NCBI GenBank assembly: GCA_963702845.1
Contig: OY969763.1
Span: 1,344,001-1,408,000 of the forward strand
DNA length: 64,000 nucleotides
From: an uncultured Verrucomicrobiae bacterium
Lineage (GTDB): Bacteria > Verrucomicrobiota > Verrucomicrobiia > Limisphaerales > Palsa-1400
Direction of reading: 5' to 3'
Of the stretch, positions 1-64,000 are shown piece after piece. The translations under genes were made by a program, and so were the position numbers. The notes below the pieces were generated by a model, which saw nothing but the letters and a program-made list of their open reading frames with translations, made no database searches and was not told the DNA's origin. Every line of letters starts with the position of its first letter. Position 1 is the first letter of the stretch.

Positions 1-486
1 ATAGCAAATGGTCGAGCCAACAAATTTAAAGCCGCGCGCCTGGAGGTCTTTGCTCATTGCGTCGGATTCTTTAGTCTTGGCCGGGATTTGTTTGCTGACT
101 TTCCAACGGTTGATCTTCGGCGCGCCATCCGTGAACTGCCATATATACTTGTCGAACGTTCCAAATTCGTCCTGGGTCGCAAGAAAGGCTTTGGCGTTCT
201 GGACGGCTGCGGCGATTTTCAAACGATTACGAATGATGCCCGCATCAGCCATTAATTTCGCAACTTTCGCTTCGGTGTAGCGCGCGACTTTTTCGGGATC
301 GAATTGGTCAAACGCTTTGCGGAAGTTCTCGCGCTTTTTCAAAACGCAATACCAGCTCAATCCCGCCTGCATGCCTTCGAGAATGAGGAATTCAAAGAGC
401 TTGCGATCATCGTGAAGCGGCACGCCCCATTCTTTGTCGTGGTAGGCGATGTAGAGTTCATCGGTTGGCCAGGTGCATCGGGTCAT
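1..486 (-). CDS. tag: DNA-3-methyladenine glycosylase I (3' end runs off window)
   Basis: Hand translation from ATG 486: MTRCTWPTDELYIAYHDKEWGVPLHDDRKLFEFLILEGMQAGLSW..., later FKFVGSTICY. Classic TAG motifs; absent from the ORF track. Confidence 0.93.
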   Translation of the reverse strand, partial: MTRCTWPTDELYIAYHDKEWGVPLHDDRKLFEFLILEGMQAGLSWYCVLKKRENFRKAFDQFDPEKVARYTEAKVAKLMADAGIIRNRLKIAAAVQNAKAFLATQDEFGTFDKYIWQFTDGAPKINRWKVSKQIPAKTKESDAMSKDLQARGFKFVGSTICY

Positions 487-492
487 ATCAAT

Positions 493-1128
493 TTAGGCGG
501 CGCGAACGGCGGCGATGAAGTCGCGAACTTTTTTATGGTCCTTTTTGCCGGGAGCCGATTCAACCCCACTCGAAACGTCCACGCCGAACGGCACAACGTG
601 TTTAACTGCGGCTCCAATATTTTCGGGAGTCAACCCACCGGACAGAAAGATCGGACGTTTAAAGTTTTTCGCTGCGATGGCGAGGTCCCAGTTGAATTTC
701 TCGCCCGTGCCGCCTTGTTTTCCGGCGACGTAACTATCGAGCAGAAATGCGTCGGTCTCGTAGTTCGCAAGCTCCTGCAGCGTGCTTTCATCCTTCATGC
801 GGAAGGCTTTCATGCTCATCATGCCGAACTGGCAGCAAAACTCGTTTGTTTCGTCGCCATGGAACTGAAGCATGGTCAATCCGCAATGGGACAGGGCTGT
901 GCCGACAAGACCGGGCTCCGGATTAACGAAGACCCCAACGCGTATAATATATGGTGGCAGTTGTTGGTGGATGATTTCGGCTTGTTCGAGTGTTACGAAA
1001 CGGGGGCTCTTATCGTAAAACATCAGGCCAATAGCATCGGCCCCTGCTTCCGCAGCGGCCAGAGCGTCTTCGACATTGGTGATACCACAGATTTTTACTT
1101 TAACGTCCACGTGCCCACAGTTTTCCAC
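493..1128 (-). CDS. trpF: Phosphoribosylanthranilate isomerase
   Basis: VKICGIT, LQFHGDE, LLDS..GGTG, FLSGGLTPEN, GVDVSSGVE motifs. True start probably the GTG a few codons in (VDVKVKICG). Confidence 0.95.
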   Translation of the reverse strand: MENCGHVDVKVKICGITNVEDALAAAEAGADAIGLMFYDKSPRFVTLEQAEIIHQQLPPYIIRVGVFVNPEPGLVGTALSHCGLTMLQFHGDETNEFCCQFGMMSMKAFRMKDESTLQELANYETDAFLLDSYVAGKQGGTGEKFNWDLAIAAKNFKRPIFLSGGLTPENIGAAVKHVVPFGVDVSSGVESAPGKKDHKKVRDFIAAVRAA

Positions 1129-1256
1129 ACCCGCTGGGAAAATCCAGACTGGGTTAACGGGTAGGGCGTTTCGCTCGGTGATCTCCGTGGTTTAGCGTCC
1201 CGCGTGCTCGCGGAACGAAGTTTGCACATGTCTTCTTCGAAACCGATGTTCTAGGT

Positions 1257-1895
1257 ATGCGACGCATCTTTCTCCTCTCACCGGCTCGGGCCGACGGCGA
1301 GCGGGCACAGATGTTGTTACGTGGCGGCGGCGTTATAGGAGGCAAGCTCCGTCGAGGCGAAGCCATTCCAATCGGAGAAATATTTACCTTCCTGAGCGGA
1401 CTCTATTTTCGCGGCAAAATCGCCTATGCTCGACAATTTGGCGACCCGCCGCGTGGCCTGGCGGGATCGTACGTTATCACCACCAACTGCGGCCTTGTGC
1501 CACCGGAAACAAAATTCACGCTGGCGCAAATGCAGGCTTTGGCAAAAAACCAAATCGACCTTACCGACAAACACTACTGTCACACGTTGCGGAATAGCGC
1601 CGTCGAAATTGCCGAAAAGCTCACCAAACAATCCCAAATCGTTCTCTTGGGCAGCATCGCAACACGCAAGTATGTCGATTTATTATTGGAGGTCTTCGAA
1701 GAACGCCTCTTGTTCCCCATCGAGTTCGTCGGTCGCGGCGATATGAGTCGCGGTGGGCTGTTGCTGCGTTGCGCCCATGATGGTGTGGAATTGAATTATG
1801 TGCCGGTTCGCGGCGCAATCCGGCACGGCGCCAGACCTCCAAAACTTACGCCGCGTCGCTATGGGGCTTTTGGCACTGCGGGCACCAGCAAGTAG
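1257..1895 (+). CDS. Conserved hypothetical protein (possible YaaA/DUF6884-like fold)
   Basis: 212-aa ORF with protein-like composition. LSGLYF...YA...YVIT.N.GL+PP pattern; 3' end overlaps the convergent fpg gene. Confidence 0.65.
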   Translation: MRRIFLLSPARADGERAQMLLRGGGVIGGKLRRGEAIPIGEIFTFLSGLYFRGKIAYARQFGDPPRGLAGSYVITTNCGLVPPETKFTLAQMQALAKNQIDLTDKHYCHTLRNSAVEIAEKLTKQSQIVLLGSIATRKYVDLLLEVFEERLLFPIEFVGRGDMSRGGLLLRCAHDGVELNYVPVRGAIRHGARPPKLTPRRYGAFGTAGTSK

Positions 1896-2656
1896 TTCGG
1901 CCGCCGATGGTGGCGTGTTGGAGCGGCGCTTTATCGCGTGGACATTCGCCGCCGCGTTTCCAGCGGTAATTGAACAACCAATTGTTCGGCAAGTCGCCCC
2001 AATCTTTGCCGACGATGCGCATCGCTTCATTGCACACCAAGCGAACGGAGCCATGAAGTTTTTTGACTTCCGCTGCGCTCAAAGTATTCGGCTTCCTCGA
2101 AGGATGAACCTTCGCTTGCCATAAAATTTCATCGGCCATCCAATTTCCAACACCCGGAAAACCGGCCTGGGCCAGCAACACCGCTTTCAACGGTGCCTTT
2201 CCATGCCGCATCAAGAAATTGCGCATGTGTTCCAGCGTGAATTCCTTCGATAAAACTGAAACAGGCAACTCGTCCCACCAACCCGGCGCATCTTTACTCA
2301 CGCTGAAACGGATTCGTCCGAACTGTCGTGGATCGCTGAAAACCAATGACCGTTTGGCTTGTTGCAGAACCAGATGGTCGTGCTTTTTCGGTTCGTAATC
2401 GGCGGCTTCAACTCGAAGTTCACCGGTCATGCCAAGGTGCAACCCAAGCCACGCATCTTTCGAAAAGCGAAACAGCATCTGTTTGCCGTGCGTCTCGGAA
2501 CGTTGAAGAGCTGCGCCAGTGAGAGTCTTTCGTAATTGTGGGAGATCGCTCCCGCGAAAAATCCGATTCTCATGCGTCAGCACGTGGCGAACTTGTTTCA
2601 CCGATACCGGGATCCCATTGCTTTCGATAGTATTCGACTTCAGCCAATTCAGGCAT
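1846..2656 (-). CDS. Fpg/Nei family DNA glycosylase (one frameshift near 2600)
   Basis: ATG 2656 gives MPELAEVE (catalytic N-terminal PE) in a different frame from the body. Body has HLGMTG, DPRQFG, H2TH GVGNWMADE and a C-terminal zinc finger CPR...GRTTCWCPQCQ. Confidence 0.9.
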
Positions 2657-2767
2657 GTCGACAGTCTACGCAAACTGAGCAATCCGCCGACCAAAAAAAA
2701 GGCGCATGCCTGAAGTTGTTAGAAAACGATGCGCGGTTAGTTTCGATCAGGGAGGGAACTAAGAATT

Positions 2768-3268
2768 ATGAAAAAATTAACGACAATCCTTTTTGCTATG
2801 GCCTTAGGGGCAATGACTCCACAAATGGTGCGCGCCGCGAACACCGACAATCGTGACGCGGAGTTCATCCGTAAAGCTGCCGAAAGCAATCTGGTCGAAA
2901 TCCAAACCGCTCACATCGCATTGCAACGCAGCCAGAATCCGCAGATCCGGGCTTTTGCTGACAAACTTGTTACGGAGCATGTCCAGGCCAATCAGCAGTT
3001 GCAGCAGATCGCCACTGCCAAAGGCGTGGATTTTCCGAACTCAGCCACCACCGGTAAGAAACACGAAAACCAGCACCTGCAAAACATATCTCCAGCCAAA
3101 TTCGATCGTGAAGTCGTCGATTATTGGGTGAAGGATCACAAGGAAGACATCAAGGAATACGATTCTGCGGCCAAGAAAGCGAAAGATCCGCAAGTCAAAC
3201 AATACGCCGCGGGGCAGTTGCCGACGTTGCAACAACAGCTCGACTCCGCAAAAGCGCTTAAGCCTTAA
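2768..3268 (+). CDS. DUF4142 domain secreted protein
   Basis: Signal peptide; D.EF+RKAA.SNL.E...A.+A......V+.FA..+V.EH..AN..L, FD..Y/W..DH, A...LP.L pattern. Confidence 0.85.
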   Translation: MKKLTTILFAMALGAMTPQMVRAANTDNRDAEFIRKAAESNLVEIQTAHIALQRSQNPQIRAFADKLVTEHVQANQQLQQIATAKGVDFPNSATTGKKHENQHLQNISPAKFDREVVDYWVKDHKEDIKEYDSAAKKAKDPQVKQYAAGQLPTLQQQLDSAKALKP

Positions 3269-3348
3269 ATAGCAACACCACGAACCTCAACAAGCCGGTG
3301 GTTGGTCATTACAACAACACCACCGGCATTTTGTTGTCCCCCCAATTT

Positions 3349-3855
3349 ATGGACACTGTCGAAAAAATCATCGAAGTGAACGCGCCGCTCAGTGTTGTCT
3401 ACAACCAATGGACGCAATTCGAAACGTTCCCCGAATTCATGGAAACCGTTGAAGAAGTGCAGCAGCTGGATTCCAAACGAGTGCATTGGAAATCAAAATT
3501 CTCGGGGAAAGTGAAGGAGTGGGACGCCGAAATTTTCCAGCAGGAACCCGATTCGTTAATCGCCTGGCGCACGACCTCAGGTCCCGTGCAAACCGGCACC
3601 GTTTCATTTCGCACCCGCAGCCCCAGTCGCACTGAAGTCGCCGTGCGCATCGAATATCAACCCGAAACCCTGGTCGAAAGGCTGGCTGGTCGTTTTGGAA
3701 TCATTGGCCGTCGCCTTAAGAGAGACCTGGAAGCCTTTAAGGAATTCATCCAAAACCGACCCGCCGAAACCGGAGGCTGGCGCGGGCGTATCCACGGCCG
3801 GCATATCGATCAGCCCACTGAACCCCGCAGCAAAAGGCCGGACAGTTTAGGGTGA
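3349..3855 (+). CDS. SRPBCC (polyketide cyclase/dehydrase) family protein
   Basis: VEKIIEVNAPLSVVYNQWTQFETFPEFM...EWDAEI..Q.PD..IAW...DLE.FKEFI motifs. Confidence 0.88.
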   Translation: MDTVEKIIEVNAPLSVVYNQWTQFETFPEFMETVEEVQQLDSKRVHWKSKFSGKVKEWDAEIFQQEPDSLIAWRTTSGPVQTGTVSFRTRSPSRTEVAVRIEYQPETLVERLAGRFGIIGRRLKRDLEAFKEFIQNRPAETGGWRGRIHGRHIDQPTEPRSKRPDSLG

Positions 3856-3995
3856 CTGTTTTTTTGACTCAGGGAAACCTTGTCATTAGAATCAGGCGGC
3901 TTCCCTGATTGTCAAACCAACGGTTATCGAGTTTTTTTGACAGGGATTAGTACGCCCGGTTTTTACCATATGGGCGCGGAGGAACTAAAAAAAAT

Positions 3996-4580
3996 ATGAA
4001 ATCAAAACTATTCGTTGCGGCGGCGGCTTTTAGCCTGTGCGCATTTTCAACATTCGCAGAATAGTGTGACGACGACTACCACTACAAGTTGGTGGAACCA
4101 GCATGCGTGTTACGACCGCGATTCTATAAAATACAACGCGAACGAACTTCAACTCGATCTGTTCGGCACCTACAACCATGCCATCGCTAACTTCGATGAC
4201 ATCTTTGAGAATTCATGGAAACATGGCCATTGGGGTGGTGGCGTGGGCATGAATTATTTCTTCACAAGATATATCGGTTTCGGCGCGGACACGTTTTTCC
4301 AGGGGACACGGACATTTCTTCAACAACTGTCGCTGGCAATCTGTTTGTGCGCTTGCCGATCGGTAACTCCGGCTTTGCACCGTACATTTACGGTGGCGCT
4401 GGTTGGCGGGATGGAAGCACGATTCCGTTTGGGACCGATACGTTTACGGCGGATGGTGGCGTCGGCCTTGAATACCGTTTCAACCCGCATCTCGGCCTTT
4501 TCGGTGACGTCCGTTATACCTGGACCGACAAGAACGCTGATGAATGTCTCGCCCGGGCCGGTTTCCGGATCGGACTAATA
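3996..4580 (+). CDS. Outer-membrane beta-barrel (OmpA/porin-like) protein, broken by frameshifts
   Basis: ATG 3996 gives signal peptide MKSKLFVAAAAFSLCAF. Successive frames give ANELQLDLFGTY, WGGGVGMNYFFTRYIGFG, LPIGNSGFAPYIYGGAG, GGVGLEYRFNPHLGLFGDVRY. Confidence 0.75.
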
Positions 4581-4625
4581 ATAAATAAATACGCAAAACT
4601 GCAGACGTGCAGTCGCGCATTGAAC

Positions 4626-4667
4626 CGAGCGCCCCGACACCAAATGTCGGGGCGCTCGTTCTGTTTT
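4626..4667 (+). terminator. Intrinsic terminator
   Basis: 14-bp stem cgagcgccccgaca / tgtcggggcgctcg with 5-nt loop, followed by ttctgtttt, just after the beta-barrel gene. Confidence 0.85.
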
Positions 4668-4721
4668 GCCCAAAAGCTGAATTGCTAACCGGGGCTATTT
4701 CTGGCAAACAATCTCGCTCTT

Positions 4722-6260
4722 ATGGTGAAAGTCTTTTGTAAATCGCTGGCCTTGGTTGCAATTGGGGTCGGCGTTTTTGTTGTCATGCCGCGGACGAGAA
4801 TGACCCCGTTGTCGGCTCGTTATCATTTCATCGGCACGTCTCAGCTCACGGCTAAAAATTACGATACACCCGCAAAGTCTTCAACCTGCCCAGTTCGGTT
4901 GAATACCGCGATCTCGTGTTAAACCGGTCTCGCCGGACAAATCGCCGTCATTCGATTTCCGAAAATTCTGCCGTAGTCCGCGCCGATGTTGAACGATCTC
5001 TTGCCAACGAATCAACTGGTCTTTTCGGCGTGCCCGGTGCCGGAGCCCGAATCTTTCGTCATCGCCGCTCGCACTTCCAACAGATCGCGCCGCAGTCTGG
5101 AAACAGAATCTCGGCAAGTCCTCCGACAATGTTAATTCAGTGCATCGTCCATCAAGAGGGCGAATGGTTGATCGTCGCGCGCGGCGCGGCGTTGAAAACA
5201 GCAGAAGACAAATTTACTGCCGAAATCCGTAAAAATCATCGTCCGGTGCCCGGCGTTGAAGGACACCATTCTCGAAGCAAACATCGATTGGCCGCGCTTG
5301 AGCAACGTTCCGGCATCGCTGCGCTGCCGTTCAAACCGGCCGTGCTCAAATCAAAGTCTCTCCGAAAGGCAACCATCTTCGCACCGAAGTTCACGCGCAT
5401 TATCCGCAAGCGATCGCATGGAAATCGCAGCAATGGCAACTGCCCACCGAAACCATCCACGATCCCTTGTGAGTTTCACCGCCGGACAAGACGTCGGCTG
5501 CGTTTATGAAGCCGTCGCAATTGGCGAGCGCATCGGCGAAAATCCGTTCACCAACCAATTTTTCCTCTGGGCCAATCTGAACCTTCCGTTCGAAACTTCG
5601 GCGCTGTTCCCGATGAAAAACGCGCAGCGCCACTTGCAATCACTGGGTCGGGAATTGCCTACCAGGTTCAATGCGGAATTGAAGAAGAACTATAATGGCC
5701 AATTGAAATACCTCGAAGAGAACAAACAATTGGTCTGGCAGGGGGTGCCAATCCTCGCTCCATTCGTCAAGCCGATTCACGAAAAAGCCGGAGACTTTTT
5801 TTGCGTTGGAACGTTCGCATTCAATCGCCAGGGCCGCGCCCGCCCGCCGGAACTCTGGTCGCAATTCAAAGGACGCACCGATCTGGTATATTACGACTGG
5901 GAAATTGCTGGTCCGCGGTTTGCTGCAGTGGCGCATGGTCAGGCCGTTGTTGCCGATCTTCCCTGTGAAACGCGCCGGCGAAGATTCAGTTCCGCGCATC
6001 ACAAAAACTAACAAGGTGTCACATACCCCCACGGCTATCGTGGACAGTTGGATCAGTGATTTGATCCCGGGCTCTCGCCATCAAATAAAATCACTCGAAT
6101 GGCAACGTCGTGACCGAGATGACTCGCAACAGCGCCACCGATTACACGGTCGTTCGCAGTTCTCAATTTGGTTTTACCGGCATCGAGTTGTTCCTGTTGT
6201 CCCATTGGCTTGCTGATACACATCCGATGGAAGTGCGACGACCGGCACGCCGGTATCAAT
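4722..6260 (+). pseudogene. Large hypothetical membrane-anchored protein, fragmented into several + strand ORFs
   Basis: N-terminal hydrophobic segment, then protein-like fragments in alternating frames (ILEANIDWPRL, KGRTDLVYYDWEI). Probably one gene with many indels. Confidence 0.5.
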
Positions 6261-6327
6261 GCCCCCAGGATCCGTCCGCGTGCCTGTAAAATAACTGGGC
6301 CGCGAACGTGTAGCTTACGAACACGCT

Positions 6328-7065
6328 ATGTTGAAATTCGGCGTAAACATCGACCACGTAGCCACGCTCCGTGAAGCGCGCTATCGCGGACTCGCCAAAG
6401 GCGAGCCCGACCCGATTGGCGCGGCCATCGTCTGTGAAGCCGCGGGTTGCGATGGCATTACTGCACATCTGCGCGAAGACCGCCGTCACATGCAGGACCG
6501 CGACATCACGCGTCTGCGCGACGTCGTAAAGACGCGGCTCAATTTAGAGATGGCGAACTCGCCAGAGATCATTGCCTTCGCCTTGAAAACCAAGCCCGAG
6601 ATCGTTTGCATTGTCCCGGAGCGCCGGCAAGAGGTGACGACGGAAGGTGGATTGGACGCCGCCGGCCATCGCGCCTCGTTGACCGAGACCTGCAAAAAAA
6701 TGAAGGACGCCGGGATCGAAGTCAGTCTGTTCATCGCGCCCGATCCCGCGCAGGTGGAGGCGTCAGCACAAATTGGTGCGCAATTCATCGAGCTTCACAC
6801 AGGTTCGTTTGCTGAACATTTCGATGATCCGGCTGCGCAGAAACGTGAGCTGGATCGACTCATTGCAGCCGCCAACCAGGCACATCAACTCGGGCTGAAA
6901 GTGAATGCCGGGCACGGCTTGAATTACAAGAACACAGAAGTTTTGTTTGCCGTCCCGCACATGGTTGAGTTGAACATCGGCCACAGTATCATCAGCCGCG
7001 CTGTGTTTGTCGGCCTCGACCGCGCCGTCCGCGAGATGTTAGGCATCATGGAGAAATATCCCTAA
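6328..7065 (+). CDS. pdxJ: Pyridoxine 5'-phosphate synthase
   Basis: [58 protein letters not shown]. Confidence 0.98.
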
Positions 7066-7068
7066 GCC

Positions 7069-7446
7069 ATGATCCTTGGCACCGGCATCGACATCATCGA
7101 AGTCGAACGCATTGAAGCGTCGCACGAAAAGTTTGGAGAGCGATTTCTCAATCGCATCCTCGTTCCCGGTGAGATGGAATATTGCCTCTCCCACAAGAAG
7201 CCCGGCCCCTTTCTCGCGGCGCGATTTGCCGCGAAGGAAGCTGTCTCAAAAGCCTTCGGTACGGGCATCGGCGCGCACCTCAGTTGGCAGGACATTGAAG
7301 TGAAGCGCAAAGAATCCGGAGAACCCTACGTCGTCATGCATGGCAAAGGCGCGGAGCTGCTGAAACAACGTGGCGCCCGCATCGTGCACCTCACCATCAG
7401 CCACACCGAAAAGCACGCCACCGCCATGGCGATCCTTGAATCGTAA
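7069..7446 (+). CDS. acpS: Holo-[acyl-carrier-protein] synthase
   Basis: GTGIDIIEVERI, LAARFAAKEAVSKAFGTG, TISH; directly follows pdxJ. Confidence 0.97.
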   Translation: MILGTGIDIIEVERIEASHEKFGERFLNRILVPGEMEYCLSHKKPGPFLAARFAAKEAVSKAFGTGIGAHLSWQDIEVKRKESGEPYVVMHGKGAELLKQRGARIVHLTISHTEKHATAMAILES

Positions 7447-7514
7447 TCTGCAAGCACCGTAGGTGCGGAATTGTCTATGATTCCTTTCTGGAGAAATACA
7501 GTAGCTACAAAAAC

Positions 7515-7544
7515 TTGACAGACAATCTCGTCACTCTGTATAAT
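7515..7544 (+). promoter_or_regulatory. Consensus sigma70-type promoter
   Basis: TTGACA (7515-7520), 18-nt spacer, TATAAT (7539-7544). Confidence 0.6.
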
Positions 7545-7586
7545 GTAGTTCGGAAATTCCTAATGAATTTCCGAACTACATTATAC
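7538..7586. repeat. Perfect 22-bp inverted repeat with 5-nt loop
   Basis: gtataatgtagttcggaaattc-ctaat-gaatttccgaactacattatac. Confidence 0.95.
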
Positions 7587-7682
7587 CTGCCGGAGCGACA
7601 TGGCTTTTACTTTGTAAGTGATTGAACGTGTGTAGTTTGCAAGAGTTTCGTTTTATACGTCTCAAGTCTAAAAACGCTGAGA

Positions 7683-9572
7683 CTAGTTTTTAGACTGAGA
7701 CTTCAACCACACCGCCATATCACCGTCGTCGCGATTGTCCCATGCGAAATACGGTATCGCCCGGGTGTTACCTTTCAACATGGTGACACCGCCTAACAAA
7801 CTTGGACGATATTCCGGCGTCAGCGAGTCGTTGCTCGATAAGGTGAGGGTGCGTGCGCGGTCGTCGTTGTCGTCGCCTTCGAAGCAATACACGACCGGGC
7901 CGCGCTGGATCGCCACTCGGCCGCGATCGGCGGCGACTTTCTCGATGGCTTTCACACGCCGAACCGGCATCGGCAGATTGAGCTGAACAACGTCGCCGGA
8001 TTTCCATTTTCGATCGATTGTCGCGTAGCCGTTTTCAATTTTCGTTTTCGTTGATTTGCCGTTCACCAAAATCGTGACTGGCTGGGCTTTGTCTTCGAAT
8101 TGATAGAGGTCGTTTGTCGAGGAGTTGCCGCACCAATTCGGAATCCGCAATGCGAGGGTGAACCTGGAGTTTTTTTGCAGGTCGAGGGTGATCTTCACCT
8201 CGCCATCCCACGGGTATTTGGTCTCTTCTTTCAACGAAACGGTCGTGCCCGCTACATCTATGTGCGCGCGGCTCGCGGTGTATTGACTGACGAGAATTTG
8301 TTTATCGTCGTGCGCGTAGAGATAGCCACCGATCGTTGGCAGAAACCGCACGACGTTGACGGGGCAACAGGCGCAGCCGAACCATTGTTGGCGATGATGT
8401 TTGCCGGCGGATTCGAGCGGGTTGACGTAGAAGAATTTTCCTCCGTCAAGCGAGACGCCGCTGAGCGCGCCATTGTAGAGGACGCGTTCGACGACGTCGG
8501 CGTATTTGGCATCGCCGTGCAGCAAGGCCATGCGTTGGTTCCAAAAGGCCATACCGATACTCGCGCACGTTTCGCAATAGGCAGATTCATTCGGTAGATC
8601 ATACGCGACCGTAAAGCCTTCGTTCTTGGCGGACGGACCGATGCCGCCAGTCAGATACATTTTGCGTTGGGTAACGTCGTTCCAAATCGCGTCGAGTGTG
8701 GCGATGTATTTTGGATTGTGCGTGATCGCGGCGATGTCGGCGACGGCGCTGTAGAGATACATCGCACGCACGGCGTGGCCCTGAATTTCACGCTGGTCTT
8801 CGATGGGAACGTGGTCCTGGCAATACTCGCCGTAGAGCTGGCGTTTGCAGTCATGGCCGCGTTCAGCGATGAAGAATTCCGCAAGCTTCAGGTATTTGTC
8901 GTTGCCGGTGATGCGCCACAGTTTTACCAGCGCGAGTTCGATTTCTTCGTGGCCGGGGACGTCGTGTTTTTTTTCGGGACCGAAGACGCTATCAATGTGA
9001 TCTGCGACACGAATGGCGACGTCGAGGAGTTTGCGTTTGCCGGTGGCCTGGTAATAGGCGATCGCGCCTTCGATCAGGTGACCGGCGCAGTAGGTCTCGT
9101 GCATGGACTTTTCGTTGGTCCAACGTTTACCGAGCTCTTTGTTGATGGTGTAGAAGGTGTAGAGATAACCGTCGGGTTGTTGGGCGGCGGCGATTTTGTC
9201 GATGACTCCGTCGATGGTTTTTTCAAGTTCCGGATCGCGTTGTTGCGAGAGCGAGTAAGCTACGCCTTCGATCACTTTGTAAACGTCCGAGTCATCGAAG
9301 AAAATCCCTTCGAATTTCCCCGGCATGAGTCCGGCCGCTTTTGCGAAATTATTGATGCGGCCTTCGCAAAACTGCAGATCGTGCGGAACAATCTTCTCGC
9401 GATTCATTTTGATGCGCGGCGCCCAGAACTCGCTGTCGATTTGGACGTCGGTGAAAGGGACCGCGACGAGCTCTGATTGTTTCGCGGCGAAACAACTGAG
9501 CGCGATGACAAAGAAGAAAAGCGGGAGCAAGCTCCACGCATTCCATATGCAATTCTTAGTCCAACGGCTCAC
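7683..9572 (-). CDS. Glycoside hydrolase family 127 (beta-L-arabinofuranosidase-like), secreted
   Basis: Signal peptide; FDDSDVYK, HETYCAGHLIE, GHEEIELAL, GHAVRAMYLY, AYCETCAS, FFYVNPL, CACCP, RIPNW, IQRGPVVY, IPYFAWDNR. Confidence 0.95.
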   Translation of the reverse strand: MSRWTKNCIWNAWSLLPLFFFVIALSCFAAKQSELVAVPFTDVQIDSEFWAPRIKMNREKIVPHDLQFCEGRINNFAKAAGLMPGKFEGIFFDDSDVYKVIEGVAYSLSQQRDPELEKTIDGVIDKIAAAQQPDGYLYTFYTINKELGKRWTNEKSMHETYCAGHLIEGAIAYYQATGKRKLLDVAIRVADHIDSVFGPEKKHDVPGHEEIELALVKLWRITGNDKYLKLAEFFIAERGHDCKRQLYGEYCQDHVPIEDQREIQGHAVRAMYLYSAVADIAAITHNPKYIATLDAIWNDVTQRKMYLTGGIGPSAKNEGFTVAYDLPNESAYCETCASIGMAFWNQRMALLHGDAKYADVVERVLYNGALSGVSLDGGKFFYVNPLESAGKHHRQQWFGCACCPVNVVRFLPTIGGYLYAHDDKQILVSQYTASRAHIDVAGTTVSLKEETKYPWDGEVKITLDLQKNSRFTLALRIPNWCGNSSTNDLYQFEDKAQPVTILVNGKSTKTKIENGYATIDRKWKSGDVVQLNLPMPVRRVKAIEKVAADRGRVAIQRGPVVYCFEGDDNDDRARTLTLSSNDSLTPEYRPSLLGGVTMLKGNTRAIPYFAWDNRDDGDMAVWLKSQSKN

Positions 9573-9841
9573 GGTGTAATCTCCAGATCATCTAAACCGG
9601 AGTCCTCCATAAAATTCTCATAAAACCTGAGCGTATCAGTGCGGGCGAAACCGGCGCGTTCGTCCGCTATCAGCTCTTTAAGCGCTTCCCGAATCGCTGC
9701 GAGTTCCTCGGGTGTGGCCGAACGCAAATTGAAAGCGATATCTTCCAAAGCCTTGATTGCATTGTCTGGATCAACGATATCGTCTCCAGCCAATTCAAGG
9801 AACGCTGCAGCCCCGATTAAAGCCTTCGCAAGTGTTTTCAT
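9569..9841 (-). CDS. Small acidic helical hypothetical protein
   Basis: 90-aa ORF tightly packed between neighbours; FLEL.GDD.VDPD.AIKALE motif. Confidence 0.7.
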   Translation of the reverse strand: MKTLAKALIGAAAFLELAGDDIVDPDNAIKALEDIAFNLRSATPEELAAIREALKELIADERAGFARTDTLRFYENFMEDSGLDDLEITP

Positions 9842-9844
9842 TTC

Positions 9845-11304
9845 CTACTCATTATGCGGAACTTTCACCGTGCCTCCTCCCACGAATTCGCGGATGACGG
9901 CGTCGCCTGGGATGATGTCGTAGCTGGTGACTTGGTCGCGCGTGAGGCCTTCGATGGAGTCGAGCAGCGTCTTTGACGCGTTTGTGGCGGATGTGGGCGT
10001 CGAGGAAGCCGGGGTAGGAATCCAACGCTTCGGCGGGCGGGAAGTATCCGCTCGGGCCGGAGAAAAATGGCTTGAGCGCGGGCAGGTCGAACGGGAAGCC
10101 GCCGTTGACGACGTGGTCGGCGGTGCCGTTGAGCGGGATGATGCTGAAGAGTTCGCCGGCGCGGACGTAATGCCAGTGCAACAAGGTGAGCAGGGGACTG
10201 TGATTGCGATGCTGCACGTCGCGCAACATGCGGCGGACGAGGCGCACGTCGGTAAACTTCGTCAACGCGCTTCGTGCTGCCGTCGCCTTCGTACATCGCG
10301 TTCTGCGTTTCGATGTAGAGCTTGAACTGCGCGCTCGCGTCGATGCCTTCGGTGATCGGCGGATACAAACCGTGCAAGCAATCGAGCAACAGGATCTGGT
10401 CCTTCTCGAGCTTCACCGGTTTGGTGGTGGTGCGGCGGCCTTCTTTGAAACTGTAAACCGGTTTCTCGATCGTCTCGCCGTTGAGCAACGCGACGAGGTG
10501 CTGGTTCAAGAGCTGGATGTCCAAGGCTTCGGGCGTTTCGTAATTGCGATCGTTGATCCAATCGGTCGGATGTTCCACGAGCGACCAAAAATAATCGTCG
10601 AGGTTCAACATCAGGAAACGCAGGCCTTGTTTCTGAAGACGTTCGGTGAGCTTGACGGTCGTGGTCGTCTTGCCGCTGGAACTCGGGCCGCTGACCCACA
10701 TCATGCGCAACTTGTCGCCTTTGTTGAGGCGGGCCATGACTTTGGCGGCGGCTTCGTCGAGGGACTTCTCGTAATTGCCGAGGGACTCTTCGACGAGCCC
10801 CTTGAGTTTGCCGCGTCGCACCACTTCGTTCAGGCCGGCGACGGTGTCGACGCCGCGGGCGCGATTCCACTCGAGCACCTTGCTCATGGCCGCGTCCGGG
10901 AAACCGTTGCCGACGAACGTTTCCTTCGTGACCGCGCCTTCGCGCAACCAATGGCGGCCCCAACGATAACAGGCGTAAGCATCGGCCGTGTTCTGGAAAC
11001 CGTAACTGCGCAGCACGTGCAGGACGGTGTCCTGGATCATCTCGATGGTCGGCGGGAAATTGGTGATGAGATGGTGCTCGTCGGAATTGAGGCCGACGAT
11101 GACGGCATCGGCGAGAAACCCGGCGAGGGCTTCATCGGAGTTCCACGTCGCGAAAAGTTTCTCGTTGATGCCGGTGAGGCAATCTTGTTGGAAGCCGCCG
11201 ATGGATTGGCCGGCGCGGAGGATGGCGCGGCGGATTTTGTCGGCATCGAATTTGACGAGCGCCCGATTGCGCTTTTGAACTTTGACAATGCGATTTTGAA
11301 CCAT
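9845..11304 (-). CDS. ATP-cone domain + uridine kinase/PRK-family P-loop kinase fusion (two frameshifts near 10265 and 9970)
   Basis: N-terminus VQKRNRALVKFDADKIRRAI (ATP-cone); GPSSSGKTT, LDDYF, YETPEALD, LDCLHGL. Continues in other frames as DVRLVRRMLRD..HR and DAVIREFVGGG...HNE-stop. Confidence 0.85.
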
Positions 11305-11382
11305 GGGCGAGTATAGGGAAAGTGGGAGCGAGAGTGAAAGTGAAAGTGCGTCACATCGTTGAGAAACATCAATGTTTGCGGC

Positions 11383-11396
11383 CACAAGATGTAGTG
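11383..11396. promoter_or_regulatory. Putative NrdR box
   Basis: CACAAGATGTAGTG fits CACwAnATnTwGTG, about 80 bp upstream of the ATP-cone gene. A weak half-match (CACAAG) lies 30 bp further out. Confidence 0.55.
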
Positions 11397-11454
11397 CGTG
11401 AAGTTAAATCACCACAAGGGTGCGAGCACTAACGATCCAAAGGCGTCGATAAAC

Positions 11455-11823
11455 TCAAGGGACAGTCGGTGTTGCCTGCGGGGCGGTGTTAGGCTGCTTT
11501 TGAGCAGGACACAAAAGCAGGAACATCACGAGTAAAAGGTTGGCCAATGGAACTAAAAGCAAAAGAGCAACCCAACGATTCGTACCAGTCGAAGCGAGTC
11601 TGGGGATAATCGCGAAACGAACGAAGCAGACGACCAAAAAGAGAAATGCCACAAACCACAAGCCGAACAACAGAGTAAGCACAGGCAAATTCTCTTTGCC
11701 CCGGCCGGTGGAAAAATACAAAGCCCACCGAAAGGAAACCTGGAGAGCCATTGAAGCGATGACGCCAAGAATAAACCAGCCCAGAAAAGCTGCTCTACCA
11801 ATCGGCTTTGGAAATGTGCTCAT
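11455..11823 (-). CDS. Small membrane protein (DUF805-like)
   Basis: IGR..F, three hydrophobic segments, RL...G...W.ALLLLVPLANL...LLLCP. Confidence 0.7.
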   Translation of the reverse strand: MSTFPKPIGRAAFLGWFILGVIASMALQVSFRWALYFSTGRGKENLPVLTLLFGLWFVAFLFLVVCFVRFAIIPRLASTGTNRWVALLLLVPLANLLLVMFLLLCPAQKQPNTAPQATPTVP

Positions 11824-11910
11824 ATTTCTGGTGGTCTAATAATTAATGTACGACAACTGTTCGCATGTTTTCGAAAGATGAACAAGGCTTTTTGCTGCGG
11901 GCACGGAATG

Positions 11911-12036
11911 GGAAAGCGGCAGGGGAGTCGAACGTCGGCCTCGCATGCAGCCGCAGTCCAAAAGCTTCGCCGGTTTCGGGGCGCGGTGGATTGTCGCGGC
12001 AGCGTCTTGGAGTGCGCCAGTCCTCTGGCGCTTTCC
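11911..12036. repeat. REP-like palindromic doublet (inverted pair)
   Basis: ggaaagcggc...gccgcagtccaaa faces ttggagtgcgccagtcctctggcgctttcc; each has an internal hairpin with a (A/T)GTCCAA/CTCCAA tail. Confidence 0.65.
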
Positions 12037-12082
12037 CATTGGCGGTTCAGCGGAGGGTTTATCTATGCGCCGGATAGCATCG

Positions 12083-12271
12083 GGCGCACGCCGGAGTGTT
12101 TACGGCGCACAGTTAGAGGCAGGCGGCGTGAGTCTTGGAAAAACAGGCGTGGGCCGGAAGCATTACGGCGTGCCACTTAATAAAATCGGCGTGCGTCTTT
12201 ACATATAAGGCGTGCGACTGAATTTATCAGTCGTGCACCGGAAATGTTCCGGCGTGCGGTTATTCGCTTCA
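12083..12271. repeat. 21-bp-period array, 9 units, conserved GGCG(TG/CA) core with variable remainder
   Basis: Cores start at 12083, 12104, 12125, 12146, 12167, 12188, 12209, 12230 (gtcgtg) and 12251. Confidence 0.9.
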
Positions 12272-12360
12272 GCCAGCACCGCGAAGCCTTCGTCGGCCCC
12301 AACCAACCAGTCAACTAAGTGGTTGACTGTCAAGCGCAGGTTGATATTTTGAGCGGCCTT

Positions 12361-12981
12361 ATGGCTAAATCGGACTTCATGCCCAAACAGGACGGCGCTA
12401 TCGCCACCTGGCACGATTGCTTCACCCACGGTTTGCCCGGCCTCGCCGCCAAATACGGCATCAGTGCGGGCGATGTTGCTACCGCTGTCACCCATAATTC
12501 TACCTACAAAACAAATTTGACCGATGCCAACGCCAAGGTCGCCGCGGCCCAGGCCTCCGTGTCCGAGAAGGACGCCAGTCGCGACACCGCCGTCTCGTTC
12601 GCGCGCGCGGTGGGTCGCCGCATCAAGGCGCATCCGGATTACGACCCCGCCGACGGCGCGTTGCTTGGCATCATCGGGCACGATCGCACGGTGGACTTGC
12701 GCACGCGCGCGCCGCACTTGCTCGGGCGCGACCACGGGCGCGGCCGGGTGGAGTTGCGGTTCAAGAAGTCTTCGGCCGATGGCATCAAGGTTTATTGCAA
12801 GCGCGGCGAGGAGACGACGTGGACGCATATTTCGACGAACACGCGCACAAAGTTTTTCGATGAACGCCCGTTGTTGGTGGCGGGCAAGCCGGAGCTGCGC
12901 CTTTATCGCGCGCATTATATTTTGCGCGACGCGGACATCGGCGAGTACAGCCAGGAATTGGAAATCACCTGCGCGCCGTGA
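12361..12981 (+). CDS. Hypothetical protein: N-terminal helical bundle + C-terminal FN3-like beta-sandwich, no signal peptide
   Basis: MAKSDFMPKQD...W...F...L..LAAKYGI helices, RRIKAHPDY....G.LLGI linker, then VELRFKK..DGIKVY..RG...W.....T...F.D.RP....PE.R.YRA.Y strands. Confidence 0.8.
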   Translation: MAKSDFMPKQDGAIATWHDCFTHGLPGLAAKYGISAGDVATAVTHNSTYKTNLTDANAKVAAAQASVSEKDASRDTAVSFARAVGRRIKAHPDYDPADGALLGIIGHDRTVDLRTRAPHLLGRDHGRGRVELRFKKSSADGIKVYCKRGEETTWTHISTNTRTKFFDERPLLVAGKPELRLYRAHYILRDADIGEYSQELEITCAP

Positions 12982-13028
12982 GCCATCGCGCTCCGGAACA
13001 TGTCACTTGTTCGGCCTGTGGTGGAAGA

Positions 13029-13220
13029 TCAGTCGAACAGGTCCATAATCGCTCTCTGAAATTTTGGCGCGTGGTCTAATGCGTAAAGGAGTGGGGCGTA
13101 AATGTGTTGAAGAACGGTCAACGCATGGCTGCTGGTATTCCAATGCCCGGTACGGACCAAACAAACTGCCACGCCAAAACTCAACAGATACAAAAAGCAG
13201 ATCGACACGAGAATCTCCAC
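13029..13220 (-). CDS. Small hypothetical membrane protein
   Basis: Hydrophobic LYLLSFG.AV.L segment and IYAPL motif; start uncertain. Confidence 0.45.
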   Translation of the reverse strand: MEILVSICFLYLLSFGVAVCLVRTGHWNTSSHALTVLQHIYAPLLYALDHAPKFQRAIMDLFD

Positions 13221-13425
13221 GGCGTTCTTGAAAAATCTCCAAGTGGTCCAGAGCTTCGGACTGTCCTCCTCGTTACTGTTCGGCGTCGTTTTCGTTTCCG
13301 CAGAGTAGAACGGAACAACGCCCTGGTGTCGACGCGGTTGTTTGCGGGCGGTGGTGAGAATTGCGAGGCGACATTAAAGCAACTCCCGATACCGGCACAT
13401 CGGCAGGCGTGTCATAAATGCCGGC

Positions 13426-13722
13426 ATGAAAAAGCGCCTGATTCCGATTGCCTGTGCACTCACCGTCGGTTTGCTGTCCGCCAGGTCTCAATCTCTGTCC
13501 ACGGAGAGCGTCACTGATGTTGCGGCTGACGCATTCGTCGTGCGACCGGTGGCATTTGTGGGAACGGTTATTGGCTCGGTGGTGTTCGTGGTGACTCTGC
13601 CGTTCACAGCACCTAGTTGTGGCGTGCGGACGGCGGCTCACGCCCTGGTAGTGGTCCCGGCGCACTATACTTTCACGCGTCCACTCGGCGAGCTGGAGAC
13701 ATGGGACGTGGATGCTTTTTGA
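13426..13722 (+). CDS. Small exported/membrane hypothetical protein
   Basis: Signal peptide; D.FVVRP...GTVIG..VFVVTLPF...LVV.PA.YTF.RPLG. Confidence 0.8.
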   Translation: MKKRLIPIACALTVGLLSARSQSLSTESVTDVAADAFVVRPVAFVGTVIGSVVFVVTLPFTAPSCGVRTAAHALVVVPAHYTFTRPLGELETWDVDAF

Positions 13723-13734
13723 TCTTCGCGCAAG

Positions 13735-14718
13735 TTAGGGCACGAGAACAGCGGCGCCCTGGAGCTCGCCATGACGCAACGCGTCGAGTGCTTCGTTGGC
13801 TTTCACGAGCGGGAATGGTTCTGTTTGTGTCCGAACCGGAACCTTCGGCGCAATCGCCAGGAATTCCTCGCCGTCGCGACGGGTGAGATTGGCGACGGAG
13901 GTGATGGTGCGTTCGTGCCACAGGAGTTCGTAGGGGAAGCTTGGGATGTCGCTCATGTGAATGCCGCCGCAGACGACGGTGCCGCCGGGAGCAAGAGCTG
14001 CGAGAGCTTGCGGAATGAGCGAGCCGACGGGAGCGAAGAGGATGGCGGCGTCGAGAGGTTCGGGTGGTTGATCGCCGGAGTTGCCGGCCCAAACTGCGCC
14101 GAGTGATTTGGCGAAAGTTTGTGCCGTGGTGTCGCCGGGTCGGGTGAAGGCGAACACTTTGCGGCCCTGAAATGTTGCGACTTGCGCAATGATGTGAGCC
14201 GCGGCGCCGAAACCGTAGATGCCGAGACGTTGGGCGTCGCCAGTTTTCCCGAGTGAACGGTAACCGATCAGGCCGGCACAAAGTAACGGGGCGGCTTCGA
14301 CGTCGGTGTAGTCGCCGTGGATTGGGAAGCAGAAACGTTCGTCGGCGACGGTGTATTCGGCGTAACCGCCATCGAGTGTGTAGCCGTTGAAACGGGCGTT
14401 CGGGCAAAGGTTTTCGCGGCCGCTACGGCAATACGTGCATTCACCATCAGTCCAGCCGAGCCACGGAATTCCGACGCGGTCGCCGGGGTTGAATCGTTTT
14501 GCGTCCGCGCCAGATTCGACGACGTGGCCGATGATTTGGTGGCCGAGGATGAGTGGGAGTTTTGGATTTGGTAACTCGCCATCGATGACGTGGAGATCAG
14601 TCCGGCAAACGGCGCAGGCGGAGACTTTGATGAGGACCTGGCGCGGGGTTGGTGTGGGAGTTGGTTGGTCTGATTCGACCAGCGGTTTGCCGATTTCAGT
14701 TAGTAGCATCGCGCGCAT
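13735..14718 (-). CDS. Zinc-dependent alcohol dehydrogenase family protein
   Basis: CAVCRTDLH, LGHQIIG, GDRVGIPW, C.YC.SG.ENLC, AAPLLCAG, GIYGFGAAA. Confidence 0.95.
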   Translation of the reverse strand: MRAMLLTEIGKPLVESDQPTPTPTPRQVLIKVSACAVCRTDLHVIDGELPNPKLPLILGHQIIGHVVESGADAKRFNPGDRVGIPWLGWTDGECTYCRSGRENLCPNARFNGYTLDGGYAEYTVADERFCFPIHGDYTDVEAAPLLCAGLIGYRSLGKTGDAQRLGIYGFGAAAHIIAQVATFQGRKVFAFTRPGDTTAQTFAKSLGAVWAGNSGDQPPEPLDAAILFAPVGSLIPQALAALAPGGTVVCGGIHMSDIPSFPYELLWHERTITSVANLTRRDGEEFLAIAPKVPVRTQTEPFPLVKANEALDALRHGELQGAAVLVP

Positions 14719-14771
14719 AACAAAAGTTAGCACGGCTTGAACCAGCACGGCGGGTCTGTTACAAACGCACG

Positions 14772-15179
14772 ATGGCAAAAGCATCTGCAAACAAGGACCA
14801 GCAACGGCTCACTAAACTCGCGCGCGAGGCGATGAAGAATGCTTACGCGCCCTATTCGGACTTTCGCGTGGGAGCGGCGATTTTGTTGAAGGACGGACGA
14901 GTTTTCACCGGGTGCAACGTGGAGAATGCTTCTTACGGGCTGACGATTTGCGCGGAGCGGAATGCGATTTTTGCAGCGGTCGCGGCGAGTAAGAAGAAGC
15001 CAGAGATCGAGGCGGTGGTGGTTTTGAATCATCGCGGGGTGCCTTGTTCGCCATGTGGAGCATGCCGGCAGGTGATCGCGGAGTTCGGGCCGAATGCGGC
15101 GGTGTCGTATCTCGGTGTAAAAAGCATGGTGACCCGGACGATGCGGGAACTTTTGGTGGATGGGTTTGTGTTGGAATAA
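14772..15179 (+). CDS. cdd: Cytidine deaminase (homotetrameric type)
   Basis: AYAPYSDFRVGAA, GCNVENASYGLTICAER, SPCGACRQ. Confidence 0.96.
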   Translation: MAKASANKDQQRLTKLAREAMKNAYAPYSDFRVGAAILLKDGRVFTGCNVENASYGLTICAERNAIFAAVAASKKKPEIEAVVVLNHRGVPCSPCGACRQVIAEFGPNAAVSYLGVKSMVTRTMRELLVDGFVLE

Positions 15180-15253
15180 TCTTTTCGTAAGGCCCCGATT
15201 GCTGTAGAAGATAACTGCAAAAAAGCAGGGCTTCTTCCCCGCAACAAAAGCAA

Positions 15254-15796
15254 ATGGACCAGTCTCAACAAGGCGAAGTGTTGTTTCGCGAAATTCAATG
15301 GTACCAGCCACGGTGGCTGTGGGTGCTCGTATTAGGCGTGGCCGCACTGGATTGGTATTTCGGGTTCGCGCACGGTTTGTTGCACAACCCGATGCGGCAT
15401 GGTCTCTATACTATTTCCTTGGTTATTCTAGGCGTGCTCGCGCCGCTGTTTCTTTGCACGTATCGGCAATTGACCGAGGTGCGTCGGGACGGGATCCACG
15501 TCACACGTTCGCCTTTTCCGCGTAGTTCGACAGTGATTCGGTTTTCGCAGTTTTACCGGTATCAACCGCGCGTTTGCAGTCCGATTTATGCGGCCGGCGG
15601 TTGGGGAATTTCACAAGGCTGGCAAGGACAGGCGTTCAACATGGGCGGACCGAACGCGGTGGAATTGTGTTTAGTTGGTGGTGGCCGCGTCCTGATTGGC
15701 TCATGCAAGCAGCGGCAGTTGCTCGATACGTTGCATCACTTGTGCCAGCCGAAACGAACCAGTGCGTCGACCGAATCTGCCATCAGCGTCAGCTAG
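15254..15796 (+). CDS. Hypothetical membrane protein (two TM helices + PH-like C-terminus)
   Basis: FREIQW, two hydrophobic helices, GGWGI, G..AVEL....G.RVLIGS. Confidence 0.75.
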   Translation: MDQSQQGEVLFREIQWYQPRWLWVLVLGVAALDWYFGFAHGLLHNPMRHGLYTISLVILGVLAPLFLCTYRQLTEVRRDGIHVTRSPFPRSSTVIRFSQFYRYQPRVCSPIYAAGGWGISQGWQGQAFNMGGPNAVELCLVGGGRVLIGSCKQRQLLDTLHHLCQPKRTSASTESAISVS

Positions 15797-16929
15797 GGCG
15801 ATTGGAGCAGAACGAGGGTGTTGGCGACGTGGCGTAGAACGCCTTTTTCGGAGGGGTGATTTATAACTTTCCCATTCAGCCACATGGTCGTGGAACCGCC
15901 ACCGTCGAGATTCATCGCTTCTTTACAACCTAAACGAACCATCAGCGCCCCGAGTTCGGGAAAGGTCATGCCCACGGACAGATCGGGTTTGCGCCCGTCG
16001 ACGACGACCATCAAAAACTCATGATCGTTCCAGCCAATGGCGGTGCGCGGATTGCGTTCACGGAGGTGGTCGGCCTTGCCGGGTTTTAGCTCTTGAAGGT
16101 TTTTGCCGTTGCGCACGAGAGCGGGGCCGCCGCCAATCGCGGTGCGAATGCCGGTGAGAGCAGGAGTGACGGATAAGCTGATTGTGACGTCGTCGCCGGT
16201 GGAGAGGGTGGGTAGACGTTGGGCGAGTTTTGGTCCAAGCGACAGGACCATTGTGTCCGGACGGATGGCGGTGTTCCCGCTATTGTGAACTTCGGCGATT
16301 TTGGCGGAGATCTTTTCTCCGGTGTGGGCGGGCAACCATTCGGTCGCGCCGTTTGATTGCAGCACAACTTCAACACCGTTGCTGGTGCGAGTCGATGGCC
16401 CGAGGGCGGGAGTGAGCAAGGTTGCTTTGTTGTCTGCGCGAGTTTCGTTGAACCCAATGTTGATGGTTTTGGATTGCGGCAAAGTGACTTTGAAATCTGG
16501 CTTAACGCGATCCATGTGCGGCTTGCCGTCGGCATCGACCCAGAACGCAACCTCGCGCCACGGGCCGCTGACGAGTTCGCCGTCGATGATTTGCAGGCCG
16601 CGCGGGTCGCCTTGATAAGGTTCTTTTTTGATGAGGAAGAAGTCGCCGTTCACGGCAGCGATCGGGCGACCGAGAGTTTTTGGCATGGCGGCGACTTGTT
16701 CAGGCACTGTGGCGAGACCGAAGACGGTTCCGCGCGCGAGCGTGGTGGTCAGATGGAGTTCGGGATGGTTTAGCTCGAACCTGGTGACGTGAATGGACCA
16801 CGGGCCGGATTTGTCGGTCAGATGGGTATAAGTGACGCCCGGCACGATGGGTCGATTATCGGCAGCGGCAGCATCGAATGAAATAAAAACTATCAGAAGC
16901 GCCAGAAGCGCGGAAATTGAGCGACTCAT
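15793..16929 (-). CDS. Phosphodiester glycosidase (NAGPA) family protein
   Basis: Signal peptide; AAVNGDFF, AIGGGP.LV, RNPRTAIG, VVDGR, AMNLDGGGSTT. Confidence 0.92.
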   Translation of the reverse strand: MSRSISALLALLIVFISFDAAAADNRPIVPGVTYTHLTDKSGPWSIHVTRFELNHPELHLTTTLARGTVFGLATVPEQVAAMPKTLGRPIAAVNGDFFLIKKEPYQGDPRGLQIIDGELVSGPWREVAFWVDADGKPHMDRVKPDFKVTLPQSKTINIGFNETRADNKATLLTPALGPSTRTSNGVEVVLQSNGATEWLPAHTGEKISAKIAEVHNSGNTAIRPDTMVLSLGPKLAQRLPTLSTGDDVTISLSVTPALTGIRTAIGGGPALVRNGKNLQELKPGKADHLRERNPRTAIGWNDHEFLMVVVDGRKPDLSVGMTFPELGALMVRLGCKEAMNLDGGGSTTMWLNGKVINHPSEKGVLRHVANTLVLLQSP

Positions 16930-18113
16930 TGGGTTTGAGTGTCGAGCCAACGTTGGAAGGCTTCGGGGCCGAGAATTTTTTCGAGTGATTTTTGTTGTTC
17001 CACCTGTGCGGCGCCCAGCGCTTCAACTTTTTCTTCGGTCGTCATCGTGTCGTCAGAGCGAATGCGATCGAGTTCACTTTGTGTCAAACGATTGATTTGG
17101 TAAATCGGAATAATTGACTCAGCCGGGACACCGAGGCGTTCGGCGGTGGCTTTGGAAGTGCGGAAGACGGGGTCCTGATTCAGTTCGTAGACGGCGAAGC
17201 GTTCGTCGCCGAGGGCGCGGCGCATGATTTCGTCACGCTGGGCTTCGAGCTGGGCGCGGTGCTGGAGGCGAGTGGCATCGTCACCGGTGTAATTAAGGTC
17301 GGGGTCGGTTTGGATTTGATCGCGCTGTTTGTAGAGCGCGCGGAATTCGTCGGGGTTGAGATCCATGCCATGGAGTTCGTCACGGAGCTGGTTGGCGGTT
17401 GAGGAATAGCGCAGTTGGTATTCTTCGAGCTGTTGTTGGTTGAGAACCTTGGCGAGTTCGTCACGGAGTTCCTGGCGGATTTTTGCAATCTCGCGCGGAT
17501 CAATTGGTTTGTCGGCCTGACGTTGTGCGTCCTGGTAAGCGTCGATGCGTTGCTGGGCGCGAACGGCAGCGTCGTAGACGAATTGTTTGGTGGCAGGAGC
17601 GAGGTCGCCAAGAATTGGACCGGCCAGGCTGACGCCAGTGCGAGCGGGCGGGAGCGCGTTGCTTTCGGTATCCCAGCCGGGGCCGAGAAGTTTGGTGAGC
17701 AGGTTTTTTCGTTCCGTCTCGAGTTCTTTGACTTTGGCGGCGGCTTTGTTGATGAGTTCAGGATCAGGGTCGGAACGCCACCATTGTTGCTCGGGCGCGA
17801 CGACTTCGGTGACGCGACGATGGGAGTAGAGTTGGTTGACGTCGGCGACGATGATGTCGCGAATGGTTTTTTCCGGGCAGCCGATGGAACGAAGATTTTT
17901 GATGTAGGTGACGTAGTCGATGGATTCGACTTCTTCCCAGGTGAAATTTTGGCGACGGACGACGACGTTGGTGCGGTAGCGCGTTTCGCCGATACCAGCG
18001 ACCTCAGGTGCGGAGGCGCCTGGCGTACCCGAGTTGTGCCGTGCAACGAGCCATGCCCCGAGCAGGAGCACGTTCAGGCCCAACGAAATAATGAACCAAG
18101 AGCGCGACCGCAT
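16926..18113 (-). CDS. Conserved hypothetical membrane-anchored all-helical protein
   Basis: 395-aa ORF; N-terminal TM helix, F.WEEVES.DY.TYI.NLR.IGCPE.TIRDII.ADVN motif. Confidence 0.8.
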   Translation of the reverse strand: MRSRSWFIISLGLNVLLLGAWLVARHNSGTPGASAPEVAGIGETRYRTNVVVRRQNFTWEEVESIDYVTYIKNLRSIGCPEKTIRDIIVADVNQLYSHRRVTEVVAPEQQWWRSDPDPELINKAAAKVKELETERKNLLTKLLGPGWDTESNALPPARTGVSLAGPILGDLAPATKQFVYDAAVRAQQRIDAYQDAQRQADKPIDPREIAKIRQELRDELAKVLNQQQLEEYQLRYSSTANQLRDELHGMDLNPDEFRALYKQRDQIQTDPDLNYTGDDATRLQHRAQLEAQRDEIMRRALGDERFAVYELNQDPVFRTSKATAERLGVPAESIIPIYQINRLTQSELDRIRSDDTMTTEEKVEALGAAQVEQQKSLEKILGPEAFQRWLDTQTQ

Positions 18114-18212
18114 GAGTTATGTTTCGCCGAAAGAGGGGGCGGTTGCAATCCGTTTCGGCGGTTGGTTACCGAATCGATCAAGAATGGAACGGCACGCGCG
18201 GAGCGACGCGAC

Positions 18213-19379
18213 CTACCTTTGGAGCAATTCCATGTAAGCGGTGGAGGCTTTGTCCCAGGAAAATTGCGAGGCGTGCGAAATGATTTTGTCTTCTTCCACG
18301 GGTTGATTGAGGATATTTGCGACAGTTGCCGCGAAGTTTTTTGGAGTTGGGGCGTCGGCCAAAGCACCAAAGGCCGGTTCGTTCACGACTTCGCTAATTC
18401 CGCCGACGTTCGTGGAAACGACGCGCAGGCCGCAGGCGAAGGCTTCAAGGATGACGTTGGGCAATCCTTCGTTGTGACTGGACATGCAAAGCAAATCGGC
18501 GGCTTGCATGTAACGAGCGACTTCGGCGGGCGATTTGCGGCCGGGCATCACGACATTTGAGCCTATGCCGAGTGCTTCAGCCTGGCGGCGCATTTCGGTT
18601 TCGAGCGGACCGCTGCCCAGGAATATAAGGTTGTAGGTGCGGTTAGGGTGAAGACGGCAGAGTTCGGCATGGGCCGCAATCAGCAATTTTGGATTTTTGA
18701 TCGGCAGGAAATTGCCGACGAAAAGAAGGACGGTTGCTGATTGGTTGAGCTTGAGTTCGCGTCGGGCTGCGGTTTTGTCGCTGGGATGGAAAATGCGAAA
18801 GTCGACGCCGTTGTAGATGACTTTTAGTTTCTGTTTATCGAAACCGGCGTCAGCAAGCATCGTGGACAATTGCGCGCTACGAGTGATGATCGATTCGGCG
18901 CTGGGCAGATATTTTTGGATGATGCGCCGGCGCGTGGGCATGCGGAGGTATTGATGGATGTCGGAGCCCTGGGCGATGGCGATGAATTTGAAATTTTGTT
19001 CGACGGCGATTTTGGCGACGGCGCAAGCGTCGGGATAAATCCACGAGCAGAGGACAATGTCGAAAGGGAATGATTGGCGCACGCGCGCGATTTCGTTGCG
19101 TATTCCGCGCGCCATCAAGAGATGATTGAAGGGGCCGCCGATTTTCGGGAGGTAACTGACCGTTGGGTAAAACGGCGCAAACGGTTTGTCGTCCATGCAC
19201 GCTACCGGTTGACGTGTGCGGCTTTTGAAGGGCAGGGTGGGACGTGGCGCGATGACGCGAATGTCGCAGTCGCGCGCAAGGAGGCGCAGGAGAACGGCAT
19301 TGTCAGAGCCGCGATTTGGATTTTCGGCGTCGGGGAAGAGATTCGAAACGAACAGGACTTTTAGTTTCTGTCCGTTCAC
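18213..19379 (-). CDS. Glycosyltransferase family 4
   Basis: Likely GTG start (VNGQKLKVLFVSNLFP); GSDI, VIYNGVD, EGLPNVILEAFACG.RVVSTNVGG. Confidence 0.92.
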   Translation of the reverse strand: MNGQKLKVLFVSNLFPDAENPNRGSDNAVLLRLLARDCDIRVIAPRPTLPFKSRTRQPVACMDDKPFAPFYPTVSYLPKIGGPFNHLLMARGIRNEIARVRQSFPFDIVLCSWIYPDACAVAKIAVEQNFKFIAIAQGSDIHQYLRMPTRRRIIQKYLPSAESIITRSAQLSTMLADAGFDKQKLKVIYNGVDFRIFHPSDKTAARRELKLNQSATVLLFVGNFLPIKNPKLLIAAHAELCRLHPNRTYNLIFLGSGPLETEMRRQAEALGIGSNVVMPGRKSPAEVARYMQAADLLCMSSHNEGLPNVILEAFACGLRVVSTNVGGISEVVNEPAFGALADAPTPKNFAATVANILNQPVEEDKIISHASQFSWDKASTAYMELLQR

Positions 19380-20479
19380 GACACACCTCGCGTGTAGAGG
19401 TAGTTGCGGAACTGCCCAGCGTTGCCGGTGTGACCATCTTCCGCGGCATGAACGATGTTGACCATCTCGCGCGCGGTGACGAAGTGGAGGCGGTAATTTT
19501 TCCCGTCGTTGTAAGTGGTGAGAAGGTGTTGGTAAAAATCGGCCATCGGTTTTTCGAGCAGGGTGGCCATATTCCGAGGAATGCCGGCGTGGGTGTAGAG
19601 CTTGATGAAAATCCAATTCGGCTGTTGTTCGACATGGATGTTCAAGCCGCGCCAGATGTTCATTCGGTCCGGACGGGGAGGGTTCGCGCCGGTGAGATCA
19701 CCGTTTTCAATGCGCGGCAATAAACCGAATTTGCGACGTTGCCAATTCAGAGCGAGTGGGCCCTGGACCATTAGTAAATGGTCAATGGAGTCGCGGAGCG
19801 ATTTGGCATTTGCCGGCAGGACACGTGTGCGAGTGCCGCGGTCGTGTGATTTTGGTGCGGGTGTGTCTTGTGCGTAATAGATGCTGTTGATGGCGTGCGT
19901 CTGCGTGGCGTCGGGAGCGGAGGGCATGGTGAAGTCGGCGTAGCAGCCGGCTTTGCGCAAGACACCGAGTTCATCGGAGACGCCACAGTGCTTGCCTTGC
20001 GGATGGGAATTGTCCAACGCCCAATCGCCGTGAATGAAGCCAAAGCGCAGTTGACCGGTTTTGTCGCGCGCGAGAAATTTGTGCGCGGAAAAAAGTTCTT
20101 TGGCTCGTTCTAAAATTTCGCGGAGCGTTTCGGCGGTGTCGTTTTCGTGATGGAGATGAAATTCGAGTTCGCCTCCGCACATCTCGCAGAGTTCGGAGAG
20201 TTCATTGGCGATGTCGCGGTCGTATTGTTCAACCGGATAGAAGAACGAGTGCTTCGGATGACAACCATCAGTATCACGAAAGTTTTCGATCAACTTCGGC
20301 CATTTTGCCTTCCACGTTTCGAGGCGACGCAATGCTTCGGGTTTGTCTGCGTGATGCAATGGTTCGAAGTGATCGCACACGGCGAACATGATGTCCACGA
20401 CTCCATCGACGCGCGCGGAGCGACGCGCCCTACCATCGAGCAGGTATTGCGGGAGCCAATGTGTGAGTCCTCGAAACAT
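19376..20479 (-). CDS. Conserved hypothetical protein in EPS cluster (metal-dependent hydrolase/deacetylase-like)
   Basis: VCDHFEP, HSFFYP.EQY, EFHLHH, FIHGDWALDNS, GCYADFT.PS motifs. Confidence 0.85.
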   Translation of the reverse strand: MFRGLTHWLPQYLLDGRARRSARVDGVVDIMFAVCDHFEPLHHADKPEALRRLETWKAKWPKLIENFRDTDGCHPKHSFFYPVEQYDRDIANELSELCEMCGGELEFHLHHENDTAETLREILERAKELFSAHKFLARDKTGQLRFGFIHGDWALDNSHPQGKHCGVSDELGVLRKAGCYADFTMPSAPDATQTHAINSIYYAQDTPAPKSHDRGTRTRVLPANAKSLRDSIDHLLMVQGPLALNWQRRKFGLLPRIENGDLTGANPPRPDRMNIWRGLNIHVEQQPNWIFIKLYTHAGIPRNMATLLEKPMADFYQHLLTTYNDGKNYRLHFVTAREMVNIVHAAEDGHTGNAGQFRNYLYTRGVS

Positions 20480-20481
20480 GG

Positions 20482-21429
20482 CTAGGCTGTGGGACGATGG
20501 AGACGCCAGGCCAGCAGATCGGGTTCGGTGGCGGCGGAGACGCGCGGGAGGCAGTGCGGGTCGTCGCCGTTTACGACTGCTTTGGCTTTTACGGCGATTG
20601 CACCGGTGTAGGTTTTGCGAACGGCTGCGACGGTTTTGTCGTCGTAGTTGCCGTTCGGATAGCAGAAGTATTCGACCGGGCGCTGCAAACGTTCTTCGAG
20701 AAGGCGGCGGCTGCCAACGATTTCGTTATCGATTTCGTCTTCAGAAATCATCGAGAGAATCGGATGGTTCATCGAATGACTGCCGATCGTGATCAGGCGC
20801 GGATTGAGGCTGGTTAATTCTTCCCAGGTCATCAAATCAAATTGTTCGTGCTGCAATGGAGTGGGAACAAATTTCTTTGTGCGTTCGCGAATGCGCTGTT
20901 GAATTTCCAACCGTTGTTTGTTCGGAATTGTTTTCATCCAGTCAACGATCCCGGGACAATCTGAGGCGGGGGCTTGCAGTTCGCCAGCGAAGACGTAGCA
21001 GTCGACGTCGGTCAAGGATAAGAGGCGTTCGCGCGCGTCGTGCGTCCAAATCCATTCGTTGCGTTCGACAGCGCCGGGGACGACAAAAAACGTGGCGGGT
21101 GTTTCGACGCGTTGGAGAATCGGATACAGGACGGTGAGATTGTTGCGCAGGCCGTCGTCGAACGTGAGCGCAACCTCGCGGCCGGTGCCGGGGTCGCCTG
21201 TCAGCACATTTTTTATGATAGTTGAAAGGGGAACAACTTTGAATTTGCGCCGTAGAAAGCGCAGGCCGGCGACGAATGTTTGAGTCGGGAACTCGTTCGT
21301 GCCAACGCCGTGATACATCAGGATGCGCATGCCGCCCTGACGACGAGCTATGATGGCCGAAATGCCGGTCGCAAAACCCACCCGATGCAGGTGAGGGCTG
21401 AGGCGGCGTTTCAGTGACATGGCGGACAT
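20482..21429 (-). CDS. Polysaccharide deacetylase (CE4/NodB)
   Basis: ILMYHGV, LTFDDG, ATFFV, IGSHSMNHP, FCYPNG. Confidence 0.93.
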   Translation of the reverse strand: MSAMSLKRRLSPHLHRVGFATGISAIIARRQGGMRILMYHGVGTNEFPTQTFVAGLRFLRRKFKVVPLSTIIKNVLTGDPGTGREVALTFDDGLRNNLTVLYPILQRVETPATFFVVPGAVERNEWIWTHDARERLLSLTDVDCYVFAGELQAPASDCPGIVDWMKTIPNKQRLEIQQRIRERTKKFVPTPLQHEQFDLMTWEELTSLNPRLITIGSHSMNHPILSMISEDEIDNEIVGSRRLLEERLQRPVEYFCYPNGNYDDKTVAAVRKTYTGAIAVKAKAVVNGDDPHCLPRVSAATEPDLLAWRLHRPTA

Positions 21430-21460
21430 CTTTGGGAGGCGGTTCGGGATGTCAAAACTT

Positions 21461-22597
21461 TTACCATTTGCCCTCGCGATAGGTGCCTCGGAGATAGTTC
21501 CAGAAGCCGCCGACGGTCATGAGGTTGAGAAAGAAAAAACCGGTGGGAATGGATATGACGCGCAGGTTGAGCGATTGAAAAACGAGGCCGATGCAGGCCA
21601 GTCCGTAAAAAGTAATTTGGCAAGCGAAGATCGCGCGATACACGGGCGACGAGGCGAGGAAGGCGTTGGAGACGAAAAGCGTTGCGAGAAACAAGGGCGC
21701 AAAGATGCGCAGGTACTTGTGTGAGATGAGTTGCCACCAGAGGCGATGTTTCCACGGCAAGAGCCAGTGGGGGAAACGAAACAGCATCTGAAAGTTGCCG
21801 GCGAGTGTCCGCTTTTTGCGGCGGTTTTCGCGCGAGGCTTCGATGTTCATGGGGTCGAGGGAAATGGCGTCGTCATCGAATCCGATTCGATAACCTTGCT
21901 CGGCAATGGTCATCGGAATGACGACGTCGTCGAGGAGGACGTCGCCGGGGAGAGGCCGGAATAGTTCGCGGCGGATGGCATAGATCGCACCGGTGCAGCC
22001 GATCGAGGAATCCCATTTTGCTTCGGCGTTACGGATGAATTTTTCGAGGCGCCAATAGGCATCGACGCCGCCGCCGACGGATGAGGCTGATTTTTCGATG
22101 GAGTAGTTTCCGGAAACAGCGCCGGTTTTTGGGTCAGCGAAATTGCGAACCAGATTTGGGATGGTGGCGCGATTGAATTTTTGGCGCGCGTCACAGAAGA
22201 CGATGATCTCACCTTTTGCGACCGCAACGGAGGCGTTGAGACCTTTGGCTTTGCCGGAGCGTTGGTTCGACAAAATGGCGTGAACGCGTTTGTCGAGGAA
22301 CGATTGGATGAGGTTTGAGGTGTCGTCGGTCGAACCGTCGGAGTAGACGATTAACTCAATCTTGTCAGCAGGGTGGTCGGTGGCGAAAATGTTTTCGATG
22401 CGCGACCGAATGCGTTGGGATTCGTTATAGGCAACGAGAACGACGGAGACGGTTTGTGCAGGCGTCCGGCTCGAGTGCGAGTCGTTGCGTTTGAGTCGTG
22501 CGAGAAGGCCGATAAAAATCGGATATCCGAGGAACGTGTAAAAAACCACCGCGAAGCTGCCCCAGAAAACACCGCTCAGGAACAGTGGCGAGTTCAT
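21461..22597 (-). CDS. Glycosyltransferase family 2 (CESA/PgaC-like)
   Basis: AYNE, SDGSTD, GKA, VFCDA, TGAIYAIRR, LDD, E..RK.R...GNFQ; TM helices at both ends. Confidence 0.92.
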   Translation of the reverse strand: MNSPLFLSGVFWGSFAVVFYTFLGYPIFIGLLARLKRNDSHSSRTPAQTVSVVLVAYNESQRIRSRIENIFATDHPADKIELIVYSDGSTDDTSNLIQSFLDKRVHAILSNQRSGKAKGLNASVAVAKGEIIVFCDARQKFNRATIPNLVRNFADPKTGAVSGNYSIEKSASSVGGGVDAYWRLEKFIRNAEAKWDSSIGCTGAIYAIRRELFRPLPGDVLLDDVVIPMTIAEQGYRIGFDDDAISLDPMNIEASRENRRKKRTLAGNFQMLFRFPHWLLPWKHRLWWQLISHKYLRIFAPLFLATLFVSNAFLASSPVYRAIFACQITFYGLACIGLVFQSLNLRVISIPTGFFFLNLMTVGGFWNYLRGTYREGKW

Positions 22598-22604
22598 GTC
22601 CTCT

Positions 22605-24065
22605 TTAGAAGTGCGTGATGATGTAGGCCCAGAGACGAATCGTGGCGTAGGTCATTGCAACGGTGAGCAACAGGTCAATCCACGTAATGCGATTCCATAC
22701 AGGTTTTTGCACTTCGGCTTCTTCCCTGGCTTCGACTGCGGATATGCGTGCGCCGGAGCCGGTCAAAGTTCCGGGCAGTGCGGCGGTGAGGCCGGTCATG
22801 GGAACGATTGTGGCGGCAAGGGTATAGGCAGGTTGCAATGGAGTCAGGCGCAGCGCGGGGTCCAGCTGCGATTCGCGTTTTCGCGCGGCAGCGACTTCTT
22901 TTGCTTCTTCGGTTTCTGGAGATTCCTGAGCGAGCAAGTGACGGTGGAACGCGGCGATGGCCGCAGCCATCAGGAAAAAGGTCGCACGCCAGGCCTGACC
23001 AACCATCCACGACGAAACTACATAACAGATCACCAGGACGAAGAGGAGACGACGGACACGTTCTTCGGCGACGGTAGTTGTTTTTGCCATGATGACGGTT
23101 CGCAAGCAGCAATAGATAATGCCGAGAAACAGAAACAGCCCGGGTTCGCCCTCTTCACCGCCGATGTGAACGTAAGAGCTGTGGGGTGATTTCTGGTAGT
23201 GATTTTGACTGATGAAGGCCGGGTCCCAGTTTCCATAACCGACGCCGGATGTTTCGGAGCGCATTTCGTTCAAGCCCCAGCCGAAGGCGGCGATACGGCC
23301 CTGAATACCTTGCTCGCCACTGTTCAACTGTTGCATACGCGGTAGGGCGTAAAGCGCGCCAAAGCCGACTGTGATGGCGAAGAATAGAATGCCCAGTTGA
23401 ATGGCTTTTGGACGCCCGAGCGTCAAGCAACTGACAATGGCCACGAACCCGGCAAGGTAGGCACCTTTCGATTGCGTGAGATAGATGCAATAGAGAGGCA
23501 AGAGCAGGAGTGGGAACAGAAGAATTTTCACTGCGACGGGACGCTTCCAAAAACAGAGGTAAAACAACATCACGACAACGGGCACGATGCTGTGACCGAG
23601 TCCGTTGGGATTATTGAAGATTGACGTATTCAGGACGAGACGACCTTTCATTGCGCCGTTAGTGAGGTCGAAGCTGTTCATGGGATCAAAGCCGTAGAGA
23701 GAGACCACGGCGAGTCCGGCGATGACAATCAGCATCACTGCCCAAAGCGTCAGGAACCATTGCAACCTGTCCAAACGGCAGAGTGCCTGCACGCTCATAA
23801 TGTAATATAGGAACACTGGATACACCTGGCCCCAGGTCCAATTTGGGCCGGTGGCGACGGTCCAAATGAGAAACGCGACCATGAACCAATCGTGCGGCGT
23901 CTTGACGAGGTCTTTGAGTTTGAAACCGCGTTCACGCATGAGCGTGGCGATAATTGCGAAAGCCATCGAGAACGCGACGAGTCGAAGCGAACGCGCAACA
24001 CTCAACCATTCCTGCAAACGCAGGTGGTAAAGCACGAGAAATAGCGCGATGGCCGCAAAATCCAT
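22605..24065 (-). CDS. O-antigen ligase/Wzy polymerase family membrane protein
   Basis: Many TM helices; FNNPNGL, T.SKG, GR..AF, GVGYGN, PHSSYVHIGGE.G. Confidence 0.85.
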   Translation of the reverse strand: MDFAAIALFLVLYHLRLQEWLSVARSLRLVAFSMAFAIIATLMRERGFKLKDLVKTPHDWFMVAFLIWTVATGPNWTWGQVYPVFLYYIMSVQALCRLDRLQWFLTLWAVMLIVIAGLAVVSLYGFDPMNSFDLTNGAMKGRLVLNTSIFNNPNGLGHSIVPVVVMLFYLCFWKRPVAVKILLFPLLLLPLYCIYLTQSKGAYLAGFVAIVSCLTLGRPKAIQLGILFFAITVGFGALYALPRMQQLNSGEQGIQGRIAAFGWGLNEMRSETSGVGYGNWDPAFISQNHYQKSPHSSYVHIGGEEGEPGLFLFLGIIYCCLRTVIMAKTTTVAEERVRRLLFVLVICYVVSSWMVGQAWRATFFLMAAAIAAFHRHLLAQESPETEEAKEVAAARKRESQLDPALRLTPLQPAYTLAATIVPMTGLTAALPGTLTGSGARISAVEAREEAEVQKPVWNRITWIDLLLTVAMTYATIRLWAYIITHF

Positions 24066-24154
24066 ATCTTAAGCGCCAGATTTTAGCAGAGGCGATGCTG
24101 TGCCGAAATAAAAAACTCAGTGTTTTCCCTCATGCTGCCGGTTGCGGCGCAGGG

Positions 24155-24832
24155 CTAAGTGAGTTGGCCGTCCACCACCTGAAGGACGCGCGGCGCGCGG
24201 GCGGCAATGGTGGCGTCGTGGGTGGCCATGATGAGCGTTGCCTGGCGCTCGGTGCGAAGCGCGCAGAGAAGTTGGATAATTTCGTCGCCGGTGTGGGAAT
24301 CGAGATTGCCGGTTGGTTCGTCGGCGAGGACAAGGTCGGGTTCGTTGATCAAAGCGCGTGCGATGGCAACGCGTTGTTGTTCGCCACCGGAAAGTTCGTA
24401 GGGCCGATGCTCCATGCGTTGGCCAAGGCCGACGCGTTCGAGTAGATGGCGAGCGCGCGGGACGACGACGTCGATAGCTACGCGGGCCATGCGCGCGGGG
24501 AGCATGACGTTTTCGATGGCACTGAGCTCCGGGAGTAAGTGATAGGCCTGGAACACGAAACCGACGCGGCGATTGCGCAGCTGAGTCAATTTGTTGCTGG
24601 ATAGTTGGCGGAGATTTTGATTATCGAAAATTACGTCGCCCTCGTTCGGCAGGTCGAGTCCGCCGAGCAGGTGCAATAAAGTGCTCTTGCCGGCGCCGGA
24701 TGCGCCGCGAAGCGCAAGGAATTCGCCGCGTTGCACGGAAAGCGAAACGTCGCGCAGGACGTCGAGTTTTCGCGCGCCCATAATGTAGGTCTTGCAAACG
24801 TTTTGGGCGATGAGGATTGGGGCATCACTCAT
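24155..24832 (-). CDS. lolD: Lipoprotein-releasing ABC transporter ATP-binding protein
   Basis: GASGAGKSTLL, GFVFQ.YHLLPE, LSGGEQQRVAIARAL, LADEPTGNLD; coupled to the permease gene. Confidence 0.88.
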   Translation of the reverse strand: MSDAPILIAQNVCKTYIMGARKLDVLRDVSLSVQRGEFLALRGASGAGKSTLLHLLGGLDLPNEGDVIFDNQNLRQLSSNKLTQLRNRRVGFVFQAYHLLPELSAIENVMLPARMARVAIDVVVPRARHLLERVGLGQRMEHRPYELSGGEQQRVAIARALINEPDLVLADEPTGNLDSHTGDEIIQLLCALRTERQATLIMATHDATIAARAPRVLQVVDGQLT

Positions 24833-26102
24833 AGCGCAACGCCTCCACCGGTTGCAGACGACTGGCTTTCCACGCGGGGAACAGGCCGGCCAGAATGCAG
24901 GCCAGAAATGCAGTGCCGCAGATCACGGCAATGTCGAACGGTTCGACGGAAGCGGGCAGTTCGTAAACTTGGTAAATCGATGCCGGAAGCAAAGGCATGT
25001 TGGTGATGTGACGCATGAATTGCAGGAATTCATTGCGGTAATGCACTGCAATGAGCGCGAGTCCAAGGCCGAGCCCAACCCCGAGCACGCCAACGACAAC
25101 GCTTTGGCTCAGGAAAATCCACAGAACCTGACGGCTGCCGGCACCCAGTGCTTTTAAAATTCCTATCTCGCGGGTTTTTTGAACAACGAAGGTAATTTGG
25201 CAATTCACGATGCCGAACGCGGCGACGATCATGATGAAGAATAGCAGGAAGAACATCATGTTTTTTTCGACGGCGAGCGCACTGAAGATTTCAGGGTTCA
25301 ATTGTTTCCAGGTGCGAACCGATAAATCGCCGCCCAATGTTTTGTAGAGACGTTGCGCGACAGCTTCGGCGGCGAACGGGTCTTTGAGTTTAACTTGCAG
25401 GCCGTGGACAGAGCCTTCTTCGAGGCCGAGGAGTTCCTGCGCGTTATCAATTGAGGTGACGACGATCTGACTGTTGAAATCAGCGAAGCCGACATCGAAA
25501 ATCCCCCGGATGACGTATTCTTCCGGAACATAGCCTTCGGCGGGCGCATTTGTTTTATTGGCCGAGGCGTATTTTTCCAATGCTTTTGGTCCGGACACGG
25601 CGATTCGGTCACCGATTTCAAGGCCCATGCCTTCGGCAAAATCTCTGCCGATGACAACGCCGTTGCCGGTGAGATCGAGCTCGCCGCGGACGATGCTGGT
25701 AGGCAGGACGCTGACGCTGCCTTGCTGTTTCGGGTCGATGCCGAGGACCATCGGGACGTCGAAACGGGGGGAGCCGGAGGAGGGCTGTGTTTTTACCAGG
25801 ACTTTGCTGGCGATAAATGGAGCGACGCCGACTACTTCCGGATCTTTTTTGATCTGTTCGGTGAGCGTGTCGTAATTCGTCATGATTCCGCTGGCGGGAA
25901 GGACTTTCAAATGCGCGTTGAAACCGAGAATGCGATTGCGCCATTCCTGGTCAAAGCCGCTCATGACGCTGATGACAACGATCAACACCGCCACGCCGAC
26001 GAGCACTCCGAGAACGGAGATAATTGTGATAATCGAAACGAATGTGCGGCGTGGTCGCAGATAGCGAAACGCGAGCATTGCTTCGAATGGGAGCCTTGAC
26101 AT
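24825..26102 (-). CDS. lolC: Lipoprotein-releasing ABC transporter permease (LolC/E)
   Basis: AFRYL, V.SVMSGF, EKNMMF, K.REIGILKALG, FPAWKASRL.PVEALRYE. Confidence 0.88.
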   Translation of the reverse strand: MSRLPFEAMLAFRYLRPRRTFVSIITIISVLGVLVGVAVLIVVISVMSGFDQEWRNRILGFNAHLKVLPASGIMTNYDTLTEQIKKDPEVVGVAPFIASKVLVKTQPSSGSPRFDVPMVLGIDPKQQGSVSVLPTSIVRGELDLTGNGVVIGRDFAEGMGLEIGDRIAVSGPKALEKYASANKTNAPAEGYVPEEYVIRGIFDVGFADFNSQIVVTSIDNAQELLGLEEGSVHGLQVKLKDPFAAEAVAQRLYKTLGGDLSVRTWKQLNPEIFSALAVEKNMMFFLLFFIMIVAAFGIVNCQITFVVQKTREIGILKALGAGSRQVLWIFLSQSVVVGVLGVGLGLGLALIAVHYRNEFLQFMRHITNMPLLPASIYQVYELPASVEPFDIAVICGTAFLACILAGLFPAWKASRLQPVEALRYE

Positions 26103-26152
26103 CTCGCTGGCAGGTTAGAACTCGCCAAGTTGACTGTCAACGTCGCGACACC

Positions 26153-28156
26153 TTAAGCAGCTTCGGGGATTCCTATGACGCTGACGAAGGGGGGAAGCGG
26201 ACAGCCGATGGCGTCGGCGATGGCCCGGAGCATTTCGGCTTCTTCTTCTTTGACCAAAGAATCACACGCGACCACGAGCGCGCAGGCGTTCAGGATTTGC
26301 CTTTTCACCGGGGGAGCGGCCTGGGTGATTTTTTGAATGGCCGCGTCAATCTGCGGGAGATTGCATTCATCGTGAGACAGCAGCGAAATTTGTTTGTTCG
26401 GCGGAAGTTCCAGGTCGTCGGCGCCGGTTTGGAACGCGGCGGCAATCTCGGAATTGACCTCGCTGCCTTCATAAGCAAGGGCTGAAAACAGAACGGCGCA
26501 TTCCGGTGCGAGGCCGGCAGCGGCGTAGTATTGCGCGATTGCGGGTTTGGCTGGTTTGAAATAAGGCGCAAGGTGGCGGAGCAGGGCTTTTTGCAGACCG
26601 TATTCAAATAGCGATATTTCGGCGTCGCTCTCGATCAATTGTTGGACGATGTTCGAAAAGTCGTCGAATTGCTGTCGCGACATTTGCCGGAGGGACGGGG
26701 TTGCAAGATTTACGAGCGCGAGTTTTTGTCCATTGGTCAGATTGCCGGTAGTCGGAAAATATTGCTGGGCGACGCTGATGAGCGACGTGTTTGCGGCTGG
26801 GCCTAAATCGTTGAGCTGCCTGGCGCGGGCGCGTTCGTCGGGCAGAAGCAACATCGCATAGATAAGGGCGGTCGCGCCAAATGGTTCGCGGGCGGCAGCG
26901 GCGATGTCCGGGGGTATCGATGCGGTTAGCCCAGCGGCGTAGGTGAGATGTTGTGGGGTGAGCCGATGCCTTTGGACGGGTGGCGTCCTGTCGTTGAGTA
27001 CTTGTGCGATTTGAACGATGGTCGCGGTTGGCATCCGTGTAATCCGTGGAATGTCGTTGACGGAGGTGATAAGCGGTGGTGCCTCGCCGGCTTCCCGCTT
27101 TTGTGCAGGTATACTTTTGATGTACTCGAAATTGCCTTTAAAGGAGGGATCGAGCGCACGGATTCGCTGTTCGAGGGGCGGATGCGTGGAAAGTAGTCCG
27201 AGGAAGGAATCTGGCATGACATCACTGAAGAACATGTGACTGGCTTCATCGGCTTCTGCACCGGTAATTCGTGAACCGAAAACCAGTCCGCCGATTTTTT
27301 TCAGCGCCCCGGCGAGTGCTTGCGGGTTACGGGTGAATTGGACAGCCGCAGCGTCGGCAAGACATTCGCGCTGGCGACAGACTGCGCATTTGATAAGACG
27401 TCCGAAGAAGTAGCCGATGGAGCCAATTGCGAACAGCGCGGCGCCGATAACGACGAGCGGAGCACCACGTCGGCCGCCCGACCAGCCACAGCTATCCTCG
27501 TCCCAATACAGATTCGCGAGGAACTTGCCAGTGAGTGAAATGAACAGGATGCCATAGAGAAAAGACATCAGCCACAGATTCAGGTGCATGTCGCCATTCA
27601 GGAGATGGCTGAATTCGTGGCCCACGATGGCTTGGAGTTCGTCGCGGTTCAGAAGTCGAATTGCGCCGTCCGTGACGCCGAGTGCTGCATCTTTCGAATC
27701 GTGCCCAGCGACGAACGCATTAATGCAGTTTTCTTCCGCGAGCACGTAAACTTCCGGCACGGGAACGCCTGAAGCGATCGCCATTTCTTCGACGACATCA
27801 AGTAGTCGCCGTTCATCTGGATCGGTCGTGTTGCTGTTGACGCGCCGTCCGCCGAGCATGGCTGCGACTGCCGGACCGCCACAGGCGAGTTGTTGGGCTT
27901 TGTAGAGCGCGGCGAGGGTAACGGCAAAAATAGTGACGCCCGACACGATGCCAAGCAGTTGCCAATCGATGGCGGAGGGATGATAGACCTGTTGTATATA
28001 ATTATGACGGCGCGAATGGAACCCGTGAAACGCCAGGGCGAAAATAACCACGAAGTAAATGCCAAGAATCGTGAGCGCTACCGATGGCAGAAAGTAACAA
28101 AGCAACAGCTTTGTCTTTCGGCGGGCAATATTTTGTCGCTCAAAGAAGTCGGTCAT
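26153..28156 (-). CDS. M48 family metallopeptidase (HtpX-like, long form)
   Basis: VVEEMAIASG, INAF, HEFSH (HExxH), ADAAAVQFTRNP, THPPL; follows lemA. Confidence 0.93.
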   Translation of the reverse strand: MTDFFERQNIARRKTKLLLCYFLPSVALTILGIYFVVIFALAFHGFHSRRHNYIQQVYHPSAIDWQLLGIVSGVTIFAVTLAALYKAQQLACGGPAVAAMLGGRRVNSNTTDPDERRLLDVVEEMAIASGVPVPEVYVLAEENCINAFVAGHDSKDAALGVTDGAIRLLNRDELQAIVGHEFSHLLNGDMHLNLWLMSFLYGILFISLTGKFLANLYWDEDSCGWSGGRRGAPLVVIGAALFAIGSIGYFFGRLIKCAVCRQRECLADAAAVQFTRNPQALAGALKKIGGLVFGSRITGAEADEASHMFFSDVMPDSFLGLLSTHPPLEQRIRALDPSFKGNFEYIKSIPAQKREAGEAPPLITSVNDIPRITRMPTATIVQIAQVLNDRTPPVQRHRLTPQHLTYAAGLTASIPPDIAAAAREPFGATALIYAMLLLPDERARARQLNDLGPAANTSLISVAQQYFPTTGNLTNGQKLALVNLATPSLRQMSRQQFDDFSNIVQQLIESDAEISLFEYGLQKALLRHLAPYFKPAKPAIAQYYAAAGLAPECAVLFSALAYEGSEVNSEIAAAFQTGADDLELPPNKQISLLSHDECNLPQIDAAIQKITQAAPPVKRQILNACALVVACDSLVKEEEAEMLRAIADAIGCPLPPFVSVIGIPEAA

Positions 28157-28747
28157 GAGAAGGACACGGACGGGGTTTGGCGATCGGTTGCATTGTCGAT
28201 TTGGAAGAATTCAGCGGGCGTAAAATGATACCAGTTGGCAATCATGTTTGCGGGCACTTTTTGGATCGCTGTGTTGTAGAACATGACCGAGTCATTGTAG
28301 GCCTGCCGGGCGAGGCCGACGCGGTTTTCGGTGGTGGTGAGTTCTTCCATCAATTGAAGCATGACCTGATTCGCTTTCGAGATCCGGATAAGCTTCGGCG
28401 ATGGCAAACAGCCGGCTCAGTGAGGTGGTGAGATTTGTTTCGGCACTGCCGAGTTGGGTCATCGCGGCAGCTTCCCCGGGCGCAGCAGCGGCGGCTTGCG
28501 CGGCATTGACAGCAGCGCCGCGGGCAGTTGCGACTTCGTCAAGTGTTCCACGCTCGTGTTGGAGGTATCCCTTGGCGGTTTCGACGATGTTCGGGATTAA
28601 GTCGTGCCGACGTTTTAGTTGCACGTCGATTTGTGAAAAGGCGTTTTTGTAGGCGTTGCGCAATGCGATCAATCGATTGTAAAACGCAAAGCCAAGGAGT
28701 GCCGCGAGCATCGGCAAAGCAACCAGCGCCAAAATAGCGTAGATCAT
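28153..28747 (-). CDS. lemA: LemA family protein (frameshift near 28380)
   Basis: YNRLI.LRN...NAFSQIDVQLKRRHDLIPN, EAYPDL, then in another frame KANQ..LQLMEEL.TTENR..ARQAYND. Confidence 0.92.
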
Positions 28748-29027
28748 ACACACCAGTAAATAAGACCAGCGGCGTGCAAGCAATTACAGGATTACGATGA
28801 TTTTGGAATGTGTCCGCCGCGGCCGATCAATTGGCCGCGGATTCAAGCCGTTCGCATTTCGGTTTCTGCGCGCATCTTTGCACAGCCTTCAGCCAGCCAT
28901 TTACGTCGACTCTCGCAGCTACCAAACCGCGCATGTCGAAGGGCGCGCCTTTGCTATCGTCGGTCATTATCCGGAGACGGATTCGCAGATGTTGTCGGTC
29001 CAATTGGCACGCTGATCGGGCGGTCGT

Positions 29028-32000
29028 TCAATGACGTGGGGCCGCTTTCAATTGGTCCTGGGCCGTGGTGTAGCCGGAAAATTTTTGTCCATTGCTGTTG
29101 GCACCGATGAAGAATCCGGAGGCGGCATTCGAGGCCTGCATTACTGCGCCGAAAATGCTCACGGGCGGAAGGGCGGGGTCAGGAACGAAACTGCCGGTCA
29201 ACAGGCCGGTGGGAGCGATGGTGAGCCTGACTTTGTTGGGATTGCTCGCGGATGGGATTGTAATTTTGGCCGGTGTGCCGCCATAGGTGGCGTCGGTGAT
29301 AACCATTGCGGAAGCGAGCCCGCCATCCTGCAAAACGATTCCCATGTTTGGAACGTCGATTACGCGTATGCCCGTCAGGGGTCTGACGTAAAGCCAGGCA
29401 CGAGCCGAACTGGTATTGGAGAAGCCAGTCGAGTAGGGAATGTTCGGAACCGGGCCGTGCGACCAATAGAGGCTGTCAGAATGGACAACCTTCGGATCTG
29501 TATCGAGGGTGAGCCAGCCGATTGCGGAACCTGAGAATGTTGTCGGGGTGCTCGCCGCGTTTTTATAGAGAGCTTGATAGAAGGGGATTTTTAGGTCTGA
29601 AGACAGCGGAATGGATGCGCTGAGAGCTGTGCCATCAGCGTATTTGCCGGCGAAAGAAGCCGTACCTGTCGGGGTGATCCTCAACGACGCAAAGCCGTCG
29701 CCGGCCGGAATTGACGGGTCGGCCGTTCCACTGCCCGAAATGATGACTGTGTAATTCGAACCGCCCAGCGGACAGGGTCTGGTTGAGGAAAATGCCGCCT
29801 GATTCGCGGTGAAGGGTGCGGTCCACCCGCTCGTGCTCGTCAACGAACCTGCCGTTTGGCATTGACCCGCTGGGGCGAACGCAATCTTTGCGGTGGGGGT
29901 CAAAGCCTCTGCAGCTGTGGGCCACTTCCATTGCGTTACCGTGCCGTCCAAACCGAGCGCACCAGAGAAGCTGATCTTTTGTCCTAGCAAAAGTAGAGTT
30001 CCGCTGAATGCACCGGTCTTCGTCAATTTGAAGGTGATTGGGCCTGAATCGGTGTAGTCCCCACTGTTGGTGGGCATATAGAGACCGCTATACAAACCAG
30101 CGGCCGCGATGAAACGGTTGGTAACGAAGTTCACTGTGATTGCCGTATTGCTACCCATCGTGAAGCTGACTTTCTTAGGACTTGTGATGATCGACGGGAC
30201 ATCGTTTTGATAGAGAACGATGTTAGAGAACAGGTTATTCGGCGAAGGAACGGCGTTGAATGTGTATACCTGCCCCGGATTTAGCGTGTTCGCGCCGATG
30301 ACGAGTTTAGCGGGACCGGTAACTGAGCCGGCGCCATTGACGGTCAGAACCATCTGCGTTGGATCCGATACAAAAACGAACCGAACCATGCGGTTGACGT
30401 TTCCACATGAATCCTGCGCGACGACAATGATGGTGTGTTTGCCGCCTTTGGCGTTCAGGCTCGCGCTCCACGTCGCTGATTTGTGGGTCGTGCCGACGTA
30501 GGTGAGGGAGGCTTCCTGCAGCGGGTCGTTGTCTAGTGCGACTAGGACCCGGTCCACTGCAACATCGTCGGAGGCGGTACCTATTGCGGTGACGGTTCCG
30601 GCTGGGACTGGCACATTATTTTTTGGCGTGCTGATTACGACAACCGGAGGCTTGGTGTCGGCGCAACCAGGGGTGGTGCGGATTGTGAATTGCTGAGCGC
30701 TGGTGCAGCCGTTGAAATCAGTCACCGTGATCGTAAATGTGCTGCTACCAGCAGTCGTGGGTGATCCAGACAATGCTCCGCTCGGTGATAGGCTCAGGCC
30801 ATCGGGCAACGTTCCTGAGGTGAGCGCGAACGAGTAAGGCGACTGACCACCCGTTGCGGACAGCGTTTGGCTGTAAGCAGCGGTTATCTGTCCGTAAGGC
30901 AAGGTGGTTGGGCTCAACACGATTGTGGGACAATCGGGTGTGGTGAGCACCAACGTGATGGGCTCTGAACTGCTCGCAGTCCAAGTGGAGCCACCGTCAA
31001 GGCTGATTTCGGCGGCGATGTCGAGGAAGCTGCTGATTCGGTAAGCTCCGTTGACCGGCCGAATGGTAGTTTGGCCGGACTTTATTAAGGTGGGGCTTTC
31101 GCGCAACTTGAATAAACTCGGGAGATTGCCGCCAGATATGTCCAACGCCAGGATTTCGGTTGAACAGACAATCGCAAGGTTGAAGTCCCCCTGAGTTTTC
31201 GTGGTTGCTTTAAGTTTCTCCCTGCCAGATGCGTGGAACGGTTGGAACGAATTGCCGCCATCGAGCGACAGGCTGCCTGTGACTTGAAATTGCACGTCGT
31301 TGGTCTGCGGCGGATCGCCCGGCCGGGGTGTGGCAAATGACGTGTCAAAGTTCTGCGCAACGATGTTGCTGAGAACAACTCCATTCGGGAAAGTGCGATA
31401 AGCCGAGGTAGGCGGGAAAGCGGGCGACGCTGTGTCTTGAAGTTTACCTTTCAACGGCGGCAGATTGGGTGAGCTGAACGGTTGTTCGGGCGCGAGGCCG
31501 TCCAAGGCGACGTGCAGTGGGCCGTCAGCAGGTATCCAGGTTGTGCCTGCGTCCGTGCTGATTTCGGTGAAGATATCGAAAAAGCTGGTGGTGCGATAGC
31601 TGCCATCCTGTACATGAATGACGTAGAATTGGCCCCGCGAAGGCAGTGTGGGACTTTCGCGAATCATCAAACCGTTCGGCATGTCGGGACCGACGATGTC
31701 GAATTGTGTCAGTTCGAGGGCAGCGTATTGCGAAGTGCAAGCGCTACAGCTACTACTTGGTTTAACGGTGATGATGCCGCGTGTTTTTGCGCTGCCTTGT
31801 TGCCAGTTATTGCCGCCATCGAAGGACACTTGCGTTTGCACCGTGAAGTAGTTGTCATTGGTTCCTTCGCCGACAGGTGTTGGTTGGCCAGTCACGCTAA
31901 ACAATTTGTAGTGTAGGGACGAAAGGAGAACACTACCACCGCTTCCACCATTACCGCCGCCGTAAGTGACCATCGCACTTGAAGCATATTCGTCGGTTGG

Positions 32001-35000
32001 AGGTGGGAACAGGGCTGTCGGTTCGCTCACGGGTGTTTCGTGCACGGCGGACTTCTGCATTTCCAAATGCATGGGCTGTTGGGCTGCGGTCCACGTCTGC
32101 CCACCGTCCATGCTGAGTTCAATGAACACATCGAAGAAACTGCTAATCATATAGCCACTTTTGACCGGCTTGACTGTGGTTTGGCCGGTGGACTGCAGGG
32201 TTGGGCTCTCCCGCAACATAATTCCGTCAGATGGTGAACCCGAGGAAAAATCCAATTGCGTCATTTCTGCGTCATACGTTAGCGGAATACCCGCCTTTAA
32301 AACGTAACGTCCATTCACAAATTTTGCGGTCGAGATGAACGTCTGTCCGCCGTCGGTTGAGATTTCAAACTGTGCCCCGCAAGTAAATGTGTCTGCTTGC
32401 GGCGGGTCTGTTATAACGGGAGGCTCTGCTCCGCCGACGAAATCGCTCAACTGCAGATTGCGAACGATGACCGGTCCAGCAGTTACAGATCCGAACTGGA
32501 CGGAGTTCAGCCCAAAATAGATCGAATTGGACGGGGGCAAAAACTTCTGTGGGAAAAACCAATCCACGATTGGATTGAGCGTCGAATCGAGAACGGTGAC
32601 GGTGAAAGTACAAGTGTTCGTCAGGCCGCAATCGTCCCATGCAGTGCAGGTGACGGTGGTGGTTCCAATCGGGAACATTGTGCCGCTTGCCGGCGAAGAA
32701 TCCAAATGATGGCCGAATGGGCAGTCTCCGAACAATTCGAGTTCGGTGTAATATACTACTGCACCACTTGGGCTGGACGCGTAAGCCGTAATGTTCGAGG
32801 GGCAGAGAGGCGCATCCGGATTGGGCGAAAGATAATTCGGAATCAGGCTGACGGTGAAAGGATCGGTCAGCGCAGCCCAGCTTGCACCGCCGTCGAGACT
32901 AACTTCCGTCCAAATGTCGAAGAAGCTGCTGACGTGGTATTCGGCGACTCCGGTATTTACTTCGCGGATGCTCGTACGACCGAGTGAAGCTTTGCTGGGA
33001 CTTTCGCGAAGCATGACTCCGGCCGGAAGTGTTCCGCCATTGATGTCGAGCGACAGCATCTCGGTATCGAAGAAACCGATACGACCGGCGGTGTGTTCGA
33101 CGTTCATGCTTTTCGTTGAAGTCACATCAAGATGTGGTTGTGTCGTGAACGCTTGAAAGGAAGCGCCGCCGTCGGTTGATAATTCTCCGTCGGCCTGTGC
33201 GGTTAACGTGTGCGTTTGCGGTTGCCCGATTGCGTCATCGGAAGAGGAGTACGGGTTGTCGAAATGCGACAGCGTGAATTTTCTAATGACCACGTTGTGG
33301 CCGGCCGTCGCGCCGATGAAACCAGCTTTTAGAGCATTTTGCGTGCTTTTTGCAGTCGCGGTTGGCTCGGGCGAATCCGATTCTCCGGCTTGTGACCCTA
33401 GTTCTAGCCGGATTGGCCCGACGCTCGCGGGAATCCACGATTGTCCGCCATCCATACTGATTTCGGGGAAGATGTCGAAGAAGCTGGCCATGCGCACGGT
33501 GTCGTTGTCCGCGGCATCAAAACGAATCTCTGTCTGGCCCCTGGAAGGAAGGGTGGGACTTTCGCGAATCATCAGGTTACCAACGTTCCCCAATCCGACG
33601 TCACACTTTGTGACTTCAATTTCGATTCTTTTAATCAGCTTTAGTGCGCCAGAGGTGATTTCGCTCGCGTTCAAGCTCATGCCAACGGCAGCCTGGGCTG
33701 TTTCGGTGCCCCATGTGTTACCGCCATCGGTCGAAACGTGCACTGTGAGCTGCATGGTCATGTCCTGCGTCGACTCCCCGACCGGAGTGGGCTGGCCCGT
33801 AACGCTGAACAATTTACAAACCCAATTACTCAAGATCACACCGCCGGCTGCGCCGCCGTTGAAGGTCGAAGACGTGCCTGAAACGGAGAAGTAGCCATCA
33901 TTCGGTGGTGGCATTAACTCCGTTGGTTCTCGGATCGCTGCAGGCATTGCGTGACTCAGTTCGATGTGCATCGGTTGTTGCGCTGCACTCCAGGTCTGTC
34001 CGCCGTCGACACTAAGTTCAAGGAACACGTCAAAGAAACTGCTGATCATGTAACCGCCGCTGATGGGCCTGACGGTAGTTTGGCCGATGGATTGCAACGT
34101 CGGACTTTCGCGAAGCATCGTTCTAGCGGGCAATGTGCCGCCAGAAATAGCGAGCGAGAGCATTTCGGCGCTGACACCGTCGGTGTTATCGACTTTTTCC
34201 CACTTTATCTGACCAACGGCTGTCGCTTGGAACTGTTGCGAGGATAGGCTGTCAGAGATTCGAACTTCGACTCCGCAAGTGAACGTATCGCTCTGTGGCG
34301 GACTTCCCAAAACAGGCGGAGTAATGCCTTCACTACAATCGTACAACTTGAGACCGAGCAAGTATCTGTCGTCGGGGTATGAAATTGCTGAATCGATCAA
34401 CGCAACGAATTGCCCTCCAGTCGGCCGAAGCGAATTCTGTTGGAAGAACCAATCGGCGATTGGGTAGATCGCCCGGTCAAGCACCGTGACAGTAAACGAA
34501 CAACTGTTGCTCAGGCCGCAATCGTCCGTTGCACTGCAAGTAACGATTGTTGTGCCGATCGGGAAGGTGCTGCCGCTCGGCGGTGTGCTCGTCAAATGGT
34601 GGCCAAAGGGGCAATCGCCGAAGAATTCCATCAAGGTGTAATCCACGACGGCACCGCTGGTGCTCGTGGCGTAGGTGGTGATGTTGGACGGGCAAATCGG
34701 CGCATCAGGGACAGGCGTAATGCCATCAGGATTGAGTGCGACTGTGATCGGTTCCGCCGCTGCCGACCATGTTTGACCCCCGTCGACGCTCAGTTCGGGC
34801 CAGATATCAAAGAAACTCGATATCCTCGATTCTTCGGGAATATCTCCATTTTGAAAAAAGTGGCGAATACTGGTGCGTCCCAGCGAAGCTTTGCTCGGAC
34901 TTTCACGAACCATAACGCCGGAGGGCAACGTTCCGCCGCTCATGTCCAGCGAAACCATTTCTGTATCGAAGAAACTGGTGCGACCAATGGTGTGTTCGAC

Positions 35001-38000
35001 ATTGACGCTCTTGGTCGAGGTTACATTGAGTTGCGGGATAGTGGTAAAGGTTTGGAAGGTGTTCCCGCCGTCGGTGGAGATTTCTCCGCTCGCTTGCGCG
35101 GTTAAGGTATGCGACTGGGGTTGGCCGAGAGGATCGTCGAAATTGCAAAATGACGAACTAAAATCCGCTATCGCAAATGTTCTGACAATGACAGGGCCGG
35201 AGCGCATGCCGATCCATTGACTACGTGGAATCAATCCCGAGGTCTGGGCAGGCGCGTTGGAATTATTTTGGCTGAATTGTGACGCTTGCGATTCCAATAC
35301 CATGTGGATTGGACCCGAGGATGAGGGCAGCCAGCTTTGACCGGCGTCGAGACTTACCTCAGGAAAAATATCAAAAAAACTGCTGATTCGATATGTGCCA
35401 TCCGGCTGAGTAATAATTTCGGTATGGCCACGCGAGGGCAACGAAGGGCTTTCGCGAATCATCAGCCCGCCGGGAAGGCTTCCGTCCGTGATGTCAAACT
35501 TCGTGACCTCAATTTCAATGCGTTTGATCAGTTTTGCTCCAGTACTTGTGGTGGATTGTGGCAGGGCAATTGAACAAACACATTGGCCTTTAGTTTTGAC
35601 GGCTTGAAACGTTGTGCCGCCATCGGTTGAGACGTCCGTTCGCACGTCGAATTCGAAGCTGTTATCAACATTCTGCCCGGCGTCAGGAGGCGGAAGCGAT
35701 TGCGATGGCAACTTGCAAATCATTCCCTTGATGACGATCTCTAGATCTCCCGTCGTGGGGCTTTTAATTAGTGTGTTCGACGACGTTACATAAGCATCGC
35801 ACGGTGGCGGCAACAGCTCGGTCGGCTCGGGAATCGCATTTGGCGTCGGAGGGGTGAGCACGATGTGCATCGGCGGTTCATAAGTAGGACAACGTGTAAA
35901 TGTTTGTCCGCCGTCGAAACTGATTTCTGTGAACACATCAAAGAAACTGCTGATGCGGGCGCTCAGATTATCAGAGATTTGTTTTTGCAGTTTGCCAATA
36001 GATGCTTTCGAAGGACTTTCGCGAAGTATCACACCCGGCGGCATTGTGCCGCCGGAGATATCCAGTTGAATCATTTCAGTGTCGTAATTCTGGGAAATTC
36101 CAGGGTTCCCTGAATCGGTGGGGTTCAGTTGGATGGTTCCTCGCGCCTTCGCCGTTGCTGACGTGTAGGTTTGTCCGCCGTCTTTCGACATCTCCAACGA
36201 AACATCGCACGTGAAAGTATCCGTTTGCGGTGAGTCGGTTAGGACTGGCGGACTGGTATCGACGGTGAAGTTGTAAAACCGATCATTGGCAAATTGCCAA
36301 TTGTGATTCTGGTCGCAATAGCGGCGCGCGGGCGAAAGGTTTTGGTATTCGCCGCCCGCAGGGAGGACTGATGGGCTTGGGAAATACCAATCAACGGTTG
36401 GATACGTTCTGATATCCACGACTGTGACGGTGAAGCTGCACGTATTCGTCAAACCGCAATCGTCCCATGCCGTGCAGGTAACCGTTGCCGTTCCGATTGG
36501 GAACGTACTGCCGCTTGCGGGAGAGCAATCGAGGTGGTGGCCAAATGGACAATCGCCGAACAATTCAGGCACGGTGTAATTGACGGTTGCGCCGCTGGAA
36601 CTGCTCGCGAACACCGTGATGTTCGAGGGGCATTGCGGCGCATCCGGCACGGGGGATGGATAATGCGGGGTGTAACCAACTGTTGCCGATCCGCTCACCG
36701 ACTCCGACCATGTTTGACCGCCGTCGAGGCTGATCTCGGGAAAGATGTCGAAGAAACTGCCAATCGCAAAATCTCCGCCGGTGCTTCCCTGGCTGTCACT
36801 GAAAAGGACGGCGCGCCCAAGCGAAGCTTTGCTCGGGCTTTCCCGAAGCATAAGTCCCGCTGGCAGAGTGCCGCCCGAAATATCGACGGACAGCATCTCA
36901 GTCTCATAAAATTGCGTGTGCCCTGGAGCAACGGTCGTTGGGGCGAACCGTACCCGCACGTTACACGGACAATTTGCGCCGTAATGGGTTGAGGAAACGC
37001 CACTGTTCTTTTGCGACAGATCAAATTCCACCTGACAGGTGAGACTTTCATCAGCACTCTGCTGGATCGATGTCGGAGGTAGCACCCCGCCGACGAAATT
37101 CCGTAAAACCAAATTGCTAATCACCTGACCGTTGGCAAATTCGCCGCTCCAGGGCGTTTCACTGATAAACGCGCCGGTTGCCGGTGGAAAATTAAGCGAT
37201 GAAACAGGTTGTTCCGGCCCGACTGATTGCAATTCCAAATGTAGAGGACCGTCCGCAGGGATCCAGGTTTGGCCGCCATCCGTGCTTAGTTCCGGAAATA
37301 CATCGAAGAAGCTGCCAATCCGTCTGGGATTACCGACAACGATGTCCCAGGTATCGTTTGGATTAACTCGAAGGGAAGTCGTCCCCCTGGATGGCAGGGA
37401 TGGACTTTCACGAATCATCAGTCCGCCCGGCAGGCCGGAGATATCCATTTGCAGCATTTCGGTTTGGAACAGGCGCTCGCTAATAGTGGGCGAATTGTCG
37501 CCACAAGGGGCGACCGTAATTGTTACCTGCGCTGGCGCTGAAGTTTTTTGAAAGGTATTGCCGTCGTCAGTGGAGATTTCCATTTCCACTGAGGAATCCA
37601 AGACGGCGGTGGTCGGCGTTGAGATCGTGTGTAAATCTAACAAGTTTTCCAGCGAATTTATCCTTTCCCTTATGTTTTTGATAATGATCTGCGAACTGCC
37701 ACCGGTTGAGCCGCTGACGAAGACGAGACGGGTCCTGGGACGGTCAGGAATGGCAACAAATTCGCTGTTGAACGGCGGGAAGAGAGCGGTCGAACCTGCA
37801 AAAGGAACTACTTGATCCGGATCAGCACCAATGAATTCGAGAGTTGAACTTTGGGGTGGCGATCCCGCGGAACCCGTGGACCAGGTCGCGCCGCCGTCGA
37901 CGCTGACTTCCGTAAAGACGTCAAAGAAACTGCTGATGAGGTAACCACCGGTCACTTGCTGAACTGTTGTTTGCCCGGTCGATTGTAACGTAGGGCTTTC

Positions 38001-38453
38001 GCGCAACATCACCCCGGCGGGCAACGTGCCGCCCGAAATGTCCAATTGAAGGAGTTCTGTATCGTATAACTCGCCATCGGTCCCGCCGCTGCTACTGCTG
38101 AGTCCGATTGTTACAATTGCGCGTGCCTGAGCTTCACGACTTTGGAATGTCGTTCCGTCATCTGTGGAAACTTCGAGTTCCACGGTACATGTCACTGAGT
38201 TGGTTTGTGGGCCTGATGTTGCGTCCGGTAGCGGGGTGTTCGGCGACCAATTGCTGAAACGCGCGTTCCTGAATATAACGTGGACATCATCATAATGCCG
38301 CGGGCCAGCCGCCCATTCGGTGTAGACCGCTCGTGGGGGCGGACAATCCCTGGTTTCACTCAATGATTTCTGGACTGCGTTGGCGTTCAACGCGGCAAGA
38401 AGAAGAATAGTGGCAACAGGGAAGTGCTTGCTTAACAAGGCCGAGGGTTTCAT
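29028..38453 (-). CDS. Giant secreted repeat protein (~3140 aa): 12 'RESP/SFFD' domains, 3 HYR-like domains, Ig-like domains, conserved C-terminal domain
   Basis: Uninterrupted ORF with signal peptide after ATG 38453. Twelve RESP...S(F/S)F(F/L)D..E.S.DGG.(T/S)W units; CPSNIT...FPIGTT.VTC.A.DDCG..N.C.FTVTV three times; GGQSPYSF..SG.LPDGLSL (He_PIG-like). Confidence 0.9.
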   Translation of the reverse strand: MKPSALLSKHFPVATILLLAALNANAVQKSLSETRDCPPPRAVYTEWAAGPRHYDDVHVIFRNARFSNWSPNTPLPDATSGPQTNSVTCTVELEVSTDDGTTFQSREAQARAIVTIGLSSSSGGTDGELYDTELLQLDISGGTLPAGVMLRESPTLQSTGQTTVQQVTGGYLISSFFDVFTEVSVDGGATWSTGSAGSPPQSSTLEFIGADPDQVVPFAGSTALFPPFNSEFVAIPDRPRTRLVFVSGSTGGSSQIIIKNIRERINSLENLLDLHTISTPTTAVLDSSVEMEISTDDGNTFQKTSAPAQVTITVAPCGDNSPTISERLFQTEMLQMDISGLPGGLMIRESPSLPSRGTTSLRVNPNDTWDIVVGNPRRIGSFFDVFPELSTDGGQTWIPADGPLHLELQSVGPEQPVSSLNFPPATGAFISETPWSGEFANGQVISNLVLRNFVGGVLPPTSIQQSADESLTCQVEFDLSQKNSGVSSTHYGANCPCNVRVRFAPTTVAPGHTQFYETEMLSVDISGGTLPAGLMLRESPSKASLGRAVLFSDSQGSTGGDFAIGSFFDIFPEISLDGGQTWSESVSGSATVGYTPHYPSPVPDAPQCPSNITVFASSSSGATVNYTVPELFGDCPFGHHLDCSPASGSTFPIGTATVTCTAWDDCGLTNTCSFTVTVVDIRTYPTVDWYFPSPSVLPAGGEYQNLSPARRYCDQNHNWQFANDRFYNFTVDTSPPVLTDSPQTDTFTCDVSLEMSKDGGQTYTSATAKARGTIQLNPTDSGNPGISQNYDTEMIQLDISGGTMPPGVILRESPSKASIGKLQKQISDNLSARISSFFDVFTEISFDGGQTFTRCPTYEPPMHIVLTPPTPNAIPEPTELLPPPCDAYVTSSNTLIKSPTTGDLEIVIKGMICKLPSQSLPPPDAGQNVDNSFEFDVRTDVSTDGGTTFQAVKTKGQCVCSIALPQSTTSTGAKLIKRIEIEVTKFDITDGSLPGGLMIRESPSLPSRGHTEIITQPDGTYRISSFFDIFPEVSLDAGQSWLPSSSGPIHMVLESQASQFSQNNSNAPAQTSGLIPRSQWIGMRSGPVIVRTFAIADFSSSFCNFDDPLGQPQSHTLTAQASGEISTDGGNTFQTFTTIPQLNVTSTKSVNVEHTIGRTSFFDTEMVSLDMSGGTLPSGVMVRESPSKASLGRTSIRHFFQNGDIPEESRISSFFDIWPELSVDGGQTWSAAAEPITVALNPDGITPVPDAPICPSNITTYATSTSGAVVDYTLMEFFGDCPFGHHLTSTPPSGSTFPIGTTIVTCSATDDCGLSNSCSFTVTVLDRAIYPIADWFFQQNSLRPTGGQFVALIDSAISYPDDRYLLGLKLYDCSEGITPPVLGSPPQSDTFTCGVEVRISDSLSSQQFQATAVGQIKWEKVDNTDGVSAEMLSLAISGGTLPARTMLRESPTLQSIGQTTVRPISGGYMISSFFDVFLELSVDGGQTWSAAQQPMHIELSHAMPAAIREPTELMPPPNDGYFSVSGTSSTFNGGAAGGVILSNWVCKLFSVTGQPTPVGESTQDMTMQLTVHVSTDGGNTWGTETAQAAVGMSLNASEITSGALKLIKRIEIEVTKCDVGLGNVGNLMIRESPTLPSRGQTEIRFDAADNDTVRMASFFDIFPEISMDGGQSWIPASVGPIRLELGSQAGESDSPEPTATAKSTQNALKAGFIGATAGHNVVIRKFTLSHFDNPYSSSDDAIGQPQTHTLTAQADGELSTDGGASFQAFTTQPHLDVTSTKSMNVEHTAGRIGFFDTEMLSLDINGGTLPAGVMLRESPSKASLGRTSIREVNTGVAEYHVSSFFDIWTEVSLDGGASWAALTDPFTVSLIPNYLSPNPDAPLCPSNITAYASSPSGAVVYYTELELFGDCPFGHHLDSSPASGTMFPIGTTTVTCTAWDDCGLTNTCTFTVTVLDSTLNPIVDWFFPQKFLPPSNSIYFGLNSVQFGSVTAGPVIVRNLQLSDFVGGAEPPVITDPPQADTFTCGAQFEISTDGGQTFISTAKFVNGRYVLKAGIPLTYDAEMTQLDFSSGSPSDGIMLRESPTLQSTGQTTVKPVKSGYMISSFFDVFIELSMDGGQTWTAAQQPMHLEMQKSAVHETPVSEPTALFPPPTDEYASSAMVTYGGGNGGSGGSVLLSSLHYKLFSVTGQPTPVGEGTNDNYFTVQTQVSFDGGNNWQQGSAKTRGIITVKPSSSCSACTSQYAALELTQFDIVGPDMPNGLMIRESPTLPSRGQFYVIHVQDGSYRTTSFFDIFTEISTDAGTTWIPADGPLHVALDGLAPEQPFSSPNLPPLKGKLQDTASPAFPPTSAYRTFPNGVVLSNIVAQNFDTSFATPRPGDPPQTNDVQFQVTGSLSLDGGNSFQPFHASGREKLKATTKTQGDFNLAIVCSTEILALDISGGNLPSLFKLRESPTLIKSGQTTIRPVNGAYRISSFLDIAAEISLDGGSTWTASSSEPITLVLTTPDCPTIVLSPTTLPYGQITAAYSQTLSATGGQSPYSFALTSGTLPDGLSLSPSGALSGSPTTAGSSTFTITVTDFNGCTSAQQFTIRTTPGCADTKPPVVVISTPKNNVPVPAGTVTAIGTASDDVAVDRVLVALDNDPLQEASLTYVGTTHKSATWSASLNAKGGKHTIIVVAQDSCGNVNRMVRFVFVSDPTQMVLTVNGAGSVTGPAKLVIGANTLNPGQVYTFNAVPSPNNLFSNIVLYQNDVPSIITSPKKVSFTMGSNTAITVNFVTNRFIAAAGLYSGLYMPTNSGDYTDSGPITFKLTKTGAFSGTLLLLGQKISFSGALGLDGTVTQWKWPTAAEALTPTAKIAFAPAGQCQTAGSLTSTSGWTAPFTANQAAFSSTRPCPLGGSNYTVIISGSGTADPSIPAGDGFASLRITPTGTASFAGKYADGTALSASIPLSSDLKIPFYQALYKNAASTPTTFSGSAIGWLTLDTDPKVVHSDSLYWSHGPVPNIPYSTGFSNTSSARAWLYVRPLTGIRVIDVPNMGIVLQDGGLASAMVITDATYGGTPAKITIPSASNPNKVRLTIAPTGLLTGSFVPDPALPPVSIFGAVMQASNAASGFFIGANSNGQKFSGYTTAQDQLKAAPRH

Positions 38454-38721
38454 ACAACGATTTAGCTTTCTGCGTCTGCTAACAGGCGTGTATACCGTGA
38501 CCTGATAATGACGCGCCAGTTCTTCAGGGCCTGCCACGAAGTACGTGGCTCGTTGGGCGGTGGAGCGTTGGCTTTTGGCGAGAGTAACGCCGCAGGAAAT
38601 GCTGTCAACTAAAGTTTATAACTTTCGGTCGACAAACCAAGTCGCGCCTGAACAATCGGCTTTCACTAAAATGGCACGAAGGGTTGCGAGTGACTTGCGC
38701 ACGCACACGGCTCGTAAGCTG

Positions 38722-38759
38722 AAAATAAAAAAGGCGCTCTGGAAAACCAGAGCGCCTTT
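38722..38759 (-). terminator. Intrinsic terminator of hup
   Basis: aaaggcgctctgg-aaaa-ccagagcgccttt hairpin with an A-tract on its left (U-tract on the minus strand). Confidence 0.85.
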
Positions 38760-38777
38760 AGCGGCAAAAACTAACAA

Positions 38778-39065
38778 TTAACGAGCGCCGAGGATCGCGT
38801 CTTTCGCGGCCTTGGCAACGCGGAACTTCACAACTTTCTTGGCGGGAATTTGGATGGTAGCGCCAGTTGCAGGATTACGGCCAACGCGGGCCTTGCGGTT
38901 CACCAACACGAGTTTGCCGATGCCGGGCAGGGTGAAGGTGTTCTTGGCGTGCTTGTAAGCGAGAGTAGCAATGTGCTCGAGAATCTCCGCGCCGGCTTTC
39001 TTGGTCAATCCGGTCTTGGTGGCGATTTCGGCTGCAAGTTGTGATTTAGAGAGTGCTTTTGCCAT
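38778..39065 (-). CDS. hup: HU family DNA-binding protein
   Basis: LSKSQL, LPGIGK, RKARVGRNPATG..IQIPAK.VVKF. Confidence 0.95.
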   Translation of the reverse strand: MAKALSKSQLAAEIATKTGLTKKAGAEILEHIATLAYKHAKNTFTLPGIGKLVLVNRKARVGRNPATGATIQIPAKKVVKFRVAKAAKDAILGAR

Positions 39066-39244
39066 ATGTGTTCGTTTGGTTAATTATTACTGGGCGTGAT
39101 GCTCACGTGCGCCTACTTAAACAGGCATGCCGCGCGTCACGCAACGACAAAAATCGATTTTTTCTGAATATTTACAAGTCTTTTTTGACTTTTGTTGACT
39201 CAGCCCAAGCTTGACTTGCTGCGCCATTTTCCCACCATCGAATT

Positions 39245-40240
39245 GTGGCTGGCCTGTTCACTATCCAGAACGAATTTCGATACGAAATCGTTCGTAAAAT
39301 TTTCGAAGGCGGCATGGGCGTCGTTTACGAAGCAGAGCAACGCGGCGCGCGTGAGTTTGTCAAACGCGTCGCGATGAAGGTTATTCGCCAGAACTACGTT
39401 AATCAAAAACAGTTCATCGATAATTTCATCGGCGAAGCAAAGTTGGTCGCCGACCTCATCCACACCAACATCGTCCAGACCTATCACTTGGGGGAAGCTC
39501 GCGGACTTTACTTCATCAGTATGGAGCTTATTAACGGTGTGAACCTTGAACAGTTCGCATCGGTTCTCAAGCAGAAGGAGCGGGTGCTTCCGTCGGAACT
39601 AGCGGTCTTCATCGTCAGTCGCGTTGCACGTGGTCTCGCTTACGCGCATTCGAAAGCGGATGCGGAAGGGAAGCCTCTGGGGATTGTGCATCGCGACGTC
39701 AGTTTCAAAAACATCATGATCGCTTATGCGGGTGATGTGAAGCTGACCGACTTCGGCATCGCCAAAGCGCGCGGTTTTCTGCAGGACCAGGAAGGCGAAG
39801 TGATCGCAGGCAAAGCCGATTACATGAGCCCCGAGCAGGCTGATTTTCGCATCACGGACAAACGCGCGGACATTTTCTCGTGCGGCGTGGTGCTCGCGCA
39901 TCTGTTGTTAGGCTACAATATTTTCAAGGGTCGCGACGCGGATCAATCGCGCGAGCGGATTCTGAATCTGCCCATTCCAGATTTTCGCCAACTCGATACG
40001 CGCATCGATGATCGACTTAACGAAATTTTGCATCGGACACTGGCGCGAGACATCAATCAGCGCTACCCTAACGCCGATGATTTGTTGTACGATTTGGATA
40101 CTACATTTATCACAAAGGTTACGGGCCGACGAACGAAACACTTGGAAAGTTCATCCGCGAATTGTGCGGCGAGAGCACACACCTCGACCTGCATCAGAAA
40201 CCGCACCCGCCTTTGGAAGAAGCATCCACTGTGCGCCTGA
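39245..40240 (+). CDS. Hanks-type Ser/Thr protein kinase (catalytic domain only; probable frameshift near C-terminus)
   Basis: GGMGVVY, VAMK, HTNIV, HRDVSFKN, DFGIAK, GKADYMSPEQ, DIFSCG. Confidence 0.93.
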   Translation: MAGLFTIQNEFRYEIVRKIFEGGMGVVYEAEQRGAREFVKRVAMKVIRQNYVNQKQFIDNFIGEAKLVADLIHTNIVQTYHLGEARGLYFISMELINGVNLEQFASVLKQKERVLPSELAVFIVSRVARGLAYAHSKADAEGKPLGIVHRDVSFKNIMIAYAGDVKLTDFGIAKARGFLQDQEGEVIAGKADYMSPEQADFRITDKRADIFSCGVVLAHLLLGYNIFKGRDADQSRERILNLPIPDFRQLDTRIDDRLNEILHRTLARDINQRYPNADDLLYDLDTTFITKVTGRRTKHLESSSANCAARAHTSTCIRNRTRLWKKHPLCA

Positions 40241-40306
40241 AATCGCAGAAGGCGCAACAGGATGCAAAATAGCACGCGGACATTCTTGTCCGCGTTTTGA
40301 AGACAC

Positions 40307-41215
40307 GTGAAGAAAGCACCAAACAAAAAGAAGAATTCCAGCACAGTCATTCTGGGGTTAATCCAGACTCGCTGCTCATCTGAGCCCGACCAGAACTCGG
40401 CAAAGACCTACGCGCGGATTGAAGAAGCGGCCAAACGCGGCGCGCAAATTATCTGCACGCAAGAGCTGTATCGTTCGCAATACTTCTGCCAAAAAGAGGA
40501 CCACGACTATTTTGAACTGGCGGAACCGATTCCTGGCCCGAGCACGGAGGCGTTGACCGACATTGCGAAGAAGCACGGCGTCGTCATCATTGCGTCACTT
40601 TTCGAAAAGCGCGCCTCCGGCGTTTATCACAACACCGCAGCAATTATTGATGCGGACGGAAAAATGCTCGGCATCTATCGCAAGATGCACATCCCGGATG
40701 ATCCGCTTTATTACGAGAAGTTTTATTTCACGCCCGGTGACACTGGCTTTCGCGCGTGGCAGACGAAGTTTGGAAGAATCGGCGTGTGCATTTGTTGGGA
40801 CCAGTGGTATCCCGAAGCCGCTCGCCTGACTGCAATGCAGGGGGCTGAGATTTTATTTTATCCCACCGCCATTGGTTGGCATCCGGGAGAAAAAAAGCAG
40901 TACGGTGAGACACAGCATTCCGCGTGGGAAACAATCCAGCGCGGTCACGCCGTCGCGAACGGTTGTTACGTAGCAGTGCCCAACCGCATCGGATTGGAAA
41001 AACCCGCAGGGGGTAGGGGAATTGAATTCTGGGGCCAAAGCTTCGTTGCTGGAACCTCCGGTCAGATTATCGCCAAGGCGAGCCCGGACAAAGAAGAGAT
41101 TCTTTTAGTGCCAGTCGATTTGAACAAAGTGGACGTGACTCGCACGCATTGGCCATTCCTGCGCGACCGTCGTATTGATGCCTACGGCGACTTGTCGCGA
41201 CGGTTCATCGATTAA
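40307..41215 (+). CDS. aguB: Carbon-nitrogen hydrolase, N-carbamoylputrescine amidase type
   Basis: QEL..SQYFCQ, YRKMHIPDDP.YYEKFYFTPGD, ICWDQWYPE, YPTAIGW, WPFLRDRR. Confidence 0.88.
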   Translation: MKKAPNKKKNSSTVILGLIQTRCSSEPDQNSAKTYARIEEAAKRGAQIICTQELYRSQYFCQKEDHDYFELAEPIPGPSTEALTDIAKKHGVVIIASLFEKRASGVYHNTAAIIDADGKMLGIYRKMHIPDDPLYYEKFYFTPGDTGFRAWQTKFGRIGVCICWDQWYPEAARLTAMQGAEILFYPTAIGWHPGEKKQYGETQHSAWETIQRGHAVANGCYVAVPNRIGLEKPAGGRGIEFWGQSFVAGTSGQIIAKASPDKEEILLVPVDLNKVDVTRTHWPFLRDRRIDAYGDLSRRFID

Positions 41216-41216
41216 C

Positions 41217-42074
41217 ATGGCAACGTCTGTTTCGGTTTGGGTCACCGGAGCGGGCGGATTCGTTGGGAATGCCATCGTCCAATCGGCGCCGACTTATGCC
41301 CCGGGTTGGACAATTTTTGCAATCACCCGGCACCAACTCGACCTGACCGATTTCGCCTCGGTCACTGCACGTTTCGATAAAGATAAACCTGATGTCGTAA
41401 TTCACTGCGCTGCGATGGCGCGTAGCCCGGATTGCCAGGCGAATCCAACATTGGCGCGAAAAATAAACACGGACGCAACGGCGCATTTGGCCGAGCTTGC
41501 GCGAAATGGTAGATTCATTTTCTTTTCCACCGATCTGGTCTTTGACGGACGAAATGGAAATTACGTCGAAACTGATTCGCCAAATCCGCTGAGCATCTAC
41601 GCGGAAACCAAGGTTGCCTCCGAAAAAATAATCCTGCAAAACCCGCTTCACACCGTCGTCCGATGTTCCCTCGTCGGTGGGGCTTCACCAAAAGGAAATC
41701 ACTCCTTCAACGAAGACCTTCGCGCCGCCTGGAAAGCGGGTAAAACAACAAAGCTCTTCTATGATGAATATCGAACGCCTGTTCCGGCACCAATTGCCGC
41801 ACGCGCAATTTTGGAAATCGCTACCCGCAACCTCACTGGATTATTCCATCTCGCCGGCGCGGAGAAATTCTCCCGCCTTCAACTTGGCGAACTCGTGGCA
41901 TCGCGTCACCCTGAGTTGACTGCGCGTATTGAGCCCTGTTCACTCCGCGAGTATCAAGGCCCCCCTCGTCCAGCCGATGCTTCCCTCAATTGCGCAAAGC
42001 TCCAAAGTCTGGTTAGCTTTAAGCTGGCAGGATTGAATGAATGGCTTGAACAACATCCAGACGCCGACTTCTGA
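41217..42074 (+). CDS. RmlD-like (dTDP-4-dehydrorhamnose reductase family) SDR
   Basis: VTGAGGFVG, IHCAA, STDLVFDG, YAETK, DEYRTP, RPADASL. Confidence 0.88.
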   Translation: MATSVSVWVTGAGGFVGNAIVQSAPTYAPGWTIFAITRHQLDLTDFASVTARFDKDKPDVVIHCAAMARSPDCQANPTLARKINTDATAHLAELARNGRFIFFSTDLVFDGRNGNYVETDSPNPLSIYAETKVASEKIILQNPLHTVVRCSLVGGASPKGNHSFNEDLRAAWKAGKTTKLFYDEYRTPVPAPIAARAILEIATRNLTGLFHLAGAEKFSRLQLGELVASRHPELTARIEPCSLREYQGPPRPADASLNCAKLQSLVSFKLAGLNEWLEQHPDADF

Positions 42075-42903
42075 TTATCGCGGACGTTTGGCTCCGTCGC
42101 CGACCGGGTATTTGCACTTGGGGCATGCACGGACTTTTTGGACAGCTTTCGAACGCGCCGTCGCGCGCGGCGGCAAACTCATCCTGCGCAACGAAGACCT
42201 CGATCCGCAGCGTTGCAAACCCGAGTTCGTGGACGCGATGTTCGAAGATCTGCGCTGGTTCGGCTTCGAATGGCAAGAAGGTCCAGACATCGGCGGACCC
42301 TTCGCTCCATACACACAGAGCGAACGTCGCCAGTTCTATCTCGCCGCATTTGCTAAACTGAAAGCCGGAGGGTTCGTCTATCCCTGTACCTGCTCGCGCA
42401 AAGATGTCCAACGCGCCATCACTGCGCCGCATGCAGCCGATGACGAACCGATTTATCCCGGCACCTGTCGCAATAAAAAAGTCGACGCAGCAAACACGGC
42501 TCAGGTCAATTGGCGCTTCCGGGTTCCCGACGGCGAAACGATTCGTTTCCACGACGGCAACCTGGATCACCAGAAATTTGTTGCCGGTAGAGATTTCGGC
42601 GATTTCGTTATTTGGCGTCACGACCAGGTCCCGTCTTACCAATTAGCAGTCGTCGCTGATGACGCCGCGATGCAAATCACGGAAGTGGTGCGCGGTGAAG
42701 ACTTGCTAATTTCGACTGCCCGACAATTGCTTGTCTATCGTGCCTTCGGGCTGAAAGCGCCTTCGTTCTATCACTGTCAATTGATGACGGACGATCACGG
42801 TGTGCGTCTCGCAAAACGGCACGATGCTTTGAGCCTTCGTTCATTGCGGGAAGACGGATTGACGCCGGAGGGGATTCGGATGAGTTGGGATTTTCTCGTC
42901 TGA
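42037..42903 (+). CDS. gluQ: tRNA glutamyl-Q(34) synthetase
   Basis: GRLAPSPTGYLHLG, YPCTCSR, YPGTCR, YQLAVVADD, VRGEDL, RLAKR; no anticodon-binding domain. Confidence 0.93.
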   Translation: MNGLNNIQTPTSDYRGRLAPSPTGYLHLGHARTFWTAFERAVARGGKLILRNEDLDPQRCKPEFVDAMFEDLRWFGFEWQEGPDIGGPFAPYTQSERRQFYLAAFAKLKAGGFVYPCTCSRKDVQRAITAPHAADDEPIYPGTCRNKKVDAANTAQVNWRFRVPDGETIRFHDGNLDHQKFVAGRDFGDFVIWRHDQVPSYQLAVVADDAAMQITEVVRGEDLLISTARQLLVYRAFGLKAPSFYHCQLMTDDHGVRLAKRHDALSLRSLREDGLTPEGIRMSWDFLV

Positions 42904-43009
42904 GAAACTTCAAACTCCAATGTTCAAGCAGCACGCTGAACGTTTGCTATGACGCTTGGGTGTTGAAGTTTCTCTGAATTTTGCAGTTTGAATTTTGAAG
43001 TTTTTCCCT

Positions 43010-44272
43010 ATGGTCACAGCATGCCCGAAGCGCTTGCACAAAGGTCCACAAAATCGTTCTCGAAACGCCCGTCTACGACGTCCACACCCATCTGTGTCCA
43101 CCCGCGTTCGGTGAACTGTTCCTCTGGGGCATCGACGATCTGCTCACTTATCATTACTTGATCGCCGAAGTCGTTTCGGCATTCGGACGTGCCCGTACGA
43201 AAAATTCTGGGCCATGTCCAAGACACAGCAGGCCGATTTGATCTGGAACGCGTTATTCATCCAACATTCGCCGATTTCCGAAGCGTGCCGCGGCGTGCTG
43301 ACGACCTTGAACGCTCTTGGTCTCGACGTGAAAAAACGCGACCTCGCCGGCATCCGCCAATGGTTCGCAAAACAAGATCCCGAAGCTTATCTCGACCGCT
43401 GCATGGAAGTGGCAAATGTAAAAACCATTTGCATGACCAACTCGCCGTTTCGACGATTTGGAACGGCCGATTTGGGAAAAGGGTTACAAAGGCGATTCGC
43501 GTTTCGCTCCGGCCCTGCGCATCGATCCATTTCTGCTCAATTGGCCGCAAAGCAGCGTTCACGTTGAAGAAGTGGGGTTACAACGTCACCGCCGACCTAA
43601 ACCAGAAAACCTTGTCCGAAGCCCGGCGCTTCCTCGCCGATTGGACAAAGAAAATCGGCGCACGTTACGTGATGGTTTCGTTGCCGCCGGATTTTCGTTT
43701 TCCCGGCTGAACGCGGTCCGAAAGAAAGCGACTGCGTCCGTCTCATCGAACACGCCGTTCTGCCGCATTGCCGCGAATTCAATCTGCCGTTTGCGGTCAT
43801 GCCCGGCGTCAAACGCGCCATCAATCCGCAACTCCAATTAGCCGGCGACGGCGTGGGCCTGAGCGATTTGCAGCCGCTGGCGACGTTGTGTTCGCAGTTT
43901 CCCGAAAACAAATTCACCATCACCATTCTCTCGCGCGAAAACCAATTCGAACTGACCGTGCTCGCCCGCAAATTCCGCAACCTGCACGTCTTCGGCTGCT
44001 GGTGGTTCAACAACAATCCATCGATCATCGACCAACTCACCCGCATGCGCATCGAGATGCTCGGCCTGAGCTTCACGCCGCAACACTCCGACGCCCGCGT
44101 TCTGGACCAGCTCATATATAAATGGCGTCATTCCCGCGAAGTCATCGGCCGCGTCTTGGTGGAAAAATACGAAGACCTCGCCTAAACTGGCTGGCAACCG
44201 ACCGAAGCGGAGATCAAACGCGACGTCGCCGACCTGTTTGGCGGTGCTTTTGAACGATTTTGCTCCAGATAG
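43010..44272 (+). pseudogene. uxaC: Uronate/glucuronate isomerase (amidohydrolase type), several frameshifts and an in-frame TAA at 44183
   Basis: Fragments DVHTHL, LWGIDDLLTYHYL.AE, SPISEACRGVLT, MTNSPF, NLHVFGCWWF, QHSDARVLDQLIYKW. Lesions may be sequencing errors. Confidence 0.8.
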
Positions 44273-44338
44273 TTGATTGACAGTGACTTGGAGCGTTTCT
44301 GAGGTCTCACCCGGAGGCTTGGGGGAACATCTGGAAAG

Positions 44339-44422
44339 CTCCACCATGCGGTTGAACACCTCCACCATGTGGCTGAACATCTCCACCGTGTGCATCGAGA
44401 GTTTCGCCATTCCTGCTTGCAC
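44339..44422. repeat. Short 21-bp-period tandem array (3 clear + 1 degenerate unit)
   Basis: ctccaccatgcggttgaacac / ctccaccatgtggctgaacat / ctccaccgtgtgcatcgagag / tttcgccattcc... at 44339, 44360, 44381, 44402. Confidence 0.8.
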
Positions 44423-44460
44423 ACAGCCGTTAGCTTTGGCTTTATCTACCGATGTTGCAC

Positions 44461-44740
44461 ATGAAACGTGAGCGAGTGATAAACTTCTATTCCGGTCGTG
44501 TGCAAGGAGTCGGCTTCCGTTACTCGGTTAAGAAAGTAGCAACGGGATATGAAGTCACGGGACAGTGCGCAATCTTGATGACGGCCGCGTCGAGTTGATT
44601 GCCGAAGGACAGAAAGCCGGAGTTGGAAGAATTTTTAGTGGCGATACGCGACTCCGAAGTTGGTCGATTTATTCAGCAACGAGCAGACAAATTGGTCAGA
44701 AGCAAAAAATGAGTTTCGTGGATTTGAAATTGCACATTAG
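44461..44740 (+). CDS. acyP: Acylphosphatase (frameshifted)
   Basis: Hand translation: MKRERVINFYSGRVQGVGFRY...G, then VRNLDDGRVELIAEG, ending FEIAH-stop. Confidence 0.88.
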
Positions 44741-44755
44741 AGTGGGGCAGATGTA

Positions 44756-45479
44756 ATGAAGTACGCCATCATCGCCGACATTCACGCCAATCTTGAGGCG
44801 TTGCAAGTCGTGCTGGACGACATCCAAAAGCAGAAGTGCACGCACATCGCATGCCTTGGCGACGTCGTCGGCTACAATGCCAATCCCAAGGAATGCCTGG
44901 ATATCATTCGGCAGATGAACATTCCCGGTCGTCAAAGGCAATCACGACGAATACTGCTCCACTGACGAAGAACTCGAAGGGTTCAATCCCAACGCCGCTG
45001 AAGCCGTCATCTGGACCCGGCAACAACTCACCGATGATGACCGCAAATGGCTCCGCGACTTGAAGTATGTCCGGCTCGTTTCCAATTTCACCATCGTCCA
45101 CGCAACCTTGGACCAGCCGCAACGCTGGGCTTACGTGTTTGAAAAATTGGACGCCGCGGCCAGTTTCACTTATCAGAACACGGCCGTCTGTTTCTTCGGT
45201 CACACCCACGTCCCGCTCGCGTTCATTCGCGACAGCAGCGTGCGCGGCGGCACCTATTCGAAATTCAAAGTTGAACCGGGTCGGAAATATTTCGTCAACG
45301 TCGGCGCTGTCGGCCAACCTCGCGATGGTATTCCCAAAGCCGGTTATGTCGTTTACGACATGAACGAAGGCTCCATCGAATTGCGCCGCCTCGACTACGA
45401 CATTGCCGCCGTTCAGGCAAAAATCATCAAAGCCGGCCTGCCACAGCGCTTGGCTGACCGACTAGCCATCGGCAAGTAG
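44756..45479 (+). CDS. Metallophosphoesterase (calcineurin-like), frameshift near 44925
   Basis: DIHANLEAL, LGDVVGY, GNHD, VHA, FFGHTH, NVGAVGQPRDG. Confidence 0.92.
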
Positions 45480-46505
45480 TTGAAGATACTCATTCTCAAA
45501 CCGAGCTCGCTGGGTGACGTCATCCAGGCTTTGCCGGTTTTGCGTCTGCTCAAGCGGCACCTGCCCAAAAGCGAAATCTACTGGTGGCTGGACGCCAATC
45601 TCGTCCCGCTCCTCGATGGCGATCCAGACCTCGCCGGCATCTTTCCATTCCAGCGCAAGCGCTGGGCCAGTGCCCATCGGTGGCCCGAAATCGCAACAAG
45701 CATTCGCACCATGCGCGCGAAGAAGTTCGATTACGCCATCGATTTACAAGGCCTCGCTCGCAGTGCTCTTTTTACATGGCTATCCAATGCGGACGTATTC
45801 GTCGGCCTCGATAATCCCCGCGAAGGCGGACGCGAAGGCGCCTGCGCTGTTTATGATTTAACCCCGCCTCGTTGCGCACCCGGCACACATGCCGTCGACC
45901 GTTACGCGGCTGTTCTTCCCTTGTTAAATGTTCCGACCACCTGGGATTTTGACTGGCTACCGCGCCGTGCAACTGTCGCCGATGCCGTGCAATCGAAGTG
46001 GCCAATCGGCAACGAGCCGTGGGTGCTTTTGGTTCCGGGCGCGCGTTGGGAAAACAAACTTTGGCCCGTCGAACATTTCGCAGCCACAGTCAAACTGCTC
46101 GCGAAAAATACAGATCTCAAATTCGCCGTCCTTGGTTCAGGCGACGACAAACAACTCGGCAAAACAATTTCATCAGCGGTGCCCGGACGTGTCCTTGATC
46201 TAACTGGCCAAACGTCTTTGCACGAAATGATCGAGTGGCTTAGGCTGTCGCGTCTTGTCATCGCGAACGATACCGGCCCGATGCACATTGCCGCGGCATT
46301 GGGCAAACCGACCATCGCGCTCTTTGGTCCCACGGACCCGAAGAGCGCCGGCCCCTTCCGACAACTCGACAAAGTGATGCAGTCTGATTCTCCATCCTGC
46401 ATCCCTTGTCTCAAAGGCCGTTGCAGCTATCCAGAACGTATCGCTTGTTTGAAAGCGATCACACCTGAACAGGTCTACGCCAAAGCCTCTGCGCTTCTTT
46501 CTTGA
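45480..46505 (+). CDS. Glycosyltransferase family 9 (LPS heptosyltransferase-like)
   Basis: SSLGDVI, DLQGL.RS, PGARW..K.WP, NDTGPMHIAAALG.P.IALFGPT. Confidence 0.92.
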   Translation: MKILILKPSSLGDVIQALPVLRLLKRHLPKSEIYWWLDANLVPLLDGDPDLAGIFPFQRKRWASAHRWPEIATSIRTMRAKKFDYAIDLQGLARSALFTWLSNADVFVGLDNPREGGREGACAVYDLTPPRCAPGTHAVDRYAAVLPLLNVPTTWDFDWLPRRATVADAVQSKWPIGNEPWVLLVPGARWENKLWPVEHFAATVKLLAKNTDLKFAVLGSGDDKQLGKTISSAVPGRVLDLTGQTSLHEMIEWLRLSRLVIANDTGPMHIAAALGKPTIALFGPTDPKSAGPFRQLDKVMQSDSPSCIPCLKGRCSYPERIACLKAITPEQVYAKASALLS

Positions 46506-46554
46506 GCTGAAAAAAGTCTGTCTCATTGTCCGGCCCGTGGCCATGTATAGGTAG

Positions 46555-48000
46555 ATGCAAATAGTCGGCGACATGGATCTGGTGACGCGGTTTGTGCGCA
46601 CCAACGCGCAGGACGCGTTCGAGGAATTAGTTTCGCGCCACGTCAACCTCGTTTACTCATCCGCAATACGGCAGGTCGGCGATCTGCATCTGGCGCAGGA
46701 AGTGACTCAAGCCGTTTTTATCATCTTCGCACGCAAAGCATCGTCGCTGGGTACGGACACGATCGTTTCCGCGTGGCTCTATCGCACGACCAAATTCGCC
46801 GCTGCCGATGCGTTGAAACAACGGCGCCGTCGCGAAAGGCGGGAACACGAGGCTTACATGCAATCTACGATTGAAGCCACAGCCATCGGGAACACCTGGA
46901 ACGAAATTGCACCCGACGTTGACAGCGCGATTGCAACCCTTAGCGAAACCGATCGTCGCGTTATTTTGCTTCGGTTCTTCGAAAACAAAGCACTGACGGA
47001 AGTAGCAGGCGCTCTTGGCATCCAGGAACGAGCCGCGCAAAAGCGGGTCTCTCGCGCCCTGGAAAAACTGCGCGCGTTCTTCTCAAAACGCGGCGTTGCC
47101 GTCACAACCGTGACCATCTCAGCAGCAATTTCAGCAAATTCCGTTCAAGCCGCGCCCGCCGGATTGGTGCCGGCAGTCACCACCGTTGCAGTCGCAAAAG
47201 GAGCTGCCGCTAGCACGTCAACCATCACACTTGTTAAAGGAGTATTGAAGATTATGGCCTGGACCAAAATGAAAACCATTACTGTAACGGCGCTCGCCAT
47301 CATACTCGCCGCTGGAACCACTACGATTGTGGCGTCAAAAACGCTGAGCAAGTTGCAATCAGACGATCCTCGCATGTGGGAGTTGAACAGCCAAACGTTA
47401 GATAGTCTGCCCCCAATGCTTGTCATTCGACCCACGAAATTTCCGTCATCTGGCGGTATGGTGCGCAGTTCAAAACAGAGGTCCGTGGGGCGTAACGCGG
47501 CAATCCAAAGTCTTTTGGTGGCTGCGTATAATCGCAGTTCAACGCGAATGGTTCTTCCGTCGGAGCTGCCGGATGGACGATATGATTATCTTTCCACCGT
47601 GCCTGCGCCGGAAAAAGCCCTACATGACGAAATCGAAAAACAGTTCCATCTTAAAAGTCATGTGGAAACGCGCGAGACTGATGTGCTGGCTCTCAAATTG
47701 AAAAATCCAAACGCGTCGGGATTGCGTGCCGGCAAGGGCTCTGGAGGTGGAATACACTCGTCGCAACGCGAAATAGCGTGGAACAATATGCGCATGGAAA
47801 GCGTCGGCAGCAACATGGAATGGTACTTTGGACTGCCGGTCGTGGATAAAACGGGGAACACCCGGAAATATGACATGACGTTGCGCTGGAGTGGTGACGA
47901 CCGGGAGGCAATCAAAAAGGCTCTGCTCGAGCAACTCGGACTCGAACTGGTGCCGTCGCGCGAGCGCATCGAATTGCTCGTCGTCGAACGCGTGCCTTGA
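46555..48000 (+). CDS. ECF sigma-70 factor fused to TM helix and DUF3738 (TIGR03435)-like domain
   Basis: AFEELV.RH..LVY, AQEVTQAVF, WLYR, ILLRFFE, KRVSRALEKLR; C-terminus PVVDKTG...YD..L.W, L.EQLGL.LVP.R..IE.LVVE. Confidence 0.9.
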   Translation: MQIVGDMDLVTRFVRTNAQDAFEELVSRHVNLVYSSAIRQVGDLHLAQEVTQAVFIIFARKASSLGTDTIVSAWLYRTTKFAAADALKQRRRRERREHEAYMQSTIEATAIGNTWNEIAPDVDSAIATLSETDRRVILLRFFENKALTEVAGALGIQERAAQKRVSRALEKLRAFFSKRGVAVTTVTISAAISANSVQAAPAGLVPAVTTVAVAKGAAASTSTITLVKGVLKIMAWTKMKTITVTALAIILAAGTTTIVASKTLSKLQSDDPRMWELNSQTLDSLPPMLVIRPTKFPSSGGMVRSSKQRSVGRNAAIQSLLVAAYNRSSTRMVLPSELPDGRYDYLSTVPAPEKALHDEIEKQFHLKSHVETRETDVLALKLKNPNASGLRAGKGSGGGIHSSQREIAWNNMRMESVGSNMEWYFGLPVVDKTGNTRKYDMTLRWSGDDREAIKKALLEQLGLELVPSRERIELLVVERVP

Positions 48001-48013
48001 TCGCAGCGACAGC

Positions 48014-51000
48014 CTATTGGCTAATCGCAACACGCCCGCTCACCCCGTTGCGAATGAAGTATCCCGTTGCGACGCTTTGATCCTGCATCGTGATGCCTTT
48101 GACTGTCACCGGCGTGCCATCCTGCATGATTATGCCGCTGAACAGGCCGGACTTTGGTGTCACCGAAAGATTTGCTTTGGTGGAACTGGTTTGGCAAACA
48201 ATCGTATTCAGGTTTGTGCCAACAATTGGATTCACGACGTTTGCCGCTAATTTTCCTCCGCTGAGCATCATTGAACTGCCGTTGAGGTTGATACCCAGAC
48301 CGCTCGAATGCGGATGGAAAGCCGAACCAACAACAGAAACCTTCGCAGCAAAACCATTTTGATAATTTGTGCCGCCTGCCGATTTAATCCAACGCAGATT
48401 ACCGACGCAACGTGTGCCGGGCGTATTAGTGAACGACAGCCATCCGAGGACTGAACCATGGTTACCGTACAATTGGCAGTAGAGCGGCCAGGTGCCAGAT
48501 GCCGCGAGCGCAGTGCCCTGAGTCGCTGGCGTATTATCGGCAAGAGTTGCACCGAGCTTAATCGCGCCGTTTGGCTGAATGGTCACGTTGCCAAAGCCAT
48601 CGCCGTTCGGAGCTGTCGCACTGTTTTGTCCTTGCAGACATAGCGTGTAGGAACCGGCCTGCGGCGTTGTATTTTTCGCGCTGTAAACCGCGCGATTCGC
48701 CAGGAGTGGAATGTTCTTTCCATTCTTTCGCACGATGCCTTTCAGGCGTGCTTCCGTACCACTTGATTCCGCAACCAGCGACACGCTCCTGCCACCACTC
48801 AGCACCGCAACAGAACGATTCGCATGGAACTTCCCGCTGAACCCGGTATGCACACCATGCTGATTGATGCTGCCGGTATACGTCTGGTTCTTCGTTACCA
48901 ACAGCGTGATATAGCCGGACGTGTCATCGTCAGGCGTGCCGTCGAAATAGAACAAGCCATTGTAACTGCCCGCCGCGAGTTGCGTCGAAACCGTCGCAAC
49001 CGGCATGGTCGTCGAGCCGCCGGGACCGGTCACCACACACGTGTAAACGCCTGCACCGTCGAATGTAAGTGTGGTGGAGAAAGTCGATCCGGTCTGTCCC
49101 GGAATATTGACTCCATTCAATTGCCATTGATACATGAACGGCCCTTCACCAGAAATCGCCGGCAAGGTGAGCGTGACTGGATTGCCAATTAGCGCGTTAA
49201 TGTATTGCGGAGAACCGATGGCTCGTGGGCTGTTAGACGCAGCGCCGTAGATGCCAGTTATTTCAGAGTCGCTCAGCGCGCGCGAGTAGAGTTCAATTTC
49301 GTCGATCTGTCCACCAAAGCGCGTCGGGCCTCCGTCGTCATCGGCGATTTCAAAACCAAAAATACTGGTAAGTACCGTGCCGATAGCCGGGAAGCTATTT
49401 GTTCCTGCCACAATACCATCAACATAAATCACCAAGTTCGTATCCTGCCGAACGCAAGCGATGTGGTGGTACCGTCTATCCCCAATATGCTGGCCACTGG
49501 TCTGGACGGAGAAAGCTCCGAGGTCAGTGTGTAATTCGAAAGACACATCATTGCCGAGGTCCATTACGCGGTAGCAGGCTGGACGAGAGAGTAAAACTGA
49601 ATAACCGGCAGACGAAGCCCGTTCCCAAAAATCGACGGTGAAATCGTTCGCCCCGAAGTCACCGCAATTATTGAAGGAAATGAAATCACCGGCGCCATCG
49701 AAGCTAAACGCCTGACCGACAACTCCGGGCGCAAACGATGCATTCAAATCCGACAAGTTCGCGCCTCCCATCAGATCAACGCCGTTTCCTTCGGCGCACC
49801 ACTTGCTCACCAGCCCGGGAAGAACGGTGCTCCCCGGGACTACGGTCAGGTGTGCCAAGGTACTGGTCACATTTTCCGCCGCATTCGAAACTTTCACTGA
49901 GTAATCACCCGCAGCCGAGAGCGGCACGGAACTCATCGTGAAAGCAGAATCCGTTGCGCCGGGTATGTCCGTCCCCTGGAATTGCCACTGGAACGAATAC
50001 GGTTCCTGACCGGTCACCGCGACCGACAATGTCGCGGCCATGCCTTCGATTCCCTGAGCGCTCTTGGGTTGCGTCACAATCAGCAAGCTGGGATTCGGCT
50101 GATACGTCGAGAAAATTTCCGCATCGCTTAACGCACGATTGTAGAGAGTGATTTCATCGAGCATGCCGGTGAATTGTTTGCTGCCATCTATGCCATTGCA
50201 GCAGCTCCGGCCGAGAATCAGGTTTGGCGGCAGCGTCCCCATGTCTGCTGCGGGGCCGGCGGATGTCGGGCCGCGGATGCCATCGATAAACAGGGTGATC
50301 GCGCTACCTTTGCGAACTGCTGCGACATGGTGGAACACGCCGTCATTTAGAGTGACTGGAATACCGCTCGAAGTGGCGCTGATGAACGTGCCGGGTTGCC
50401 CTGCAAATTCCCACTGAACAAAATGCCGGGTTGCGTCCCATTGCAATTCAAACATGGGCGCGACGTTGCAAATATCGCGTTGTGCCAAAATCGTTTGGGC
50501 GTAACCGGTAAAGCTGGTTTTGATCCACAACTCGAATGTGAAATCGCCATAGCCAAGCGGACCGAACAGATTGCCGCAATTGACGGTCGTGTTCCCATTG
50601 AAACGAAATGCACTGCCGAGAACGCCGGCAGCGTATGATAAGTTGGCGCTTGGGGCACTCCGACCAGTGATGCTGTCGATGGTCGTGCCTTCGCCGGACC
50701 AGCGTGAAATCAAGTATTGATCGAGGGATGGTGCGTTGGTGACGAATAGTGTCGCTGCTGTGCTGGTGAGGTTTGTATATGGGTTGCTCACAATTGCGGT
50801 GTAAGTTCCCGCGTCGCTGGCTTGAGCGCTGTCGATTTGGTAGTAATGCCCAACTGCGCCCGGAATATCGTGTCCATTTAACTGCCATTGATAATTAATC
50901 GGCTCGATGCCGACACCGACCGCGTTGAAGACAACAGTGTGGTTGGCGAGCGTGCGTTGGTTGAATGGTTGCGTGACGATCGCGAGTTTCGAGTCGGGAT

Positions 51001-51685
51001 GCATTAAAAGATATGCCTCATTCGCGTCGAGAGCCGTGTTATAGATGCGGATGTCATCCAACGCGCCAACTAAGCCATCATCACAGGTGTTGCCTCCGAA
51101 GGTCGCTACTGATGTGTTGGTGAATGTTTCGCCGGTATCTGGATCGGTGAAAACGTCAAAATTCGTCGATAGATCCACTATTGCGGAACCGCTGTTAAGG
51201 GCAGAGAGGACGCCGTCGACATAAATCAGAAGATCGGTGGAATGACGTTCTGCGATGACGTGATGGAAAGTTCCATCATTGACCTGTCGCGCGCTCACGG
51301 CGGCACAACTGACACCATTCGTATCGGCAATGACGAGGGCAATTTGTCCGTCGGGCGTAAGCGCGCAGTTCAGGGTATTGTCACCGCACAGGTCAGCAAC
51401 GGCTCCGGCTTGGCCGGTCGTTTGAATCCAGAATGCCAACGAAAAATCGCCTGTCCGAAATGCGAATGCCTTCGGGTCCACGATGACCTGGCCAGTGCCA
51501 TCAAAGCTATATGCCTGGCTGATTTGACCGGTCGTATACGACAGATTGGCAGACGAGCCGTCGTTTCCACCAACGATGTCCGACGTGTTGCCGTCCGCTG
51601 GCCAATGTGCAATCAGACTTGCCTGTGCTGCGAACGAAAACGCGAGTAGGGGAAGAGCGACCAACCGTAACAATTTTGTTTTCAT
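48014..51685 (-). CDS. Secreted LamG/concanavalin-like x3 + immunoglobulin x3 protein with conserved C-terminal domain
   Basis: Signal peptide; three DG.FHH..A.R...+YVDG...G.LD(E/D)I.+Y.RAL units alternating with YQW..NG.DIPGA Ig units. Confidence 0.9.
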   Translation of the reverse strand: MKTKLLRLVALPLLAFSFAAQASLIAHWPADGNTSDIVGGNDGSSANLSYTTGQISQAYSFDGTGQVIVDPKAFAFRTGDFSLAFWIQTTGQAGAVADLCGDNTLNCALTPDGQIALVIADTNGVSCAAVSARQVNDGTFHHVIAERHSTDLLIYVDGVLSALNSGSAIVDLSTNFDVFTDPDTGETFTNTSVATFGGNTCDDGLVGALDDIRIYNTALDANEAYLLMHPDSKLAIVTQPFNQRTLANHTVVFNAVGVGIEPINYQWQLNGHDIPGAVGHYYQIDSAQASDAGTYTAIVSNPYTNLTSTAATLFVTNAPSLDQYLISRWSGEGTTIDSITGRSAPSANLSYAAGVLGSAFRFNGNTTVNCGNLFGPLGYGDFTFELWIKTSFTGYAQTILAQRDICNVAPMFELQWDATRHFVQWEFAGQPGTFISATSSGIPVTLNDGVFHHVAAVRKGSAITLFIDGIRGPTSAGPAADMGTLPPNLILGRSCCNGIDGSKQFTGMLDEITLYNRALSDAEIFSTYQPNPSLLIVTQPKSAQGIEGMAATLSVAVTGQEPYSFQWQFQGTDIPGATDSAFTMSSVPLSAAGDYSVKVSNAAENVTSTLAHLTVVPGSTVLPGLVSKWCAEGNGVDLMGGANLSDLNASFAPGVVGQAFSFDGAGDFISFNNCGDFGANDFTVDFWERASSAGYSVLLSRPACYRVMDLGNDVSFELHTDLGAFSVQTSGQHIGDRRYHHIACVRQDTNLVIYVDGIVAGTNSFPAIGTVLTSIFGFEIADDDGGPTRFGGQIDEIELYSRALSDSEITGIYGAASNSPRAIGSPQYINALIGNPVTLTLPAISGEGPFMYQWQLNGVNIPGQTGSTFSTTLTFDGAGVYTCVVTGPGGSTTMPVATVSTQLAAGSYNGLFYFDGTPDDDTSGYITLLVTKNQTYTGSINQHGVHTGFSGKFHANRSVAVLSGGRSVSLVAESSGTEARLKGIVRKNGKNIPLLANRAVYSAKNTTPQAGSYTLCLQGQNSATAPNGDGFGNVTIQPNGAIKLGATLADNTPATQGTALAASGTWPLYCQLYGNHGSVLGWLSFTNTPGTRCVGNLRWIKSAGGTNYQNGFAAKVSVVGSAFHPHSSGLGINLNGSSMMLSGGKLAANVVNPIVGTNLNTIVCQTSSTKANLSVTPKSGLFSGIIMQDGTPVTVKGITMQDQSVATGYFIRNGVSGRVAISQ

Positions 51686-51839
51686 AACATTATCGGACCC
51701 GGGTCGGGCGCAAGTCTGCTCTTTCTGCGGGAAGAGTCAATTCTACAGTAACGCTTCCGGGGGCATCCGCGAACTTGACTTGAGGACGGTGCAAATCCAT
51801 CTTCTGCTTGCATTTGCCTCAATCAATCGGAAGCTCGTT

Positions 51840-52793
51840 ATGACAAACCAAAGTGCCAGCAGCGACCTGCTTTCTCAGGTTACCGACTTCAAATATCCCG
51901 GCGAATGGGCGAGCGGTTCCAATGCCGCCCAACGCAGCAGGGAATGCTGCGCGCAGCTCGAAGAAGGGCGCATTGTTTACTTCGACAATATTCCTTTCAA
52001 TTTTCCAAAAGAAGATCGTGAGTTTTTGCTTTCGCAAAAACAAAGCGGATTTAAGGGACATAAAAATATTTCCTATCGTCCAAAGCAGGACATGCTTCGT
52101 GGAGCAGTCGGGTCGAAAGAACACCTCGAGCGCACACACGAGATCATGCGCAGCTATTCTGCCGAAACGGTGAAATTCCTGTCGAAGTTGCTCGCGCCCT
52201 ACGCGCCGCATTGGGCGTTGGATTTTGCCAGCTATCGCCCTGAAGAAGAGCAGGGCAGGGACCTCGCTTTGCACAAGCGCAACGACCTGATGCACGTCGA
52301 TTCTTTTCCCACGCGTCCGATGCACGGCAACCGCATCCTGCGTTGTTTTACGAATATCAATCCATCAGCCCCTCGTGTTTGGCATACGACCACCGATCGC
52401 TTTCCGCAAATCGCCGAAAATTTCGCAGCCGACGCCGGCCTGAGCCGGATTGCCGCGCAGCGCGGTTACAATCCACTCCTGCTTGGTTTGAAAAAAATCG
52501 TTGGCATGAAAGCGCCCGCGCATTCGCCTTACGACCGTTTCATGCTTCGTTTTCACGACTACCTGAAAGAGAAAAACGAGTTTCAGGAGAATGCGCCCAA
52601 GCAACGGATCGATTTTCCACCCGGCTCAACGTGGATTTGTTATACCGATTCCGTTCCACACGCCGTGCTCTCCGGTCAATACGCGCTTGAACAGACCTTC
52701 ATTATTCCGCTGCGCGCGCTGGTGACGCCGGAAAAGTCACCCATCCGTATTTTGGAAAAGATGGCCGGCCGCCCCTTGGCAAACGTGGCATAA
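51840..52793 (+). CDS. kdoO: Kdo hydroxylase family protein (Kdo to Ko dioxygenase)
   Basis: LEEG.I.YF, KNISY, SYRP, DLMHVDSFPTRP..GNRILRCFTNINP, YD.FML.FHD.LK, FPPG.TWICYTD.VPHA.LSGQYALEQT. Confidence 0.88.
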   Translation: MTNQSASSDLLSQVTDFKYPGEWASGSNAAQRSRECCAQLEEGRIVYFDNIPFNFPKEDREFLLSQKQSGFKGHKNISYRPKQDMLRGAVGSKEHLERTHEIMRSYSAETVKFLSKLLAPYAPHWALDFASYRPEEEQGRDLALHKRNDLMHVDSFPTRPMHGNRILRCFTNINPSAPRVWHTTTDRFPQIAENFAADAGLSRIAAQRGYNPLLLGLKKIVGMKAPAHSPYDRFMLRFHDYLKEKNEFQENAPKQRIDFPPGSTWICYTDSVPHAVLSGQYALEQTFIIPLRALVTPEKSPIRILEKMAGRPLANVA

Positions 52794-52919
52794 TCCGGAT
52801 TCAGTTCGCAAAACTGAATACTGACGCACTGAATACTGAATACTTTTCTTCCCTGCCACGTCCCATTTAGCGGCGGGGTTTTCTTGAACGTGTGTTCACG
52901 CCCGCCTACACTCATGTGC

Positions 52920-53816
52920 ATGAGAAAAATCGTCGCGCTGATGGCGCTGATGCTGGCGGGACTCGCGATCGCAAATGCAGCCCCGAGCGGAATAAACGTC
53001 GAGGTAGCTCTGGATCAAAGCCAGTTTCTGCCCGGTGAAGATGTCACCGTTGCGGTCCGGGTAACGAATTTGTCTGGACAGGAAATCGAACTCGGCAACG
53101 ACAACCAATGGCTGACATTTAATATCCAGGGCGACGGTTCCTACATCGTGCCGCGAACCGGTGAAGTGCCCGTCGCCGGAAAATTCACGCTGCAATCTGC
53201 AAAGGTCGCAACGCGGCGTGTTAATATTACTCCCTATTTTAGTTTAACTCGGCAGGGCCGCTATCGTCTGACCGCGACCGTAAATTTGGCTCAATGGAAA
53301 CAACAGGTTTCGAGCAGGGTGACAACGTTCATGATTATGACTGGCGTGCAACTGGCGAACGTCCCGGACCTTGAATTCGGCGTTCCACCCAAAGCCGGTG
53401 AAGCGAACACAATTCCGGAAATTCGCAAATACGTTCTCGAAAAGGCGGCCTACGCCCGTGACATGAAATTGTATCTGCGCATCACCGAGGCCACGGGCAA
53501 GTCACTGCGCGTGTTCCCGATAGATCGCATGGTTTCGTTCAGCACGCCCGAAGCTCAGATCGATGGCCACAGCGACTTGCACGTGCTGCACCAGACTGGC
53601 GCGCGCGCGTTTAATTATTCGGTCATCAATCCGGACGGCGAAGTGGTCCTTCGTCAAACCTATCAATACACCTCCACACGCCCGGTCTTGCGCAAAAATG
53701 ACGATGGCAAGATTTTTGTGGGCGGCGGTGTTCGGACGATTTCCGCTCACGATTTTCCACCTGTCACCGCGTCAATTCCCGCAACCAAGACGGATGCCCA
53801 AACCGCAACGCCATAA
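52920..53816 (+). CDS. Secreted hypothetical protein
   Basis: Signal peptide MRKIVALMALMLAGLAIANA; about 298-aa beta-rich ORF. Confidence 0.8.
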   Translation: MRKIVALMALMLAGLAIANAAPSGINVEVALDQSQFLPGEDVTVAVRVTNLSGQEIELGNDNQWLTFNIQGDGSYIVPRTGEVPVAGKFTLQSAKVATRRVNITPYFSLTRQGRYRLTATVNLAQWKQQVSSRVTTFMIMTGVQLANVPDLEFGVPPKAGEANTIPEIRKYVLEKAAYARDMKLYLRITEATGKSLRVFPIDRMVSFSTPEAQIDGHSDLHVLHQTGARAFNYSVINPDGEVVLRQTYQYTSTRPVLRKNDDGKIFVGGGVRTISAHDFPPVTASIPATKTDAQTATP

Positions 53817-54795
53817 CTTCATTCCAGTATGTTTACTGCTGTTGCTGGCGTTCTGTTGGAACGTTCGGTCTCAGCAAGTGGTGCTGCAGCTCAAAAATGG
53901 CGACCGGTTGACTGGAAAAATTGCTTCTGAAACGACGAACCAGATTGTCCTGATCACGACGTGGTCGAACAATATCACCATTCCGGTCGGTTGGATTACG
54001 AAGCGTGAAGCAATGACCAATCCGCCGGTTGTTGTCGTTGCCTCCAACGCCCCGGCAGCCATTCCGACCATTCCTCTCTCGCCCGCCAGGGCCATTGCTC
54101 CGCCGGCTCCGGTCGTGATTTTGACAAAGACACCGGACCATTGGCATTACGAAGCGCAGGTCGGTATCAATCTGCAGTATAACCAGGTAACCTCGGAACT
54201 TTACTATGGAGCGTTCAAGACGCTCTACACGGGAGACCTTTGGCGGGACGTCATGGACCTGAAGGTCAACTACGGCAAAGCCGACGGCACGCTCTCGGCA
54301 AATAACGCCAGCTCCACCTGGCGTGTCGAGCACGACGTGAACAAGACCAAGCGCATGTTTGTCTTCAATGCTGTCGGAGCCGGCTACGATCAGGTGCGGC
54401 AAATTCATTTTACTTACGACGAAAGCGTGGGTGCTGGTTACAAATTTATCGAACGGCCAAATTTGACTTTGACGGGCGACTCAGGGGCGAACTATCAAAA
54501 GGAATATTTTTATCGACAGGTTCAGCAGGACAACTTCTCGTTACGGCTGGCGGAGATGGTGAGTTGGAAGGTGAATCCCCGGGTCACCTTTGACGAGAAG
54601 TTCGAGTTCTACCCGCGCGTGACCAGTTGGTCGAATTACCGTTTGCGCGCGGAAGCGAACATCGCTTACAAACTCAACACCGCAGGAAGCTTGTTCCTCA
54701 ATTTGGGGGTGGTCGATCTTTACGATACCCAACCAGCTGCCAATGTATCGCAGAACGATTTACAGTTTCGCTCCAGCCTGGGACTGAAATTTTAA
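53794..54795 (+). CDS. DUF481-type outer-membrane beta-barrel protein
   Basis: Signal peptide, L.NGDRLTG N-domain, amphipathic strands, C-terminal SSLGLKF. Confidence 0.82.
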   Translation: MPKPQRHNFIPVCLLLLLAFCWNVRSQQVVLQLKNGDRLTGKIASETTNQIVLITTWSNNITIPVGWITKREAMTNPPVVVVASNAPAAIPTIPLSPARAIAPPAPVVILTKTPDHWHYEAQVGINLQYNQVTSELYYGAFKTLYTGDLWRDVMDLKVNYGKADGTLSANNASSTWRVEHDVNKTKRMFVFNAVGAGYDQVRQIHFTYDESVGAGYKFIERPNLTLTGDSGANYQKEYFYRQVQQDNFSLRLAEMVSWKVNPRVTFDEKFEFYPRVTSWSNYRLRAEANIAYKLNTAGSLFLNLGVVDLYDTQPAANVSQNDLQFRSSLGLKF

Positions 54796-55343
54796 GCAGC
54801 GTCAATGCAATTGGAGTAGAACGGTCGCATCGCTCCCAATTTCTTAACGACCTCCGCGAGATTTGGCACGACTGCATCGCGGCGACCGGCGCCCAGCCAC
54901 GGAGATTCGATTAGCAAAGACAGACAGCCAGCGTTTCGCGCGGCTTCGGCATCTTGCCATTTGTTGCTGATCACTACGCATTGTTCGATGTCCAATTTCC
55001 ATTTGAAGGCTGCTTCCATCAACAAACCTGGTTTTGGCTTTCGGCAGGGGCAAAACTCGCTGGTGTCATGCGGGCAAACAAAAATGTCATCCAAAGAAAA
55101 TGTGCGACGGAGAATGGAATGCATCAGGTCCAGCTCGCGACGCGGTAAGACACCGCGCGAGACCCAGGGCTGATTCGTGGTCGCGATTAGAAGGTAACCT
55201 GCAGCTTTTAAATGGAGCAGCGGTTCCATCGCCTGCGGGTTGTGCGCCAGTTGTTCGATCGCGAGCGGAGACATCGGTTGGCCTCGTTCCACCCTCTCGG
55301 CGTTCAAGATGCCATCTCGCTCTAAAAAAACTGCCCTTCGCAT
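54792..55343 (-). CDS. HAD-IIIA hydrolase, GmhB/HisB-N-like, with degenerate catalytic motifs
   Basis: AVFLERDGILN, TTNQP, CPH....CPCRKPKPGL, ISNKWQD..AA.NAG. Confidence 0.85.
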   Translation of the reverse strand: MRRAVFLERDGILNAERVERGQPMSPLAIEQLAHNPQAMEPLLHLKAAGYLLIATTNQPWVSRGVLPRRELDLMHSILRRTFSLDDIFVCPHDTSEFCPCRKPKPGLLMEAAFKWKLDIEQCVVISNKWQDAEAARNAGCLSLLIESPWLGAGRRDAVVPNLAEVVKKLGAMRPFYSNCIDAA

Positions 55344-55526
55344 ACAGGTCTATATAGCAAAACGCTCGCCGAGGCATGCCAGCATCGGGAAAACCACTAA
55401 AAACCCAGTATTTACAGGCCTTTCCGTGTATCGCAAAAATGCGAGAAATGGCGGTATTCAAGCACAAGAAAGCTACAGCCGCAGATTGACTCGACCCGTT
55501 GCTTTCGGCGATAAAGAAGCACTGCA

Positions 55527-56897
55527 ATGCAAACCGCAACCGCTCCTGTCGCCCGAAAGAGCACGCTCCAAGGCGTTTCGTCGTATCACATTTTGGTCCT
55601 CGTAATCGCCGCGGGAGGTTGGCTGTTCGATTGCATGGGCCAGCGCATCTTCGTGCTAGCCCGTGAACCGGCGTTTCGCGAGCTGCTGGCGTCTCAAGCA
55701 AGTTTGATGGATGCCAAATCCTTTGATGCCTTGGTTAAAAGCTGGGGAGGATGGGCGACCTTTACGCTCATGGTAGGTTGGGCAACAGGTGGTTTGATAT
55801 TCGGTACGATGAGCGATCGAATCGGTCGGGTAAAAACGATGATTGCGACGTTGCTCGCTTACACGATTTTTTCCGGCCTCACCGGCCTGGCTCGCACGCC
55901 ATATGAGTTTCTTGCGTATCGCTTTTTAGGTGGGCTCGGCATCGGCGGCATGTTCGGTGCGGCTACGACGTTGGTTGCTGAGAGCATGCCGACGAGTTTT
56001 CGCGCGGTCGCGTTGGGCATCATGCAATCGCTTTCCGCCTTTGGAAACATTGGCGCGTCACTTATCAGTGCATGGTGGATCCCGCCAGGCAAGGCCGACT
56101 TCTTTCACGGTTACGCCGGTTGGCGCTGGATTTTCCTCGCCGGCGCTGCCCCTGTGATTCTTGCCGTTCCCATTGCGTTACTCCTGCGTGAACCGGAGCC
56201 GTGGCTTGAAGCAAAACGTAAAGCTAAAGAGAGCGGGGGGGCCGGTAAACACGTCGGCTCGGTCGCAGACTTGTTCAGAGAACCCCGTTGGCGTCGTAAC
56301 ACCTTTGTCGGAATTTGCCTCGGATTGGCTGGAATGGCGGGTCTATGGGGAATCGGTTTCTTCTCGCCCGAATTAATTTCTACGGCGCTCAAAGGCGCGC
56401 CTCAGACGACCGTCGATATCGTTCGTGGATACGGAACTGCGTTCCAGGATGTGGGAGCATTCTTCGGAATGCTCGCGTTTACTTTCATCGCGACCCGTTT
56501 CAGCCGTCGTCTGGCGTTCTTTGGTGCCTACGTCCTGTGCCTTGTCACAACCATTTTCGTCTTCAACAATCTGCGCTCCGGTTCAGACGCTTACTGGATG
56601 CTCCCGCTGATGGGCTTTGCGCAACTGTCGGTCTTTGGCGGCTACTCCATCTACTTCCCAGAACTCTTCCCCACGCGTCTGCGCGGCACCGGCGTTGGCT
56701 TCTGCTACAACACCGTTCGCTACCTTGCCGCATTCTTTCCGTTGATGCTTGGTGGGCTCAATACGATGTTGATCGACCAACACATCAACGAACCATTCCG
56801 CAAAGCCGCGACAATTCTATCCTTCATCTTCATCCTCGGCATCGTGGCGTTATTCTGGGCTCCCGAAACCAAAGGCAAGCCGCTGCCGGAAGATTAA
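55527..56897 (+). CDS. MFS transporter
   Basis: About 12 TM helices; GWLFD, SDRIGR, RFLGGLGIGG, FPELFPTRLRGTG.GFCYN, APETKG. Confidence 0.95.
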   Translation: MQTATAPVARKSTLQGVSSYHILVLVIAAGGWLFDCMGQRIFVLAREPAFRELLASQASLMDAKSFDALVKSWGGWATFTLMVGWATGGLIFGTMSDRIGRVKTMIATLLAYTIFSGLTGLARTPYEFLAYRFLGGLGIGGMFGAATTLVAESMPTSFRAVALGIMQSLSAFGNIGASLISAWWIPPGKADFFHGYAGWRWIFLAGAAPVILAVPIALLLREPEPWLEAKRKAKESGGAGKHVGSVADLFREPRWRRNTFVGICLGLAGMAGLWGIGFFSPELISTALKGAPQTTVDIVRGYGTAFQDVGAFFGMLAFTFIATRFSRRLAFFGAYVLCLVTTIFVFNNLRSGSDAYWMLPLMGFAQLSVFGGYSIYFPELFPTRLRGTGVGFCYNTVRYLAAFFPLMLGGLNTMLIDQHINEPFRKAATILSFIFILGIVALFWAPETKGKPLPED

Positions 56898-57060
56898 CAT
56901 AGCACCGTCAACAATTTGTCGAACATGCAGCTCATTGCCGGTATTGTTGAATTGCGAGCTGTGAACTTCATTCACAACAGGGCCGGGACCTTGCGAATGC
57001 GACTGTATAGTGAAGTAACGGTCTTGTAAATAGGTAAGTTACGGCACTACAATAAAGACG

Positions 57061-57088
57061 AAAAAGCCCGTTCTTGCGAACGGGCTTT
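57061..57088 (-). terminator. Intrinsic terminator of the alpha operon
   Basis: aaagcccgttc-ttgc-gaacgggcttt hairpin with A5 on the left, 25 bp after the rplQ stop. Confidence 0.85.
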
Positions 57089-57112
57089 CGTGTAATTTGT
57101 TTTTAACTTCGT

Positions 57113-57616
57113 TTAGGCAGTCGCTTCTTTTTCAGCAGCGACTTTCTTTTTGCGGGGCTTCTTTTCCTTCTTTTCACCTTCCGCGGCTTCTTTTGCTTCG
57201 CCTTCTTTGGCTTCGGCAGCAGGAGCTTCGGTCTTGGGTTCCACGGGTGCAGCGACGGGGACGTCGACGAACTCGAGGATGGCGAGCTGGGCGGCGTCGC
57301 CGACTCGTTGGCCAAGGCGCATGATGCGGGTGTAACCGCCATTACGTTCTTTTTGGGTCGGAGCGATGTCGTTGAACAGGATTTTGACGGCTTCCTCGTC
57401 CTGGTGCAGGCGGGCGGACGCGAGACGACGATCGTGCAACGTGCCGGCTTTGCCTAGCGTAACCATCTTTTCGACGACGGAACGAGCGGCTTTGGCTTTG
57501 GCCAGGGTCGTCGTGATGCGGCGATGTTTGATCAAGCTGCAGACCATGCTGGCGAGCATGCGATTGCGATGCGTGCCGGTGCGGCCGAGTTTAGCTGTGC
57601 GTTTTAAATGGCGCAT
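57113..57616 (-). CDS. rplQ: 50S ribosomal protein L17 with Glu/Lys/Ala-rich tail
   Basis: MRH....KLGR...HR, ITTT.AKAK, RNGGYTRI. Confidence 0.98.
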   Translation of the reverse strand: MRHLKRTAKLGRTGTHRNRMLASMVCSLIKHRRITTTLAKAKAARSVVEKMVTLGKAGTLHDRRLASARLHQDEEAVKILFNDIAPTQKERNGGYTRIMRLGQRVGDAAQLAILEFVDVPVAAPVEPKTEAPAAEAKEGEAKEAAEGEKKEKKPRKKKVAAEKEATA

Positions 57617-57625
57617 ATGTCGAAG

Positions 57626-58642
57626 TTATTCAGCCAGCTTCATTTCGTCTTTGGGCGCTTCCAGCAAGGCTGGATCGATGTTCATGCCCAGAGAGAGTTG
57701 GAGGCTGGAGAGTTTGTCTTTGATTTCGTTTAGCGATTTTTTGCCGAAATTGCGGTACTTGAGCATTTCGCTTTCGGTCTTCATCGCCAATTGACCAACG
57801 GTGGTGATGTTGGCGTTGTTCAAGCAATTGGCCGCGCGGACGCTGAGCTCGATTTCGTTGACGCTCATGTTGAGCAGCTTCTTCATCTTCGCTTTTTCGT
57901 CGTCCTGCTTGGCTTCGGTCTCTTCGAATTCGACGGCGTTCTTATCGTAGCCGACGAAGACATCGAGGTGATGCTGCAAAATGGCGGATGCCTGGGTGAG
58001 AGCGTCATCAGGAGTGATGCGGCCGTCGGTCCAGATTTCCATGATCAAACGATCATAGTCAGTGCGCTGGCCGACACGGGCGTTTTCAACGGCGTAACGG
58101 ACGCGGGTGACAGGGGAGAAGAGGGAGTCGATTGCGATGACGCCAATGGCCTGGTCGGGCTTCTTGTTTTCGTCACCGGGGCAAAAGCCACGGCCGACTT
58201 TGACTTCGAGTTCCATCTCGAATTTCTTCTTCTTGTCCAAAGTGCAAACGATTTGCTTCGGGTTGACGATCTCAACGTTCTGGTTGAGTTCGATGTCGCC
58301 GGCAGTCACTTCGCCTTCTTTGTTGACGGAGAGGAGCAGCGTTTGAGGCTCACGGCTGTGAGCCTTGAAAAGGACCTTCTTGAGGTTCAACACCAAATCG
58401 GTGACGTCTTCAACGACGCCTTCGATGGTCGCGAACTCGTGCATGGCACCGTCCACTTTGATGGAGGTGACGGCGGCGCCTTCCAAAGAGGAGAGGAGCA
58501 CGCGGCGCAGGGAGTTGCCGACGGTGTGGCCGTAACCGGTTTCAAACGGTTCAGCGATAAATTTTGCGTAGGTTTCTGTAGCGGTTCCTTCTTCTTTGGA
58601 CAACCGCTTGGGCATTTCGAAACGTCCTAGACGTACTGGCAT
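57626..58642 (-). CDS. rpoA: RNA polymerase subunit alpha
   Basis: EPFETGYGHTVGNSLRRVLLSS, RVGQRTDYDRL, ELSVRAANCL, RNFGKKSL. Confidence 0.99.
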   Translation of the reverse strand: MPVRLGRFEMPKRLSKEEGTATETYAKFIAEPFETGYGHTVGNSLRRVLLSSLEGAAVTSIKVDGAMHEFATIEGVVEDVTDLVLNLKKVLFKAHSREPQTLLLSVNKEGEVTAGDIELNQNVEIVNPKQIVCTLDKKKKFEMELEVKVGRGFCPGDENKKPDQAIGVIAIDSLFSPVTRVRYAVENARVGQRTDYDRLIMEIWTDGRITPDDALTQASAILQHHLDVFVGYDKNAVEFEETEAKQDDEKAKMKKLLNMSVNEIELSVRAANCLNNANITTVGQLAMKTESEMLKYRNFGKKSLNEIKDKLSSLQLSLGMNIDPALLEAPKDEMKLAE

Positions 58643-58751
58643 ATTTTCCTTTCAACAATTTTAATCTGGTCTTTCCGGGTATTTATTCCCGCGCCGGAAA
58701 GGCCCGTATAATTGTTTTTTGTCCCGCATTGCTGCGGGACGTTGTTACTGT

Positions 58752-59360
58752 TTAGCGGGAATAAAATTCAACGACAGCCTGCTCATTGGCAATGGGCTGG
58801 ATTTCGTCACGCGTTGGAACGCGGACGAGGGTTCCTTTGAAAGCTGCTTTGTCCAGCGACAACCATTCAGGGACGGTGCGGCTGGTGGACAGTTCCATGT
58901 TTTTGGTCGCGAGTTGCTTGGAGACGTTGTTGTCTTTGGCTTCGATCACGTCGTTCACTTTGACAGCGAAGGACGGGATGCTGACCTTGCGACCGTTCAC
59001 TTTGACATGGCCGTGGCAAACCATCTGACGCGCCGCAGCGCGGGTGGTGGCGAAACCAAGGTGATAAACGATGTTGTCCAAACGTGTCTCGAGAATCTGC
59101 AGCATTTGCTCGCCGGTAACACCGCGGCGTTTCAGCGCTTTTTCGTAGACGCCACGGAATTGCTTTTCCATGAGGCCGTAGAAGTAGCGCAGCTTTTGCT
59201 TTTCGATCAGGCCGAGACCGTAGTCGGTGTGTTTGCGGCGAGACTTCGGGCCGTGGACACCGGGACCGTAGTTGCGGCGTTCGAGATATTTGTCGGGGCC
59301 GAACATGGCCACACCGAAACGGCGGCTGATGCGAGTTCTTGGTCCTGTATAACGAGCCAT
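58752..59360 (-). CDS. rpsD: 30S ribosomal protein S4
   Basis: MARYTGP, EKQKL, LETRLDN.VY, ARQMV.HGH, VVEFYSR. Confidence 0.99.
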   Translation of the reverse strand: MARYTGPRTRISRRFGVAMFGPDKYLERRNYGPGVHGPKSRRKHTDYGLGLIEKQKLRYFYGLMEKQFRGVYEKALKRRGVTGEQMLQILETRLDNIVYHLGFATTRAAARQMVCHGHVKVNGRKVSIPSFAVKVNDVIEAKDNNVSKQLATKNMELSTSRTVPEWLSLDKAAFKGTLVRVPTRDEIQPIANEQAVVEFYSR

Positions 59361-59405
59361 ATTAAATTCCTATTAATTACAAATTAAAGATTACAAATTA
59401 CAAAA

Positions 59406-60035
59406 TTACACGCGGCGTTTTTTGCGAGGGCGGCAGCCGTTGTGCGGAACTGGCGTGCAGTCTTTGATCGCGCTGATTTCGAGGCCGATGGCCTGAAGTG
59501 CGCGGATGGCGGATTCACGGCCGGAGCCAGGACCCTTGACGCGGACTTCGACTTCGCGCATGCCGTGGGACATGGCTTGACGAGCGGCATCCTGGGCAAC
59601 TTGTTGCGCCGCGAACGCGGTGCTCTTGCGGGAGCCCTTGAAGCCGACGCGACCAGCGGACGACCAACCGAGCACGTTGCCGTGCATATCGGTGATGGTG
59701 ACGTTGGTGTTGTTGAACGTGGCCAAAATGTTTGCGATGCCAACGGCGATGTTCTTCGCGCCTTTGGCTTTGATGATTTTCTTAAGGTTTGGATCATCAC
59801 CCAGCAACTCGGCAGCGGTCGGAGCAGCAGGAGCGGCGACGGCAGCGGGTGCACCGGCAGGGGCAGCACCATCAGCGGGTTTCGCAGCAGCGTCACCGGC
59901 GGGAGCTTTCTCCTTCTTCGGCTTGGCAGCGGCGGCGGGCTTGTCACCGGTCGCGGCAGCGGGTGCTGCAGCAGCGGCGTCGGCTTTCGGCGCTTTTTCT
60001 TTTTTAGGTGCGGCTGGTTTCTTTTCTTCGGCCAT
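59406..60035 (-). CDS. rpsK: 30S ribosomal protein S11 with long Ala/Pro/Lys N-terminal extension
   Basis: [37 protein letters not shown]. Confidence 0.98.
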
Positions 60036-60062
60036 AAAATTAAATGTGAGTGTGAAAGTGAA

Positions 60063-60458
60063 TTAATGAATACCGGTCTTGGCGTTCGGATTGCGTTGGA
60101 CACCGACTGTCTTGCGCGGGCCTTTGCGCGTGCGCGCGTTGGTCGAGGTGCGTTGACCGCGGACAGGCAGACCGCGCAGATGGCGGACGCCGCGATAGCA
60201 CTTGATGCCTTGCAGGCGCTTGAGGTTCATGCCGAGTTCGCGGCGCAGGTCACCTTCGATGACGTACTTGCCGTCCTGAATGGCGTGAACGATTTGGGAC
60301 ATCTGTTGCTCAGTCAGGTCCTTGGCGCGCGTCTGCGGATCGATCTTGGCGTTTTCGAGAATGACGACCGCGTTGGAAGGGCCGATGCCGTAGATGTAGC
60401 GCAGAGCGATGTCGATTCGCTTGTGGCCGGGAATTTCTACTCCGATGATACGTGCCAT
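60063..60458 (-). CDS. rpsM: 30S ribosomal protein S13
   Basis: [40 protein letters not shown]. Confidence 0.99.
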
Positions 60459-60534
60459 ATATTTTAAAAAATTCGGTTAAAGGTGTCAATTAGGTCGAAT
60501 TTAGGTGAATTAAACTGTATTTCCGTGCACCTAA

Positions 60535-60648
60535 TTAGCCCTGACGTTGTTTGTGACGGGCATTAGAGCAAATCACGCGAATAACGCCTTTGCGCTTCAC
60601 GATTTTGCAGTTTTCACACAGTTTTTTGACTGATGCTCGCACTTTCAT
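60535..60648 (-). CDS. rpmJ: 50S ribosomal protein L36 (zinc-ribbon type)
   Basis: Hand translation: [37 protein letters not shown]; too short for the ORF track. Confidence 0.97.
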
Positions 60649-60694
60649 AACAAGTCTTCTATTTTTCAGTTTTCAGTTTTCAGCAAACTCAAAT

Positions 60695-60913
60695 TCACTC
60701 ATCACGCATCGTGATGCAGCCCTTTCGACAAATCGTAGGGTGACATTAGCACCGTTACGACATCCCCAACGCAATCTTTTCAAAACTCAAACGACGCTTG
60801 CCGGACACGTGGGCCAGGAGGCGATGGCCATTGGCCAATTCGACCCTGAACAACGTGTTCGGCAACACTTCCACTATCTTACCTTCAACTTTGATGGCAT
60901 CTTCTCGGGCCAT
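60695..60913 (-). CDS. infA: Translation initiation factor IF-1-like protein (divergent, frameshifted)
   Basis: [37 protein letters not shown], then in another frame [17 protein letters not shown]; sits between map and rpmJ. Confidence 0.85.
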
Positions 60914-60954
60914 TGTTACCAAACTCCGCCTCGTTACCTCGGCGGCTACAAAAA

Positions 60955-61735
60955 TCAACCAACGGCACTTTGTTTCACCAAAGTCAGAATTTCCGGTTCT
61001 GAATCCGTAATCAAAACCGTATGTTCAAAATGGGCGGAGAGTTGACCATCTTTGGTAACTACTGTCCAGCCATCTTTGAGGACCTGAACTTCCGGGCCTC
61101 CTGCATTGACCATCGGTTCAATGGCTATGGTCATGCCGGCCCGTAACTTAGGCGAACTTTTGTCATTTTCAACAAAATTTGGCACTTGCGGTTCTTCATG
61201 AACCGATTTGCCAACGCCATGTCCTACAAATTCTCTTACTACACTGAATCCATTGGATTCGACATAGTTCTGAATCGCGCGCGATATATCAACAACCCTG
61301 TTCCCTGCCACCGCTTGTCCAATTCCCACATAAAGAGCGCGTTCCGTAACATCCATCAGGTGCTGAGCGTGCAAATTGCACCCTCCAACAGCCACTGTCC
61401 TGGCAGTGTCACCGATATAACCGTTATATCGGATTCCCACATCCAGACTGATAATATCCCCAAAATTCACTCGGCGATCGGTCGCCAGGCCGTGGACGAC
61501 TCATCATTAACCGAGATGCAGATATTGCACGGATATTTGCGGTAGTTCAAAAACGCGCTTTTCGCGCCGTAATGCCTTGATCCGCTCCGCCGCAAACTCA
61601 TCTATTTCCTTCGTCGTAACACCCGGCCGAATAAATTGTGCCACTTCGTCAAGAACCGTTCCGGCAACCGCACAAGCCGGTCGCATCGCCTGCAAGTCGC
61701 GTTCTGATTTTAATAATGATCTGTTTCGACGCCAC
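60955..61735 (-). CDS. map: Methionine aminopeptidase type I (frameshifted)
   Basis: [43 protein letters not shown]-terminal fragments PGVTT.EID and CISVN in other frames. Confidence 0.93.
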
Positions 61736-61798
61736 AGAACACTACCTGTCTGAGAACCGAGCGGCGAATTCCAAAAGCTTCGCCGCTTCGATCACTCA

Positions 61799-63190
61799 TT
61801 AAAATCTTCCCTTGATACGGCCCTTCTTGAGGAAGCCGTCGTAATGGCGCATCAACAGGTGCGATTCCATCTGGCGCATGGTGTCGAGCATGACACCGAC
61901 CATGATCAGCAAACTGGTGCCGCCGAAAAATTGGGACACAGAAATGGGAATGCGCATCAGTTCCTGGAGCAGGATCGGAATGACGGCAATGGCAGTCAGG
62001 AAGATCGCGCCGGCGAGGGTGATGCGGCTCATTGTCTTGTGCAGGAAATCGCTGGTGGCCTGGCCCGGACGAACGCCAGGAATGTAACCGCCGCCTTTTT
62101 TCATATCGTCAGCGATTTGGATTTCGTTGAACTGTGTCGCCACCCAGAAATAGGAGAAGAACAGGATCAACAGACCGTAAAGAGTCAGATAGAGGAACGA
62201 ACCGCGATCCAACTGAAGCCGACATCTGCAAGAGGAACGGCATGTTGAATTTTGTGCCGGCCAAGCGCAATATCATGGAGGGGAACATCAGCAATGCCTG
62301 GGCGAAGATGACTGGCATAACGCCAGCGTAGTTGACGCGCAGCGGCATGAACGAGCTGCCACCGGAATAAATTTTGCGACCAACAGCGCGTTGAGCGTAT
62401 TGGACGGGAATTTTGCGTTGCGCCTGGGTCACGGCGATGGTGCCAGCGATAACCGCGCAGAGCAACAGGACCAACGCGACGGCGTGACCCCAGTTGAAAT
62501 GGATTCGTGTCGGCCGACGCCGCAGGCGGGAAGAACATATCCCAAGCACCTTGGACAGCGGCAGGCAAGCGAGCCAAAATGCCGATGGTGATAATGAGGG
62601 AGATACCATTGCCGATACCGCGTTCGGTGATTTGTTCACCGAGCCACATCAAGAGCATGGTGCCGGTGGCGAGAATGATCGTGGTTTCGATGCGGAAAAT
62701 CCAAAGGTGTGATTGGTGGGCAACGAGATTGCCCGTGAAGCCTTTGAACAATCGAACTAGCGTTTTCCCAACCAAGCGCCATGAACCAGCCCTGGCCGAT
62801 GCACAGGATCAAGGTGCCGACACGGCCGTATTGCACCAACTTCGCGCGTCCGCCTTCTTCTCGAGCAAGCTTTGAGAGCTGCGGAATGACGGCGGTGAGC
62901 AACTGAATGATAATGGTCGCGCTGATGTAAGGCATGATGCCGAGCGAACCAATCGCGCAGCGTTCAAAACCACCACCCGTGAACATGCTGTACATGCCGA
63001 GCAAGCCGTTGTTAGCGGAATTGCCATTCGCCTGGAAGAATTTGACCAAGTCAGCGGCGTTGGTGCCGGGGCAGGGGATCAGCGAGGCAAGGCGGCAAAT
63101 CGCCAGAACGAAGAGCGTGAACAGGATTCGCGACTTCAGCTCCGGAATTTTGAAGCAGTTGCTGAGGGTGTTGATGATTGATTTAAGCAT
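61799..63190 (-). CDS. secY: Preprotein translocase SecY (split over four frames)
   Basis: [71 protein letters not shown]. Confidence 0.96.
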
Positions 63191-63274
63191 TTAACAAAAG
63201 CTCCATGCTCCATCCCGAATACGATCGGGATAAACTGCCAGCATCAAATTTTGGTTGTTCGATGCGAGTCATTA

Positions 63275-63760
63275 TTACTTTGCCGCAACTTTAGCTGTCG
63301 CTTCGGCTTTGGGTTTCGTGATCAGGTTGCACGTGCCACCTGCTTTTTCGATCGCAGCCTTGGCGGAAGCGCTGAATGCATGAGCGGAAACGGTGAGTTT
63401 TTTTGTCACTTCGCCGGTGCCGAGAATTTTGATCAAGGTGACTGTGCCATTGGCTATACCAGTCTTGCGCAAAACAGCTTCGTCAACAGTCGCGCCGTTA
63501 TCGAATTGATTCAGGCTCTTGAGGTTGACCGGAATATAGCGAGTGGTAAACGCGGTGTTATTAAAGCCACGTTTGGGCATACGGCGAATGAGCGGCATCT
63601 GACCGCCTTCGAAACCGATGCGAATGGAGCTACCGGAACGGGCGGTCTGGCCTTTGCCACCGCGACCGCTGGTTTTACCGTGGCCGCTGGATTCACCCTG
63701 GCCGAGGCGTTTGCGACGATGCTTTGCGCCGGGGCGCGGTGATAAATTATGTAAACGCAT
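63275..63760 (-). CDS. rplO: 50S ribosomal protein L15
   Basis: GKTSGRGGKGQTAR, GFEGGQMPL.RR.PKRGF, FS.SA..AIEKAGG. Confidence 0.98.
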   Translation of the reverse strand: MRLHNLSPRPGAKHRRKRLGQGESSGHGKTSGRGGKGQTARSGSSIRIGFEGGQMPLIRRMPKRGFNNTAFTTRYIPVNLKSLNQFDNGATVDEAVLRKTGIANGTVTLIKILGTGEVTKKLTVSAHAFSASAKAAIEKAGGTCNLITKPKAEATAKVAAK

Positions 63761-63802
63761 AACCAAATCTTGTAATCAGTAAATCAGTAAACAGTAATCA
63801 AT

Positions 63803-64000
63803 TTAAGCAGCCGGTGCAGTAGGAGCTTCAGGAGCTTTTGTTTCCACTGCGGGAACTTTCGCTTTCGGCGTCTTAACTTCCAAACCGCGCAAACGATAGA
63901 TGTCTTCGCGCAAGCGCAATTGTTTCAAACCGTGCAAAGTTGCTTTAACGACGTTGGACGGATTGTTCGAACCGAGCGATTTGCTCAGGATGTCTTTAAT
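63803..64000 (-). CDS. rpsE: 30S ribosomal protein S5, C-terminal part
   Basis: Hand translation: [29 protein letters not shown]...[15 protein letters not shown]. Confidence 0.93.

Follow-up and report, generated by a model that had tools for sequence, protein, structure and literature searches.

A non-coding array linked to an unannotated protein family keeps a 21-bp period while its unit sequence is replaced

Introduction

Helically phased tandem sites beside the gene of the protein that binds them are known from parC-ParR, tubC-TubR and sopC-SopB and from iterons with Rep. These centromere and iteron sites are conserved in sequence, occur together with an NTPase or a Rep protein and are carried on a plasmid or phage. 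REP/BIME and boxB-type repeats are intergenic, palindromic and tandem, and have one sequence genome-wide.

Four further systems resemble the locus studied here in one respect or another. KfrA of the IncU plasmid RA3 is an alpha-helical coiled-coil dimer that acts cooperatively on an operator of adjacent tandem repeats and autoregulates; it possesses an HTH, its five 9-bp repeats are sequence-specific, and it is plasmid-borne and linked to KfrC and ParAB (PMC7783346). TIGR-Tas systems consist of 36-nt units with two spacers and box C/D motifs, work with a Nop domain and are mostly viral (PMC12045711). VIPR combines GGY/NN units of 5 nt with a RAMP protein and is phage-encoded (10.64898/2026.04.26.720920). 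PARCEL repeats are coding, palindromic repeats of 25 residues (75 bp) inside ORFs (PMC2996958).

Here we describe a chromosomal locus in which a small gene follows an array of 21-bp units. A first-pass annotation of the DNA had proposed a new module made of a REP doublet, the array and an orphan gene for a helical, FN3-like protein. We show that array and gene recur together and that the period is kept while the unit sequence is not.

Results

A 21-bp-periodic array precedes a 206-aa protein gene

The window, the whole stretch of DNA that was analyzed, comprises 64,000 nucleotides from an uncultured Verrucomicrobiae bacterium. The relevant features are:

11907..12040, no strand assigned: REP-like inverted pair; adjoins the array, not part of the module
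12062..12271, no strand assigned: non-coding array of 21-bp period; nine units from 12083 and a decayed tenth from 12062
12310..12327, no strand assigned: short perfect palindrome; overlaps the -35 match, locus-specific
12323..12350, plus strand: sigma-70-like promoter match (TTGACT, 16 nt, TG-extended TATTTT); weak candidate between array and start codon
12361..12981, plus strand: gene for a 206-aa protein; helix, 55-residue helix with basic patch, C-terminal FN3

As first described, nine units (12083-12271) follow each other at a period of exactly 21 bp with zero indels, and the suspected decayed unit does start at 12062. The six best columns of the array sum to 50/54, a value that never exceeded 36 when the region was shuffled 30 times. 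A scan of the own genome (periods 14-44, 7 units, 6 columns) gave seven clusters at period 21, one of them an ordinary coding coiled coil, one cluster each at periods 14 and 42, and none at other periods. Stops close all six frames of the window array, including a TAA at 12206, in agreement with the earlier statement that no ORF runs through it; the reported lack of cas genes was also confirmed (no cas neighbour, no Rfam CRISPR match). The ~14 nt outside the core had been regarded as free. It is true that spacing is kept over sequence, but palindromes had been missed. With the phase set to start at 12068, most units read as imperfect palindromes of 19 nt separated by 2-nt linkers. Where the core deviates for the only time (gtcgtg at 12230), the opposite arm carries a compensating change, so that the 'free' nucleotides are partly tied to dyad symmetry. 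Dyad pairing reached 0.61 (p 0.00 versus column-order permutation), with a covariation p of 0.025-0.06.

The REP-like pair (fold z -4.1) has 36 loose matches across the own genome. It is a dispersed repeat that occurs in relatives lacking the gene, and in a same-genus genome this flank and REP pair recur, but the 400 nt from there to the contig end are different DNA without an array. We therefore rejected the REP doublet as a component of the module. The promoter match is not above chance, with 2 sigma-70-like sites in 2.2 kb versus 1.2 expected, and no fixed promoter position relative to the array was found across loci (mean z 0.06-0.25). Among 305 loci, the palindrome at 12310..12327 is present only in the two that are this window.

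Further upstream in the window, a DUF805 gene on the minus strand (11455-11900) lies between integron-cassette-like boundary sequences, and the piece 11837-11913 recurs in the own genome and in a same-genus genome. Positions 9865-11304 encode a fusion of an ATP-cone with a uridine-kinase-like domain that is also conserved in two relatives.

Array and gene are linked across genomes and metagenomes

The protein has seven matches in its own genome, five of them full genes, one a copy with an internal deletion and one a fragment truncated at its 5' end, and a 21-bp array stands before all but the truncated fragment (6/7). These arrays end ~40-100 bp before the gene start and each family has another core. 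It had been proposed to search the flanking DNA of homologues for a 21-bp autocorrelation, and this signal was found. In a genome set (54 loci with at least 280 nt upstream out of 56; lags 8-49) and a metagenome set (80 loci, 77 full-length and 63 long enough upstream), both of which contain near-duplicates and neither of which includes Bacteroidota loci, though the family reaches Saprospiraceae, the best upstream period was 21 or 42 at 47/54 and 55/63 loci, respectively. The corresponding values were 5/51 and 5/64 downstream and, for the genomes, 10/46 far upstream. Mean upstream autocorrelation was 0.51 at lags 21 and 42, 0.45 at lag 63 and at most 0.34 at other lags from 5 to 65. Lag 42 scores as high as lag 21, which means that many arrays alternate two unit types.

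In two multi-copy genomes an array was present at 13/13 and 8/10 copies, and both misses had misplaced starts. A further set showed arrays, some of them weak, at 16/20 regions, including 10/13 of a subfamily of 229-231 aa. Arrays contain 3-23 detected units, most often 8-11. About one gene in eight has no detectable array, and one intact own-genome copy carries 22-nt units. The 21-bp array is thus half of a recurring two-part module with the ~206-aa protein gene, and the proposal that the two belong together is borne out by their linkage in the own genome, in other genomes and in metagenomes.

Eight further own-genome arrays were selected from the scans by eye; they stand alone or in front of gene stubs. 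An orphan array of 13 units resembling the window unit sits between two response-regulator genes with no partner gene (G000:C1:5103814-5104092, G000 being the own genome). More orphan 21-bp arrays with their own cores are found at 1071664, 181261 and 3794002 of the same contig, and the one at 181261 retains the leader of gene-linked copies. Behind the array at 2527802, which belongs to the 1298791 family, a remnant (G000:C1:2528109-2528290) has a frame ending like a classical WSDP-type FN3, which suggests a second helical-FN3 family using the same arrays. A ~305-aa relative with two tandem helical domains (L080, G026:C54) has a pure 42-bp array with dissimilar halves; this single case hints that the period may track protein architecture.

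The DNA between array and gene has features of its own in some groups. Gammaproteobacterial copies (L017, L023, L056, L059, L193, L195, L203) share a conserved GC-rich hairpin motif with a CCGCCGC core, 60-90 nt before the start codon and downstream of the array. In the longer subfamily (L070, L092, L094, P0162, P0260) a conserved Trp/Asp/Pro-rich leader of ~40 aa lies in frame ahead of the gene, between the array and the usual start.

The period is kept while the unit sequence is replaced

Among seven Methylomonas orthologues, the array shows one indel (42 nt) in 260 nt, and the adjacent spacer shows 10 indels in 383 nt, none of them a multiple of 21. Two more distant orthologues differ by 84 and 43 nt. 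At the level of sequence the arrays change quickly. The similarity of unit consensuses has fallen to the null level (0.27) once protein identity is down to 50-60%, several pairs at 74-84% identity are already at 0.26-0.36, and no universal unit consensus or shared motif was found across 58 arrays. Only a weak purine/pyrimidine component of 10.5 bp was seen (0.18 versus 0.10, relatedness ignored). Array spacing is therefore conserved while the unit sequence turns over fast, as the first-pass annotation had supposed when it postulated selection on spacing.

Substitutions in the array occur at about the synonymous rate (22% of sites versus 22% of third positions). This would also suit a neutral minisatellite that is inherited with the gene and in which slippage steps perpetuate the 21 without selection; expansions and contractions by slippage are visible and some genes are without arrays. 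However, a period of 21 or 42 is held across two phyla and across subfamilies at ~25-35% identity with the unit sequence completely exchanged. At none of the 117 loci of the genome and metagenome sets did lag 20 or 22 score best, and the array, unlike the adjacent spacer, is purged of small indels. A neutral repeat would also be expected to be lost from most lineages. We consider neutral inheritance improbable.

The array is non-coding

A period of 21 corresponds to seven codons, and a coding array, or a recently decayed heptad gene or leader peptide of the PARCEL type, had to be considered. Some arrays have an open frame and a few database proteins show translated heptads ahead of the domain. 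We followed the earlier proposal to compare codon positions in the arrays of relatives. In six same-length Methylomonas orthologues, two of which look identical over the array, polymorphic sites were spread 18/21/19 over the codon positions of the array, with no third-position bias, compared with 8/1/45 in the gene, and the orthologous arrays gain stops. The period-3 power of column conservation in 58 non-redundant arrays was 0.076 versus 0.10 expected; of three coding controls, two reached 0.25 and 0.21 and the remaining one, a very short sequence, reached 0.03. A synonymous-bias z above 1.64 was reached by 1/58 arrays. Open frames were found in 38/58 arrays on the sense strand (31-33 expected), but the excess was the same on the antisense strand (40 versus 33-34). 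Together with the closed frames of the window, these data led us to reject a coding or decayed heptad repeat, and the decaying 7-aa-repeat gene put forward in the first place is very hard to reconcile with them.

The protein is predicted to form an antiparallel coiled-coil dimer with FN3 ends

The gene is not an orphan, contrary to what had been assumed. Its relatives form 3,964 clusters at 50% identity, which databases name 'hypothetical'. No Pfam, NCBIfam or PHROG family was assigned, and 113 members were without a match in Pfam and NCBIfam. One of six proteins gave a single weak PADLOC match (Csa3, E 0.0055). A search for a link to DUF6261 gave no signal, and its controls were likewise silent.

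The protein model (pLDDT 91.5) shows helices at residues 11-32, 36-90 and 96-102 followed by a beta sandwich. Residues ~110-206 form a seven-stranded FN3 domain that matches an FN3 domain of integrin beta4 (Z 11.6, rmsd 2.0, 88 residues), and the entire match list of this half consists of FN3. The FN3 part of the predicted 'helical bundle plus FN3' thus stands; the N-terminal half, a helix-long helix-short helix arrangement, is not a compact bundle by itself. Its fold search gave generic matches (best Z 6.5), and an unmatched half need not be a new fold. TasR was found at rank 25 (Z 5.7, rmsd 3.0, 51 residues), tied with unrelated helical hairpins. No recognized DNA-binding fold, including HTH, was seen in the model or in the family and fold searches, and no Nop or RAMP fold stood out in the fold searches.

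Homodimer prediction scored 0.75, compared with 0.00 for the best of three controls; contacts agreed between runs by at least 97% and pLDDT was at least 87. The score mark was reached by 20/30 solved pairs and 1/23 single chains. In the predicted dimer the long helices run antiparallel around residues 61-63, and the protein is thus predicted to be an antiparallel coiled-coil homodimer. A conserved basic patch comprises R82, R86, R87, K89 and Y94, with R82 and K89 basic in 95-96% of proteins. Residues 66-92 are the only net-basic part (+4) of a protein that is near neutral as a whole (median net charge -2). The helix span G33-R82 measures 49 residues in 107/113 proteins at a mean identity of 34%. 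On the predicted model, and by arithmetic at the textbook 1.5 Å per residue, the two basic patches would be 68-74 Å apart. The corresponding length of 21 bp is 71 Å for B-DNA and 59 Å for A-form RNA, and the modelled spacing would match 21 bp of B-DNA. In the 229-231-aa subfamily the basic patch is preceded by a Pro/Gly-rich insert, yet the period is kept (10/13); judged by eye, this fits a ruler only if the insert is looped out.

The module is patchy, multi-copy and without a regular neighbour

The gene is present in 7/41 relatives, in 4/401 genomes of the phylum and in 16/151 genomes of a family of methanotrophs, and a single genome can hold up to 33 matches. In the tree, the Methylomonas clade stands among Verrucomicrobiota sequences and apart from other methanotrophs. 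A transfer is only suggested by this, given the weakness of the joining fork (89/88, open) and the long branch of the window protein.

Such a patchy, multi-copy spread is what one would expect if the array were a structure or recombination substrate for copying in trans by an integron integrase or by an HUH or other transposase, with the protein as an architectural helper and the module largely selfish. Similarity of related copies ends at or within ~12 nt of the stop codon in 12/12 pairs, and up to 200-700 nt of upstream DNA still aligns in several; these pairs were hand-picked as closest and not drawn blind. The own genome holds numerous dead copies and orphan arrays. No recurring neighbour or partner gene was seen among 77 flanking proteins (hand-chosen; on each side the closest ORF or the one after it, with each orthologous group represented once), which include surface-glycan, toxin-antitoxin and housekeeping genes, and this absence would suit mobility too. 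But a recombinase was not a regular neighbour either, and no terminal repeats, target duplications or shared end motif were seen around the compared copies. One Methylomonas locus is vertically inherited and was lost by deletion. Five different queries gave no gene match in plasmid, phage and viral collections, a search whose reach is close relatives. A GGCGTG-phased pattern occurs at 60 loci of viral contigs, 48 of them inside long ORFs, and none lies beside a clear homologue (best E 0.019). Copying in trans as the role of the array appears rather unlikely to us.

Several copies have conspicuous downstream sequences. The same hairpin repeat of ~50 nt follows three paralogues (G000:C1, downstream of 2347776, 2662529 and 1298174), and about ten copies of it occur in the own genome, directly before unrelated genes. 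Right behind one Thiodictyon copy lies a gene for a 1008-aa single-subunit (T7-type) RNA polymerase (L048, 2822-5845), and downstream of L037 a 460-aa ORF (4689-6068) has weak matches to ADP-ribosyltransferase families.

Folding without strand preference argues for DNA more than for RNA

Dyad symmetry is significant in 27/55 arrays and not in 28/55, and some arrays are pyrimidine-rich and asymmetric. Covariation is significant in 11/55; in a set of 42 arrays it was positive in 29 and reached p <= 0.05 in 10. These covarying hairpins would agree with an array that is transcribed, as a leader or as a separate RNA, and whose 21-nt units are bound by the protein to give an RNP scaffold or processed short RNAs, possibly guides. 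Two own-genome families have a conserved leader with a TTGAC-type promoter match upstream of the array, shared with another genome, and locus-specific repeats upstream of a coiled-coil dimer recall TIGR-Tas (PMC12045711). A soil metatranscriptome contig of 167 nt covers 11993-12112 at 99%; it is strandless and may be DNA, and the underlying expression search, with one run at a share of 0.07 and this one contig, says nothing on habitat or transcription.

However, folding is without strand preference: hairpin z-scores were -1.48 and -1.49 on the two strands (n=55; control -0.54). G.T pairs are not favoured over A.C pairs (379 versus 445 expected and 433 versus 479), and there is accordingly no G.U excess. 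Both findings argue for DNA over mRNA structure. Rfam matches were limited to two chance miRNA hits, the searches yielded no standout Nop or RAMP fold, the variable parts are not unique spacers in most arrays, and no own-genome targets of them were found. For the nine window units, the guide-target search gave one exact 15-nt match, a result also reached by 1/9 shuffle sets, and 25 shared 14-mers, where random genomic stretches had a median of 23. Neither the 15-nt match, which belongs to unit 3 (G000:3819586), nor the excess of 14-mers over column shuffles holds up against natural-sequence controls, and guide targets were rejected. We regard an RNA role of the array as unlikely.

Discussion

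The array is real, non-coding and gene-linked. It is apparently undescribed: our literature search, whose coverage leaves out subscription journals and bioRxiv supplements, found no account of such an array-gene module. The first-pass annotation had offered three options, of which a phased binding platform fits best, while the heptad gene is rejected and a repeat-spacer RNA, without support, is unlikely.

Our preferred reading, which we hold tentatively and with slightly less than even confidence, is that the array, as double-stranded DNA, is the binding site of the dimer encoded downstream of it, with one rod per two helical turns that reads the spacing and a loose symmetry. The module would be self-contained, chromosomal, often multi-copy and two-part. 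Its protein, according to the model, would be a two-fold symmetric rod of ~8 nm, an antiparallel coiled coil with one FN3 domain per end. Such rods might bind cooperatively along the array, at roughly one dimer for every 21 bp and all on one face of the DNA. The dyad symmetry of 27/55 arrays matches a C2 dimer. If the ruler reads spacing and a loose dyad and not a fixed sequence, the unit sequence could drift and slippage could homogenize it without the period leaving 21 or 2 x 21. As the simplest output, the gene's promoter would be autoregulated. The result may also be a nucleoprotein platform with the FN3 domains facing outward for a partner.

Several observations speak against binding to double-stranded DNA. 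The protein is near neutral and shows no recognized DNA-binding fold. Arrays without dyad (28/55), genes without array (~1 in 8), the copy with 22-nt units and the lack of a fixed promoter position also count against it, and covariation in 11/55 arrays fits hairpins or template switching better than plain binding to duplex DNA.

A bolder extension of DNA binding by the dimer, which we put forward as speculation and consider unlikely as it stands, is that the module represents a widespread class, either self-propagating or regulatory. Here a rod-shaped dimer without HTH would act as a two-turn ruler. It would polymerize on DNA (or RNA) arrays of any sequence so long as the period is right, each locus having an array of its own. 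The array would be a length-coded address, and the FN3 ends would display or recruit partners at fixed 7-nm steps. Units of leader, array and gene that end at the stop codon would move by an undescribed route.

The array provides a testable nucleic-acid partner for an unannotated family of ~4,000 sequence clusters, and the constraint on it is of an unusual kind: across phyla this non-coding element holds on to its period as its sequence is exchanged. Such arrays would also account for one frequent origin of erroneously called heptad 'hypothetical proteins'. If the ruler model is true, a new DNA-binding architecture, an antiparallel coiled coil with FN3 ends and no HTH, would read spacing, and a small natural part would be at hand for placing proteins at 7-nm intervals on DNA. 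The material for a test is small: one 23-kDa protein and a 210-bp fragment.

How does the module compare with known systems? Like centromere and iteron arrays, it has helically phased units (21/42) beside a gene. Unlike them, it has no regular NTPase or Rep neighbour among the 77 proteins examined, and genomes carry many unrelated arrays. REP/BIME and boxB repeats share its intergenic, palindromic and tandem nature, but the present arrays vary from locus to locus and go with a single gene family. CRISPR arrays have a constant repeat of ~23-50 nt, unique spacers and cas genes, whereas here the whole unit measures 21 nt with a core of 6 nt.

PARCEL also has tandem palindromic units that are patchy across phyla, but the array described here is non-coding. 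VIPR likewise places a tandem repeat of short period, with both constant and variable positions, next to one gene; in our loci lag 5 is at background, the protein has FN3 and a long helix, and there are no viral matches. Similar to TIGR-Tas, whose arrays have 5-15 units, locus-specific repeats lie beside one small gene, and the protein would be a coiled-coil C2 dimer, here by prediction. The module differs from TIGR-Tas in its unit of 21 nt, with lag 36 at background (0.32 versus 0.51 at 21), in the lack of a shared motif, in its C-terminal FN3 domain and in the lack of viral matches; as to a Nop domain, the helical half gave no more than the generic TasR match. Compared with KfrA, the model shows no HTH, an FN3 domain is present, the array has ~ten 21-bp units of free sequence, and the locus is chromosomal with no adjoining partition genes and no tblastn match in 72,556 plasmids. 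What both have in common is self-association through a coiled coil, which is predicted in our case (0.75 versus 0.00). By analogy, the module would most likely work as KfrA does on its repetitive operator.
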